In this document: positions 1 through 64,000 of the stretch, in pieces | How the letters are laid out: every line of letters begins with the position of its first letter | Numbering within the stretch: the first letter of the stretch is position 1 | Assembly (NCBI GenBank): GCA_017654855.1 | Contig: CM030335.1 | Coordinates: 1,612,001 to 1,676,000, forward strand | Reading direction: 5' to 3' | Length of the DNA: 64,000 nucleotides | Origin: Podospora anserina | Taxonomy: Eukaryota | The notes under the pieces: generated by a model | Databases searched by the model: none | Seen by the model: the letters and a program-made list of their open reading frames with translations, nothing else | What the model was told of the DNA's origin: nothing | Made by a program: the position numbers and the translations under genes

Positions 1-1011
1 TTGAGCGAAAGGATCAGTCGTCATGGCGAAGTGCTCCATGTGAACTCCCTTGCGGTCATTCATCATCATGTCCATTGACTGGTGGTGGGCAGGCTCGCTA
101 TCCATGGTGGATTCACCACGGGGCATCATGAACTCGCAGGCAGCGGCACCGAAGGAGTAGATCTCGAGCTTGCACATCTTCTCAGCGGGCAGGTCGGAGC
201 AGAGCTGAGCCATGGCCTGGGAGACGAGGACGGCACTATCGTTGTGGCAAAGGACGACGCAGCGGTGCATAGAGTCGTCGAGGAGAGCAGTGCGCATCTG
301 GGCGTAGAGGTTTCTGCGGACTTGGCTGGGCATCACCATGCAACGCTGGAGCATCATGCACATCATGTCGAAAGGCATACCCCAGGTGGGCATGCAGATG
401 CACATCATGGGACGGTTAAACATGCGAGAGAGCATAGGAAGGGCTTGCTGATGGCAGTGGCGAGAGCTTGTGTCGGTTAGTTGTGGTCTCTAAACACACC
501 AGGCAAAGAATGAGAGGACAAACCTCATACCCATCCCGCCCATGAACATCCACTTCTCATTGTCCATCTCCGGGCCCATCATCCAACCCTCAGACTCCAT
601 GGGGCACATGTGCATCTGCTCTCTGCCGTTGAGCATCCAGCACATGCCCATGACCATCAAGGCACAGGTGCACATCCACATGGCGAACATGGCACCAGGC
701 ATCATCATCCAGAGCGGGACAGCCATAACCATCATGCACATCTCCATGCACGTGAGCATGGTGTGTATCATCATGTCTCCCATGTCGGCCCAGGACATAT
801 GCTTGCGCTGGGTGAGCATGGCCCAGCACATGTTGGGCATCATTCGCATCATCTGCATTATTTCCTGCCACATCATTGACCACATTGGCTGCTGAGATCG
901 AGGGGTGGTACCGCAGGCGCCATCGCAAAGTGGTGGGATGTAGGTGACGGGGGTAGCCATCATCGACTTCATGGCGGCGGGCTTCATGTTCTTGTTGGCC
1001 ATCATGGGCAT
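1..1011 (-). CDS. Extremely Met/Cys-rich membrane protein related to a conserved fungal alpha/beta-hydrolase-like family; 3' end lies outside the window
   Basis: ATG at 1011 (AACATC ATG). Intron 523..467 (GTTTGT...CTAAC...CAAG) joins exon 1 in frame to an exon 2 that stays open to base 1. The product shows EKWMFMGG, LSRMFNRPMMCICMPTWGMPFDMM, CVVLCHNDSA, KLEIYSFGAAA and HMEHFA, which match in order the motifs I recall for that family (E.W.F.NG, L...F.RP..GIHN.T.G..FD, VV.I.HSQG, KLEVYTFG.AA, HIEHYA). Confidence 0.85.
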
Positions 1012-4000
1012 GATGTTGGGGTATGAACCCGTTGTTGGTGAAACCGCAAGAGATTCAGGTGGCGAGAATTGGCGCATGACCTTAAGGGCGAGTAAAACGA
1101 ATGTGGTGTAAGGAGCGTGGTGGTGAGGCAACGAACATGATGGCGCAATCTGTGATGATCGACTCGTTATAACTTTGAGGCAACGCGTCTTGGTGATTTG
1201 TGCCACTTGTTTTTTCCTCCATTCCAAACAGTGAATTCCCTGAGCCGTGCAGCCGTCGCAAGAGAGACGGACTGATACCGACCACCTGGCATTCCAGGGT
1301 AGCCAGCATCTGGCGGGCAAGCAACGTTAGCAAAAATGTAGGCAATTTCCAGTCTGCTTGTTCCAAGTTCCTAGCGTGTTGACTTATCAGCAGTCGCGTA
1401 CCTTTCCTGAGAAAGACGAGGCGCGTCTGGACCCGACAGAGCAGACCAAGCCAAGTAAGGGAGAGAATGCGGGGGTAAAATTGTTCAATAGGTCAAGATA
1501 AGTAAAATATGAGCCAACTTTATCTGCTCTTGGAACAATGACAGACATTCCGTTGTGCAGAGCTGACATCCTTTTTGATCACAGTAACTGTGGTCAGACC
1601 CCCACGTCGACCACACTGTCAAAGAAGTTGCATGTTTCCAAAGTCGGTCGTCCCAGAGCCGTTCCTTCCTCTACTTCACAGTCGACACGTCTCCCTTCTT
1701 GCCCAAAGTGACACACACGGGACTTGACAACTTCCGAGCCGGAGACACTGACCCAGAGTCTCCACCGACCTCTGGAGGGGTTTCTTCTGTAAGTCTCCCA
1801 CCCCTAGGGACATCATCCCGCCCTCCCCCTCACGGCGCCTGAACTCATCAAGACGAGTCTTTCAGGCCCGTGCTCGCTCGTCACAGAGAAGTAGGTGATA
1901 GCTTCAACCATTACCGGAAACCGTTCTTGGATGTCACCAGCTAATTACTGAAGTTTGTGAACACCGCGGGGATTTTCTCCCCTTCTGCGCGATCCCATCG
2001 AGCAACAGCTCTCCTCTCTGACACAGTCGACAGGTCACGTATTCTGCTGGGCATCGTCATATATATTCTATCGCCCTCAGTGTTGCCCATGATATCCGCC
2101 GCTTGTGCTTAGATGATGATGGCGGCGTAACATAGCGCTTCTCCGCTCAATTCCGCCTGTCAACGAGACACATTTACAGTGCTGTCGGAAGTGTTTGGCG
2201 TAATGCTTCACTTTTACCATCGGACGATGCGCTGATCTGCTCTGGTTTGGGACAAATGCAGCAACAACACGGCCCCAGGGCTCGCTAGAGAAGTGTCACC
2301 CTCCAGCAGAGCAAAAGGACACCGACTTGCATGGGAGATGAGAATCTCCGGTGCCACAACATGCCCCATATATGAACCAACTCCTCAGCCGGTATTCTGG
2401 CTTCACTTGCCGCCAAACCTCCTTCGACATTCTCTTCAGCAGTCTCGCATTCAACGTGAGGTTGGTATCAAATCTCCCGGTCAGCTACCATGAGCCCTTC
2501 ACTCGCTGGCGACATAGTCCGAAATGATATCCGCCGCGACAATGGAGTGGTCCTTCCCGTCCCACAAGCTTGGGCTGGTGTTTTTTTATTTCGGGACGCC
2601 TATATGAATCGATGCGCACGATCATACCCTGACGATCCATCCTCCCCGCAAGTTGTCACGTTATGTGCCTGTCAATCTGCCTGCCGCCCTGGGTAAATCA
2701 GCCCCGCGAACGTCACATCAGCCACCACCCCTCTCCGTCCCGATCACTTATACGTTCCCGGGGAGAACAGGAGGTCTCTTCCGTAATCATATTGACGTGT
2801 CTAGCAGCGCTTCTCTTCCGTGCAGTCCGGCAGGCTCTCCACCCCTGTGCCCTCCTTTTCCGGCCGGCCCTGGCGAGATCTCTGTGCTATGTCAGTTCGC
2901 AGCGGAACGGTGTGGCTGCTACCCAGGTTTTCTCGTTGATTTTCATGTTGATCAGGAACAGATATTTCCCGCACGAATGATTTTCTGGTATCCCATGCGA
3001 CCACCTCTAGCTGTTGGGTTTGTTCAAATCACTTCTATGCTTTATCGGAAAATAAAAATCGACATGGATTGCGGTTGGATCTGGCAGGAGAATCAGGCTT
3101 CATAGTCGGAGAATGGACCACCTATCCAGATTTCAGCAGCGCTCTTCAGGCCTAATGTTTTCTCTTGACATCATTGCGTTGCATCACTCAATAACTGAGA
3201 CCTCGACAGGATGTAGGTAGAGGGGCCGGGATATTGAGTTCGCTGGTTTTCTCAACGTTCCATCAAAGAGACGGTGAAAAGGGGCACCAATGGGAAATTT
3301 TCTCTTGTCTCTGGCCGAACAGGACCTCCCTCTTGGCGGCTGAACACCACATCCGTGGATGTCTGATCATAAGGGCCAGCAGCCGCGGCATATTTGTCTA
3401 CCGCGGCATATAGGAGTCTGCACATTGGGAAACCTGTTTGCCTTCACTTCATGGCATGGCTTGAGCCAATGGACGCCCGAACAACATAACATAGTGCCTG
3501 ATTCTGACTATCTGGTTACTTTGTGGTGAGTTGGTACCTACTATATGTTCATTTACTGGGTTATCTATGATCAGCACGACTCTTTCCTATTCTTGCCAAG
3601 TACATGAGCGGGTGTGCTGAAGCTATCGTGAAGGCCAGAGCCACCAAGAGAAGTCCAACCTCGAAGCACGAGCTACTTTATTCTCATGCCAGTTGACATC
3701 ATCTCTGCCAAAAGTAGAGACCTCCGAGATGCAACTAGGACCTTGCCACAACCAACATCTCGATCCCTTCACGAAGAAAACTTGGAATAGCGTCGCAAGC
3801 AGAAACTGGAGACATGGGCTCTGCTGCCTCGAGATCAGAGACTCTATCGAACATACTGTTTCGATGGAGGTCTCTGTGGAAGACAACCGCGCGATCAAGT
3901 CCGACGACGACGATAAATAGAGGCTTCATCTCCTCGTTTTGGACACCATTCTTCTCACCAGCAGTAGCAAGCACCAGCAGCACCAGCCTCTCTCCTGATC

Positions 4001-4059
4001 TCACCAACCAGCAAAACTCAAACTTGATCTTTCCCAAAGACCCAAACCAAACACGAAAA

Positions 4060-4806
4060 ATGAAGACCGCCATCTTCTCCCTCCTTGCCCTGGCCACCTC
4101 GTCCCTCGCAGGGCCCGTCGTGGCGGAGAGCCAGCTCTCTCCCCGCCAGCTCGAGAGCCAGGCTGATCAGCTCGACACTCTGCTTGCTCTTGTGCAGACC
4201 CATACCGGCAACATTAGTACGCCACGCCTTTCACCTTCACGTTCCACCCCTTGCTGACATTGACCACTTCACCAGACTCCACCACCGCCGCGGTCCAAGA
4301 CAACCCCTCCGTCGACCAGCAAAACGCCGCCGCCGCCGCCCTCGCCCCCGACTTCAACGCCATCACCAGCGCTCTCACCTCGGCCACCACCCTCCTTGCC
4401 AAGCGCGCATGGGAGGACACTGTTATCTTTGCCCGCACCGGCGGCGATGACAAGGATGGTGGCCACGGCGGCGGCAAGGACGGCCCGAATAAGTCCTGCG
4501 CTAAGGAGTGTCTCCTTGTCAAGATTGAGCTCTTGGTTTGGGAGATTGCTTGCACGATCAAGTTGGTGATTATCAAGCTTGGGTTGGGTAAGCTTTCCCA
4601 GCTGGACCAGAAGAGGGGGGGAAGTGATGCTAACAAGGGAAATAGCTTGCGTCCTCCAGATTCTGACTCCGTTGTTGTTGGCTCTTGTTGGGTTGATCAA
4701 GGCTCTTGATAAGGTTGTGCTGGGGTTGGTGATTGTGGTTAAGGCGCTGCTGCACACTATTTTGGGGACTGTGGCTGGGGCTTTGTTGGCGCTTATTATC
4801 TGGTAA
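4060..4806 (+). CDS. Small secreted protein with a very hydrophobic Leu/Ile/Lys-rich C-terminal half (3 exons)
   Basis: Signal peptide MKTAIFSLLALATSSLAG. Introns 4217..4275 and 4588..4645 (GT..CTGAC/CTAAC..AG) splice in frame. Stop TAA 4804-4806. ATAAATA upstream at about 3913. Confidence 0.85.
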
Positions 4807-5563
4807 GGTGGTGCCAGAAGCTTGTGGCTGGAAGAGAGAGGTTGCTATGATGGGGTTGAGAAGTGCGGTGGATAATATGTAATACATGCTTTGCTGGTGG
4901 AAATCGAAGGAGACGGCTTGGGGGCTGGTTGGGGATGGGGGGTCGCTTTGCAGAGTTGATGATGCTGGGTGTCATATCTGTCGTTTACGCTTCGCTTCGT
5001 TGTTGTTGGGTTCTTGCTAGCTACATTATTGCAGTAGTTTACTGTCGTTAATCTCAGTCTTCTCCAATCTTGGCAGCTCGACCTGCTACAGTGACCGTGG
5101 TTGGTGATATGCCTACCTAGTATGGAAAGGCTATGGATCCATAGTCCACTCAGGTAGGAAACAGGAAAGCACCAAGGATTTGGTTGATCAGGAAACGCCC
5201 AGCACGTGTTGAGATTTGAGTAGCCACTGGCCAGCATGCCCACAGCCGTCGTCATGCCGGTCATCACCCGGCAACATTTGTCGAGGAGTAACCCCGTGAT
5301 GGCAAGACAGTGGGCCTATATATACCCCAAGTCTGCTCCAAGCAACCAGCGAAGTAGCTAACGTAGCTAGATTCATTGATTTAGTAGCTCAGTGATCAGT
5401 ATCTGAATCCACACTGGCTGACCATCAGTATGAAAGTCCGGAGACCACCATTAGAGCTCTTCGCTTCAGGTAGTGGGTTCGATCCCTTTATAACTACCTT
5501 TTTTTTCCTTTTCTTTCGACTTTTTTTTTATATCAACACTTGCACAATTTTCCCAACAGTGAG

Positions 5564-5771
<208 letters not shown>

Positions 5772-5997
5772 TACAAGAGAGAGAAATGTGATTAATTACA
5801 TATCATTCATTACCTGTCCAACCACTTACGTACAAGAAAAAAAACGCCCGGGTCCAACCTGCGACCACACCGCACTGGGTATTACCTCTCTTCGCCGTCA
5901 TCGTCGTCGTTCACGATCGGCATACACCTCGCCAAATTGCAAGTTTTGCATGCTTTCCCTCTGCCCATTCTCCCCGTTCAAGTTACTATCCTCCCCA

Positions 5998-6861
5998 TCA
6001 CCCCTCAACCATAAACTTAGGCCCACTAACCACCACCGCCACAGCCCCCAAGTTCATCTCGGGGCTCATCTCCGGTAAATACCCCTTCAACCAGCAATTT
6101 CCTCCCACCTTGGGTAATATCGTCGTCAGGTTTGCACTAAACCCCACCCCAACACACGTGTTGTTCCGTGCTATGTTGTTGTAGATCGCGCAAGCCTTTA
6201 TGCAGTCTTCAAAGGTGTAGCTTGTCATCCCTGTCAAATCCACGCCTACTCCTTTGAAGTCCATCATGCAGTTCACGTCGAACGACCAGCTGTTTGTGCC
6301 CAGGGTGATGATCTGCCGAGAGATGGCTATGCGGCCGCAGTCGAAATCCAGAAGGCCGAGGCGGGGGACGGTGATGGCTTCGGGGCCGGTGGTTTGGGTT
6401 GGGGAGGGAGGAGAGGTGATGGTTACTGTTGTGGGGAGGGGACAGAGGGAAGATTCACTGTGGTTGGTGGTTAGTGGCTCGTTAATAGGAGAGAAAGGCT
6501 GGGGGAAGAGGTACCTCCGTGCGTTGGCCACTGCTGTTGTCCCTGCTACTCCGCCGACGATTATGGCGATGAGACTCACCACCGCTAGTGCTACACTCAG
6601 GAAGAAGGTTGGTCGACGAAAGCCCCATATTGTTGGTCCGGTGTTGTTGTCCTTGTCTTTCCCACCTTTGGTGGTGAATTCGCTGATGCCTTCCTCTTTG
6701 TCTCCAGCTGATGTCGTTGAGAACTCGTACATCCCCAAGGGGCTCTTTGGCGGCCATTTCTTCGGACTCCAAGGGCCGGGGGATTGAATCCTGAGTTGGT
6801 TCCGGCGGAAGATGTGAGAGAGGGACTTGACCGGTGGCCCGACTGCTTCTGGGGCGTCCAT
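5998..6861 (-). CDS. Single-pass membrane protein with a C-terminal Cys-rich apple/PAN-like domain
   Basis: TM segment FFLSVALAVVSLIAIIVGGVAG after WGFRRP, then a Ser/Thr/Pro stalk, then C..DF...SYTFEDCIKAC...C.GV.F...GNCWLK. Probable in-frame intron 6514..6458. Confidence 0.8.
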   Translation of the reverse strand: MDAPEAVGPPVKSLSHIFRRNQLRIQSPGPWSPKKWPPKSPLGMYEFSTTSAGDKEEGISEFTTKGGKDKDNNTGPTIWGFRRPTFFLSVALAVVSLIAIIVGGVAGTTAVANARRYLFPQPFSPINEPLTTNHSESSLCPLPTTVTITSPPSPTQTTGPEAITVPRLGLLDFDCGRIAISRQIITLGTNSWSFDVNCMMDFKGVGVDLTGMTSYTFEDCIKACAIYNNIARNNTCVGVGFSANLTTILPKVGGNCWLKGYLPEMSPEMNLGAVAVVVSGPKFMVEG

Positions 6862-8087
6862 GTTGTGTGTGAGTAATTATGTGAATAATAAGGTAGCCTT
6901 ATGTTGTCGCCGGCCAGGGCGTTGTGTTGTCAAGTTGCGCGCGCGAGATGGTCACCAAATCATACGGTGTCGTGTCATGATCGAACGAGTGTGTGGGTAG
7001 AAGGAGAGAGCAAAATGAAAAACATCTCCCGTCCACATCATCCCTGGGGGGAGGTGGTGCTCGGGTAGTGTATGAACAGAACTCAAAACCGGAGAGATAC
7101 TCTATCAGGGGTGGGGTTTGAAAATGCCGTCTGCATTTTGTCGCGCGTGTCTCCTCTCGGGCTTCGAATGACACAGGCACACAGCATTGGGTGTGAACTG
7201 TGCCGTCACCCAAGATCGGAACAGGAAACCCCTCAATCCTTCCAATCGTGAAATTTAAGCTTGTTGTTTTAGTGTTGGGCAGGCGGGAAATCGCTGACAG
7301 GAGGCGGGAGTACGGCACGGGTGAGACTGTCTCAGAAAACGGGGTTGATGTTGCATAACGAGCCGCAGATCTTTGTGTTTGATATTCCAATCACCCACAG
7401 ACCCGGTCAATAAGCAAGCTTGAACCAGCGACAAGAGACGGGGTTTCTGAAAGTTCAGTTGCCGTCAACCCGGGAAGTGGATTGATGAGGAATAGCTATT
7501 GAATCCGGGAATTTGTTACTGGTTGTCCCGAGGGGCAGTCCTATGTGAAAGTCATCACACCTTTTCCAACCATAGTCCCAGCTAGGTATGTACTTATGTA
7601 ATCCCAACTTTATACATCCGTGATCACAGCTCTGTATACTTGCCATTACAGCTTCAAAGACAAGTTGATCAAGTGATTATGGTGCTGTTGGGCTTGCCAG
7701 AAAGGTGGCAACAGGCCGACATTGTTGAACAAGTAGGCGGCGACTGCTGAGTACTCCAAGGCACGTGCAAGGAGCTGAAAAATTAGCCCTGAATAAGATA
7801 TTGGATGGCAACTACGACCGACTTTCTAATGAGCAGTTGCGGCCGAAATTGTGGGGACCAGGGTAGCATATCGCTCATCTGTGGAGCTGGCAGAGAAAGA
7901 GAGGCTCCCAGCTCCTTTATCTAGAGCCATTCACTTGCTCCGCCTGAGGATTCACCGAAATTTCTGATCTTCCCCACACTAACCGGCTGTTCTAAGCATC
8001 TATCAGAAGCCTGCCAAACGCTTTTCAAAGCTCCCACCGCAGCTTGAACCAAACAACCCACACAGGCTCCAAGCCAAGACCGACAAG

Positions 8088-8890
8088 ATGTTGTCCATTC
8101 CCGCCATGCTCGCCAGTCTACTGACCTTCACCTGCGTAGGATCTACCCCCTCAACAACCTTACCTCTCAACGGAGAAGCCACTAATACAATCCTACAGAC
8201 CATCTACAGCTCCCCCGTCTTCTGGCCTTCCCCCCCCATCAACAACAGCAGCAGCAACAGCAGCTCCGGCGGCTTCTCGGGCTACAAGATCGTTCCCATC
8301 CAGTGGGACCTCCCCCATTGACCCCTCCGCCCCCGATACCAGCACCAGAGTCACCGTCACCAGGACAGTCCAGGACGCCATTGCCCAGATGGAAGCCTCC
8401 CACCCCGGCTGGAACACCAGCTTTCACGCCCAGCTCGTTGGCATGGGTATCACCACATCGTCAAAGGCCTCCGTCTTGACCGACGAGCCGGAGAGCTACG
8501 GATGCCTGACCGATAGAGTTTCCTTGACCTGGTCAAGGGAGATTGCCCAAGGCATTGATTACCTCCGACGGGTGTCGGGGATGGCAAAGAACAGGCCCGG
8601 ACCGGGCAACTGCGGGAGGGTGAGCTGCAATTGGAATGCGGCTATTTGGTTTTGCAACGATGTAAGTCGTTCGTCCTCACTGATAGCTTGGGAGCGTTTG
8701 GTCTTTGTGACGGTGGCTGACAAATCTATAATTTTTGTAGAACAAGTACGAGAAAGAGGTTGAGTGGAACTCGATTGCAGATGGAGCGGAGTGGGTGCTG
8801 GATAGATGCACAATAAAGCAGCAGTGGGTGGCTGGGGTGTCGACGTATACGGATGGATGGAACGTACGGGTTAGATCCGACGTGTGTTAA
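8088..8890 (+). pseudogene. Secreted Cys-containing protein (GPGNCGRVSCxWNAAIWxCND type) with a single +1 frameshift (pseudogene or sequencing error)
   Basis: Signal peptide with probable intron 8136..8198. The frame breaks at the C5 run 8312-8316 (WDLPH* versus WDLPIDPSAP...). Intron 8662..8740 leads to a last exon NKYEKEVEW...VRSDVC* ending TAA at 8890. Confidence 0.7.
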
Positions 8891-9164
8891 ATCATGGCTG
8901 AGGTACCCGTAATGGTTCGAGGTTTCTGGAGAGTCCGAAAACATGGAAGAGTCAGGTCCGGCGCTGATTCAGACAATCATGATCGACAGCTTTAAGCATG
9001 TGTCTGCCTCCCAACATTACCACATTGATCGTGATATTGGGATGTTGAGGAATGTGCATACGAGGTTGCTCACTACATCCATCACACCATGGTGTTAAAA
9101 GTTGTCCAAATCGCCATTTCATCTATCAAGCCATTATTGGCGCCTTACATCCTCTGAAGTCCAT

Positions 9165-12100
9165 CTATTCCAGAATGATCGCCGTCTCCAACCTCAAATC
9201 CCGACTGCTCGCCCCGATCTGAACCTTGTACTCTCCCCTCCTCATCCTCCACTGCTGCTTGACGACATCCCACACACTCAAGTCCCTTCTTGTCAACTCA
9301 AAGATCACCTGTCTTGTCTCCCCCGGCGCAAGAGGTCCTACCTTCTTGAACCCTCTCAGCTGTCTAACCGGTGTCTTCCCGTCCTTTTCAAAATTCGGCA
9401 CACCGAGATAAAGCTGCGCAACCTCTGCTCCGTGCAGATCGCCAGTATTGGTGATGTGACATGTCATTACCGCCACTACATCCCACAAGTCTGGATGTCC
9501 GCCTTGAACGATTTCCTTGTTTTTCTCGGGCCACTCCCCCATGTTGGTATCGACACGGGGTTTGGCAGTGGTATGCAAGGATGAATACGAGAATGAGGTG
9601 TAGCTCAATCCAAACCCGAATTCGAATCTGGGTGTGATGCCATCTCTGTCAAAGGCTCGGTAATCGAGCAAGACACCCTCTCTGGAAAAGTCATCTTCGG
9701 GAAAATCTTCGTCTTCTGCTCCTGCTGGATCGAGGACAGCGCCGTAGTCTTGCTCTGATTTGGCAATGGTGTATGGCAGGCGGCCGGATGGGTTGACGTC
9801 GCCCCAGAGAATGTCAACCAGACTGTTGCCGGATTCTTGACCTGGTAGGCCGGCCATGACGACGGCTGTTACGTTGGGGTGGGTGATGAATGCTTCGACT
9901 AAGCGGATGCCGGTGGAGTGGACGATGACGATGGTGTTGCTGCACCAGCTGGCTACGTTGAGCACGAGGTCGTCGCTGAATTTGTCGGTCAGGTTCTTTC
10001 TGTCGAATGACTCGGATGCGTAAGAGTTGATGAAGACTGTGCAGGCGTCTGCGTTGAGGTATGGCGTGGGGTTGCCAGACCAAAAGTCCCAGCGAAGAAT
10101 GCCCCCTTCTTTCCGTACTCGATGCTGAATCGCCTCAAACGGGCTGACCACATACGGCGGTGTGGTACTCCCCGATCCACCCCCAGTAATCAAGGTCCCA
10201 TTAAACGTCTCCCACCCATAATTCTCCTCATACCCACCCCCATACCGATCCCTGTTCGTCCACGGACTGGCCTTCACCTGAGCATCATACCCAAAAACGC
10301 AAACAAACCTCCGCTTCCTCCCCAACGGCAACGTCCCCTTCTCATTCTTCACCACCACCGTCCCCGCCGCCCCAACCTCTCTAATCAACCCCCCATGATC
10401 CTCCATCACATCCACCGCCCCATGCCTCTCCAAATTCCCCCATATCGCCCTCTCCGGATATCCCCTATCCTGGCCCAGCAGATACCACCCCGCCAACACC
10501 CTCCTCGCCATATCATCCACCCTCTCCTCACTCACACTCCCATTCCTCACCGCCTCCCCCAAACTGCTCCCCCAAAACCCCTTCCCCGGCATCACCAAAT
10601 CCAACCCCGCATTCGCACTCCCCACCCCACTGACCTGCCCATCCCAATCACTAACCACAAACCCCTCAAACCCCAACTCTTGCTTCAACACCCCATTGAT
10701 CAACTTGGAATTCTGACACCCATACGAGTGGTTAACCCGCTGGTAACTACACATCACCCCCCCCATCCCCTCCTTCAACCCCTCCATAAAAGGCCAAACA
10801 TACACCTCATGCAACGTCCTATCATCAACCTCGGTACTAACAGCATGCCGTCCATTATCCCAATCCCACCTCCTCCTCGTCTCCTGCTCATTTCCCACCC
10901 AGTGTTTCCCCACCGCTACCACACCCTGCTCTTGCATAGCTCTTGTCACCTTCCCAAATAACTTTCCCGCCAGATAGGGGTCTGGTCCTCCCCCTTCCCA
11001 GCTCCTCCCCCCTTTGATTATCCTGCCTATGGGCCCGGCGACGGGACCAAGAGCAATGTTTACACCGCGGTTGTGAAACTCCCTACCTAAGGCGCGGCCA
11101 TAAAGGGACATGAGATCTGTGTCAAAGGTCGCGGCGAGATGGACACCCGCGGGAAAGGCGGAGACATATTCCTGGCCGCGGAGAGAGGCAGGGCCATCGG
11201 CTATGCAGAGGGAGGGGATGGATAGTCTGGGGATTGGGGCGGTGTTACCCACGCATGGGCCCGCATGGCCGATGGTGAGGTTGAGTTTTTCTTGGAGGGT
11301 AAGGTTGGAGACAAGGAGGGAGGCGAGGTGGTGGGGGTGGAACCAGAGGGGGGTGGTGCCGTTGGCGGTTGCTTGGTAGGGATAGTAATGTTAGTACGAG
11401 AAAAATATATTGTTTTGAGAAAGTTGTGCCCCGGTGATCAAAGGTTGCGGTACGAGTGGGTTGGTTTGTAGTGTTGGGTTACATTGGATGTAGCTTTAGG
11501 TATGTGTGGTCGATCATAATAGGGCTGATATCATAGAATAGGGGCAAGACATACGGGCAGGATAAACCGGTGGACTGCGGCCATAGAATGGCAGTTCTGA
11601 AGGGGCCTTGTATGGTACAAACTCATCCCTGTGCTCTTGCTCGATGAGGATAGGCTTTTGATGATTTCGAGATGTGTGCGGGTTGGCGAGGGTTTGAATG
11701 GCTGACAGCACCGAGATGGCGGCTTTCTTGGTGCTGAGCTTCCACTTTGGGGTCTTGCCAACTGCACTTCCTCCGCCTGCAGATCGTGGGTTTGGGCCCC
11801 AGAAGCTGGCATAGCGGCCAATGTTCTCGAGACACTTCATGATGGGCAGGATGATGTGTGTGGTGAGTTGTCGGGCTAAGATGGTAGTGGTATGCGGCTA
11901 TCAATGCATGTCACAAAGCTGGGTGGCGGTTCGTTAGGCTGGTACCGAGAGCAGCCGGGCAGATAGCGGCAGTGAGAAGCAGGGTCACCAAGACAGCCTG
12001 ACGGATGATGAACGAGTGAGAGGAGTGAGATGAAATGGATGTTGTATGACAAAAAGTCCTTCTTTTTGTGAGAGTGAGATCTTTCTGACCGCCTGTCGTT

Positions 12101-12201
12101 TGTTGAGAGCTGCACATGGGTTGTTTGCTGCAAGGCCCGGGCCGCGGTGTGGCCATGGCGGGGTCGGTCCCGGTGCGCTGGGTCACCAGCAGGGCATCCA
12201 T
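9165..12201 (-). CDS. Glycoside hydrolase family 3 beta-glucosidase (3 exons; start at 12201 or 12156)
   Basis: GH3 motifs YGRSPPVYP, IADGPASLR, GGRSWEG, KHWVGNEQE, nucleophile VVSDW, GQESGNS, PSGRLPYTI, FEFGFGLSYT and a C-terminal Fn3-like QLRGFKK...IGASSRD. Introns 11945..11876 and 11553..11372 splice in frame. Confidence 0.95.
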
Positions 12202-15200
12202 CAGCACCCAAACCTCAACTGTCGAGGGGTGTCATCCATCATCAACCATCCCATCTTTCTTTGTTCCAAGACCTCATCAGAGTGATGTATCCCATGGAGT
12301 CGAAAGCTCCCCTCATTTGGATACCGCCACACCCAAGGTAATAACCGATGTTTCATGCTGCCTAGTACCTCCAAGTTCACACTCAGGATCATCCCTCACA
12401 GGTGAGTCATGAAGAAGCAAGGTATGCCCATGCTTTATTTGCAGCTTCAATATAGCTTCATGTGACACCAAACCATCCCCCATCGAGCAGGTCCCTCTCT
12501 CAGCCCAACGGCACACACGATGCAACTGCCCGTCGGGACAAAAGCAGAATTGCATCGTGGCAGCACATACACCCAAGCAACATCTTATCGCGATAAAGTG
12601 ATCCCCAGTCGCCCCCATCCAATCGATCATGACCATCACCGCCACCATAAGAATTATCCAGGCGCTTGCCTCGCTTTTATTTTTCTGGCCTCAATCCAAT
12701 AAATCCTGGTCACAGAATGAAAAGAGTGGCAAATGAGCGAGCCCCTTGAAATAAGGACCAATCTTCAAAACACCTCAAAACCGGGTTAATCCAACCGCCA
12801 TCCCGCAGAGGACCTACCGACCTACCCTATCGCATCTCGCTCCGTCCCGCCCTTCCTCCGCGGCGCCGTGGTCCAATTCCCGAAAGGCCCAGCCACAAAA
12901 TGCACAACCACCCTTGAGCCATCACCAGCCGGTTTGACCACCACCACTTGATGAGAATTATCCGGGTTACTATTCATTGTCTCGGCCGGCAAGGCGAGCT
13001 CCCAATATCATCCCCTCCCGGGGCTGGAAAGATGGGGGGAAATACACAGGAGGGTTGCTCACCCTTCTTTGTACTCTGTATCACAGGTGGTGGAAAGTAG
13101 CCTCGGTGTAGAATACGAGAACGCCGAAGCATCGCGAGGCTCGCCTGATCAAGGTGAGTTTACCGAGCGGGAAGCGGTTGACGCCGTTGAGGTGCATCTG
13201 CAACACAATGCCAATGGTAATGTTAAGCTTTTGCCCATCTTCCTCGCGTCTGCGCAATCCCGTCATTCTCCCCTCACTTCTGGTCAGGCACAAATATCGA
13301 TATTACCCCGCATGGGGAGAAGACACGTCGGCGTATAGAGAAATACCTCGCGCAAGGCGCGTCCCGGGGTATAGGAACATATCAGCGCATTCTCTGGCTG
13401 ATAGTGGTGCGCTTGAAGAAATTGCCTGTCACACAATTGGAATGTCGAACCCCTAGCCTTGTAATCCCATCACGCAACGAGGTATGTACTGGCAAGACAG
13501 AGTCAGGTGTTGGTGTGTATGATGCCGTGGAACGGAGCACGGCCGTCGTGCCTCGCTCCCCCGTGGGACAATGGACCTCCAAGGTGAGGTGTGCAACCCG
13601 GGTCCGAGGACGGGAACGGAGGGAGGAAGGGTGTTGATGATCAATCCTTGGTAGAACTCACCGGAAATTCTGTGAGGAAAATTGTCTCCAAGCCGACATC
13701 TCCCCGTCGTTCCAAAGGCCCGAGTCCAGAACACTTCTCCGGATATTGCCCCCGGTAGTGCGAACTAAATCGCGGAAGATCCCTTCCCTCTTCTGGTACT
13801 TCCGAGGATCCGCTATCATCTCTCTCCCCACCGCGACCCGGAAATCGTTCCAAGGCAACGGGAAAATTGTCCAGCAACCACAAGTGCCACGAGGGGAATT
13901 CCCACTGGTTTCAGCCTTGATCAGGAGCTAATTCCCAACACCCGGCATTGCAAACCTTGGAAAGCAATCGACGATTTCAACGATGTGCCGGTCATAATGA
14001 CGACGACGACATTGCCGAGCGATCACGGCGGTGTCCGATATTGCGCACAGTGGAGTTTTGTTCACTTTTTTTTGCATTTCTCAGCTCTGGGGCTTCGGCC
14101 CTGAGTGGAGAGGAAATTTACATTTTCAGCTTGTTGGGTAATGAGAAGAAGCAAAGGCGGCGCAGAAGTTGATTGCTGGATCTTTTGGTGGTGGTGGTGG
14201 TGGAACAAGTCAGCCATGTCGGCGTGTTTTTCGAAATTCCTTCTGTCGGCGCCGAAGGCGAGGCTTTGTGCTGCCAGTCAAAGCCCTCCGACGGCACCGC
14301 GGAGGCCCAGCCAGTGCCTTGCATTGTAACAAGTGCGATGCTGAGAAACCGTGATACCTACTGTTGGGTCTTGTGCAGGTAGCAAATGGTTTCTTTTACC
14401 ATCCCTTGGTTGGGGGGGGGGGCGGGGAGGGGGGGCGATCGGCAGTGTTCGAAAGAATGTCCTTGTCGCAGGATGGAGCTGTTTGTTCTTCATTCAGCTC
14501 CAGCGAGATCGCGAGACATGCGCTTTGATGTCTCTGCATTTTGTTGACTTGCACCCCTATTGCCCCTGCAGACTGCGCAAGCTTGCCCTTTCTTTTGGCT
14601 CTTGTTCTTCTGTCGGATCTCAGGATGAAGCCAGATGATGAATCGATTGCGATCTTTTGCATCACTCACAGGCCCAGGGGTACTGAAAAATCCAGGGGGC
14701 TCTCGTGGGAGTGGAGGTTGCGTCCCCGCGGGGCCAGCCCCAATGAGGTTAAGCGTCAGGAACAGCCGTTCTATTGGATCGCGGAAGCATTGACGGACCC
14801 GTGATGGTGGGACGGATGTGCGCGGTTAACGGCCAGGGGGGGAGGGGGCGTGAATATAGCCATCAGGGGGGAGAAGGCGGGAAGCAGCGAGAACGCTTGT
14901 CGAAGGTTGGAACACTTTTTGACTTCTGACAGCCAGTGGCTCCTGAACTGCCCCTTGGCAGATTTTGGTGATGCTCCTCATGACGGCCATCTTTGGGGCT
15001 GCTTTTGTGCCTGGCCGAGGATGCCCGGCTCACTGCCGAGGGCCCGACCGGCCGTAGCATTTCCAGACTGTTATTTCTCTGTTGTCCGAGGTCGGGTGAG
15101 GTCTGTCCGCTCTGCAACCCTCTCGATGGCCTCGTCACATCGTGCGGAGGGAAACGAATGGGCGGGAGGCGCCAAAACGGGCTCGCTTGGCCGGTCCAAT

Positions 15201-17729
15201 CGGGAACAGATGCTATCACCATTGGCAAGTTGAAATTGGGACCATTTCTTTGTTGTCCGACCGTGAATTCGTTTGAGGCTCTGCGTCCATGTCCGCACAC
15301 CGTCACTGGATGCACTTGTCCGCCGTGCTGGCCACAGAGATCACCCCACGATCGTCTGCAGGCCTCATTCGTTTGCCTTCGGGAATTCCAACCAGGATTG
15401 ACGCCATCCATCCATGGTGACCAAGATGCGGGGGTGTGCATCTTCCCTGCCCCCTTTCCCCCGCACTCTTTTGCCGCCCGGTGACAGAGACTCGAAGGAG
15501 GGATTTTGGCGGCGCAGAGTAAAGGAGAAGGATAGGTGTTGCTGCTTGGTTTGCTTTTGTCTTTTCATAGCGCCGATGCAAAGCGTTGATCGAGTTGGAG
15601 TCTTGGATCTTTTGGGTGGTTGAAGATGGTGGGGCAGTTGCGGAAGACTGCCGGAGACAATCGTCCAGTGCCACGATAGCAGCGACCAATCTGCACTCAG
15701 GATACGCTTCAGAAAAAGGGGGGTTGTATTCCGTCGTCTTCTGTTCTGGACCCTGAACATGTCTCGGAGTTCTTCTAGTAGTGACGTGAAGTGCCAATGG
15801 GAGGATTTGGCTGGAGAGTTGTATCATGAAGCTGATCCAGGGCACAGTGGGGGAGGATGCGCAAACATCAAAACCAATGCCGAATGGTGAGTGCCGGATG
15901 CCGGATCTTGTCCTCTTCTAACCAACCGCTCCAGAGTTTCCTTCCGAATTCAGCGGCAGATAGGCTGAAAAGGGGGCAATGGGCAGCGGAAGAGGGTTAC
16001 AGCTTCATGCATACCGTGCAGTGTGCCGTGACATGTTCTGTTTCTGCCCTCGCAGCTCCTGCATCTGCGCCATGGAAACCATCACTTTCAGGGCGGCGGA
16101 CGAAGTGTTGAAACTAGCGTAGGCTTCGTAAGGTAGCGTGTGCCATTCTCTTCTGAAGCTGGGCTGACTTGTCGCCCCCATTGTCTCTTTCTTTCCACTC
16201 GGTCGGGAACACAAAGTGTGCACACAATTAAAGCGCAAAAGTTGCATGTCATGGATCCGTATGAGACTGTTCCAGGTCGACACAGGCAAGGAGGTGCTGG
16301 TTCGAGGTCATGGCAACGGGCAGCAGTTTCCCCTCGCACAGCTCGAGGCACTGACCAGTCGTTTTCGTCTGTTTCCGTTTCCAAAATTTCTTCTTCATCC
16401 CCTGTTCATTTGTTGCGTGCACACCCCACTGTCCCCCACCTGAAGCTCTCACGCAGGTCCTGACCAATGAAGAGTGGTGACTGCTGTCGATGCACGGACT
16501 CATGTGGGGCCGAACGAGTCCAGGGAAAGGGGTCACAGCCAATGATGAACCCCAATTCCGGGATGTCTCGGGGTCTTAGGCACACGCCCCTCTTCGGCGG
16601 TTTGACAGCGAGATGCTGGCCTGCCTGACTTGATCTCCACCTGCGCTGGGAGTGTGCCGTGGATGCAATCTTGCCCTGGGCCGCTGGACCTGGCTTGTCT
16701 TCTCCCAAGGTCCTGCTGCCTTTCCCCAGATCCAAAATCTCGTCAGATCCCCCCTCGTTCTAGGTTTCCAACCTCACCTCACCTGTCGACGCTTTCTTCA
16801 ACTGCCGGTCCTGTTCTCGCGCCGCTCTTTTCCCTTCGCAACACGCTCGTTGATCCGCTCATTTGCCTGTCGAACCGACCACCCGCGTAGCACTCGACCG
16901 ATTCCGAAGAAAGACCACACGAGACACATTCTTTTGATCCGAACTCCTCGATATCTTCTTCACATTTTGCCACCCTTCTTCAGCCCAAGCAGCTCAGCTC
17001 AGCTCAGTCCAGGGCTCAATACGAAGTACCGAAGTCAACTACTGCCGCCGGGCTATTCTGCCAGGAACCATCCACGGGACGGTGCAGCATCAACGTGCCA
17101 CTGCCGTTTAACTCCGTACCGCATGTCGATTCGATAGCCTGCGCCCGCCGCTTCACTCCTATCTTGGTCGTTTATTTCACTGGAACTGCCTCCCAACTTG
17201 TTTATGTTTCCGCAGCAATCCCTTTGAACTGGTTTTTTTGGTGGACGCTAGGCTGTTAGCTGGGAGACATCAACTCTTTTGGCCACGCTAATGGTGAGTG
17301 AGCACCTGATCAACATTCCCCCGCCCTATAACCTGGTCTGCCAGTCGGAGCTGGACCGCTCCCCTGTGAATTCACCCGGTTGCCCCAACTCGTTAGAAAA
17401 GGATCGGGGACTCGGAGGAGGCAATTTTGGTCAGGCAAGGGCGTTGGGCTCTTGTCGATCATATTGGTAGACCGCTGTTCTCACCTTCACTTCACATCCA
17501 GCTTCACATCCCAACTCTTTATGAGTGAAAACCCGCCAATGTGTGCAAATGAGTTATGCTGACAGGTTCCCTTTTCATCCAGTCTGTGTGATATCCACCC
17601 GAGTTGTATTGGTCAAATTCACCGCCCCTTTCGCTACATCTTCATCTGCCGCTTCTCCTGCGCGGTGCATCACCAAGTCAAGAATCGACAAGCTTGCTCA
17701 TCGATTGAATAGACAATCAGTTTCTCAAC

Positions 17730-20700
17730 ATGAACCGGTTCAGGACAAAGAAGAAGCAGAAGGAGGTGGAGGCGCCGACGACTCGGTCGAGTGAGGACTC
17801 GGAGCAGTCGTCTCTTCCCTTCAGAGGGTTTCGCAATCGCAAAAAGGTTCAGCAGGAGGAGACCAAGCCAGAGTTCGATCTCGCCACTGCTCTTCCTTCC
17901 ACCGATGATTTCCGGACCAGTCTGTTGATGTCTAACCTCTCCGCCCGGTTCTCCATGCTGAGGGAACAAGATGATCCAAACACCAAGATTGGGAAGGCCA
18001 GCGATGACAGCGTATTATACCCAAATCGACAGTCCCGCATGGCCGACTTTGGGTTCTCTGGTGGTGCTGGTTTGGCTGACATCGCTGAGGTGGAGTCGAT
18101 CAGGGCTGCTACTTTTTTGCGAAAAGACTCTTTTGCGTCTGATGACACCGACGTGAAAGGGGGTGTTATGAACCGTTCAAAGCCGCTAGAGGGCAACAAC
18201 TTGTTTGGCGGGCGACAAAAAGTTTACAAAATTCCGGCTGGGTCAAAGGCTGCTGCAGGAGGCCTGGGAGGACGGGCTTTGTACGACGACGACGTTCCAA
18301 TGTCGGCTTTTCAGAAATGGAGACAAGCTGAACGGGAGAGGTCTATGGAGAGAGGAGAGGCTCAGTCAGATCAGCCCGAAGAAGATGTTGAGCCAACGCG
18401 GTCGGCATCTCCTCCACCCAGTGCGTACAACCAAAAAAGGGAGACATCCTCAACCATGTCATCGGCTTCCAACTTGGCTCGCAACTCCACAGCGGCCACT
18501 TCGATTACCTCTCAGACTGCCAATAGCGTCAAGGATTCGTCCTCAGCGGCAACTTCCTCGACTACCGCGAATACTGGGCCGGTCACGAGAGCGAGACGGC
18601 TGTATGAGCAGGGTCTTAATCAGGATCTACAAGAGCAGCAATCCTCTGCCTTGTCTCGTCTCGATACAATGACCCGCCAAAGACCCTTTGGCACCCGCAA
18701 TGACGCAGGCGCGGCACCTTCCCCCTCAACTGCCTTTGCTCTCGACAGATCAGTGAGCGAGAGACGGGCAATGTTGGCAAAGGCTAGCGCCCCAAATCTG
18801 AGGACCCCCAGCTCTGCCACCACTGCGTCTCCTGTGAGCTCAGCGAGCTCAGTTCCGAAGCCTTCGCCTCAGCCTGAAGCAAAGACAAACTTCGGCGCCG
18901 CACCCCCTCTCAGTCCACCCATCAGCGAGACCGGCGAACAGCCCTTCCTGCCAATTCAGCCAAACGATGTTGGCAAGGCGACGGCCCTTGGCATGTTCCA
19001 GAAGCCATCGCAACCGTATGATGAATCCACGTACGCCCAGCGCCAGATTCAGCTGCAACAGGGCAGGGAGACGCCTACCCCAAAAATCAGCCTCGATGCC
19101 AGCAGCAACCTTTCGCCGCCGTCACAAGCCTCACAGGGGATGCCGCCAACCCCGGTTCCCGACTCCGAGCTTCCAACCCCACCGATCATCTCCAACCTAA
19201 ACCTGTCTCACTCCACGCCCGACCTCAGCCTCCAACGCCCGGCTGACGAGGACCACCCAGCTCTCAGGCAATCGGCAATGCCTACCCCCCTCTCCGTCAC
19301 CCCAAGGGTTTCTAGCCCGCCTCCGACCATCCGGACATCGTCTGAAGAGTCTGAAGAGCCAGTGCCAATCGATTCGCCAACCCTGGGCCCAGCTCCCGGC
19401 TTGGCTGGCTTGAGCGGCATGGTTCGCCAACACCTGCGTAGTGAAAGCACAAACTCGTCGATCTACGACGGCGGACCTCAGACATCAGGCGTTGACTCCC
19501 GCTTCAACACGACACTGTTCAGCCCATCTATTGTTAACGACCTTGCGTCCCGCTCAAACCCTTGGATGAATGGTGATCAAGAGTGGGCTGTTTCGTACTA
19601 CGGCGGTAACCCTGACAAGGAGCCAGCTCCAGAGACAGCTAACCCAGATGTAACCCCCGAAGCCAAGGCCGATATCACCGAAGAAGAAGTCGATGAGTTT
19701 GCCACCCAGCTCGCCGATGCCCGCCGTCGTGTCAGGGAGAAGTTGACGTCGTATGTCGAGTCCGATAGCAGCAGAGCCGGTTCCCCTGTGCCCCAAGAGG
19801 CGGCGCCTCCCGCGTCATCAACATCATTGAGTCTTGGTATCCTCAAGTCGAAGTCGAGCAAGGGTTCCATTGTGGAGCGATCGCGAAACACTAGCGCTGC
19901 GCCATCGAAAGTCACCAAGATGCTGGGAATTGGTGCTGCAACCATGAGCACCTCTCCGTTGCCAACCAAGCAATCCTTCGATGACAAGGATGTCTCGACA
20001 CTTGCCACTATGAGAGAGGAGTCCAGACAGCAAGAGGCCGAGTCGCAGGACACCCGCCATTCTTCGGAATCAGCGACTAGCGGTGAACCAGCGACCAAGC
20101 CAGAGGATGAAGACAGTTCCCGTACTCCTCCTGGTCTGAGAGCGTTCCAGAAAGCCAGACGGGAACTTCAGAAACGCAAGGAGCTGGAGACGCTGGCGCG
20201 CCGTCAAGCCACGCAAACATCAGCCGCTGCCGATGGCCAAACACCCCTTCAGCCCCCCCCTAGAGCTGACCGTAGCATGAACCAACGCTCGCCGCCGAGC
20301 GGCGATAGGAGACCGCCTCCCGTAACATACCGGCCACGTGCTCCCAGTGACGAAAGCAACTACAGCAACTCCCCGAGTGGACGCGATCGCAGTGGCTCGG
20401 AGAGATCGGAGGGTGGTGGTCGTTCGCATAGCCGCCCTCCTCGCCTGATGACCAACGGCAACATTATGTCTCACGATCAGTTGGCTCCCTGTAGTGCTCG
20501 CACACCAATGATGCGCTCTCCTGGTCTGCCAGGGACTGACATCAAGGGGTCTCCCATCATGCCTCCTCATCCCTATCCCGGCCGCGGGGTTCCGTCACCG
20601 GCCGCCTCTCCCATGCTCAACCAGTCGAGATCAGTCGGAAATCTGGCTCTACACACGAATCGCCTCGGTATTGACGTCCACCCCGGGCAACCCTCACCCA

Positions 20701-21326
20701 TTTCTCCCATGGGCCTCCCATCCCCGTCGCCCTATGGTGCTGGAGCATCGCCCTCGCCGGTTGGAACACCCACTTCGTTCGGTCCCCGGATAGGTCGACA
20801 ACCATCAGTCTCTCAATCGCCAGCCTTGGGACCGGTGAATGCGAAGCGAATTGTCGACAAGCGAGAAATTTCCGAGCCCACGCTCATGTCAGCCACCACT
20901 CGCGTCCCAACCGTTAACCTCCCCCACCAGCGTGCTATGGGCCCGGATGGAAACGATAGAGGACGCCCGTATCCGGAGTCGAGGTCACGTTCGAGCAGCC
21001 GCGGGGGTGCGCCGCCGCCTCTGCCTCCGATCAATCCACGACGCAGACGAGATGATTCGAGTGCTGGACGCATGCCGGAAGATTCCGGCATGGCTGCCCC
21101 GAGGTTGCCTTTCGCCAGCCAAGCGAACCACAGTGCTTCCAGTCTTGACCATGCCAGCGAAGACGAGATGGGCCGCCGCAGATTGCGCAAGGCCAGGCCC
21201 TCCGATGGACCTACTCCCCCAAGCGCCAGGACCTCTGGCGGAACTCGAGACAATAGCCCACCATTTCTTGCCAAGGGCCCTCTGCCGAGAATGAACCCAG
21301 GCATGGGCCCCGGTGGCATGATTTAA
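17730..21326 (+). CDS. Large Ser/Pro/Arg-rich, mostly disordered conserved fungal hypothetical protein (1198 aa)
   Basis: Uninterrupted 3.6-kb ORF with good start context (CAAC ATG). The N-terminal block ALPSTDDFRTSLLMSNLSARFSMLREQDDP is one I recognise from Pezizomycotina hypothetical proteins. Confidence 0.92.
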   Translation: MNRFRTKKKQKEVEAPTTRSSEDSEQSSLPFRGFRNRKKVQQEETKPEFDLATALPSTDDFRTSLLMSNLSARFSMLREQDDPNTKIGKASDDSVLYPNRQSRMADFGFSGGAGLADIAEVESIRAATFLRKDSFASDDTDVKGGVMNRSKPLEGNNLFGGRQKVYKIPAGSKAAAGGLGGRALYDDDVPMSAFQKWRQAERERSMERGEAQSDQPEEDVEPTRSASPPPSAYNQKRETSSTMSSASNLARNSTAATSITSQTANSVKDSSSAATSSTTANTGPVTRARRLYEQGLNQDLQEQQSSALSRLDTMTRQRPFGTRNDAGAAPSPSTAFALDRSVSERRAMLAKASAPNLRTPSSATTASPVSSASSVPKPSPQPEAKTNFGAAPPLSPPISETGEQPFLPIQPNDVGKATALGMFQKPSQPYDESTYAQRQIQLQQGRETPTPKISLDASSNLSPPSQASQGMPPTPVPDSELPTPPIISNLNLSHSTPDLSLQRPADEDHPALRQSAMPTPLSVTPRVSSPPPTIRTSSEESEEPVPIDSPTLGPAPGLAGLSGMVRQHLRSESTNSSIYDGGPQTSGVDSRFNTTLFSPSIVNDLASRSNPWMNGDQEWAVSYYGGNPDKEPAPETANPDVTPEAKADITEEEVDEFATQLADARRRVREKLTSYVESDSSRAGSPVPQEAAPPASSTSLSLGILKSKSSKGSIVERSRNTSAAPSKVTKMLGIGAATMSTSPLPTKQSFDDKDVSTLATMREESRQQEAESQDTRHSSESATSGEPATKPEDEDSSRTPPGLRAFQKARRELQKRKELETLARRQATQTSAAADGQTPLQPPPRADRSMNQRSPPSGDRRPPPVTYRPRAPSDESNYSNSPSGRDRSGSERSEGGGRSHSRPPRLMTNGNIMSHDQLAPCSARTPMMRSPGLPGTDIKGSPIMPPHPYPGRGVPSPAASPMLNQSRSVGNLALHTNRLGIDVHPGQPSPISPMGLPSPSPYGAGASPSPVGTPTSFGPRIGRQPSVSQSPALGPVNAKRIVDKREISEPTLMSATTRVPTVNLPHQRAMGPDGNDRGRPYPESRSRSSSRGGAPPPLPPINPRRRRDDSSAGRMPEDSGMAAPRLPFASQANHSASSLDHASEDEMGRRRLRKARPSDGPTPPSARTSGGTRDNSPPFLAKGPLPRMNPGMGPGGMI

Positions 21327-22305
21327 GCATCACTGCTACCACCACCAACTTTTCCTTGTCTCTTCGTACCCGTTGTTCTCTTCTAATATTCCCCCGCGTT
21401 TTTCTCTCCATTGTCTTGCAGACATGTTTTTTTTTCATATATTTGTTTATTTTTCTTTATGTACATCTGGCCCAGGCCAAGGTCATGAGGCTATGAAAAC
21501 CCGAGATACCTCTGTAAAACTAGACTGCGTTTAGGTGTGTGTACATGTGTGGACTGGGAAGGGTGGAAAGGGGGCGGAGCTTGAATTGGTTTGGTTTTTC
21601 TTTTTTTGTTTGTTAGGTCGTGGTTAATGGGTTTCTGGACTGGCTGGTTCTGGTATTGTTCAAAAGAAGTGATATCCCATATGTTGATGTTTTTTTCTTG
21701 TTTTATCTTTGTATCACTGACAGCTTTTTTACTTGTGAGGACCGACTGATTCTGTACTGAGCGGGTCGAGTACCCGCGCTTTATGTACCAGTCGCTGGAT
21801 TTATTGTGGAAGATGTTTTTTGTATGTAGCGTATCAGAGCCACATTTGAGTGGGTGCTTGGTGGATGGGGGATCTTGTAGTTGTAGTTGAGGAAATTGAA
21901 ACAAACAATCAGTCAAATGAAGGTTTTTGGGTTTGAGAGTGTCGCTGATGTGGAAGGCTGCCGCTGGAGGGGCTATGCTTGGAGGATGAGGGGGGTTGAT
22001 GTTTCGTGGATCTCAACCGAAGTTACCCCATTGGTGGCGTTGCTTTGCATGCGGCTCATGTATTGCTCTCTCACCACCACCCCCGCTTCAAGGTCCGGAT
22101 TTTGCACTTTTCTCTCTTGGGAGTTGTAACTTGATTAGGAGAAGGACAGCCTTGATAACAGCATTTATTGTCATTTACAGCCATATGTTGGTTAGGAGTG
22201 GTTGTCAAATTCGCCAATTCTTTTAGTTTCTGCTTCATTTGCTCAAGGCACTCGCCCCGTCTTACCAACCGGCCCCACTTATTCCGACGTCACCTCGTCC
22301 TCACC

Positions 22306-23068
22306 ATGGCATTCATCCGCCCCTTTGTACCAAAGGACACGGAGGACTGCAAGTTTATTGCATGTTTTTCTCCTCCCCTTTTCTTTTGTTTCATGATAAT
22401 AATGTTGATCCATCAAACAGTGCAGAGCTACCCTGCCCCCTTCGCTCGCCTCGTCCCCGGCCTGTGTGGCTATGGCGCCCTACCTCTGGACGTTGCAGTT
22501 CACGCACCTCTTTCCTGAGCACTGTTTTGTGCTTGATGATGGGAGTGGCAGGGCGGTGGGGTATGTCATTGGGACGCCTGACGTTTTTGCGCTGGAGGAA
22601 ATGTATCCGAGGTATGTGGAGGAGGTGTTGGGGAGTGAGCAGGGGAGGAGGGATGTACCGCCTCCGGAGCAGATGGAGAGGTTGGAGGAGTGGTGGGTTG
22701 GGGGGGGTGAGGGGGGAAAGAGGGTGAATGAGAGGTGTTTGGCGCAGACGGCTTATAATGTTAAGTGGTTGGTGCTTGAGGGGGTGGAGGGGAAGAGGGA
22801 GCTTGTGGAGGGGTGGAGGGGGATGTTGCATATTGATTTGTTGGAGGGGTGGCAGAGGAGGGGGTTTGGGAGGGAGATGATTAGACGGTTTGTTGAGGGG
22901 GTGGAGGGCGTGAAAGGGGGGGAGAAGGGGTATGATTATGGGAGGGGGATTCAGTTGGGGGTTGCGGGGGAGAATAAAGGGGTTGTGAGATTTTATGAGG
23001 GGGTTGGGTTTAGGGTTTATCCTGGGGGGGAGAAGGAGGGGAATGTTTGGATGGTGAGGGATTTGTGA
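22306..23068 (+). CDS. GNAT-family N-acetyltransferase (2 exons)
   Basis: MAFIRPF start (CACC ATG). Intron 22360..22420. Motifs CFVLDDGSGRAVGYVIG, LHIDLLEGWQRRGFGREMI (acetyl-CoA-binding Q/RxxGxG) and N..VVRFYEGVGF. Confidence 0.9.
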
Positions 23069-23630
23069 TGGGGGGTTTTGGGAGTGTACCTAGATGATGG
23101 TTTTTAGGGCGAGAACTGTTTGGTAGAATGAGATTGGATCACTGACTTTTAGGTTTGATGATTTGTTGTATGTTTATGTGCCGCTGGGGTCCTGTGGTCA
23201 TGCGCCATGTTTCTTCGCTATATGCGAAGGCATTGTTCAGTGGATTCGGCCTTTCATAGCATGGCGAAGGCTCAACCCACTCCTTCACGACTGGATTTCC
23301 TAGTTGAGTGCCCACTCAGCATGCCCTTGCTGTCACAGATTCCGATGGCATTTGCTGGATGGGAGCCCGCCCGATGTCTTGATCTGTGCCTGCCGCCAAA
23401 GTCGATCTGACCTGGAAAGTGGACTCAGCATTAACCTTGCTCTCGACCTTGATGTCGGCCTCTCCATGATCCCATTTTCGGCCATAGTAATGAACTTGAT
23501 CTTGGCTCCGGCTTTGTGTTTACACCAAGTAGGAAACCTGACCTTTACCTGTAATTTGGTCTTGGTTTTAACCTTGCTCTCGCTTTGATGTTGATGTCAG
23601 TGTCATGCTTCTCAGTGCTAGAGGTCTCAA

Positions 23631-24452
23631 CGCGTGCCCCAGCGCCGGAAGCCTTTCAATCAGCCCGCGTGCCAGCGCCAGAAACTGTGCTTGGTTAAGG
23701 TCGGTTCATGTCACACGGTTTGCGATATCAGTCAGTCCAAATGAGAGGGGAAAAATGTGTATATTCTCTACCATAACCTGCTGCTAGCAACAACTGGTAA
23801 GTCTACCGTACCTACTTACTCACCATAATACCCCTTTTCTCGCCGCGAGCACAGCCGAGACACTCCGATGGCCAATAATCGATTACGCACGGCTAAGAAC
23901 TTGCGGTGTTTGTCGGCATAGGATATCAATAGTGTGTTGCCAAAAAAGACGCGCACGATACAATATGTGTGATGTAAATAGTGTTAAACCATTCTAAGCC
24001 AGGTGTAGCAAATACAAAACCCCTCAAGGACACCAAGATCATATTTCCTTGCTCTCATCTCTTCACTAACTGTTGCCCAAAGCTTTCTGATCAGCCCGCG
24101 CACCTGTGCCAGAAGTTGTGGGATAGCGGACAGTGGTCACTGGTGCAAAAAGCGAGGCGAAAGTGGTGAGAAAAGTGATGACGGTGGAAATCCAACAGAG
24201 AGAAAAGAAAAAGCTACAAAGTGTGTGAAATATTTTTAAAGCAACAAAGCCCTAATCCAGAGCAACCAAGGTGTGGAGTGGACCTGACAAAAGATTTCTA
24301 ATTAGCCGTATACCGGCGCGAGAAGTTCTTTGCTCAGCGCGCGTGCCGGTGCCAGAGGTTTTCTGATCTGCCCGTGTGCTGGCGCTAGAGGCCTGCGTGC
24401 CGGTGCCAACAGCCCGCGTGTCGGCGCAACGAGCCCGCTTGTTGGCGCCGGG
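23631..24452 (+). repeat. Nine same-orientation degenerate copies of a GC-rich unit, consensus about TCAGCCCGCGTGCCGGCGCCAGAAG
   Basis: Copies near 23631, 23660, 24091, 24303, 24334, 24367, 24391, 24411 and 24432. Confidence 0.8.
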
Positions 24453-24569
24453 CACCTTGGACAGCAGCGTTTGCAAGCCCGAAGAGCAGCGTTTTCAAGC
24501 CCGCCTGCCAACTTTTGCTTGGATGGTTTAAGGTTTTTATGCATATTTACATTGGATTACCTGTAGGAA

Positions 24570-25212
24570 GCGACTTGCTCCATGTGCAACCCATTCCCCC
24601 TTTACTCCTTGTGCACCCCCATATAAACCCTGAGGGTTATAGCTGCAGCACTGCCTCTTGCTCATCAGCATTTATTGCAGAGACCTCACACCCACTCGGC
24701 TATCCTGATTCCCGTACAAATCACTGTATAATCAAGATCTTCTAATTGCTAGACTATCAATTAAAGCTATTTTCAGCATGGCTTCCACACATGTAGATGT
24801 TGCTGCTGACAGTAATGCCTGCACTGGGTGCGTATTTGTCAAATGTATAGCTTGCCCGACCATGTTGTCAGGGAGCTCAGCGATGCCAAGAATGGTCCAA
24901 TCAAAGCCAAGGGTCGTGTCGAGTGTGTTGGACTACATCACTCACATCAACCGATACATCCTCACGGCAATGTAAAGGGAGGGTCCTTGTTCCCCGTCTA
25001 TGTGATACTCGAGAACAGGCGTCTAAAAGTTCCATTGTGTGGAAGGCATGGTTGAACACAGTGGTTGTGGCTCTTGGTTACTCTCTGAGCAATCATTAAC
25101 GGCTATTGTTTGTTAAAAACCGCACCTATAATCCTGACCCTTGAGAGGCGTGCACAAAAGGGTAATGGGGGATGCACATTCAGAATCAGGGGGTGCACAT
25201 GAAGCAAGTCCC
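24570..25212. mobile_element. Degenerate non-autonomous TIR DNA transposon (MITE or Mutator-like relic), 643 bp
   Basis: Left end GCGACTTGCTCCATGTGCAACCC...CCCCCTTTACTCCTTGTGCAC matches the reverse complement of the right end GGGACTTGCTTCATGTGCACCCC...CCCCCATTACCCTTTTGTGCAC. Flanks TGTAGGAA and TATATGAA are 6/8 identical, a possible decayed target-site duplication. Confidence 0.7.
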
Positions 25213-25879
25213 TATATGAAGACATTGTTCCGTGGATTGGGTCATTCAAACAATGATGAAAGCCAATCTAGGTTTAGTATCATGGCTATGTGGATGAACG
25301 TGTTGAGTTCTGGAACCCAAACAGTTGATTTGAAGCATGTAGGTGAACTTGTGATATTGTCTGACAAAAGAGAGGTGCTCGGAAGAGTGTACAGTGAGAT
25401 ATTTATACATAAAGAGAACGTGATCTGCCAAAAGCTCAGCATTCAACCTTGACGCAGTGTATCTGTCTAGTCCATGCTGTTTGACTTCTCCATGGAGCCT
25501 TGCATTCCTCCACAGAATGCAAACCTACCTCACAGCCCTTGATGTTACGATTTTCAACGAGATTATCATCGGCTAGGCACCGGCAGCCACAGCTCCGGCC
25601 CGGCACCGGGAGCACCTTCCGGAGTAACGTTTCGGCCCCCGCCTGCCTATTCACATGCCCGGCGGGTCCCGGAGGGGCACAAGGCTCCGACTTTTCACTC
25701 CCACTCCCACTCCCGCCGTTCCCATCCTCTCTCTCTTCTCTTCTCTTCTCTCCCTCATACTGCTTGTCTCGACAATTTGCAACCCATCTCGAGACCAGAT
25801 CATCAGCTCGAGCACCTACGTCCTGTCACCCAATCCTCCTTTTGGTTTCCTTACAATCAAAAAGATCCCAATCATCAAC

Positions 25880-28215
25880 ATGTCTGACAACGGCAAGAAT
25901 CCCGCTGTCACCGGCCCGGTAAGTCGCTTGAAGATCTCGCGATGGATGGATCTGCTGCTAACCCGCCACAGAAGGACTCACTCCCCGACGGTGGTCTCAC
26001 CAATTCCCTCGAGGAGATGTTGACCTACCAGAAGGCCAAACTGGCTTCCATGGCGGGTTCTCCCAAGTTCGACCCCAAGGCCGACACCCCCAAGCGTGAG
26101 AGTGGCTCCGAGTACTCCAAGAGCTCCTCTTTCCACGAGGACAGCAAGGCCGGCAAGGGCAAAAAGGTCGGCAAGCGTAAGGGCGGCAAATGCAAAGGCG
26201 GCAAAAATACCGATCGCCCCAAGTCCCCTCTGACGACCAAGTTGGTCGTCAAGGATGAGTCTGCTGCTGCCGACAAAGAGCAGTCTGTCAAGACTGAGAC
26301 TCCTGCCGGCTCCAAGTACCAGGTCGACGTCAAGGTCGGGACCGACGATCGTGTCGACAGCAAGGCCAGTATCAAGGTTGAAGCTCCTGCTGATATCGAG
26401 CACGAGCACAAGGTTAAGTCTGAGTCTGTCGCTGCTGTCGAGACTGACGAGATTCACATCGATGTTGGCGAGAATGACCTCTCCATCAAGACCGAGATCA
26501 AAGAGGAAAATGCCTCTGGCTCTGGCCACGGCTTCGAGTTCAAGAGCCCGTCCAGTCCCTCCATCAAGGCTGAGATCAAGGAGGAGAGCGCCTCTGGCTC
26601 CGATCGCGGCATCGATTTCAAAAGCCCGCCTAGCCCTCCCAAGACTCCCGTCAAGGCCGAGGATCAAGCTGCTTTGGGCCCTCAGATCAACAAGGAGAGC
26701 TCCGGTTCTGACTATGCCGTCACGACTCAGGAGGAGAGTCCCGTTATCTCTGACGAGGCCAATACCATGAAGCTTGCGAAGTCTTCTTCGGAGAATCTTC
26801 TCCAGAACACCAAGGGAGAGACCGCCGGCTCCAACAATTCTGATGTTCAGCAGGAGTGTGACGACAGCCCCCCTGTCCAGATTCGTCAAAAGGTCCAAAT
26901 CCTGACATACCATCGAGACGCCGACATGTATGTCCGTGTCCGTAACGCCGCGTCTCTCGGTTACGGGTAAGACAACTCCTTGTTTTTGCTTTGGCGGCCA
27001 TGTGTCGGAGAGGTGTTTGATTGCTAACGATGTCAGCTTCAACAGGTATGCCCATGTCCGCAAGGATGCCCTGATTTCTGCTTCGGGCGCCATGAAGGCG
27101 AAATTCGGCAATGCTGCCAATGCCATCATGATGACGGATAAGGACGATAGTCCTTTTGGGTTGAACGTTGTGTTTTCTATCCTTCACCACAAGTACCACG
27201 AACTTGGCATTCGTCCGACTATTCCTGAGCTCTATGGCCTGGTATGTACATGAATATGCCTGGATGATTGATCTTGCTTGTTGGCTGACACTTTGGTAGG
27301 CCCAGGTAGTGGAGAAGTACGATGTGGCCCACGTTATTGTGCCGTTTGCCGAGAAGTGGTTGGTTCATGATTTGAATTTTCATATCATCATGGCCGGGGA
27401 GAATCTCAACAACGAGCGGGTCATGGTGATGACTTGGATCTTTGGTGAGGGCCGCTGGTTCTCCCGCACTCTTCCCAAGGTTGCCCGCGAGGCTACGCTT
27501 CAGGACGGCGTCCTTACGGGCGCCGATGGTCCTTTCGCTGGAAGAATTCCGGACCATTTGATCGGTAAGGACATGACTGAGAAACCTACACGGAATTCTC
27601 TTGATGGCGCATTGACTAACTGACCTGTGATTTTTAGAATGCATGTCCAAGTATCGGCTGTTCTGCCTTCGCAAGTTGCACAAGTGCATCGATGAGCCCC
27701 TGACGGCACTGATCAACGGATCTCGTCAATACTGTCGCGCTGGCGATGCCACCGCCGACATCAAAGAATCCTGCAACCATCAGCACCTCGGAGGAATGAT
27801 CTCTGGGCTGACCATCGCCGGGTTGGTCCCCTTCCCGGAGCCGGAGCGGTACCAAGGAAGCGTTTTGAACCTCATCCAGAAGCTGCAGTCCATCCGCCCT
27901 GTGCGCTACAAGGTTCCGGGTATCTCGCCCCATATTGACACGCACCAGAACTGCGGCATTCGCCATTTGCAGCTTCTCAAGGCAGTTGGGGCTGAGCCCA
28001 TTCGTTTGACCAACGAGTTGTACCAAGACTTCAAGCGCCGTGGTCAGAAGACCGGCGTGTTCTCGGAGGAGCTCTACAATGAGCTCAAGGTTGAAGAGAT
28101 CCATCCGGCCGCGGATAACTTCAAGGATGACCAGGATCACTTTGTTCAGGAGTCTTGGGAGTTGGACTTTGAAGTAGATCAAGGAAGAAAGAGGGGATGG
28201 TGCGTTGTTTGCTGA
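25880..28215 (+). CDS. BTB/POZ-like domain protein with a long low-complexity N-terminus (5 exons)
   Basis: CAAC ATG start. Introns at about 25919..25971, 26967..27045, 27242..27299 and 27564..27638. The segment DADMYVRV...VRKDALISASGAMKAKF...DDSPFGLNVVFSILHHKY...ELYGLAQVVEKYDV...W fits the fungal BTB-like pattern. Confidence 0.85.
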
Positions 28216-29119
28216 TCGGCGCTGGTGGCGGATACCTATGGTTGGGCATCAGGCATCTACGGATGCTTGGGAAGTTTGATGGGATCTTTGGTGTTTTCGT
28301 CTAGGATGATTGTCACTCAGGCATACGTCATCTAGTTTCTGTGAAGGTACCAAAGAACTGTGTTGTAGCTAAATCTGAGGTCCCTACATGTTGAAGGGAT
28401 GTCTTTTTAACCATGCAAACTGTTGTGCGTGTCCTCAAGGTATCCATGAATTGTGAACAAAGCGATGATGCCATCCTGGATGTCAAGCAGGTGCCTGGTT
28501 ACACATACTCGGCAATGTCTCGGGCTGAGGGAGTAGGTTTGACAACTGTGCAAAAGGAGAAGAAAAGAGGGATTTGGACTCTGACCGGGCTGCTGCATAG
28601 GGGGGTGGGGGAAGGGCCTTGATGGGCAGTCAATATTTGATCGGGGCATCTGGGAGCGAGGAGGGCGGCGGCACGGTGAATGGATTGATTGCAATTATGC
28701 TGGCAGCCGAAGGCTAGCTGCTTGCCTCGGCGACATATTCGAGGAATAGGTTGGGGGAGAAAGTAGAGCTGCCAGGCCTCGCTGGCAATGCATACATACC
28801 TTTGTGTCCCTATCTTGTTCTGCTACATGGCCGTCCGGGCCGCCGCTCCCCGGTTTGCACAGCTTTATTCCTTTCCATCTATCTCTTGCATCTGGTCATC
28901 GATCGTGTCGATGGAGCCCAAACGTCCGGATCAGACCCATTTTGCTGCATGGTGGTGTCACTGGTTAAAAAGCGTGCTGGTTTCGTGTCTGTGAGAGGTA
29001 CTGGGCTTTGGAGGTCGCTGTCTGGGTTGCGAAGAGCGACGAGGGGCTTGTTCACCCACTACCCCTGTGGTTGGTGCCCTTCGCATCAGCAAGTGGCAGC
29101 AGCAGCAGCAACAGCAGAG

Positions 29120-30706
29120 ATGAACGGCTACCACCATCACAACGAACATGCCAACCGATACCACCATCGACCGACGGGGGGGTTTGCGTCTCGTGGTGCG
29201 CCTCCACCACTAGGGTTTTCTCCGGCGTCAACTGGGCTGCCACCGCTTCAACCTGCGCCGCGACGACCATCACCACCATCAGCGCATGCGATACCTTCGA
29301 CACCACCACCACCACCGCCGCCGCCGAGCGCTACCCCCCTTACGTCGATACGACACCAGCAGCCGATACACCACCACCACCAACACCACCACCACCAACA
29401 CCACCACCACCAACACCACCACCACCAACACCACCACCAATCGCACCTCATCACCTCAACAACATCACCACCTTTACCCTCCCCCTCCGCCTCCTCCATC
29501 CCATCAGAAACCCGCACCCTCCTCACCTACCCAACCCCAGGCCTCCCCTCCCCCCGAATAATCCGCCCATCCCAACCCCCCGTGCGATACCCCCCCTCAA
29601 CAATAAAATACAACAACTCCGACCCCCACCATCAACGACACATTGTCTCAACCCTCCAAACAACCTCCAACCTCCGAAACCTCTCCTTCTTGTTCCATCC
29701 CCCCGCCCCATCCCGACAACAACAACCGACCGATAGCAACGCCCACCTCCCCGCCCAAATCCAAACCAATCGCTGGCTCTGCTGCCAGTGCGCAGAAGAG
29801 GGCTTCGTCGACCCGGTAGGAACAGTCCACCTCGTGGGTGAAACAGAAGAGATGTACAGCACCTGCCTGTTCCGCCCATCCAGCTGCCACCACAAAAAGT
29901 GCGTAAACTGTGTTTTATACGCTGGCCCAGCCTCCAGCCGAGACCCGGTACGGGGGGTGAAATTTCTTGTTAGGACTGTTGGGGGGTTGTACACCAGTGG
30001 ACGGTTTATCGACCCTGTACGCTGGGAGTGTGGGGTATGCGGGGAGTGGGACAATAACAAGATTGACGGGGGGGTGAGGATGGGAACTGGTTGTCAAGGA
30101 CGGGGATGTAAAGCACAGGGATGGGGGGGTTGGGGAGGAGGGAGGAGGGGGGTTTTCACCCGGGAGAGTATTGTTCTCAATCGGTATGGACAGAGGCTGG
30201 GAACGGCGGATCAGAGGGTTGCCTTTGAGGGGGGGCCGTGGGATTGGCATAGACGGGGGTTGGGGGATGGGAGGTGTGTGTTGAGTAAAGGGGTTAGGGA
30301 GGTGCTGATGAGGAGGGGGGGTGGAGGAGGGGGAAGGGAGAGGAGGGTTTGGGGGGTTGGGGAGCAGGTTCCGGGGTATGAGTATAGGAGGCCGCCGCCG
30401 TTGGATGAGGATGATGAGAAGGAGAATAGTGAGTATGAGGGCGGTTTCCTGGCCGGGTTGCCGGTTGAGGGGGGGGATAAAGGGAAGGGGAAGGAGAGGG
30501 ATGGGGGGATGGAGATGGAGGGGGTGGTTTGTGGTGGGCAGGGTAATGGTATTGATAGCAGACATCATGGTGGAAGTGAAAGGCGAGAACATGGGTTTAT
30601 CAGCCCATCTTCTGCTACGATGACAACGACCAGAAGCCCGGATACGGGACAGGGGCAGGGAGCAAAACCACGCTTCTTTCCGGGGCTGTCAAATATGAGG
30701 ATGTAA
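29120..30706 (+). CDS. Hypothetical protein with a Pro/His-rich N-terminus and tandem Cys-rich (zinc-ribbon-like) motifs
   Basis: Long ORF (open from 28751; most likely ATG 29120). Contains a (HHHHQ)4 run, WLCCQC...C-x6-CHHKKCVNC and WECGVC...CQGRGC. Shows the C-to-G codon skew typical of real genes in this window. Confidence 0.8.
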   Translation: MNGYHHHNEHANRYHHRPTGGFASRGAPPPLGFSPASTGLPPLQPAPRRPSPPSAHAIPSTPPPPPPPPSATPLTSIRHQQPIHHHHQHHHHQHHHHQHHHHQHHHQSHLITSTTSPPLPSPSASSIPSETRTLLTYPTPGLPSPRIIRPSQPPVRYPPSTIKYNNSDPHHQRHIVSTLQTTSNLRNLSFLFHPPAPSRQQQPTDSNAHLPAQIQTNRWLCCQCAEEGFVDPVGTVHLVGETEEMYSTCLFRPSSCHHKKCVNCVLYAGPASSRDPVRGVKFLVRTVGGLYTSGRFIDPVRWECGVCGEWDNNKIDGGVRMGTGCQGRGCKAQGWGGWGGGRRGVFTRESIVLNRYGQRLGTADQRVAFEGGPWDWHRRGLGDGRCVLSKGVREVLMRRGGGGGGRERRVWGVGEQVPGYEYRRPPPLDEDDEKENSEYEGGFLAGLPVEGGDKGKGKERDGGMEMEGVVCGGQGNGIDSRHHGGSERREHGFISPSSATMTTTRSPDTGQGQGAKPRFFPGLSNMRM

Positions 30707-32564
30707 CGATTACATTGGGGGGGACTACTTGGATGTACACTGATTGTAATATGAAAGAGCATTTCACTTCTGGACAGGCCAAATCTGTGCAAGCCAAGGG
30801 TTAGGTCAGTATGAAGTGAGCAAGCCAGGGTTGGCTATGTAAATGTGAGGGACGTGTTAAGATGCCGAAAGTGCTGGCGAGTACTCGGTTCACTGGCAAT
30901 CGCGTGGATGTATGAGTGAATAAAAAGAATGCCTAAAGAGGGCATTGTATGTCTGGTCCAAATTAGTGGTTGTTGGTCAAGTGAGGTCAACTTAAAGATG
31001 GATTGGCCCTTGATAAGAGGTCTCGGTACGGATAAGAATGGCGATCGGACCGGCCTGGTGGCTCGGCTCCTGATGTTAGTGGCCACCTAAGACATGGGGC
31101 CAGCACTGACCACTTGGAGGGGCAAAGAAGCTTGTTCCTTTTTTTGACGCCAAGACAGATCTGATCAAGTACGTCAGCGGAAGAAAGAGGGCGAAGATGC
31201 CCCCGCCATCGGTATCATATTAAACAAGAAAACAATCCTGATGGGACAATATTATACTTTTCATTCCGTCTGAACGTTTGGTCCGTTTGATTGTTTACTG
31301 TCCTGATATCTGTTTGAGCCCTGCGCGGCTGAGTACCGCAACACGGCACACAAAGCTGATGACGGAATATGTGGGCACGGATGGCCGGCCAGTGACTCCA
31401 GTCTCTGGGTTGGGTCGGGTTAATGCAGGGACCCTTCCTCTCTTACTGACCGCCTTCCAGGAATCTGGGAGCCTGGTCGAGTTGCATGGTTACTGGCATA
31501 CTTGTCACGATAACGAGGAAGAAGCTGAGGAGGAAGCGGAATCCCGGGCTTGAGTTTGTGGTGGGTGGGCTGGGCTGGGGTCCGCTGCCGGACCTGGATC
31601 GGCTGTTGGAGCTATCCATGAGATGCCATCTAGATGGCACGATGGTCGAAAGACTTGTCGACTATCTTTCCATACGCCATCATATAAGGCATGCCTAGTG
31701 TAACCGCACGCCGACTTTTAGACGCCTGTGGTTCCCATTGACAACCTGTATATATGCCCATCTGTTGACACCTACGTCCTGTGCCATCGTGCTCAGGCAC
31801 CAATGCTAGGTGGGCTGACGCTAAATATGCTATGCTTCGATCCAAAGCACCAAGGCCTGCACGCAATTGAGGCCTGCATTGGACCAAAGGGGCATATGAT
31901 TCTAGCGTTTACACATACGTACTCCGGGTCGCCTTCTGATGCCGTCAGCTCGGAGATGTCTGAACGGAGAGCTTCATCGTAGGAAAGAAACCTCTTACAG
32001 TGCGCCGGACTGGCTTCATCAAACAACCTCTGGAGCTTGAGGCCAAAAGAGTCCAAGACCCGAGCCGGGGCCAAAAGTGGAGTGCCACCGGACAACCAAC
32101 CAATCAAAACCCCCATTATAATATTTTTTCTCTGGCTGCTGCTCCCACCTCCTGCGACCAGCGACTCTCTCAACGTTGCCCGCATCATCACTGGCAACAG
32201 CAAACCGCTTCGACCACCATCCTCCACGTTCGCTGCCGCTCTCCGCAGCAATCGCATGGTATGCCCCTTTCTCATCCTCTCTACCGCCCCCCCCCCCTCT
32301 CTCTCTCTCTGTGTGTGTGTGTGTGAACCCTCACCTGACATGGCAAACAGAGAGCCAGGCAGCGTGTTGCACCCAACTCAAACCCCAGGTACTATCTTTG
32401 ATGGCTGCCAAGTAATCAGGCCTTCCTGACCTTCGCCGTCGTCCGACTTGAAGCTCCACCACCTACCGCCTACCAACCACGTCCTCGCCAGAATCCTTCG
32501 GCGTTCACCTCCTCCACGGCAGCGACTCACCGTAGCGATCTCAGAATACAACCCGCCGCCCATA

Positions 32565-34947
32565 ATGGCGCCTTCCAATGGCACTGCTGAGAAGCCTTCT
32601 ACCCGGAAAGCTTCTTCCCACGTTGTTCCCGTTGTCCCTGTTCTCCCTCTCAGCTATGTGAAGCGGCTCCCGAATCAGCCAGCCACACCTTCCCCGTCTA
32701 CCCAAAAGGTTGACGAGCCTTCTACCCGACCTGCCAGCCCCGAGAAGAAGAATCCCGGCGATCATGAGGCTACCACACCGTCCGCTGCCACCATTCACGT
32801 CGCTACGTCTACATCATCTACTACCGCATCGAATAGCAATACTCCAGGTACGTGTATCTTTTTCTGATTGACGCTATCGACTGTTATAAGCGAAATGGTT
32901 CCCCTTCCCCAAAAGAATGGTGTCCACGGCCGTCCTCCATTGGCTTGTTGACTTGCAGCGTGTGGGTTTTGGTCTACGGCGTGTCTGCCTCCTACCCCAC
33001 AAGCGAAATCTTGCGACAATGACCTCTTTTACTCCAGTTGCACTATAGAATAGTGAGCTATGCTAACCCAGAGTGCGCACAGATTCTTCCACCATCTGTT
33101 CCGAGCCTACAGAGCAACCGTTTGTATCGGGTGCCCCTCCTCCTTCCAGTCATCACAACCCCGCATTTGAGCAGCCGGCGAGAACACCAGCCCCTGAGCT
33201 TCCTCTCCCCGCCCCACACCCGGCCATTGCGAATCCGCCAGTTTTCCACCATCCTCGCCCCAGTAACGGAAGCTTGGTGTTTGCTCATCACGAGTCTAAC
33301 GCCTCCTCCCCTGTCCCTCATTCGGGTGGCTACGGTTTCCCCCCTCCTGGAATCGTGCCATACCCACCGTCTGCCGCTCTCCCAGTCACCGCTGTTGACG
33401 CCTACGGCCGTCCCTTGTTGGTATCACCGACAGTAGATTCTTATCCGCCGACTGTCATAAAGCATCACGGGCCACCTACTCCCCATAGCTACCACGGCTC
33501 ACAATCTTCCCAAATTGGAGATCACATCTACAACCAGCATTCGACCATGAGCGGCACTCATCCAATCATGAACGGCACTCATCCAACCATGAACGGCACT
33601 CATCCAACCATGAACGGCACTCATCCCACTATGAGCGGCACTCATCCGACCATGAGCGGCGCTGGCCCGGTCAACGGCGGCCAGGGAGGAATTCGTGGTC
33701 CTCAGCCTACCACCAATGGTGTTCAACCCACAATCAACGGCTCTGGACCCTATCATCCTACCGGGGGTATGAGCCCCGAGGCCGCGGCTGCATTAGCACA
33801 CCATATGAACTCGATGTCGCCTTACATTAGGGCTGCGCTGGGCGACAACTCGTACAGTGATTGTACTCTAGACGTGAATGTCCCAGTCAGCCACATCTTC
33901 CAGGATCACCCCGACTGCAGCCGACTGAACACTGCCATTCGAACGCCAGCGCATCGGCTTATGCTTGGTCGCAGTCCAATGCTTGCTGAGAAGATTGGAG
34001 AGGATGGTGTCCAGGCCGGCGGTGTCTTGAAATTAGAGGTTCGTGATGAATGGATTCGGCCGGACGTGTTTTGGCATTGCCTCCGTGCGCTATATGGTTG
34101 GGATATTGCGGCCGGCAACCTACCGAGCCAATTACGCCACTGGAGTGCCAAAGACGAGCTCAAAACCGCCCTTAGCTACTGGGCTGCCGGTCAGATGTTG
34201 CTGTGTCCTCGGATTCGGGCTATCGCTTCGGACTGCGCAAGGAGATTGCTTGGGTGGGAGACGATCAGTATCGCCGCTTGGTTCGTTTCGCACAACATGG
34301 CTCTGGGACCCAGCTTGACCCACGATGTGTTCCTCGACAGCACTCTGAACTGGATAATCTATCATCTTCCCCAGAGCTTTGATGTGGACGAGAACGCGGG
34401 AGACTGTGGGTTTTCTCGGCTCCCTCGTGCCAACCAGTCGGCGTCTTACAGACCAAATCCGCCTAATGCACACGTGTCGTCGCGTGTTGCTGCCAACCCG
34501 AGGCTGTCTAAGATCCGGTTCGGAGATCTGGCAGAAGAAGGATTTGACGTCGATCAGCTCTATCCCGGCAGTCCATTCACACCCGCTCAGGTCAATGGTC
34601 TCTTTTCTAGGATATTGCTGAACCTTCCATTTGACCTGCTCAAGCATGTCCTGGAGCACCCCAATCTCTGCTCCAACGCCGGGCCTCTTCCGCCGGGACC
34701 TCGTTTGCGGATTATTGATGCGGTTCGGGCGGCGCGGGAGAAGCGACGATGGGAGTTATTGGAAAGCACCGACATGCAAGTGCGTGTCTATCAAGAGCGG
34801 ATCGCGTCTCAGCCGGAGCCTGTTCCTGTGGTTAATTTGGCCGACTTTTGGCACAATAGCTTGGGCTTCAAGGAAGAGACTTTTATCGGTGACGTGCCAT
34901 TCCTTATTCGCACCTGGAGTCTTGGTCCTGAAGGTAGCGACGTCTAG
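32565..34947 (+). CDS. Conserved fungal hypothetical protein, Pro-rich N-terminus plus a degenerate BTB-like domain (2 exons)
   Basis: CATA ATG start and intron 32848..33082 in frame. Motifs YSDCTLDV...PAHRLMLGRSPML...VFWHCLRALYG, FSRILLNLPFDLLKHVLEHP and AREKRR. Confidence 0.88.
33547..33660 (+). repeat. Coding minisatellite, 21-nt unit x about 5.4 (M[NS]GTHP[TI])
   Basis: ATGA(A/G)CGGCACTCATCC(N)AC(C/T) repeated in tandem, with one ATC (Ile) variant in the first unit. Confidence 0.95.
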
Positions 34948-36267
34948 TAGTCTGGCGGTGAACAACACCAAGGCGACACCGTTTTACGATATTATGATGG
35001 TGGGCGGGATACGGTCCTCTTTTTCGAGTTTACAAGCAACAAACTCGGCATCATTGGGTGATCCACGTGTTCATATTGACACTTGGGAACTGCATTGCGT
35101 TTGGCGTTATATGGTTTACACAAAATTTGGGCATATGTTTTGCCCGGCTGGTTAGAAGGCAGAAGGTGCAGCTTATGAACGGGTCTTTTGCCTCTCGTCT
35201 TTTGCTCACGGCATCTTGGCACGGCCTTTTCCCTGACTTGGAGGGTCTGGCATCAAGATCTGGGGTTATCGGAATCGGGATTGCTATGCTGGTTCGATAC
35301 TGCCACCAGATGTCCCTGGACGATGTCCAGCGGTTTCGGAGTCTTTCTTTCGATGAAAACATGTAAACAGTAGAAAAGGCCTGAGCTGGAGAGAGGCAGT
35401 CGGTTGTCATCACCTGGCGGTCTCTCTCTCTCTCTCTCTGATCACTTTTAATGTCTTTTGTTTTTTTTTCAGCGTGGCATTATGGAGTCATGGTCGATGG
35501 GTTAGTGGGAGTAGGGGTTCAAGATATTCGCCTTGGAGGAAGATTGGGGGGTGGGTATTCCAGGAATCTGAAAAAGAGTTGGGCTGGTCGGTCGGGGTCA
35601 CGAAACATGAATATGGACAGACTGGGCTGGCGAGCAACACAGTTTGCTTCAGGTAGCTCTTTGACGTAGTTGGGACTTTTTCTGTATTTCATCTTGCAGC
35701 GTAAAAATGGAGTTTGGCGGGACGTGACAACTCGGGAGCATTTGAGTCCGTAAACAAAATCCGGTCCGTCTGTGGTGACATGTGCTTCGGGCAATGACAG
35801 CAAAAAAAGGGGAGGCATTGGATGACGGCATTGAGCCCCAAGATTTTGAAAGTGGGGAATGGGACTCGAGCAGAGTGTGGGGAAGACCCCTGTCTTCTGG
35901 CCCGTGCATTAATGCCAAGTGGGTTTCGTGCATGGGGAACAGGAAGACCTCGGCTTTTTTGGCACGTGTAAAGGAGGAGTTCCCCGTAGCTCGTAGATCT
36001 TGATGGAGACTCTCCATTGTCCCCCCTCTTTCATCATCAACGACAGCTGTGTTGGGCTTTTCAGATTACCGCGATACGTCTGCCAACCGATTGAGAAGTT
36101 GTTTTTATTTGAGTTTTGACTCTTTGCTGGCTGTCTTGTTTATTTGTTGATCAGCCTTTCCGCGCGGAACAAAAGACGCGCCCCGCGCCGCGCGCCGAGT
36201 TAAAATTACAGCTGACACTTGACTGAGGTCTGGTACCTGACGGGCTGGGCTGGTCTGACGTGCATAT

Positions 36268-36298
36268 ACCTACCTACCTACCTACCTACCTACCTACC
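36268..36298. repeat. (TACC)n microsatellite in the promoter/5' region of the gene at 36454
   Basis: About 7 tandem TACC units, read directly. Confidence 0.95.
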
Positions 36299-36453
36299 GC
36301 CCACATATCCATTCATCTTCAGCGTACTGTTTTCCGGATCAACCGAGAACCTACACCCGAACTTGAACGTCTAATTCTCAACATATCACGGCGTTTTTGC
36401 TTTGCAATACTTTTTCATATCGACCCGACAACTGAATTTGCAAGATCGTCACA

Positions 36454-38284
36454 ATGGCGGCCTCGCCCTCGAGCGCCGCCGGTGCCACGACGGCAAACAG
36501 CTCGCCGTCCTCCGACCCCATCCTCCGCAACGCGCTCCGATACACCATCTCCGCTCGCGAATACGCCCTCTTGCACAAATATGTCATTTCGAAATCCCGA
36601 GCGCTGAAGCGGCGAGCGCCGACGGTGGAGAAGGTGAGGAATATGATGGATGGGCCTCAGCAAATGCCACAGCAGCAGGGGAGGACGGGGTCTATTGGTG
36701 GGCAGGGGGATAAGAGACAGGGATCGATCAAAGGGATGGATGTCGCTCCGCCGACAGCACAAGGGGCGGATGATTACAATGCAAAGGCCATCAGGCATTC
36801 CATCAGGGTGTTTATGGCCACCGGGGCGGTGATGAAGCTTTGGGGGTTGGCGCAGACGAGGTTGTTGGGGAAGAAGGGGGATGGGGGAGGGAAGGATAAG
36901 CAGGGGAGGTTGCACAATAGTCCTACTCTGAGGTTGGGGTTGAGTTTGAGCACGATTTTGTTTCTGTATAGGGTGTTGTTTAGGTTTTTTACGAGGTTGA
37001 GGGTGCAGCTGCTGGAGCCGAGTGCTGCGCCGTTTAGGAAGCGGAATCCGAAGACGGCGAGCACGCTGACGAGTCCGTACGCGCCGGCTGTTGGGGCGAG
37101 TTTGGCGGGGTTGGCGTTGGGGGTTTATCCGGCGGAGCAGTTGAGGGTGACGATTGCTTTGTTTTTGGGGTTTAAGGCTGTGGAGTGGGGGTGGAATTGC
37201 GCAGAGGAGAATGGGATGGTTTGGGGGTGGGAGAAGACGGGGTTGGGCGGGAAGGGGAAGATGAGGGAGAGGCCTTGGTGGTGGGGGAGTTGGATGTTGC
37301 AGCCGTTGGCGTTTGGGCAGTTGTTGCATGCGGCGGTGTTTGATAGGGAGTGTTTCCCGAATGGGTTCGGGAATGTGGTGGAGAGATTTTCGTTGACGTA
37401 TTTGCATCCCAAGCCAGAGGATTTCCCGGCGGGAATGCAGTGGCCTACAACTGAGGTGGTGGTGGACGGGATTGCGAGGATGGCGAAGTTGAGCTGGCCG
37501 TAAGCTTTGCATTCTAGATATGGTGAAGACATGGTGCTGACACGTTTTCAGGGCGTTTATCTCGCCAACCCTCTTCCCAGGCAAAGAGGACACCCTCCCC
37601 CCTGGGCTCTCCGCCATCGCGCCTCTGACCTCGGGCGCCCATCCCCTTATCACGTCGCTTTCTTGTGCGACACTTCACCCCTCCGACCCATCTTGCACAC
37701 GCACATTCCTCACCTTCTGGCTCCGCTCCTTCCCACCACTCACCCGCATCCTTTTGCTGGTCTACTCTGTCCTGATGCTCCCCAAGATGAAGTCCTTTTA
37801 TCACTTCCCCGTCTCCACCATCCAGACCCTTGTGTCCAACGCTCTCCGGATGTCGACCTTCCTCACCGGCGCCGTTGCCACCGCCTGGTCAAGCATCTGC
37901 TTCTTCCAGAGCTGGTTCCCACGGACTTTCCTGCCCACTCAACGGATGTTCCTCGGTGGGTTCCTGGCTGGTCTCTGGGCGATTATCGAGCAGGGGAGAC
38001 AAGGAAGCAGACAGATCTTCTTGTATAGCGCCAAGGCTAGTGTCGAAAGCTTCTGGAAGGTGGGAGTGAAGAGGAGGTGGTGGAGGGCGATGAAGGGGGG
38101 TGATGTGTGGGTTTTTGTTGCGGCGTTGATGCTCACTGGTGTTGTGTATGAGAGGGATGCGAGGGCGATTAAAGAGGGGAGCTGGAGGAAGGGGATCAGC
38201 TGGGTTAGGGGAGAGGGGTTGAGGGATTGGGGGGTTGAGGTTGAGGAGGGGGAGGAGGATGAGGAACGGGAGAAAGAGGAGTGA
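36454..38284 (+). CDS. Polytopic membrane protein, TMEM135-like (2 exons)
   Basis: CACA ATG start. Intron 37500..37551 joins ...LSWP|AFISPTLFP. Motifs DPILRNALRYTISAREY, LYRVLFRFF.RLR, QLLHAAVFDRECFP, SCATLHPSDPSC and KGGDVWVFVAAL. Confidence 0.88.
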
Positions 38285-39589
38285 GGGGGTGGTGCTGATG
38301 GAAAGGGGCGGGTGTTGATTGATAGTATATAGACAGGGTAAGGGGTTGTTTGGGACCTTTTGGTGGGACCGCGTTGTCATTTTGATAGAGTGGTCTTGTG
38401 ATGAGATCTATGATGTATGAATGATTTATTTTTGGGACTTGGTTTTTACAGTCTTGCTCCGCGTCAGGTTGGACCGTCTTTTTTGCATTTAGGTGAAGTG
38501 ACCGTTTGGATAGGTAGGAGATAATCTTGGAGTGCTCTGTCACACTTCTGATGTCTGAAAGCGAGTACCTGCCAATGCAAATAGCATATTTTGATTTGGG
38601 GTATCGGTGGAAGATATTTTTTCGTGGTGGTGTAAGTTTGTCTAATACCTGTCAACTATCTTTTGAGGTGTGTTGGTTATCTTTTGAGGCATATCTAGTA
38701 GGCGAATTGTCAAGCCGAGACTGAGAGAATGTCGGGATGCTTTCATTTTCGAGTCATTTTGGACTTTTCCTGTGCATGAGCTACAGTGCACACTGTAGCT
38801 CATGCAAGATAGCTTGCAACAATCACGCCCTCATACATTCTAATACTACCTCCCATCCCAAGGATGATCCAGAACAACCACGTCGTGGACCAAAGATGGA
38901 GTTGCAATTTAAAAAGATAAAACAGGTTTGTCTTCGACTCTCCCTTTGAGACCTCAACTAAAGTAACAATCTCCATTTGTTTTGATCCATAACTCAAAAC
39001 CTCCCCCATGTTTCCCCGTGACAGATAGCTTCAACAGTGCCTGTCTATACAATAAAACCTCAAGTAGCGCATTGGAAAGCCCAGAACCTTTGCTTTTCTT
39101 GACAGTCCCGTATTGAATGGGTAAAACCATTGGTGGGATTGGGTAGAGGTGCATAGAAGTGGTTGTGTGAATGTTTGTGCAGATGTTCTGCTTTGGGTCT
39201 GGTGATCCAATCAAAGATATTGCCGACCCTTCCTGTTCTGTCCCGACCCGATGTCAGTGGGAAAGGGGTCAGGGGGGGTGTGTGCCAGAAAGTTTGCCTG
39301 GCCCCTCTTTCTTACCATATAATCCCGACATCAAATGTACCTACCTCGCCAAGTATCTGGAAGATCGAAACCTCGCATATTCAGTGTCCAAAGCCAATGT
39401 CTGGTGCGTGCTTGACAGTCACCACCTTCTCAGGACTGCCATTCACGTATAGCTCCCGACCCTAGCCGACTTTCTTCCCAAGCAACTTCATCATTCAGAC
39501 GCTCAGGATGGAAGCTCCAGGCATGTTTGGGGTCAAGGTCTTTCGGCATGCTGGAGAGCCTTGGAGGCAGCCCTCGAAAAGGGATACCT

Positions 39590-42170
39590 GGCCTGAAGAC
39601 ATGAATTCGGGGTTGCAATTATTTGTGCCCTCCCCTGTTGAGGCAACAGCTGTCACTGCAACATTTGATATCACCTTGCCCTCTACCGTTGCTTGGAGGC
39701 AAAAGTCGGCCGCAGGAACAGGAACAGCTACTTGGAGATGTGGCCATCAGCGACGGGATACTGCAGCATGACTTGGGGAGAAAGCTTGTCGGTCGGTTCG
39801 TGCCGGAGACGAAGCTCCTGGAACCAGGCGTGGAAATACGGGGAGTACTGGTGAAGTTGCGGACAGAACAGGCATGGGAGCTGCTGCAGACAGATGTTGC
39901 CAGCAATCTTGAGGTCTTGAAAGGGAAAATCTGGTCTTCTGGTTATCCTGGTACGCGTTGGGATTCTCTTTTCAGATCGGACTACCTGCACAAGAATCGC
40001 GGTGAAGAGAAATGTGAAGAGTGTGCAGGTGATGATGGAGTCTGTATGCGGTCGATTGAGATGACTTGTCAACAGCTCGGCTGCAATGAAACCGAGACTG
40101 TGATTCGCCGAAGGTTGGATTATCAGAGTGGCTCTATCATTCACATTGGACGCGTAGGTTCTGGGGACACGGTGATGAGGTTGGGAAAGGATCGTGATGA
40201 GATTGTGGAGCGAGATGGCATCATTGCATTTGAGATGGAAGGTGCTGGGGTGTGGGAGACCTTTCCCAACTGCTTGGTCATCAAAGGCATCTGTGACTAC
40301 GCGCATCGTCACAAGAACAAACAATCTCAGGGATATGCAGCTGCGACCGCAACCGCCGTCGCAAAGTCGTTTTTGAGAGTCTGGGACACATGTGAACATC
40401 AACATTCACCTCCAAAAAAGAGTTCGTAGCTGATGAATTCTCTAGGCATTCAAGAGGTCCCAAGAGATTTAGAGCCTCGGGAAGTCGAGAAAAGCGGGCA
40501 ATTTCCCGGCTGAGGCTCACGGCCTGTTGGACGTGCTGTTTACAACACCATATCTAGACCGCAAGAATCGTAATCCCGATGTGGTCCAGGGTACCTGTGA
40601 GTGGTTTATCCAGCATTAATTATCTTGCCAGTGGGAAAGGGGGGCGTTTCGAACACTCTGGGTATCAGCGGACCCTGGGTGTGGGAAATCAGTCCTGGCC
40701 AAACATCTGGTGGAGGATGTCATTCCAACCACCACGGCTCGAAAAACCTGTTACTTTCTTTTCAAAGACGATGTTGAGGATCAAAAGACAATGAACAGCG
40801 CGCTGAGTTGTGTATTACATCAGCTCTACTTAGTATTGTCGAACCCAGATTGCCTCCCGGCCGCCACTAAAAGCAAACTGTAAACAGATCCTGAGGGCTT
40901 CAAGAGCTCATGCGCCTGAACAAAACCGGAGCATGCCCGATTTAAGCTTCATTCTGACTAGTCGACCGCTTCAGGCCATTCGACGGGAGTTCCAGCTCAG
41001 GGACAGCCCGGGTTCCTCTGTAATCCACCTACGTGGTGAAAGTCAGGAGGAGATCCAGAAGATATCAGACGAGATCAACATCTTCATTCGAGCCAGAGTG
41101 CAAAGTATCGCTTCACTCTTTGGACCTCGAAGACAATGAGAAATACTTCCTTCTGAACCGGCTCCTCAGTGTCCCGCATCGGACTTACCTTTGGGCGCAC
41201 TTGATACTCGACTTGATCGAAAAGGCGGCCGATATAGACAAAGTCGGAGATGGATGAAGCCTTGCTGCAAACGGTCAGTGCGATTTGCTACAGGTCCAGA
41301 ATAACTATCCAGTATGGTACGAAGCTTATTGCTGGTCTAAATCCTCTCCTGGCGCGTTGACAGTGGCCGTCAATACCGGGCTTCTTCAACTGGTGGAGAT
41401 GATGTTGAAGTCAAGAGACGCCCATGGTAATGACTCTCTCAACGAGGGAACTGGCTAGCTTTAGCAGAACAAAATGGGACAAACACCTGTTTATGGAACA
41501 GCTTCTAATCTTTGTGTTGGTGAGGAAGAGGCCCTCCACTTCGAGTAAATCAAGTTACTCCTTGAAGCTGGCGCCGAGCTTTATAACATCGGCGAGCATG
41601 GTAGCACTCTGGTATGTTCTTTTTTTTAGCTTCGCTTATTTCCCCTCTTGTCTGCCAGATTGCGTCTCTGACACGTCCATGATTGGCAACAGCTTCATGT
41701 TGTCGCCCGCTACTGCCTCAGGGTGCAACCGGAGCCGGTAAAGTTGGTGTTGAACACCGGTGTAGATGTCAACCATCGACGCGAAGACGGAATTACAGCG
41801 GTACTCCTCACCTACAACCGGAGATGATACGACTATTGGCCGAACACGGTGCCAAAGTGGACGGAATTCTGCAGCATACTAGCGGACCTTTCGGCAACGA
41901 ATCGGTTCTGTCTCGCCTATTGCAACTAGGATCGCTTATACCGGAGTAGAGACTGTATGTACTGGAAGCTTTGCTCGATGCTGGTGCCCCCGTCGATGAA
42001 CGGAATGGTGATTCGCTTACACCACTTTTGCGAATCGCAATTCATGTTTCCGGGTTGAGTTCAAAGTTGGCAAGGCTACTTACTGGTCGAGAGAGGGGCA
42101 GATGTCAATACAGTAGATGCAAACCGAAGATCGGTACTCTCGTGGGCTGTTTCAGGATCTTGTAGTTGCA
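39590..42170 (+). pseudogene. Decayed NLR-like gene: PNP_UDP (nucleoside phosphorylase) - NACHT - ankyrin
   Basis: Fragments in the expected order but in different frames. PNP_UDP: HEFGVAIICALP/VEATAVTATFD, LLGDVAIS, IHIGRVGSGDTVM, AFEMEGAGVW, LVIKGICDYA. NACHT: NPDVVQGTCEWFIQH*, P-loop LWVSADPGCGKSVLAKHLV (about 40656-40712), FILTSRP, HRTYLWAHLIL. Ankyrin pieces: LLAEHGAKVD, LLDAGAPVDERNGDSLTPL. Confidence 0.88.
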
Positions 42171-42210
42171 ACTACCCGCTGCACGAGTTTCTCGTCGGTA
42201 GGGGTGCAAT

Positions 42211-42267
42211 CAAATCCTATTTGTGCACCCCCCTTTCACTTCCTGTGCATCCCCATATATGACCCTG
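42211..42267. mobile_element. Solo remnant of the same TIR seen at 24570 and 25212
   Basis: TGTGCACCCCCCTTTCACTTCCTGTGCATCCCCATATATGACCCTG aligns with 24598-24632 CCCTTTACTCCTTGTGCACCCCCATATAAACCCTG. Confidence 0.6.
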
Positions 42268-42513
42268 TCCATTTGCCCAGGGCTAGAAGCTACCACTATC
42301 ACCACCACCACCACCACTACCACATCAAAAGTACAATGCAAACACCACGATCCACAAGCATGTTACTAGGTATTTATAACGATACCAGACTTACTTGAAG
42401 ATTCCCATATAGACTGTAGTATAGCAAGTTATCAACCACCATCTACACATTCCTCTCGCAAATTAATGTAGACCCTGAAATCTAGGTACCACACAAGTAT
42501 CAACATTGACCGA

Positions 42514-43800
42514 CTACTCTTCGTCCTCCTTCAAAACCTCATGCCACATCCCCTCTACCGTGTGTACGAACCCGTCCCGGCCCTGAAAGTAACTCATGTT
42601 CTTCTCAAAGTGACAGTCTTCCATCCCCTCATCATCTTCCAGTTCCCGTCCGGCTTCCCCAGGTGGAAAGCAAAAGTCAGGTGCGCAAACCCCATGTACC
42701 ACCTTACCGCTAGCGGGGAACTGTCCACGTCTAACTGGCCCAAACCTTGAGGGAGGGGGCTGAAACATGTCTATGGCCTCCTCGAATGAGCCACTCTGAC
42801 CCGGCGGTGGGCTTCCATCCACGGGTCTGAAATGGAACATGTTATCAAACGCCAAATTGACCACTTCCTCATGCGAAAATTCCTTCAACCAAGGAATAAC
42901 CTTGATAAATGCCCACCGTTCTTCTTTGTTGTGTTGAATCGATGTGGGAGGGTCATTGTCAAAAACCACTACACAGTGTTGTCTGAAATGGTCTGAGGCA
43001 TGGCCGTCAAAAAAGTGGGATACCGCCGCGGGAAGACGCAGGTTCGATTGGAGGTTGGGATTTGGTAGGTAGGCTGCATCTTCTGGAGATATAGTGGATG
43101 ACCGTGGGCTTGTAATCAGATGGCTGGACGAGGGGTCATACTGCCATTCCCAAGTCCGACAGATGCCGTTGATGTCGACATCGTCAGGGTGCAGGCGGGA
43201 TGTCCGGGTTTCTTCACGGTGGCCCCCGATGGCTGCTTGAAACCCGGCGTTTTCCCACTTGATAAGGGCAAGTGTCTGTTCGATGGTCGTCCTGCAGACA
43301 CGGTACCGTCCCTGTGTAGTCAGGAAGTCCATCACCTTGACAAGTGAGGAGAGCTCGGGGTAACATCTTGAACGAAGGCCCTCGAAAGTGGACAGATACA
43401 TGCCTGTGGTAGGATAGTCTGGAGGTTCAACGATGACCAAAAGGAGGGGTTCCCGGAGAGTATGGAACTGCAATGACTTCATGAACGTGACTGCAATCCT
43501 GGTGATATGCAGAGTGTCAATGTATGGGTTGATCCAGCCTTGAAAAAGTCTTGGGAAGCCAAGATCGCCACTGTATAGGTACGAGAATGCCTGATAATAT
43601 CTCAAAGTCTCCTTCCGTGCTTCAATGTTGATGCTGAGGGTAACGGGTGATTCTCCTCCGTACCTGCGATCGGTTGCCCTTCTCGACCCGTGTGGGTCGA
43701 AGCCGACCGATGCTGGTTTCCATATAGAACGATAAATCATGAGCCAAATCTCAACAGGGAGGCAGTTCAGGCCTCTTGGTTCCGAACTTCTTGATGCCAT
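42514..43800 (-). CDS. 2EXR-family domain protein
   Basis: N-terminal LNCLPVEIWLMIYRSIW...PVTLSINIEARKETLRYY...WINPYIDTLHI pattern. Likely start is MASRSS at 43800. Confidence 0.8.
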   Translation of the reverse strand: MASRSSEPRGLNCLPVEIWLMIYRSIWKPASVGFDPHGSRRATDRRYGGESPVTLSINIEARKETLRYYQAFSYLYSGDLGFPRLFQGWINPYIDTLHITRIAVTFMKSLQFHTLREPLLLVIVEPPDYPTTGMYLSTFEGLRSRCYPELSSLVKVMDFLTTQGRYRVCRTTIEQTLALIKWENAGFQAAIGGHREETRTSRLHPDDVDINGICRTWEWQYDPSSSHLITSPRSSTISPEDAAYLPNPNLQSNLRLPAAVSHFFDGHASDHFRQHCVVVFDNDPPTSIQHNKEERWAFIKVIPWLKEFSHEEVVNLAFDNMFHFRPVDGSPPPGQSGSFEEAIDMFQPPPSRFGPVRRGQFPASGKVVHGVCAPDFCFPPGEAGRELEDDEGMEDCHFEKNMSYFQGRDGFVHTVEGMWHEVLKEDEE

Positions 43801-44344
43801 GATATGAGTGCAACCAGCCGACAAGTTGGAAAAATTGACTTTTTGAAGGAGGTGCAGACAGGTGAGTTGTCTTGGCTGAAGCTTGGTGAAGGGCAACGCG
43901 GTGGGTCGACCTCTCTTTTGAAGTTCGACAAAGTAAAGCAGACAGACAAGCAATTTGCGTATTATTGACGCAAGAATAGGGAGAAGGTAGCAAATACAAG
44001 ACAACATTGCAATCGTTCAAGTGTTTGCGATAACGTGGTATGGTCTGTGAATTCTGAAAGCTTGGCCTCTCCAAGATTGAGACCTGGAAGTTCTGGATCT
44101 GCATTGTAATCTGTATTTTGACGTGATAAACAGTTTCAAAATCTTCACCCTTCTGTAAAGATATTTATGTTCCAGTCTTGATCACTCACCGCAAAACAAC
44201 ACCGTTATTGGGTAAGTCATAGCGGCAACGCTTAGCTGGTACAAGTATTCTTTCTTGGGCACAGTGTATGCAGATACCTCAGAGTAAGAAGGGTATTCTC
44301 AGTGTGGTGAATCTTTGATACCGGGTCAACAGAGATAGTATGGC

Positions 44345-45121
44345 CTAAGAATCTGCTGCTCCCGAGGTCGGTAGGCGAGAACAGTTGTCGTAATAAATTG
44401 CATAGACATCTTGCCTTCTGGAATTCGGGTTCCACAACGGTTGAGCTCCCTGCAGCAATGTCTCCTGAGCTACACCAATCCCTGGTGGGCCGCTCTTCCT
44501 CCCCGTAGATGTAGTGGACGCAGTCGTAGACGTCTTGAAGCTCCGATATCCAGCACTCAGAAACACGCTCCGAGACACACCACCATTACCACCATCAGTG
44601 CCCACAACACCACCCCCAAATCTATCAATCGAAGCGGTCGTGACACCCTCCCCAAACTCCGTCCATGTCTGACTCCGTGTCGGCAGCCACTGATACACCG
44701 AAGTGGAAGAGCACATCGGAGCGAAAAAGTGGAATTCGCAGATTATCAACCTCATGCACCCGGGTGTTATTCGACTGCAGGAGGGACTCTTGGCGCAGCA
44801 CTCTCTGTAGTCCTCACAGATGGTGGCTTTTCTTGGCCATTTCACCTGATCTGTGTAGATGGTGCATCGCAACCAGGCAGCATCGGGGTCGATACCTCTC
44901 CAGTCTCCTCTCCAAGAGCATGTCTCTGCGCAGGTGTAGCTCGAGTTTGCCACACAGTCACGAGGACGATACACGCCGTACGGATTCCCGGGAAAGTTGG
45001 GTTGCCTCTGCGTCTGGGTAGCTGGAGTGGCCGTTGTTGTGGTCAAGGTGGCAAGGGCGCTGGGCAGAATTAGTGCCAGAACAATCGCCGCGTACGCGGC
45101 ATGACGGGTGATAGCGAGCAT
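44345..45121 (-). CDS. Secreted Cys-rich hypothetical protein
   Basis: Signal peptide MLAITRHAAYAAIVLALILPSALA, a Thr-rich spacer and about 11 Cys in the central region. TATA-like TATATA at about 45281. Confidence 0.65.
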   Translation of the reverse strand: MLAITRHAAYAAIVLALILPSALATLTTTTATPATQTQRQPNFPGNPYGVYRPRDCVANSSYTCAETCSWRGDWRGIDPDAAWLRCTIYTDQVKWPRKATICEDYRECCAKSPSCSRITPGCMRLIICEFHFFAPMCSSTSVYQWLPTRSQTWTEFGEGVTTASIDRFGGGVVGTDGGNGGVSRSVFLSAGYRSFKTSTTASTTSTGRKSGPPGIGVAQETLLQGAQPLWNPNSRRQDVYAIYYDNCSRLPTSGAADS

Positions 45122-46009
45122 TTCTGCAGGTCTTTCGGATAGATGCGATGACGATACCGCAGTCCCAGAAAAGGCCGATGTGTAAGGTTAACACGGAGGT
45201 AAGTGTTAATGGGACCTGACAGAGAGGGTTTGCGGCGTATGAACACAGCTAATAAGGCGTACCAGGGTCATGTTTATACGTATATACTTAGGTCTCGTGA
45301 TTGCCTCTAGAATTTAGAGCGCCTGCCTGGCCTAGTGGGCATAATCATACCTACCCAATCTTGGTTAAGAGGCTACCTGTGGTGCAACCATCGCCTAAGT
45401 AGGTATGTAGGCCTGTCACCAAGGTCACCCATCCCCCCATAGGTTGATCTTGACAGATAAAAGCAATGGGGTCGTTACAACGCGGTCCCGACACGGAATG
45501 TCAATATGCCTTGTCGTAATTAAAACATGCCGGTAGATCGAAAAGCTGGGAAGAAACCACGACTGTGGGTGGCGTGCTTATCAGGTTTGACGATCTGGGG
45601 TGCTGCGTCTCGTACATATCTCGACCAATGCCAGTGGCCCGTGGTTGTATCGAGATACCGGCCTGTTATCTCTTTCCGAACACTATAGCCGTCTGTGGGA
45701 CAGCTGGGTCAAACATCCGGCGACCAAGCTCCACACTCACAAGCATTGCAGCTGCAATATAAATTGATTGGGGCTGGATCCAGGATACTAAGTGCGCCTT
45801 GTGAGGCAGTTCGAGGCCACTTTAGTTACCCGCACTCGAGTATGCTTGACGCCAAGTTTATGTGATTCGAGATATGTGATGCATAAAGAGACCAACGGCT
45901 TTCAGGTTTTAAATCCACCTCTGCAGGGATGCTCAACTCGTGTGTTGATTTCGCCATATTGGCATTCTAAACCTGCTCCTGCCGGATATTCAATAAAGAC
46001 CGACAAATC

Positions 46010-48206
46010 ATGGAAACCGCAGAATTTCAGGCCCAGGCTTCCCCGGAATTATCTCCATCCCAAGAATCCATGGGGACATCCCTCGATGAGAAGAAGACGG
46101 GCACTGTTACTCATCAGCCCGCCAGTCAGGATCATCTCGGTGCAGAGGACCAATTCACCGGTTGCCCACCAAGACCTCGAGGTGAACTCGTAAAAGTCTG
46201 GATATTTGAGCTTCTCTGTCTAGTGGTCAGTCTTGGATCTCTCTTCAGTGGGTACAACTCCAGAATGGTCACAGTGCAAATGCTTACAACATACCCCCAG
46301 TCATCATCAGTGTCCTGAAGACATATGACAATCACCCACTTCCCAAGCTTTCATTCCACATCACCCTCAACACCTTTCTTGCCTTCTTCACCACCCTAGC
46401 TAAAGCAGCTTTCATGAGCCCCGTGGTGGAGTGTATCAGCCAGTGGAAGTGGAATTGGTTCGATCAAGAGCATCCCATAACCGATTTCGATGTTTTTGAT
46501 AAGGCGAGTCGTGGCGTCTTCGGGTCGGTCTTGCTGCTGAGGTTGCTCAAAGGAAGACAGTTAGCTGTGGTTGGTGCGGTGATATCCATTGTGGGCATTG
46601 TCACAACGCCTGTCACCCAGCTTCTCATCGAGTATCCAAGTCGTTTGGTATCTCTACCCCCAGGCCCGGACACCCCAAACGCTACCATTCCGGCTGTCCA
46701 GAACTATCGCAGCCGTGTTGGTCTGGCTGGGCCACGATCGCTCGACATCACCAGCTTTGTTTCGGCCGGCCTTGTGCATCCGTCAGGTTCACTGATCAGT
46801 GAGGTGGTTCCGGTATGCCCCAGCGGAACCTGTGAATTCCCTGAATTTGAAAGCTTGTCGCTTTGTTCCAAGGTAGCCAACATTACGGATCGAATACGGG
46901 TCGGGCAAGTCCCCTTTTCTACCTCCCGTGACTGGACAACTTGGGATAATACGATTGACAAGAACCCCCTCCTGCTTAACGGAACCCTGGCCTACAATGT
47001 GTCCTTCCTTGATGAGGAAGACGAGTACTTCGTTGCCCCAGTGTCCTTCACATTGTACAGCTCGCGTCTCGTTCGATCTATTGCCTTCGCCGAAGATAAG
47101 ACCCTTGCCGCTGCATGGGTGGCCGGATACAAGGTTGTGTGGTCTAACGCCGGCAACGTCACATACACTCACGGCAACTCAACAAGCTCGAACCCTTGGA
47201 ACTGGCAGGCCTTCGAGATGGTTTACTACGCCTGCGTCAACAGATACTCGGTCCGTGTTGACAATGGAACTGCACGCACAGTGACTCTGTCGTCGCATGA
47301 CGTGGTTGGGCCTTCAGACCACGGTGTGATAGCAATCAACTGTACGACACCAAGACTGGTCAGTGGAGGGGCACAGAAGACACAGTGTCAGCAGGACGGG
47401 AGAAACCCCAACCAAGGGGTGCTCACACTCAAGGGCAGCCTTCCGACAGCTCAGGGTTCAAACTTTACCGCAGATGTGCGGAGTTTGACACTCCTGGGCC
47501 AGGCCATCACCCATGATTCAGCTGGTATCTGGGCCTGGGATGGTGGTGCGGTGAAGATTCTGGTGGGAAATGTCGCAACCCCAACGCTTGCTGATGCCGT
47601 ATACGGATACAGAACCGATGACTTTGGAACAGTCGAAAACCGGTTGCAGACCTGGGATACCGAAATCCAACGACAGAGGCTGCAAAATGTGGCCACCAAT
47701 TTGGCGGTAAGCATAACCAATGGGTAAGTGACGAGCCTCCTCTGTTCCTTCAGACAGATAGCCTGTTGAGGTATCAAACTGGTTGACAAAGCTTTTCCAG
47801 CCTTCGCTCTATCAGATCTGATATCAATTCGACCGATGGGGCGGATAATGCTTTCCCGGTGGTTGGCACTGTCCTTGAGATGCAAACATTTGTGCAGGTG
47901 CGCTGGGTGTGGTTGACCCTCATCGTTTTGCAGCTTGGCCTCGCTCTGATATTCTTCATCATGACCGTGATTGCGACTCGTCGTCTTGGTGCTCAAGTTC
48001 GCAAGAGCTCGGCGCTTGAGACATTGTATGCGCTTCACCCCAATGGCGGGCTTGGAAACGAGGGGACAAAAGCTCAGATGGTTCGACAACACGGCAATAT
48101 GGTATTGTTGCTGTCGTCTGCTGATCCGCCCCAGCAAGTTGCAGCGAGACAAAATTCGCAACCGAAACAGAGAAAGACTGATGACAATTTGAGCTCACAT
48201 GGGTAG
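46010..48206 (+). CDS. DUF3176-family membrane protein (3 exons)
   Basis: WIFELL...YDNHPLP...ITLNTFLAFF...CISQWKWNWF...DFDVFDKASRGVFGS, CPSGTCEFPEFESLSLCSK and C-terminal FVQVRWVWL...KSSAL. Introns 46248..46300 and 47724..47800 are in frame. Confidence 0.9.
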
Positions 48207-48420
48207 CGGGGCGAATGGAGCCTGATGTCGAAATCAGAAGGAAGGAGCAGGCGGGGACACACTATCCTGTTTAATTGGAAGCCTAAGGTACTTAGCTGCT
48301 AGGTAGTTACCTACTAGGTAGCTACCTTAGAGAGACGGTTGGCCTGAAGCATAAGGTATCTTATCTAATAACACGAATATATATGTTATCCTTGCCAGTT
48401 CCGTCCTGACACCTGACAAA

Positions 48421-49270
48421 ATGTCCAATGACCACCGGTCAGTGGCGCTTCTTTTTTTCCGCCGGCTGGCCTGCATTCCGTTTGCAACACTCGACCCCGC
48501 CCAGGGCCCTTCGTAGAACAAACAGATCGCATCACGTCCCCGAGAGCCCATCGTCGTTCTACTTCATCTTGGGCACTGAGGAGACTGGCTTCTCTACTAT
48601 CCTGGCGACCGGCTCATTTCACAAGAGGAGATTGCCAAGGTTTCCGACATCATGGAAAAGCACTCAATCGGGCCGGAGAATACTCGAATCCGGAAGCTGG
48701 TTGAGGATGGCAACCCAATAACCTGTTGCACCCTTCACGTAGTCTTATATGTCACCTACCTCAACATCGGGGTTGATGGCCCCTCCAAGCTCTTGAGACA
48801 TTGCCCAAAAACCAGGCTTGGGGCCAGGCCCACCACCGGGTACCTAGCTATACACACCTTGATCCCCGGGAACCCCCCTACAAATCTAACTCGTATTTCG
48901 TAGGCCCACTTGTCCATCCTCAAGCACATGCTTCAAGATGGAGGCGGCGTCATCCGCATCTCCCACAACACGGAGGAGGACTCAACCGTCACCATCCACC
49001 TCGACCTCACCAAGTTCGCCTCGCACGGTAAACCCGCTCCGGGCCGCTACCTCTTGCACTTGCATATCTGGCGCTGCGCTCCAAATTTCTCAGCTCGCAA
49101 GGACTTATACGAGCCTCTTTGTGCCGTCGAGGGTGAGTTCGAAACCGAGACCCAGATGGAAGTTTGTCCAGCCCAACAGGTTCCTTCGGGGCGAGGACGA
49201 GGTCGAGATGAAGTTGTATGAGGCCAGCAACAGGGGTGGATCCAGTCCTGGGCCGAGATGGATGTGTGAG
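48421..49270 (+). pseudogene. Internally deleted dipeptidyl peptidase III (peptidase M49) relic
   Basis: Collinear fragments PESPSSFYFIL, YYPGDRLISQEEIAKVSDIMEKHSIGPENTRIRK, YVTYLNIGVDG, WGQAHH|intron|AHLSILKHML, SHGKPAPGRYLLHLHIWRC, KPRPRWKFVQPNRFL...KLYEASN and IQSWAE. There are frameshifts and no HELLGH motif. Confidence 0.8.
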
Positions 49271-49437
49271 GTGTGAGATGTAACGAGCTGTCGGCTTTGC
49301 GAGAAAAAACCCTTATTAACCACCTAGAATCTAGATAATGATTAGATTTGAGCTTGCGTAGTCAACGGCGAGAATCAATGACATGTCAAACAGAGAGAAA
49401 TATCAAAGAAGAAGCCCTCAGTATATCTACCCAACCT

Positions 49438-49827
49438 CTAAACCTCTACTCTATCCCTATGCCTCGCCCTCCCACAATCACGTCTCTCCACAACCCTATC
49501 AACCCCAACCGCAAACCTCCCATCCTCCTTCAAAATATCCCCCACCAACCCTTTAAACTCCCCACCCAAAGCCTCAACCACCACCTTGACATCCGGAGCC
49601 CTCGGCGCCTCCTCCTCCGCCATCCTCACCAACTTCGCTGGATCCAGCCCTCCCTCTTTCATCACCCCTGTTTTCCCCATCGCCAACTGCCCTTTGACAT
49701 CCCTCCCACTCCTCAACTTCCCATCCAACGTCGCGGGTCCAATAACCGTATCATCTAACAATTGCTGCCATCTCGAGAGAAACATCCCCGGTCCGGCATA
49801 AGACTGTTTCAACGGCATTGTGTTCCC

Positions 49828-49875
<48 letters not shown>

Positions 49876-51959
49876 GGGTGGCGGGCTTGGTTTCCGGGAA
49901 TCACCACCGCCGCCTGACCACCCCCAAGACAGCGGCGTTGGCCACCCACTGTTGCTCAAGGAAGAAGCCGGTCGCGGAGAAGAAGGTGGGGTGTCCGGTG
50001 GTAAATTATCCAAGATTGTCTGCATCCGTTTTCTCGAAAGATCCTCCAAAGAAGAGAGATATGACGCATGCGCGTTGATGCTGGGAAGGATGCGTTCTCT
50101 TGTCCAAGAAGGCAGGGAGCTAAAGAGGTGCTGGAGGTTACTACTCACTGCGCCTGCACCTCCAGGACGTTTCCTTGATTTTGACGAGTCTGGTGACTTT
50201 GTTGATTTCTCATGTTCTGATGGCGGTCGCTGGTGCTGCTGAAACACTTTGATAGTGCTGTTACACCATACTCGAAAGTCGTTGGTGAGATAGGGGCACT
50301 GGCTGGCCACTTGATGCAGGAAATTGTACAACAACTGCCTGTTTCTTCGTAGAAGAATGACATAATCCTCCACTGATGGCGTCCGGGCCTCAGCATCGTT
50401 TTTGGGGGAACCACTGGTCCAGCTGCCGAGGAAGCCGTTCCCGTTCTTTGGTTTCACCTTGCCGATGTTGATAAAATCGCCAATGAATCCCTCAACAGCC
50501 GCTACATGCTCCCGCAGATCAACATGTTCATGCAGGACGCGAATAAACGGCTCAAACGCAGCCACAAGATCCTTGACTGCTTTGGTCAAAAGATCTGGTT
50601 GCTGACGGCAGAGTACGTTTGGAATTTCCTCGCGGTCTCTGATCATGAGCAACGTCGAGAAGTATTCAAGATACTGGGCGTGTTGTTCTTCTGTGAGGTT
50701 CTTCAGCAAACTGGGATTGGACCTCCTTAGAATAGTCACCACCATTGTTTCTGGGGTGCGTATGCTGTGATTGCGGGCCTCGTCATGCTCCTCCCTTGGG
50801 CTGCCAACATGAACTTTGATCGCATCAAGTTGGCACTTAGACGAGGCAAGTTGACCTCTGGTCTTTTCAATCTTGTCAATGGTTTTTCTTGACTCGGTGT
50901 TATCCCAAGAGAGAACCATCGAGATGATCCTAGAGAGTCAGCTATTGTGACAATCGAGACAGGATAAGGGCAAAAGAAGCATACTTTTGTAACAGATTCA
51001 TGCCATCATCCGCATCTTGGGTGAGTCCAACCCAGTTGGAAAGTGCACCGACGCCCACTTTGGCCAGCAAAAGTCGCATCATGCCGTGAATCATGGTGGC
51101 GGCATTTCCTATGCGCAGAGTCTGCTTAACCATGGAATAAGGTAGCAACTTATGCACATTTTCCATGAGTTTGAGCAGATATGGTCCCTCAGGGGTCAGG
51201 ACGAAGACATGATGTAGCAGTGTTGCCAGACTAGAAACCCCTATTAATAACGGCTTCGAAATACCTCAAAGATAGGACTCACTGGATAATGATGTAGTCC
51301 ACTGCAGCTTGAACACCAGACGAGTGTTCCTCCAGACTCTTCTGCTCAGCAGCGCAGCGGAACAGTTCATCAATCAGATTCCCATACAGCAACTCATGCA
51401 CAGCATCCTCCCATGCCCGCTCAAGATCCTCCGCTTGTGATCGGTCATAGTTGCCCTTGAGATTTCTCTTCTCTCCTTGTTCAAGACCTCCGAGTATCCC
51501 CCGGGAAACCACTTCGTGAATCGACGACGCAGCAGTGGCCAAAGTCTTCCTAGCACCCAGCGACCCCTTGTCGTAGCTCTCGGAAAGATTCGCCTCTGCA
51601 AGCTTTTCCAAGATGCCTTGAAACTTTTGGTGCCAAAACTCTGGTGGCAGATCCCGAATTCCCGGAAATGACAAAACGATGGTCCGGAGCACTCCGGCTA
51701 GTAAAGGTGACGACGAGTCGGTGGCATATGTCGGTGCGCTAGTACTGTCATTCTTAGTGCGTTGGGCAAAGGGATATCCATACCCTGAAATGGTGGCAGG
51801 GTGCTTGAAGCTTTCGACCTCTGCATATGTCTCGTGATGGGTGAGGATGTCCAAGAGCGCGTGCAGCTGGGTCGAGGTCAAAGTTTGGGGGGTTACAGAG
51901 GCCGACTTCCGTGTACTTGGGTCGCCAGATTGCTGGTGTTGGTGATGGGCCGGCTCCAT
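49438..51959 (-). CDS. PX-associated (PXB) / DUF3818 domain protein (3 exons)
   Basis: LTSTQLHALLDILTHHETYAEVESFK, LSESYDKGSLGARK and VHKLLPYSMVKQTLRIGNAATMI. Introns 51282..51231 and 50984..50930 are in frame. Confidence 0.9.
49828..49875. repeat. (TGT)16 microsatellite encoding poly-Thr in the PXB/DUF3818 gene
   Basis: Read directly; in frame on the minus strand. Confidence 0.95.
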
Positions 51960-53370
51960 GACGGGAGCTTGCGTTGTTAGTGCTGGGTGTGGACGGACAG
52001 AGACAAGTCGGTATAGGGTATACTGCTTGATGTTTCATAGGCGAATTTAACAGGTCGGAGGAGGGAGGCTGAAGGTGTCACAGGTTAGAGTTGCATGTAT
52101 CCAACTGAAAGCCATGTGGCAGATGTTGCGGCGCAAATAGCTGAGGTGACGTCAGGAGGAGCGAGCGGTGATTGGAGCAGAGGATGATAGGTATGCTGAA
52201 GGTTGTCGAATTCAGGCTGCTTGGATGCATTCATCCCCGAGCATAGGCAATAGGCCCACTGCACGATTCATGAAGCGATTCGAATCAGGGACTCTCTCGG
52301 GCGACCATGTTGGACCATTTTGGGCGGTGGGTTGGCAGAACATGACAAAGATTGTCTGAGAGTTTAAAGTTGAGAAGACTGGTGGGACGAACCGTCGTCT
52401 GGTCTGGTCTGGTCTGGTCCCGCGTGATTGGAGCCGCCAGGAACAGCCACCCGGTCACCTCTCACTTTCTCTGCCAGTCGGAGTATTTTCTACGCAACGT
52501 TTTTGGCTTCGGAGGCAGGAAGCCTTCTTGGGTTCTTGGGTGCTTCTTGGAAGTTGGAGGAGGCAGGGCGACAACCCTAACCCAGCCCCTGGACTTAGCG
52601 CAAGCGAAATGTCCGACCCCGATCGATCGGGAATTTCTTCTCTGATGCCGCTTCCATCACGGCGCACACTGCTCGCCGTGTCTGTCACCATGGTGTATCT
52701 GCCACACCACAGTCAACAACATCTGCCAGTGTTCGGTTGCCACTATGCCCGCCTTGCATCTTTGGGCCCTGGGTGACAAATGCTGGACACTCAAAGGTTG
52801 GACAGATGGCCGACTTGCCCGCTAGCCGGTGAACGGCTTTTTGCACCGCTTGTGGCTGGTCAGTGGTCGTGACCGTCGAGTCAATCACGTCGCGTCCCAA
52901 TGTCGAGCCAGCACAGGCGTCCATCAGCAGTGGCTGGCAATTGTCCATCGATGCTGCGGTCCAAACGGCGCCGTTCACCGGCCATCGTCCACCGGCCGAG
53001 GAGAAGTCGTTGTTCCAGCCTGTCGGTCCTGTCCTGGTGTTCATCGGACGACTGGCTTCTCTTGTTGAACGTCTAGTGCGGGCACCGCCGCGGAAATGTG
53101 AGTGGCCAAGAACGATATCACGGCTATCAGGCAGCCGTTGATGATCTAGCGAATGGTAGAGGGTTGGCAGGAGTCCAAAGAGTATGTTTGGAAGTGGTTG
53201 GAGGTCGTGGCGACAGCCAGTGTATATATGTGCTTGAGAAGTCTCTCAGTTCGAGAATACTGTACCAGCTTCAGGTCATCAACAACCACCTCAGACATTT
53301 GACGTTCTTCTCACATTTACACGAAATACCCGCACAGCCGCAAGCACCGTATAGCCTCAGAAGCAACACC

Positions 53371-55425
53371 ATGAAAACAGCCACAATATCCTCCCTCTGG
53401 TTAGGGAGCTGGCTTCCGGCCGCCTTGGCTGAGATGGTCACTCACGATCACAACTTCCACCCAGATCATATTCTCAGAGTCACAGAGGCTCAGGTGCCAC
53501 TGTCATGCGAGAGTCGAACAGATATCCTCGTCAACGGAACGTCTCCAGGCCCCGCTCTTCACATCCTGCCTGGGACGAGCAGTTGGATCAGGGTTTACAA
53601 TGATATGCCTGACCAAAACCTGACCATGGTGAATCTCTGGTAGTTCCCCTCCCTGGTGAGCATACGCTGACTAAGATACAAGCATTGGCATGGCCTGACA
53701 CAGAGAATGGCCCCCTTCGCTGATGGAACGCCTCTCGCCTCTCAGTGGCCCATTCCTCCAGGGCACTTCTTCGACTATGAGATTGCAACCAACAATGATG
53801 ACGCCGGCACTTACTTCTACCACTCCCACGTCGATATACAGGCCATCAGCTGCACAGGCCCCTTGATCGTTGACGACTGTGGAAGCTCGCCTTACCACTA
53901 TGATGACGAGCGCATCCTTCACTTCCAGGACTTCTTCCAAAAGTCAGATCAAGAGATGATGAACGATGTTACTAAAGGCCCTTTCAAATGGGCTGGTGAA
54001 ATCCACGGCGTTCTTCTCAATGGAAAGGGTGTTGCCACCGGCCAACAAGCCTCCATTGGCCCGTCCGGCGGAGGCAGAGGTTTCTTCGGTGGTCGCCTCG
54101 GTGGTCGTCCTGATGGTTTCGGTGGCAACTTCCGTCACCACGGCGGTGATTATGATGACCAGAGCGACAGCAAGGGCTGTGACTCCAAGTCTGATGACAC
54201 TAGCAGTGATGACTCCAACCAAGCTCAAGTCGAAATCACCGCCGGCTGTACCCTCCCCGTCATTGACGTCGAGCCTGGCAAGACCTACCGCTTCCGCTTC
54301 ATCGGCGCCAATGGCCTTTCTTTTCTTACCATGGGCCTCGAGGACCACGACGACCTCACGATCATCCAAGTCGACGGCAGCGAGTACAACGCCCCCGTCA
54401 AGACCGACCGCCTCAACATAGGCGCCGGACAGCGCTTCGACGTCCTCTTCAAGGCCAAGACCATCGACGAGCTCGAGAAAAACGGGAACAAATCCACCTT
54501 CTACCTCCAGTTCGAGACCCTCGAGCGTCCCGAGCCCTACACTGGCTACGGCGTGGTCCGGTACGACCAATCCACGCCCATCCCCACAGCCCCGGCCAAT
54601 AAGGTCCTCGACTTGCCAAGAGATCCCACCAACTGGATGGAATACACCTTCACCTCCCTCTTCCCCGAGCAGAATGAAGCCCCTTCCGCCTCTGAAGTCA
54701 CCCGCCGCATCATCATCGACGCCGAGCAAAAGCAAGAAAACGCCACCGGCAAGGTCGTCTGGGAGCTGGCTCACCTTTCCTGGACCGAGCACACCTACAC
54801 CAGCCCCTTGCTCGTCGACATCTACCAGCACGGCGACGCCGCCCTCCCCAACTGGGAAGCCGCCCAATCCAACTGGGGCTGGGACCCCAAGACAAAGTCC
54901 TTCCCCTGCAAGCTCGGCGAAGTCATCGAGATCGTCTTCCAAAACACGGGCTCTGAACTCGGCGGCATTGTCGAAACCCACCCCTTCCACGCTCACTCCA
55001 AGCATTACTATGATATCGGCTCCGGCCCCGGCAAGTACGATGCCGAGGCGAATAACAAGAAGCTTGAGCAGACGGGTTACAAGGCTGTCAGGCGGGACAC
55101 GACGATGCTGTACCGGTATGACGAGCAGCTCGGTGTTGGTGAGCCGGCTGGGTGGAGGGCGTGGAGGCTCAAGATTACGGATGCGGGGGTCTGGATGATT
55201 CACTGCCATATTCTTTCGCACATGATGATGGGGATGCAGTCGGTTTGGACGATGGGGGATGCGGAGCAGATTCGAAAGCTGCCGCCGACGGCGATTTCGG
55301 GGTATATGACTTATGGGGGGAGCGTGTATGGGAATTCGACGCATGCGCCGAGGCTGTACCAGTATTTTAATGGGACGAATCAGTGTAGGCCCGTGGAGAA
55401 GAAGGAGAGGATCAGGGTCTACTAA
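53371..55425 (+). CDS. Secreted multicopper oxidase, fungal L-ascorbate-oxidase type (AA1)
   Basis: Signal peptide, and intron 53629..53682 immediately before HWHG. All four copper motifs are present: HWHG, FYHSH, HPFHAH and HCHILSHMMMGM (axial Met). TATA-like at about 53223. Confidence 0.95.
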
Positions 55426-56083
55426 GAGTTTCTCGAGGGACTGTGCACAAAAGGGAAGGTAAAATAAGGTAGGTTATATATGATACAGATTGGGGCCGGT
55501 ATGGAAGCAAGAGCGTCTGGCTTTCGGGTTGTTTATAGATATTGTTGGCGGGTTGAAGTTGGATAGGGGTCAGGTGCATGGTGCGGTTGGCTGGATATCT
55601 TCTCGAGGTTTTACACATATACCACAGCAAGTATTTTTTAATTTTGTAATTCTCGACATAAAGACACAATACAAAAGACATGAAAATATCAAACAAAGCA
55701 CACATTGGCGTTCTTAAAATCCAAGCATCAAACGGAGATGTCCTTGTATCACCCCTTTCAGCTGACAAGTCCCAAGACGGTCTAACCTCATCCCAGGAAA
55801 TCTCCCACCAGCCTACCCCGGAAAACACAAGTTCCCTGCATACGGGATACGGGAGTTTCGAGATGAGATGATGTCAAAGCATCATCGTTCTTTTTTAAAA
55901 TCCCATCGTTTTCCTCTCTCTCTCTCTCTTTCTCTCCTCTTTCACTCATCACCATCGTCACTCTTTTCTTTGGTGTGCTTTGATCAATCTGTCCATCGTG
56001 ACATTACACTCTTTTTACACATCACTCACACACAATCACTCGTTTTACACTGAACATACAGTCTACACTCGCTCACCTTCAAA

Positions 56084-56824
56084 ATGCACCACCAAACCCT
56101 CCTCCCCATCCTGGCCCTCGCCCTCGGCGCAGCAGCCAAAACTGACATCGGAGGCTGCGTCTCTACCAAGGTCCCCTACATGACGCAGGATACGTTGGTG
56201 TACAGGTATGCCCTGCCCTTTCCCCGCCCCCCTACCTACCTATTCCCCCCCAATCTAACATCCCCATTTAGCTCCCTCCTCTGGTACCTCCCCGACACAG
56301 GCGAAATCTGCGAAATCCTCGACTGCGGCGGCGGCCGCGCACCCCCAAAGACCAACGTCCCTGGTTGTGGGAACTACGCCGGGACAGAGGAGTACAAGCC
56401 GAGGTTCTGGACTGGGTTCAACGCTGAGCCGACTACTACTAGTGTGGTTGCGAAGCCGACGACGGAGGTGAAGACTGCGACGACGGGTGTGGAGGCGACG
56501 ACTACGAAGAAGAGTGAGGTGCCGGTTGAGACGGGGGCTGTTGGCAATGAGGAGGAGGAGACGGAGGCACCGAAGCCGACGACGTTGGTTACTGTTTCGA
56601 CTAGTGCTGATGGGAGTGCTGTGACGAGGACGGTGGAGGAGGTTGTGGAGAGTACTGAGGGGGCGGGTGCTGAGGGGGCGCAGGATGGGGGTGATGCTGA
56701 GGGTGAGAGGAGCAGCAGCAGTGGCAGTAGTACTTCGGTTTCGACTGCGGGTGCGGCGCCGACGGGGGTGGTGATGATGGGAATTGTGGCTGGTGTTGCG
56801 GCGGGGATGGCTTTTGTTGCCTAG
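56084..56824 (+). CDS. GPI-anchored cell-surface protein with a small Cys domain and Thr/Glu-rich stalk
   Basis: Signal peptide, WYLPDTGEICEILDCGGGRAPPKTNVPGC motif and C-terminal STAGAAPT plus hydrophobic tail. Probable in-frame intron 56206..56271. Confidence 0.88.
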   Translation: MHHQTLLPILALALGAAAKTDIGGCVSTKVPYMTQDTLVYRYALPFPRPPTYLFPPNLTSPFSSLLWYLPDTGEICEILDCGGGRAPPKTNVPGCGNYAGTEEYKPRFWTGFNAEPTTTSVVAKPTTEVKTATTGVEATTTKKSEVPVETGAVGNEEEETEAPKPTTLVTVSTSADGSAVTRTVEEVVESTEGAGAEGAQDGGDAEGERSSSSGSSTSVSTAGAAPTGVVMMGIVAGVAAGMAFVA

Positions 56825-57606
56825 AGGGTGTTGGTACCTGTGAATTAGTTTGGATAGTAATTATGCGTTTAAACTCCAAAGGGAGGAATTGAATCAAGAC
56901 GAAACTGCATGTTGGCACAGCTTCTCCGCACTGCCCTGCCTTGGAATGCAAGCTTGGCCAGGCTTCTTTGTTGGAGTCGTCGGCGGGCTCAAAGGCGGTA
57001 TCAGATGGCAGTAATCACGTTTTCGGCTTAGTGACACAGGCCAACCCCTTCTAATTTTCCATTCCACCCTCATTCACAGGGCAACGGCAGAAGCACCCAC
57101 CGTGCTCCTCCGCCCAAGCGCCGTCGATTCCACCGACAGCCCACCAAAACACACCTCAACCAACCCTCTCTCACGTCCCTCCTCCAGCCGGCCCGCTGTC
57201 AACACGCTGCCCACTGCCCGCCCCGGAGAGCTTCGTTCACTTGACCATCGCCGTCGCGTCGTCGTGTCACTTGGCTGTCGTGAATATCAAGCACCGCAGC
57301 GAACCAGGTCCGAGTGACGTGTCCCAGTGGATTCTCAGAAGAACCAAGCCCAAGCTGCACCTCCAACTCAGTCTCGCATCAACCACAACCACAAACGCCC
57401 CCGGTCGCAGACGAGCCGACTCATTTGCACCAGCACCCCTCATTCCTCTACAGTTCGCTCGTTAATATTTTGTCGGACGCTTCCCTGCCTGGCTGTCTAC
57501 CTAGCAAATTTGTGAGCGGCCAGACGTATCGATTGCAATCGCCGTTTCCAAACACTCGACCGACCGACCGATTGACTGAACTACCCCACAAACAAACAAA
57601 CAAAAC

Positions 57607-59352
57607 ATGGCGTCGGACTCGGACCAGTCCTCGCAGATCATGGTGAATGGCATTCCCTATGAAGATCGCCTCATGGTCGATGGACCTAGCACGCCCCTCG
57701 ACGACGATACAGTCATCCCCATGTCGCAGCAGAGCATCCCGGCTACCGAGATGCCCAACTCCCCGCTGAACCACACGACCGCGTCTTTCCGATCTGACAG
57801 CACCGACGATCTTGCCGTACCCGCCGTTATTCCCTCGTCTCTCACCCCACCCCCCTCCTCACAAGTACCTGGCGTCGCCGCCGCCGCTCCCTTCAACGCC
57901 CAGGCCTTCAATGGATCTTCACAGCTCACTGGCATCGTCTCGCCCCCAGAAACCGGCTTGGCAGCAGTCAAGAGAGAAGATGGCGTGCCTGGATACATGA
58001 CACCGACGCAGGAACAAATTTCAGAGGCGTCCCCCGAGACCCTTCGTCGCATGCTCCAGAGCCTGGTGGCCGAACACGTTCAGGTCAAGATGCAGGCAGC
58101 CCACCACCGCATGCAGAACGTGCTGCTCACATTCCAGGCCCAAGAAGACGCGAACCGAGCGCAAGTCGAGCACGAGCTCACCAGACGGGAGGTGGACGTT
58201 TTGCAAAAGGCCGAATCAGCTCGGCAAGCCCGGCGCGAAATCAGCACAGCGACCGAAACCGCACAGGCGCGGTACATGAAGCTCGAGGAGATGTACAAGG
58301 AGTTGGTAGAGGAAAACAAGGCGCTCAACCAGCGGCTTAGGGGCGCCAGGAAGGTTTTGGAGGAGCGCGCCGACCAGATTGCCAGCTTGCAGGAGGATCG
58401 GGAGGTCATGCTCAACCGCATCCGGGAGAACCGTGAACACTTTCATATCCTCTGTAGTCCTGGGGGTATGTTCCATGGGGCTCTGACGCCCAAGGTCACA
58501 CAGGCGCAGAGCCCTCAACAGCAGCGGGCTACACCGCGACAAACGCCTAGGTCAGCACAGAAGGAGGTCCATCATCGGGGCCGTGGTCACAATTTGGCCG
58601 ATCTGCTTGAAGCACTCAGCCAGGATAACAACAGCGCGCCATCGACGCCAATCACTGGTCACCGCCCACGGGCCGCCGTAGGACCTAAGCACACTCGAAA
58701 CGTACAGTCCATGTCTTCCCTCCCTACCACGCCGGTGCGATTTCGCGGTGATAACGGAGGATTATTACCATCAGTCGACCTAGTTCCCCAGACCGAACCA
58801 CCACAGCGATTTCCTCGATTTTTGGCCCACACTCCCACCGCACCCAAGAGTGCTGAGCGTGAGCGACGCAGGAGTAGGGAGTCGACCATCTCGGCGGATG
58901 ATAACGAGGAGTTGGCACGGCAAGCACTGAGGTCCATTACTACTGCGGCATCATTTGCCCCCCGTGCGTCTGTCAGCTCGCAGCGGTCTCGCGGGTCACA
59001 GAGGGTACAAGATGGGGAGGAGGTGGAAGAGGAGGAGATTTATGAGAGTCAGGCCAGCCAGGCCGCGTCGGAGATGTTGAGGCGGGATCCGAGGGAGAGC
59101 TTCGAGGTTGCGGCTTCGGTACAAAACTCACGAGATGGGACGCCAGCCGCGGCGGATAAGAGCGCGAAGCTTCAGGCGAAGCTGTTTGGGCCATTGAATA
59201 AGAGCGGTGGTGCTTTGGCCGGGGGTGGGAAGAGGAAGCTTGGTGAGCTTGAGCGGACTATGGATGTCTATGCCGTCGGTGGTGTCAAAAGCAAAAAGTT
59301 GAGAGATGGAAGGGTTGGGCTTGGGATACAGTACAGCCAGGAGTCGGCTTGA
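57607..59352 (+). CDS. Conserved fungal coiled-coil hypothetical protein (581 aa)
   Basis: Uninterrupted ORF with AAAC ATG. Heptad region AAHHRMQ..L...RAQVEHELTRREVDVL...RIRENREH and motif YESQASQAASEMLRR. Confidence 0.88.
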   Translation: MASDSDQSSQIMVNGIPYEDRLMVDGPSTPLDDDTVIPMSQQSIPATEMPNSPLNHTTASFRSDSTDDLAVPAVIPSSLTPPPSSQVPGVAAAAPFNAQAFNGSSQLTGIVSPPETGLAAVKREDGVPGYMTPTQEQISEASPETLRRMLQSLVAEHVQVKMQAAHHRMQNVLLTFQAQEDANRAQVEHELTRREVDVLQKAESARQARREISTATETAQARYMKLEEMYKELVEENKALNQRLRGARKVLEERADQIASLQEDREVMLNRIRENREHFHILCSPGGMFHGALTPKVTQAQSPQQQRATPRQTPRSAQKEVHHRGRGHNLADLLEALSQDNNSAPSTPITGHRPRAAVGPKHTRNVQSMSSLPTTPVRFRGDNGGLLPSVDLVPQTEPPQRFPRFLAHTPTAPKSAERERRRSRESTISADDNEELARQALRSITTAASFAPRASVSSQRSRGSQRVQDGEEVEEEEIYESQASQAASEMLRRDPRESFEVAASVQNSRDGTPAAADKSAKLQAKLFGPLNKSGGALAGGGKRKLGELERTMDVYAVGGVKSKKLRDGRVGLGIQYSQESA

Positions 59353-60351
59353 GAAATGGGATGAAAGAGGATGGGTGCGAGGGGCCGTCGCAGCGATGGA
59401 AGAAATTGGCCTAGGAGGATCTTGTCTCTATTTTCTTCTGGGGACCTTTGCTTCTATGGAGTTGGAGCTTCTTGATATAAGATGGGCACAGATTGCTTTT
59501 GATTGCGGTCGGGTGTGGTGGTTCATTCATGGGGTCATGATTATGACCGGGCTTTGCAGCCCTTGCTTCTTGCATGTGTTGGATTATTCTACGTTTGGAT
59601 ATGATCAAAAGTGCCATCATTTGCTGAGGTGTAGATATCTTGATGACTGGGCGTTTTCGTTCAGGTGAAAAAGGGTCAAGAATGGGGTGGGATAGGATTG
59701 CAAGCAGGGTAATATGGAACATATATACTAGCATTGTTGCTGTCACCAAAGGCCCGGCTCGGAGAAGATATGTACACTATGGCCGGACCGAGCCGGATCT
59801 CTTGCAACGTCAATGACAAGTGTTCGGAACCCATCCCGGGGATGGCTCCAGTTTGCAGGCGCCTCGTGATCCATCTCCCGGTGACAGATTTATGGGTGTG
59901 GGGACCCCGCATGCCGAAATCGAGTGCCGCCCACCCCCAGTCCGCTGCCCGCAGTGCCCGAATTTGCCTCCCGGGTTTGCGATTTTCCCCAGCTGCGTCC
60001 CCAGCGCGCCCAGTTGCCGGGGGACATGGTGGGCGGTTGAGGTCTGGTGTGGAATCCACGTCCCCGGTTTCGCGGCCGCGAGAAAACCCGATTATTTTTA
60101 TTCACTTTTGTTTTGTTTCCGGTTTCTTACTTTTGCCTCCTTTTTTCTTCTTTTCTTTTTGGTTTTATCTGAACGATACCCTCCAAGTCCGTCCGTTTGT
60201 CTGTAGCTGCCTGCTGTCTGTCGTCTTGGTGTAGCGTTCCGATCTCTTCACTCACCAACACAACTGCCGAACTCACAACCCCCTCCTATACCGGCCTGCC
60301 TTTTTTTCCACCACCCACGAAGCCACATCTCAGAAAAAAACAACCGCCAAA

Positions 60352-61614
60352 ATGTCCCTCCCCCGCGGCCTCAAATCCGTCCTTACCAAAGCCCCCACCG
60401 ACGTGGTCATCCTCTCTGCCCTCCGCACCCCCATCACAAGGTCCTACAAGGGCGGCCTGAAAGACGCCTACCCCGAAGAGTTGCTGTCCACCGTCCTCAA
60501 AGCCACCCTCGACGCCAACCCCAACCTCGACCCGAAACTCATCGAGGATGTCGCCGTCGGCGTGGTCCTCAACGAGCTCGGCGGGTCTAAGGCTGCCCGC
60601 ATGGCGCTCAACCACACCCCCGGTTTTGACACGAGCTCCACCTCCCTTTACACCGCCAACCGGGCTTGTGCCTCGTCGCTGCAGGCGATCACCTTGGTTG
60701 CGAGCCAGATCAAGACCGAGATGATCAGTGTTGGTATTGGAGCCGGTATGGAGAGCATGACAAGGAACTACGGCACGAGGGCGATTCCAGTTGATGTCTG
60801 GCCTGAGTTGAAGGAGAGTCCCGTCAAAGAGGCGAGGGATTGCGTGATGAGCATGGGGATCACGAGTGAGAATGTTGCCGAGAGGTATAACGTCTCGAGG
60901 GAGGACCAGGATGCCCTGGCTGTGGAGTCTCATGCTCGTGCTGCCCGCGCGGTGAAGGAGGGGTGGTTTGACAAGGAGGTTGTTCCTGTCCACACCAGGT
61001 TCCAAGAGGTGGATAAGCAGGGGAATAAAGTTGGGGAGGAGCAGAGGGTGACTGTGACAAAGGATGACGGGATCAGGGAGGGGGTCACGCTTGACAAGCT
61101 GGCGAAGCTGAAGCCGGCGTTCAAGCCTGATGGGAGGAGCACGGCGGGGAATTCCAGCCAGGTTAGCGATGGGGCTGCGGCGGCGCTGTTGATGAGACGG
61201 AGTACCGCTACTGAGCTTGGGTTGACGGGGCAGATTATGGGCAAGTTTGTTGCTAGTGCTGTTGCGGGGTGCAAGCCGGATGAGATGGGGATTGGGCCTG
61301 CGATTGCGATTCCTAAGTTGTTGAACCAGCTTGGGTTGAAGAGTGAGGATGTTGATCGGTGGGAGATTAACGAGGCGTTTGCTTCCCAGGCGCTGTACTG
61401 TGTGAGGGAGTTGGGGTTGGAGAAGGAGTTGGCGGCTGGCAAGGTCAACCCTGATGGCGGTGCTATCGCGCTGGGTCATCCTCTTGGTGCTACTGGTGCG
61501 AGAATGGTCAGCACGCTCATGCATGGTCTCCAGAGGACGGGTGGTGAGGTTGGTGTTGTGAGCATGTGCATTGGTACTGGTATGGGTATGGCTGGTGTTT
61601 TCGTTCGGGAGTAA
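60352..61614 (+). CDS. 3-ketoacyl-CoA thiolase
   Basis: Catalytic motifs NRACASSLQA, GMESM, TAGNSSQVSDGAAA, EINEAFA, GGAIALGHPLGATG and SMCIGTGMG. Intronless. Confidence 0.97.
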   Translation: MSLPRGLKSVLTKAPTDVVILSALRTPITRSYKGGLKDAYPEELLSTVLKATLDANPNLDPKLIEDVAVGVVLNELGGSKAARMALNHTPGFDTSSTSLYTANRACASSLQAITLVASQIKTEMISVGIGAGMESMTRNYGTRAIPVDVWPELKESPVKEARDCVMSMGITSENVAERYNVSREDQDALAVESHARAARAVKEGWFDKEVVPVHTRFQEVDKQGNKVGEEQRVTVTKDDGIREGVTLDKLAKLKPAFKPDGRSTAGNSSQVSDGAAAALLMRRSTATELGLTGQIMGKFVASAVAGCKPDEMGIGPAIAIPKLLNQLGLKSEDVDRWEINEAFASQALYCVRELGLEKELAAGKVNPDGGAIALGHPLGATGARMVSTLMHGLQRTGGEVGVVSMCIGTGMGMAGVFVRE

Positions 61615-63056
61615 GCAAACCAAGAGGGGAATGGGTGTCGTAGCATAGCGTCCTGTACGATTTAGTGTCTTGGTTAGGTACTGGGTTGGAAAATTGGGAA
61701 TGGATAATGAAGACATGTGTTTACATTATAAATGTTGCCCTGTATGCTGTGTATAAAAATCATAACGAACCTGTTTCCACTACTCTGGGCATGTGTTCTT
61801 GTCGCGACTCCTTAGGCGAGATCACATACGTCATACTATATTTATCCATCTATGGTCTTATAAGACTCCAGCTTCAAAGAAGCTATTGTTTCACATAAAC
61901 GAGCTTGGATTGTGAACAGAGAAGACTGGGGTTATCAAGACAAGAAAATGTAACATCGTGTTACCTAGGGTGTGATGCTAAAATTGAAAGGGGGCGAAAC
62001 TGTGTTGAGAACATTGAGATATAAAGGAGTTGGTGGGTAGTATCCGTCCCAACTATGTTAGTGGTTTCTCTGCCACCTTGTTGGCCTCAAAATTGCATCA
62101 GAATGCGGATGCAGTTGAATAACACGCTAGTCGTCAAACTCATGATTACCCTAGGCAGGTAGGTTTATTGTCTCTTTATTCATGGTTCATGGATTCCCAA
62201 TTTGCTTTGTAGCGTGTGTTTAATGATTTCCTTCCCCAATCCCTGACTGCTATACGTATACAGTCTGTCTGTTGGCTATATGGGAATGAGTTGGACCTGC
62301 TCTTCCTGTTGAGGGGGAAACGTAAACATTGGCCAAGGCCTGAGCGAAAAATGTTTATTCAACCTACAGAGTATGACAATGGCACATTACCCGGTTCGTG
62401 CGACTGGCCAGAGCATCTGGATTAGAGTTGTAAATTCGTCTCCATGCTCCCATATATCTTGTGTTAAATAGGTGCACTCAGACCAATACAATCGAGAAAA
62501 GTTCATCAATTAGTCCATTCTACTCATAATACACAAACATAATCTTCCTTGAAAAAGAACTTCCCAACGTCCTGTTTCCGTCACCGCTGGCTTCCTTAAC
62601 CAAAATCAACACAAATCAGAACAAAAATAGCGGGTATCAAATAAGTCCTCAAACCATTCCCTCCAAGCCAACAATCAACTCCATTCCCTTCCCCTTTCAA
62701 CGCAAGTAGCATCGCTCGAGTACTCAATCGACGAGAAATAAATCCCTTCTCCACCAGGACACTAGTAGGTTTTATGCCGCTAGTGTAGCCCTAGTGACTA
62801 GCGGTTGGTGATGTCATCTTCCTCTGATTTTCAAGAGGGGATGAAGTGGGCAAAGATATCGAGGGGAGAGGTATGATGTGAAAAGGTTTCGGTGAGGTGT
62901 TGGTGAGATCGAGGTCACGGGGCTGTCCCGTGATGTGACTCCTGGCTGGCGAGGGGCGAGTGGTGTAGGGTGTAGTAAGAAAGAGGCGCATTGAGAGCGC
63001 TGTCCTCATGTCAAGGCTTCCACCGGGGAAGATGACTGTATCGAGGTGACTGGCGC

Positions 63057-63158
63057 TTAGACGCACTCGCCGCATTGGGGGTGCTGGCAGTGGACACAGG
63101 AGTTGCTGATGACGAGCATAGCTCCGCACTGGCAGCAGCGAGGTTGGTAGGCAGACAT
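63057..63158 (-). CDS. 33-aa Cys/His-rich microprotein MSAYQPRCCQCGAMLVISNSCVHCQHPQCGECV (putative zinc or other metal binding)
   Basis: CCATA ATG TCT start context and TAA stop. 7 Cys and 2 His in a CCxC-x9-CxxCxHxxCxxC pattern with C-ending codon bias. A/C-rich 5' leader and TATATA at 63317-63322, about 160 nt upstream. Confidence 0.7.
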   Translation of the reverse strand: MSAYQPRCCQCGAMLVISNSCVHCQHPQCGECV

Positions 63159-64000
63159 TATGGAGGTGTTTGCAAGGGTACTAGCTCGAGGCTGCGATGC
63201 TGAACAGAGATTATGTTTGTCTTGATGTTTGAGCAGATGGCAGGACTGGAGCAGTGATGGTAGGGAAGAGAAAGAAAAGAAGTGCAGCCTAGCTACACGG
63301 TTGGGGGCTACCGAGCTATATACTGAAACTCAAAGGTCAGGACTGCCTTGGGGTGGCAAGTTTCCCCGGAAGGTGTGGGCGTTTGGGTGATGGCTTGGAG
63401 GTCGAGGTCGCATGACCACAACGAATAGGAAGCCAGGCTGAGGCCGGTTTCCGGAGAAGCGGGAGATGACTTGGGGTGTCTTTGTTCCCCAGGCGCCCTG
63501 TTGACCGAGAATTGTCTTGGAAAACACCCTTGGATCAGCAGCTTTTCTCTGGGGAAATCGTGAGATGGACCTCAAAGAAGGTTCAAAATGGCCTGGTGCG
63601 AACTGCAATGCCTCCCACAGTCCATGCAGTGCATCCCCTGGCTGCAGTAGCTTGGGTGTGATCGAAGCTTCCCCGCAGCTAATCAAGCTCTCGGGATTGG
63701 CTGCGTCACCAGACTGTCACCAATCAGCGAAAGCCATGAGCTTTCGAGATTTGGTAACGTTTTGTTTCGTGGGGGCTGCCGGAATCCCCCGGAGCGACAC
63801 CATCACCACCCTCACCATTCCCAGCCCTGTGGTTCGCCGCCGTCGTGGCCGGCAACTTTCTATTGAGTGGGGGATCGTCCGAATAGGGAAGAAACGACCC
63901 CGAAGACCCTGTGGGACACACGGTCAAAGAAACGCACTGACGGGACTGACGTGGGTGGTGTATCCGATGTTGAGTTGCCGCTGAAAAGATGCCGCCTCGA

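Follow-up and report, generated by a model that had tools for sequence, protein, structure and literature searches.

The window, by which we mean the whole 64,000-nt stretch analysed (G000:C5:1612001-1676000, from a 36-Mb genome), begins inside a gene on the minus strand that extends 525 nt past the window's left end. Recovery of the full gene, which the earlier note on this DNA had proposed, gave a protein of ~514 residues encoded with one 57-nt intron and a stop codon outside the window. The features of the gene and its upstream region are as follows.

1..466, minus strand: coding exon 2, alpha/beta-hydrolase core; stop codon at G000:C5:1611476-1611478, 525 nt beyond the left window end
13..15, minus strand: conserved Asp, D336 in 514-residue numbering (at least 90% conserved in alignment A4)
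235..246, minus strand: degenerate nucleophile elbow HNDS, at the place of HSQG in active-looking relatives
467..523, minus strand: GT..AG intron, phase 2, 57 nt, in the same codon as in the HSQG paralogue and at locus L044
524..1077, minus strand: coding exon 1, 184 codons plus 2 nt, 48 Met, start ATG at 1077 by alignment to orthologous starts; encodes a short disordered head, the conserved TYIPPLxDGACGT, an amphipathic helix and a hydrophobic helical hairpin
628..792, minus strand: hydrophobic helix pair, residues 96-150 (helices 96-125 and 128-150, pLDDT >90; hhalign 91.9% to the paralogue's N-terminal exon)
1167..1171, minus strand: TATAA box candidate, 45-65 nt after GGAATG, as also in L010, L011, L012, L015, L017/L018 and L023
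1220..1225, minus strand: GGAATG (CATTCC on the other strand), TEA/AbaA-type candidate, positionally conserved in the orthologous upstream alignment
1290..1295, minus strand: second GGAATG site, from the pattern count
1310..1401, minus strand: upstream intron, 92 nt, in a longer 5' transcript form
1464..1469, plus strand: third site, AGAATG, in opposite orientation, from the pattern count
1546..1551, minus strand: fourth site, GGAATG, from the pattern count

Of ten donor/acceptor pairs tried, donor GTTTGT (523) with acceptor AAG (467) yields a 492-residue frame from the ATG at 1011. The exact 57-nt skip is present in contigs of all three RNA-type runs (X1, X2 and X4, from three studies), which by this splice hold processed RNA, and is not seen in the DNA-type run X18. 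The gene is therefore transcribed and spliced, and the silence that the earlier note had named as an argument against its reading was not found. A canonical-looking donor, GTATGA at 530, was ruled out, as the reads splice at GTTTGT. Alignment of orthologues places the conserved start at the upstream ATG 1077 and not at 1011, which adds 22 residues to give 514. The 92-nt intron was seen in run X2 only, with 27 letters on the short side, and suggests that transcription can also begin farther upstream.

Among the neighbouring genes we recognised no sulfur or metal gene cluster. A divergent gene at ~4060-4709 (plus strand) encodes a small protein of secreted appearance that matches neither Pfam nor the Atlas; a homologue in the same arrangement, with three RGAATG sites upstream, is found at L004, and this is the only neighbour in common with an orthologous locus, in one orthologue. 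Upstream of the gene lies a single-pass protein with a weak PAN-domain match (6001-6861, minus strand), and just downstream are two similar genes for Ser/Thr-rich single-pass membrane proteins (L085:5137-7544, minus strand). Between genes, at ~5560-5780, a long (ACA)n and then (TCA)n microsatellite produces a spurious poly-Leu/poly-Met frame.

The 514-residue protein contains 101 methionine residues (19.6%) and 25 cysteine residues. In the 492-residue frame there are 100 Met, 25 Cys and 12 Trp; Met and Cys together make up 125 of the 492 residues, far above the proteome average, which classes the protein as sulfur-rich. The hand counts of the earlier note were accurate: exon 1 read from 1011 has 47 Met in 162 codons, and the in-window part, estimated at about 70 Met in ~317 residues with many Cys, comprises 318 codons, 72 of them for Met and 19 for Cys. 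The window background is 2.0% Met and 1.2% Cys (23 long frames totalling 10,059 residues, some of them shadow frames), and the binomial p of the excess is ~1e-58 at an assumed 2.5% Met. Met is denser in the N-terminal hydrophobic exon (29% vs 16%), MxM and MxxM runs are numerous, and His is not enriched (2.6%).

The protein is not a simple repeat, as had been noted, since its whole length can be aligned to a family of folded proteins. Systematic replacement of Leu, Ile and Val by Met had also been claimed; this is true for about half of the Leu columns, but "systematic" is too strong. P0003, a near-identical database copy of the query used for the substitution counts, has Met in 31 of the 64 columns in which 19 normal-Met orthologues have Leu, and in 6 of 18 Ile, 11 of 33 Val, 9 of 52 Ala and 1 of 13 Phe columns. 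Cys takes the place of Leu, Ser, Ile and Gly in the aligned columns. The variable loops have gained Met, and so have the putative membrane helices and the core strands (CVVLCH, MMCICM), with a parallel increase in Cys.

We looked for a mutational source of this composition at synonymous sites. The TpA/ApT ratio is 0.21, the opposite of what RIP produces. At synonymous codon borders the figures for C ahead of G are 44/78 vs 156/206 in the gene and 818/1784 vs 2459/3831 in the window background, i.e. CpG is avoided at codon borders to the same degree in both. Codon bias is strong (C3 53%, A3 7%). RIP and CpG decay were rejected as causes of the Met load on the first two of these grounds. Given the TpA/ApT ratio, the CpG use and the C-ending codons, the sulfur bias lies in the protein and not in the DNA; synonymous sites carry no special mutation signal, and the composition is no mutational artefact. 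No other Met-saturated gene was found among 17 genomic Met-run pattern matches by ATG density (16 have a low density and one is the antisense of a His-rich transporter), in a genome screen, not a proteome count, that comprised ATGTGC-type and MxMMxM matches and one tandem ATGTGT pair, with other ATGTGT matches left out and one pattern swamped by microsatellites.

Two AlphaFold runs gave the same confident fold (pLDDT 80 and 76; pTM 0.83 for the first model), in which three long N-terminal helices are followed by an alpha/beta hydrolase core with the central parallel sheet and nucleophile elbow typical of this fold; loops and tail have low confidence in both models. The listed Foldseek matches are all alpha/beta hydrolases (best E 0.004), as are nearly all VIA rows, and the best structural row is Obc1 (5ikz; Z 11.8, rmsd 3.6, 215 aligned). 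In the models the hydrophobic hairpin is a probable membrane or lipid-droplet anchor, and the HSQG paralogue has such a hairpin too.

With a low-Met orthologue as query, one paralogue of normal composition and with an HSQG elbow was found in the genome, at G000:C6 (L003:757-2517, minus strand); by its sequence it looks like an intact Ser-Asp-His hydrolase. The homology extends over hairpin and core (BLASTP E 6e-10; hhalign 98.4% and 91.9%), and in each of the two genes the eighth codon past W-x-F carries a phase-2 intron, the paralogue's intron being read from sequence and not from RNA. Judged by these alignments, the gene is a paralogue of the fungal HSQG family; the hydrolase-like ancestry and the kept fold proposed earlier are supported by BLASTP, hhalign, the shared intron and the models. 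By profile search the relatives at E ≤0.001 number 961, and 150 of these were listed. No Pfam family, DUF676, Lipase_3 and DUF687 included, scores above its curated cut-off with the query; relatives reach sub-threshold scores (e.g. P0171, DUF676, 18 of 20.3 bits). Neighbours in the ESM Atlas carry the label "putative DUF676", and some UniRef names read "Fungal lipase-like domain". A sequence search of solved structures matched the elbow region only (best E 0.0035). For the HSQG family (961 representatives), neither a curated Pfam model nor a recorded function was present among the matches seen.

The earlier note had read HNDS as a replacement of the HSQG elbow, and alignment to the paralogue agrees. 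The nucleophile Ser is absent from the query, as is the putative catalytic His, which we infer to be that of a Gly-His motif after the last strand; both absences support the claim that the protein is catalytically dead, as far as sequence can tell. D336 may be the sole retained member of the putative Ser-Asp-His triad, in the role of the acid. Among 23 aligned rows, the 15 of HSQG type all have both HSQG and Gly-His, the three HSTG rows all keep Ser and lack Gly-His, and the five Ser-less rows all lack both. Among the relatives the elbow forms a series: HSQG; HSTG/HGTG; HNTG/HNxG; HNDS/HNHS. Asn or Asp is unlikely to be a substitute nucleophile, as the elbow position varies within the clade (HN, HH, HG, HD, MN, QN). 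Against a pseudoenzyme, Ser is back at the elbow (HSDS/HSDG) in three of the 99 homologues listed, the environmental sequences P0030, P0034 and P0040.

The Ser-less group forms one clade (74 of 86 rows, SH-aLRT 100 in a quick tree), with named members from Xylariales, Glomerellales, Diaporthales, Ophiostomatales, Coniochaetales, Magnaporthales and Sordariales; the named HSTG/HGTG rows we take to be Leotiomycetes. Both groups have new C-terminal motifs in common, and those of the clade are DRxxAEKRExAAM, KRLSWTGL and LEMARxGCxxCxG. A CxxC near the C-terminus (C477 and C480, at least 90% conserved) is present in low-Met orthologues as well and absent from the Xylariales rows. Podospora and its kin supply the nearest named proteins among the 99 and 120 matches listed; no Neurospora, Sordaria or Hypocreales (Fusarium, Metarhizium) name occurs there, which is not proof of loss. 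Six Ser-less rows (P0143, P0153, P0155, P0158, P0295 and P0296, including those from Gaeumannomyces) are 580-965 residues long and match piecewise, suggesting large inserts or extensions in their lineages. P0163 (Chlorociboria, HGTG-type) is annotated as a fusion with an N-terminal HRI1 domain, possibly a fusion of gene models.

On this alignment, catalytic death is old and common to normal-Met orthologues across Sordariomycetes. The idea that the dead paralogue was kept because of its sulfur is not supported, as the Ser-less clade has mostly normal Met (1-4% in the core) across this class. Since, in addition, the sister clade already lacks the putative His, an older role independent of sulfur should have come first, probably the binding of a lipid or a partner protein.

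Met content varies widely among orthologues of this one fold, from 1.5% to 25%. Of the 99 homologues listed, 20 have at least 15% Met and 24 have less than 5%; normal Met in orthologues, which would have counted against the earlier note, is thus found in the latter but not in the former. The composition is conserved in that high Met occurs in multiple Sordariales lineages: Podosporaceae, the Schizothecium group, Naviculisporaceae, Lasiosphaeris hirsuta, Podospora appendiculata and P. didyma, as well as one row adjoining the thermophilic Chaetomiaceae, with low values interleaved on the tree. In 279 well-aligned core columns, 17 high-Met Sordariales rows have 11-17% Met and 3-7% Cys; the values in 19 outgroup rows are 0.8-3.6% and 1.1-3.3%. 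A further 16 Sordariales rows have 3.5-8% Met in the core. About 35-65% of Met sites are common to high-Met Sordariales lineages, four to five times the random expectation. An enriched ancestor followed by parallel gains, or by losses, would fit this pattern on the quick tree, which was flagged for composition bias, has open forks and does not distinguish gain from loss. Outside Sordariales, Diaporthe rows show mild loading (7-9% Met). P0090, P0099 and P0290 have Met/Gly/Cys inserts, and because the length of these varies, the amount of Met appears to matter and not its position. Low-complexity Met/Gly/Asn inserts recur in the same loops and tail, and P0090 also has Cys clusters.

The clearest independent case of Met/Cys loading appears to be a sequence of Leotiomycete type:

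L044, 150-1190, plus strand: single, partial gene on a metagenome contig that ends inside a Cys-His tail; no Pfam match

L044 scores 122 bits against P0173 and 64 against P0003, in keeping with its place in the HSTG/HGTG clade; its closest named relative is P0162 (Phlyctema), with 2.6% Met. Its own Met content is ~17% (55/331, a hand count on a partial gene); other members of this clade have 1-3%, except P0198 at 7%. L044 shows the same Leu-to-Met and Ala-to-Cys swaps and the same intron as the query gene, and its tail contains four repeats of Cys-x2-Cys-x4-Cys-x-His type, resembling metallothionein or a zinc-binding tail. From these comparisons, Met/Cys loading is later than the catalytic loss and has arisen at least twice independently.

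Upstream of the gene, the alignment of 13 orthologous regions reveals a conserved TTGGAATG ~45-65 nt ahead of a TATA-like box, a GGAATG-TATA spacing derived from the same sequences on which it is reported. At 12 distinct loci, a count of RGAATG in either orientation over the 500 nt ahead of the start gave 4 (query), 4, 1, 3, 4, 3, 3, 3, 3, 2, 3 and 6 sites, where the window predicts 0.67 per 500 nt; all 12 loci have at least one site and 11 have at least two. L021 is a duplicate of L005, and L010, L011, L012 and L015 are close kin; nine independent groups have 4, 4, 1, 3, 3-4, 3, 2, 3 and 6 sites, ~30 in total vs ~6 expected. As a rough control, 13 HSQG-type loci have 10 sites in the 500 nt before the match, in stretches that are partly coding and with two loci left out for incomplete site lists. 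The reverse complement of the site, CATTCY, is a term that occurs in the text of the AbaA papers PMC3769392 and PMC8557821. The genome contains one TEA gene. RNA contigs extend upstream beyond the two nearest GGAATG sites, which some transcripts could thus carry as upstream ATGs; a role as binding sites is a better fit than one as upstream ORFs, because the peptides are not conserved and some sites are reversed. The conservation of the motif suggests control of the gene by AbaA, and expression would probably fall in spore formation or in phialides. In Podospora, male gametes are made on phialides; to our knowledge, few AbaA targets have been described in this lineage. A search with the CYS-3 consensus gave a single candidate, at 1140-1149, which we rejected as being at chance level (0.81 expected per window) and conserved in no orthologous upstream region. 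This search revealed no link of the upstream region to sulfur regulation.

We tentatively favour the view that an ancient pseudoenzyme was secondarily loaded with sulfur and now serves also as a Met/Cys reserve in spores or gametes. The alignments show the first step: an HSQG hydrolase with a probable membrane anchor was duplicated, after which one copy lost the putative His, then Ser, and gained the C-terminal motifs. Driven by AbaA, this copy would have been made in phialides, conidia or spermatia, with a non-catalytic lipid- or partner-binding role at the ER or lipid droplets, a step we consider fairly probable. Several lineages, with at least two independent origins, then exchanged Leu, Ile, Val, Ala and Ser positions, buried strands included, and loops for Met and Cys, as the comparisons show; with no active site to keep, these positions were interchangeable, and selection is very probably the cause. 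The benefit may have been bulk sulfur, ~125 S atoms per chain, freed by proteolysis at germination or in sulfur shortage, a suggestion we offer with considerable reserve. A stricter version, in which repeated convergent Met/Cys rewriting of a dead lipase-like enzyme has made a dedicated, AbaA-controlled fungal sulfur-storage protein of spores or male gametes, is more doubtful still.

The reserve is ranked first because the involvement of both sulfur residues, at buried and exposed positions, and the elastic inserts fit selection on the number of atoms rather than on sites. Several observations go against it. A hydrophobic anchor is unusual for a store, and a store must be very abundant; the gene is kept by normal-Met orthologues, and Met is low in many Sordariales; the only candidate for sulfur regulation was at chance level; and the L044 repeats look more like metal sites. 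The roles considered here do not exclude one another.

An oxidant or electrophile sink at a membrane or lipid droplet, with Met sulfoxide recycled by MsrA/B and spore lipids protected, comes next, although we think it improbable. It would account for the concentration of Met in the N-terminal hydrophobic exon, and Met is an established membrane antioxidant in mitochondrial proteins, but that model predicts no parallel increase in Cys, and alignment and secondary structure place much of the Met and Cys in predicted, presumably buried core strands, which should make it poorly reactive.

Two further roles are less probable again, and about equally so. As a soft-metal buffer, the protein would use exposed Met, Cys and His side chains to bind Cu(I), Zn or Ag, in the service of spore melanin laccases or of detoxification. 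The MxM/MxxM runs, the C-terminal CxxC, the four Cys-His-type repeats of L044 and the Cys clusters of P0090 are in keeping with this. Met-rich loops are indeed present, but the greater part of the Met is distributed across the fold instead of forming a single exposed segment; His is not enriched, the CxxC does not follow Met content, and no metal-handling gene was recognised nearby. Alternatively, Met-rich surfaces and loops could coat lipid droplets or form condensates dissolved by oxidation, tuning the older non-catalytic function. Met-based redox switches are known in low-complexity domains, and the inserts that recur in the same low-confidence loops and tail would suit such a switch, which leaves the Met and Cys of the core strands unexplained.

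Neutral or mutational drift in a relaxed pseudoenzyme (by RIP, methyl-CpG decay or slippage in ATG microsatellites) gains from the loss of catalysis, the repeat-like nature of some loop inserts and the patchiness of Met on the tree, but is very unlikely, as RIP would remove ATG and raise TpA, CpG use matches the background, the codons are strongly biased, Met has a single codon and mostly replaces Leu, about half of the Met sites are common to high-Met lineages, and the other Met-run matches in the genome are not Met-saturated.

We found no Met-rich or sulfur-storage protein of this kind in ascomycetes in the main texts searched, supplements lying largely outside the search. Neither Pa_4_3770, the presumed locus number given the cluster-mate tag QC761_403770, nor any of six orthologue tags had a main-text match. 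The gene is absent from the small supplementary files of PMC3495915, which evidently do not include the large tables, and from the main text of bioRxiv 10.1101/2024.12.09.627484. A characterised orthologue that explains the composition, a possibility raised by the earlier note, was likewise not found in the main texts searched; expression-table supplements, outside this search, may bear on expression and novelty.

The HSQG family shares with the query its domain order, the hydrophobic hairpin, the KLE[IV]YTFG and HxEH motifs and the intron position; the query differs in lacking Ser, the putative His and the Asn of FING, in its own C-terminal motifs, and in having 20% Met as against 1-3%. The non-catalytic gibberellin receptor GID1 has the same fold (3ebl; Z 10.4, rmsd 4.7, 221 aligned, tied with many esterases) and an incomplete triad, but the resemblance is one of fold alone, and the query has no known ligand. 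With the AbaA (TEA/ATTS) regulon the query has in common clustered, conserved CATTCY sites in a genome with a single TEA gene, and would by prediction belong to it; on the other side, no orthologue from Fusarium, Metarhizium, Neurospora or Sordaria is named among the matches listed. The gene is a candidate AbaA target, and its host is a non-pathogenic model amenable to genetics.

Sulfur-rich stores include the 2S albumins of Brazil nut and sunflower, delta-zeins and the Met-rich hexamerins of Lepidoptera. The query resembles them in that Met and Cys approach a quarter of all residues, and zeins are also hydrophobic; it differs in that no homology was found, its storage role is putative, and it is an enzyme fold rewritten residue by residue. 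Inactive stores derived from enzymes are the dipteran yolk proteins, which come from lipases, and plant vegetative storage proteins. Here the likeness, drawn by description and not by sequence, is the reuse of a dead hydrolase fold, for the query in a predicted reproductive stage; those proteins are secreted and not loaded with sulfur. Both kinds of store are thus already known in plants and insects, and the query would be a fungal variant with a putative role.

Sulfur-sparing isoforms, such as yeast Pdc6-type isozymes and the low-sulfur phycocyanin of cyanobacteria, reflect selection on elemental make-up with the fold kept, as may the query, which has gone in the opposite direction and gained sulfur to an extreme. 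If our reading is true, sulfur sparing has its counterpart in a "sulfur loading" that arose independently at least twice and has left, in nature, orthologues graded from 1.5% to 25% Met. With one fold, this range and at least two changes, the family offers a ready test of selection on elemental content, and it shows the extent of Leu-to-Met replacement that a globular fold tolerates.

Follow-up and report, generated by a model that had tools for sequence, protein, structure and literature searches.

The analysed stretch (the window) comprises 64,000 nucleotides of Podospora anserina contig CM030335.1, positions 1,612,001 to 1,676,000 of the forward strand. On the minus strand at 63057–63158 lies a 33-codon frame that runs from ATG to TAA in a single exon and encodes a Cys/His microprotein. 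Its translation is the one quoted in the original prediction, and the plus strand at the same positions carries an unrelated frame. The chain contains 7 Cys (21% of the residues), 2 His and no other domain. By eye, no long hydrophobic stretch was seen at the N-terminus, in agreement with the predicted lack of a signal peptide. No joint was found inside the coding sequence across the four sequencing runs compared. The start context had been described as strong, and an A indeed occupies position -3 of the ATG. The TATA box had been placed about 160 nt upstream; it turned out to be a TATATA word at 63317–63322 on the minus strand, 164 nt from the ATG. The nearest ATG upstream of the start is at -255, farther out than the TATA box. 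A probable ATG-free 5' leader covers 63159–63246 (minus strand), where 63246 is the end of the transcript-like contig X14, 71 nt downstream of the TATA box; the other two contigs of this kind extend upstream of this leader end and beyond the TATA box.

Small Cys-rich ORFs are not rare by themselves: the window contains two, compared to a mean of 0.58 and a maximum of 3 in 40 Markov shuffles. The Cys/His spacing pattern, which was composed after the peptide had been seen, occurs once in the window and in none of the 40 shuffles. The second small ORF with at least seven Cys (42 aa, 39619–39747, minus strand) overlaps the end of a longer frame and is within the chance range of the shuffles. A 94-aa ORF at 62791–63075, which overlaps the microgene, was rejected as not conserved; its Met is present in one of seven loci, with a stop 12 residues on. 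Elsewhere in the window, a 466-aa ORF has several tandem 7-residue repeats at its start (33547–33640).

Neighbourhood and transcript cover

The microgene is convergent with a 3-ketoacyl-CoA thiolase gene, as had been predicted. The thiolase gene (Pfam Thiolase_N and Thiolase_C) occupies 60352–61614 on the plus strand, outside the microgene, and its product groups with proteins that bear names from the P. anserina species complex and relatives. The original prediction also gave the microgene an empty territory of 2.4 kb. This territory is gene-free, but it measures about 3.7 kb and reaches past the window end to a vWA-Vint (Hint-like) gene (L003:1327-3884), which stands head to head with the microgene. 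The first exon of the vWA-Vint gene opens almost directly with the vWA domain, and no U-box or RING was seen ahead of it. Gene order is kept on both sides in metagenome locus L004, on the thiolase side in L005 and on the vWA-Vint side in L006 and L012; the thiolase is convergent with the microgene in L004 and L005 as well. In Apiosordaria backusii, the accession of the microprotein model is two numbers away from that of the thiolase.

Contigs from three runs of three studies cover the microgene within the outer limits 62346–63672 (X1 62492–63544, X3 62513–63672 and X14 62346–63246). These runs were guessed to be RNA, although none of the 24 runs listed is recorded as RNA, and were found using this same stretch; their contigs give neither strand nor level. 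In two of the three, the bin toward the thiolase has no cover, and a genome-sized run, X18, is continuous over 62346–63672. The RNA nature of one run fits with intron-like joints that it shows in the vWA-Vint gene. Taken together, this is a hint only that the microgene is covered as a separate transcription unit. The accessible text of PMC9801653 describes a gene prediction limited to unannotated transcripts above 1.5 kb, a length that a unit of about 1 kb does not reach. Beyond the window end, contigs from all three RNA-guess runs also cover the stretch L002:7364-8068, upstream of the vWA-Vint start and between both promoters; it may represent a leader or else a non-coding RNA of its own. In all four runs, loose ends gather at 36 nt (61563–61598) where the thiolase gene ends, probably owing to a similar sequence at another place in the genome. 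One run shows a 69-nt backward joint just behind the thiolase stop (61627–61695).

Conservation of the 33-codon frame

Searching 1.84 billion representative proteins, we found eight matches, seven of them true relatives; the eighth (P0013, a 1502-aa repeat protein) was dropped as spurious. The named relatives include Apiosordaria backusii and Mycothermus thermophilus. Most relatives are longer models of 79–272 residues with unrelated extensions, and we infer that these are artefacts of gene callers that extended the frame wrongly; one of them, P0019 (90 aa), could truly be longer than 33 aa. A protein search of the P. anserina genome returned the microgene itself as the sole match. In a metagenome scan we obtained 11 loci, nine of which carry the 33-codon frame with start and stop in place. 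The other two (L013 and L014) are spurious; their match lies within a long unrelated frame that has no C-terminal cysteines. All seven Cys are invariant in the seven sequences aligned. The original prediction named conservation of the frame and of the Cys positions as a check, and both were found.

Across the loci the frame is 73–85% identical, while the 60 bases on each side reach 18–38% ungapped and the flanks are unalignable. The selection-rate comparison suggested for the gene came out in its favour: pooled pN was 0.146 and pS 0.428 for the window against seven distinct loci, with L005 and L010 left out because their coding sequences equal those of L004 and L009, respectively. Some pairs have pN close to pS (0.156 and 0.16 for the pair L004–L009), on small counts. 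Of the 33 columns at each codon position, 14, 8 and 21 vary at positions 1, 2 and 3. The stop codon is TAA or TAG across loci. The antisense frame whose third positions coincide with those of the coding frame gives a similar ratio (pN 0.174 and pS 0.353) but is interrupted by stops, and the remaining alternative frames are stop-broken or show no comparable third-position bias. The conserved part extends exactly from the ATG to the stop codon, with changes mainly at third positions, which indicates a coding frame. Thus, comparison of the loci gives good support to a protein-coding frame under purifying selection. The ORF is very probably a real gene of filamentous fungi, and we are nearly certain that it is translated; the hidden, conserved, stand-alone gene of the original prediction is borne out.

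The degree of conservation is that of the housekeeping neighbours. In L004, the peptide is 85% identical, compared to 81% for the thiolase and 48–69% for pieces of vWA-Vint; in L012, the peptide is 64% identical, compared to 64–71% for a ribosomal-protein-like gene. The gene is therefore conserved like the adjoining enzyme, and yet its product is missing from the protein collection of this genome; the exact 33-aa peptide was absent from a collection of 15 billion proteins.

Promoter and downstream elements

The TATA box has counterparts in the orthologues. A TATA-like word was found at -164 to -233 in seven of eight sequences; the eighth has only 171 nt upstream. At 63352–63359 on the plus strand, 37 nt upstream of the TATA box, lies an Rpn4-like site, GGTGGCAA, whose 7-nt core recurs in the orthologues. 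The core, TTGCCAC, precedes the TATA box by 31–54 nt and keeps one orientation in four of the five lineages with enough sequence, and is present in the fifth with one mismatch; in the background there are 30 such sites per 125,595 bases. Sharing of the 7-mer GGTGGCA is by itself not significant (controls averaged 0.77 such words); what stands out is its position and orientation, both noticed after the fact. The reverse of TTGCCAC resembles the yeast Rpn4 site.

Farther upstream, a distal element at 63642–63703 (minus strand) combines a CCAAT box, the CreA/CRE-1-like word TGCGGGGAA (63669–63677) and a further conserved word (63642–63651). We found TGCGGGGAA at -519 to -625 in four of six lineages, the other two having less than 450 nt upstream; none of 300 Markov controls yielded any 9-mer common to as many lineages. 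In the window, L004 and L006, it lies within the longer conserved element with the CCAAT box. The CRE-1 motifs in the accessible part of PMC7084071 are TSYGGGG and SYGGRG; TGCGGGGAA fits the former, and its single change, in L004, still fits the latter. About 1,650 nt separate the distal element from the divergent vWA-Vint gene, which it could also serve. Downstream of the microgene, in the probable 3' UTR, the word TGATACCC (62632–62639, minus strand) is conserved on the sense strand in five of six lineages and in none of 300 controls. It was not found in sense within the first 1 kb behind the match in any of 34 control genes, and a literature search returned nothing related to such a word. 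We also inspected eight promoters for copper, zinc, iron and AP-1 response motifs, a weak test in which these were absent or scattered.

Membership of the microgene in a proteasome regulon was rejected, as 20S proteasome promoters carry GGAGCT and rarely the Rpn4-like word. GGAGCT was found in 13 of 14 upstream regions of 20S genes, and GGAGCTC in 12 of 14 compared to 4 of 20 controls; the Rpn4-like word occurs in 3 of 14 and in 2 of 20 controls. Among the microprotein promoters GGAGCT is merely scattered. The genome-wide search for the Rpn4-like word 22–52 nt before a TATA box gave 8 matches compared to 16 in the reversed control, and no regulon emerged from it. The euascomycete proteasome promoter motif in the accessible part of PMC526180 is in line with GGAGCT(C) here. 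According to the same source, the Rpn4 orthologue of Neurospora recognises such sites in vitro, its targets are unknown, and the orthologue in filamentous fungi is apparently no driver of proteasome genes; the rarity of the Rpn4-like word at the proteasome genes of P. anserina agrees with this. We regard it as unlikely that the microgene is among the targets of this orthologue and, at the same time, the founder of a fungal two-zinc-ribbon orthogroup of free regulatory subunits. If this were true, the CreA-like element and the Rpn4-like site would place a 33-residue modulator of a conserved partner under the influence of carbon status and of a stress factor. The site in the microgene promoter offers a concrete test of the role of the Rpn4 orthologue in filamentous ascomycetes.

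The protein, its proposed role and known families

In the seven sequences aligned, 17 of 33 positions are invariant: M1, Y4, R7, C8, C9, C11, G12, M14, V16, I17, S18, C21, C24, H26, Q28, C29 and C32. Eight of these are Cys or His (the seven Cys and His26), and besides the initiator Met eight non-ligand residues are invariant, including a hydrophobic run and a Tyr. His23 is replaced by Asn or Ala in two of the seven. The original prediction assigned about two zinc ions to 7 Cys and 2 His; of the two His only His26 is conserved, but eight conserved ligand candidates suffice. The microprotein probably binds two zinc ions. One site would consist of C8, C11, C21 and C24, and the second of C9, H26, C29 and C32; this division is deduced, not read from coordinates. 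At position 9, two other modules of this genome carry His and a third carries Cys, which suggests that the residue there is a ligand.

The first structure model, built from seven sequences, had a pLDDT of 60 and no match with Z of at least 2. An AlphaFold2 model from 13 sequences reached pLDDT 81 and pTM 0.45; it was made with no zinc, and its alignment included three modules of the same genome picked by the analyst. According to the accessible part of PMC12383448, AlphaFold 3 confidently folds random Cys-rich peptides of similar size. The best structural neighbours of the second model are RanBP2/NZF-type fingers, with Z up to 3.2 and rmsd 2.0–2.4 over 29 residues. Of 23 chains with Z of at least 2, 19 belong to this type, as classified by their titles or known family, and their Foldseek TM is 0.57–0.67, compared to 0.26–0.35 for RING and LIM. 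The matches are weak (Foldseek E was 0.8 or higher throughout, and Z at most 3.2), as expected for only 33 residues. With these weak scores, the predicted zinc-ribbon-like fold agrees with the model. The score of a four-zinc homodimer prediction (0.02) weighs neither for nor against. In Pfam, the window peptide matched no family at E up to 10, and among the seven alignment members there was a single match in one (DUF7130, E 2.7). By sequence profile, B-box and RING fingers come out on top, with no significance. In the Atlas, the peptide is nearest to ascomycete clusters of 54–58 aa with no family name (0.85–0.88), which is a lead only.

Similar modules exist elsewhere in the genome. A Cys/His pattern search of the genome (36 Mb, 9 contigs) gave 19 matches compared to 12 in the control, so most are chance. 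Modules similar to the microprotein emerged from it in three contexts: a gene of contig C7 with tandem modules, a gene on C8 and a spliced pair on C1 and C6. The C7 gene (L031:990-2130) is spliced and holds two complete tandem Cys/His modules and an apparent third, partial one; it had no match in the local Pfam library, and a search of the genome with its module found only itself. Spacing in its module 1 is identical to that of the microprotein, and hhalign aligns the two with no gap (probability 74%, E 2.8e-5). The C8 module (L033:1497-1595, minus strand) has the same spacing, with His at position 9, and lies inside a longer frame. The paralogous pair (L017:1358-1566 on C1 and L028:1358 onward on C6) has an intron after the module's first Cys; one gives about 51 aa, and in the other a longer frame opens with the module. 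L017 has a weak B-box match (E 0.014). Identity of the microprotein to modules of larger proteins is 27–30%, almost all of it at ligands. The gene at 29120 had been thought to carry the matching module. Its module (29774–29914, plus strand) is distantly similar: both ends are alike, but the match covers only 12 columns with a probability of 5.9%, the spacer has about 30 residues, and the spacing within the middle Cys pair is six where the microprotein has two. On spacing and alignment, the closest module in this genome is that of the C7 gene, not that of the gene at 29120. Among the forms found, the microprotein is the smallest free one of a Cys/His module that also occurs in larger fungal proteins, themselves uncharacterised.

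The best explanation, which we consider about evenly balanced between right and wrong, is a two-zinc ribbon adaptor that binds one conserved partner and whose output is set by its promoter. A single-exon gene with its own regulated promoter would produce a 33-residue intracellular protein made of one metal-binding module. C8, C11, C21 and C24 would hold one zinc in a RanBP2-like two-hairpin ribbon, and C9, H26, C29 and C32 would hold a second, both metals being structural. Y4, R7, M14, V16, I17, S18 and Q28 would form a surface for one conserved partner, most likely a protein. The CreA-like and Rpn4-like promoter would set the amount of microprotein and in this way tune the partner.

A metal buffer or a metal/redox sensor that takes up and releases zinc or copper like a small metallothionein is rather unlikely. 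A chain of 33 aa with 21% Cys, no other domain and its own TATA promoter would suit it, and the accessible part of PMC12508003 lists characterised fungal metallothioneins of 33–35 aa. However, there are no CxC repeats, the metal and AP-1 response motifs are absent or scattered across the eight promoters, and the same module also occurs within larger proteins. Eight invariant non-ligand residues are probably more than a chelator should need, and for this reason a binding surface would fit better than a plain metal buffer. Modules in larger proteins could also mean that the microprotein is a dominant-negative competitor of such proteins, for example of the C7 tandem-module protein. The identical spacing of C7 module 1 and the further modules at 29120 and, by the pattern search, in at least three other genes are in its favour. 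Nevertheless, the 27–30% identity lies nearly all at ligands, and the invariant surface residues are not kept in the larger modules, leaving no evident common target; we find this competition quite improbable.

Other Vint proteins carry a RING or U-box at the N-terminus. The microprotein might be a detached partner of the divergent vWA-Vint protein that replaces this domain. The head-to-head linkage in the window, L004, L006 and L012, kept even where linkage to the thiolase is lost within 5 kb, and the neighbour's first exon starting nearly straight with vWA would agree with it. General synteny is sufficient to explain the linkage, however, as other neighbours are kept and only one locus is rearranged, and the model is not RING-like; such a partnership is very improbable. 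A cross-braced B-box or RING-like finger acting in ubiquitin ligation has, in our judgement, a slightly smaller chance still. Without gaps, its Cys spacing agrees with that of TRIM28 B-box 1 (E 0.15) and of Polycomb RING fingers (E 0.25 and above). However, no match among the B-box/RING profiles is significant, the chain ends at residue 33 and so lacks the last ligand pair of both families, and the fit to RING and LIM is poor (TM 0.26–0.35, rmsd 6.6–8.7). Finally, the frame might be untranslated and its conserved 102 nt might be an RNA or DNA element, which would account for the 33-aa product missing from the protein collection. Since conservation is bounded by the ATG and the stop, TAA and TAG are both used, changes are mainly at third positions and the other frames are stop-broken or lack such bias, this is extremely improbable. 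The promoter-set adaptor remains the reading that we prefer.

A literature search on this microprotein gene, in which titles and abstract starts were matched and few subscription journals were covered, found nothing, and we compared the microprotein with families that are similar in kind. Metallothioneins are CxC- or CC-rich chains with few conserved hydrophobic or aromatic residues. Fungal metallothioneins are similar to the microprotein in size and Cys content, but the microprotein has mostly CxxC pairs, no CxC repeats and invariant Y4, M14, V16 and I17; its spacing is unlike that of CxC-rich metallothionein, as had been predicted. With B-box 1 and RING-HC it shares the spacing of six ligands, while the last ligand pair is missing and the chain ends one residue after C32 in all nine loci with the frame. 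As for the cross-brace of RING and LIM, the zinc-free model fits these chains poorly. The ascomycete family PF26652 (Zn_ribbon_double, "probable double zinc ribbon") belongs to the same taxon and is likewise conceived with two zinc sites. Against the C7 tandem module, an Atlas cluster that contains this family scores 0.80, a lead under 0.9; its representative has 225 aa, and the family is not among the Atlas rows listed for the microprotein itself.

RanBP2/NZF fingers (Nup153, RanBP2, Npl4, TAB2, ZRANB2) are the 16 best-ranked entries in the structure search and, like the predicted two-hairpin ribbon of the microprotein, have the order C-x2-C ... C-x2-C. In NZF fingers a Thr-Phe pair is located after the second Cys. 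The microprotein lacks this pair and has Gly-Ala, Gly-Thr or Asn-Gly after C11. According to the accessible part of PMC12383448, ubiquitin binding by NZF needs Thr and Phe, and the RanBP2 signature is W-X-C-X(2,4)-C-X3-N-X6-C-X2-C. In all microprotein orthologues the Trp of this signature, two residues before the first Cys, is Pro, Ser or His; the Asn is Leu, Phe or Val, and the spacer is 9, not 10. The microprotein also has four further conserved ligands (C9, H26, C29 and C32) and is a free-standing gene, not a domain. As modelled, it would resemble a RanBP2-type ribbon and yet it fails the signature of that family. The one-domain zinc-finger micro-proteins of Haloferax volcanii are likewise very small and free-standing, with paired CxxC motifs; they are archaeal, have a C(P)XCG motif, and are likened to the microprotein by kind, from the descriptions available. 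Small zinc-ribbon proteins are thus known, and the microgene is not a new kind of system but a real gene that gene finders missed or extended wrongly.
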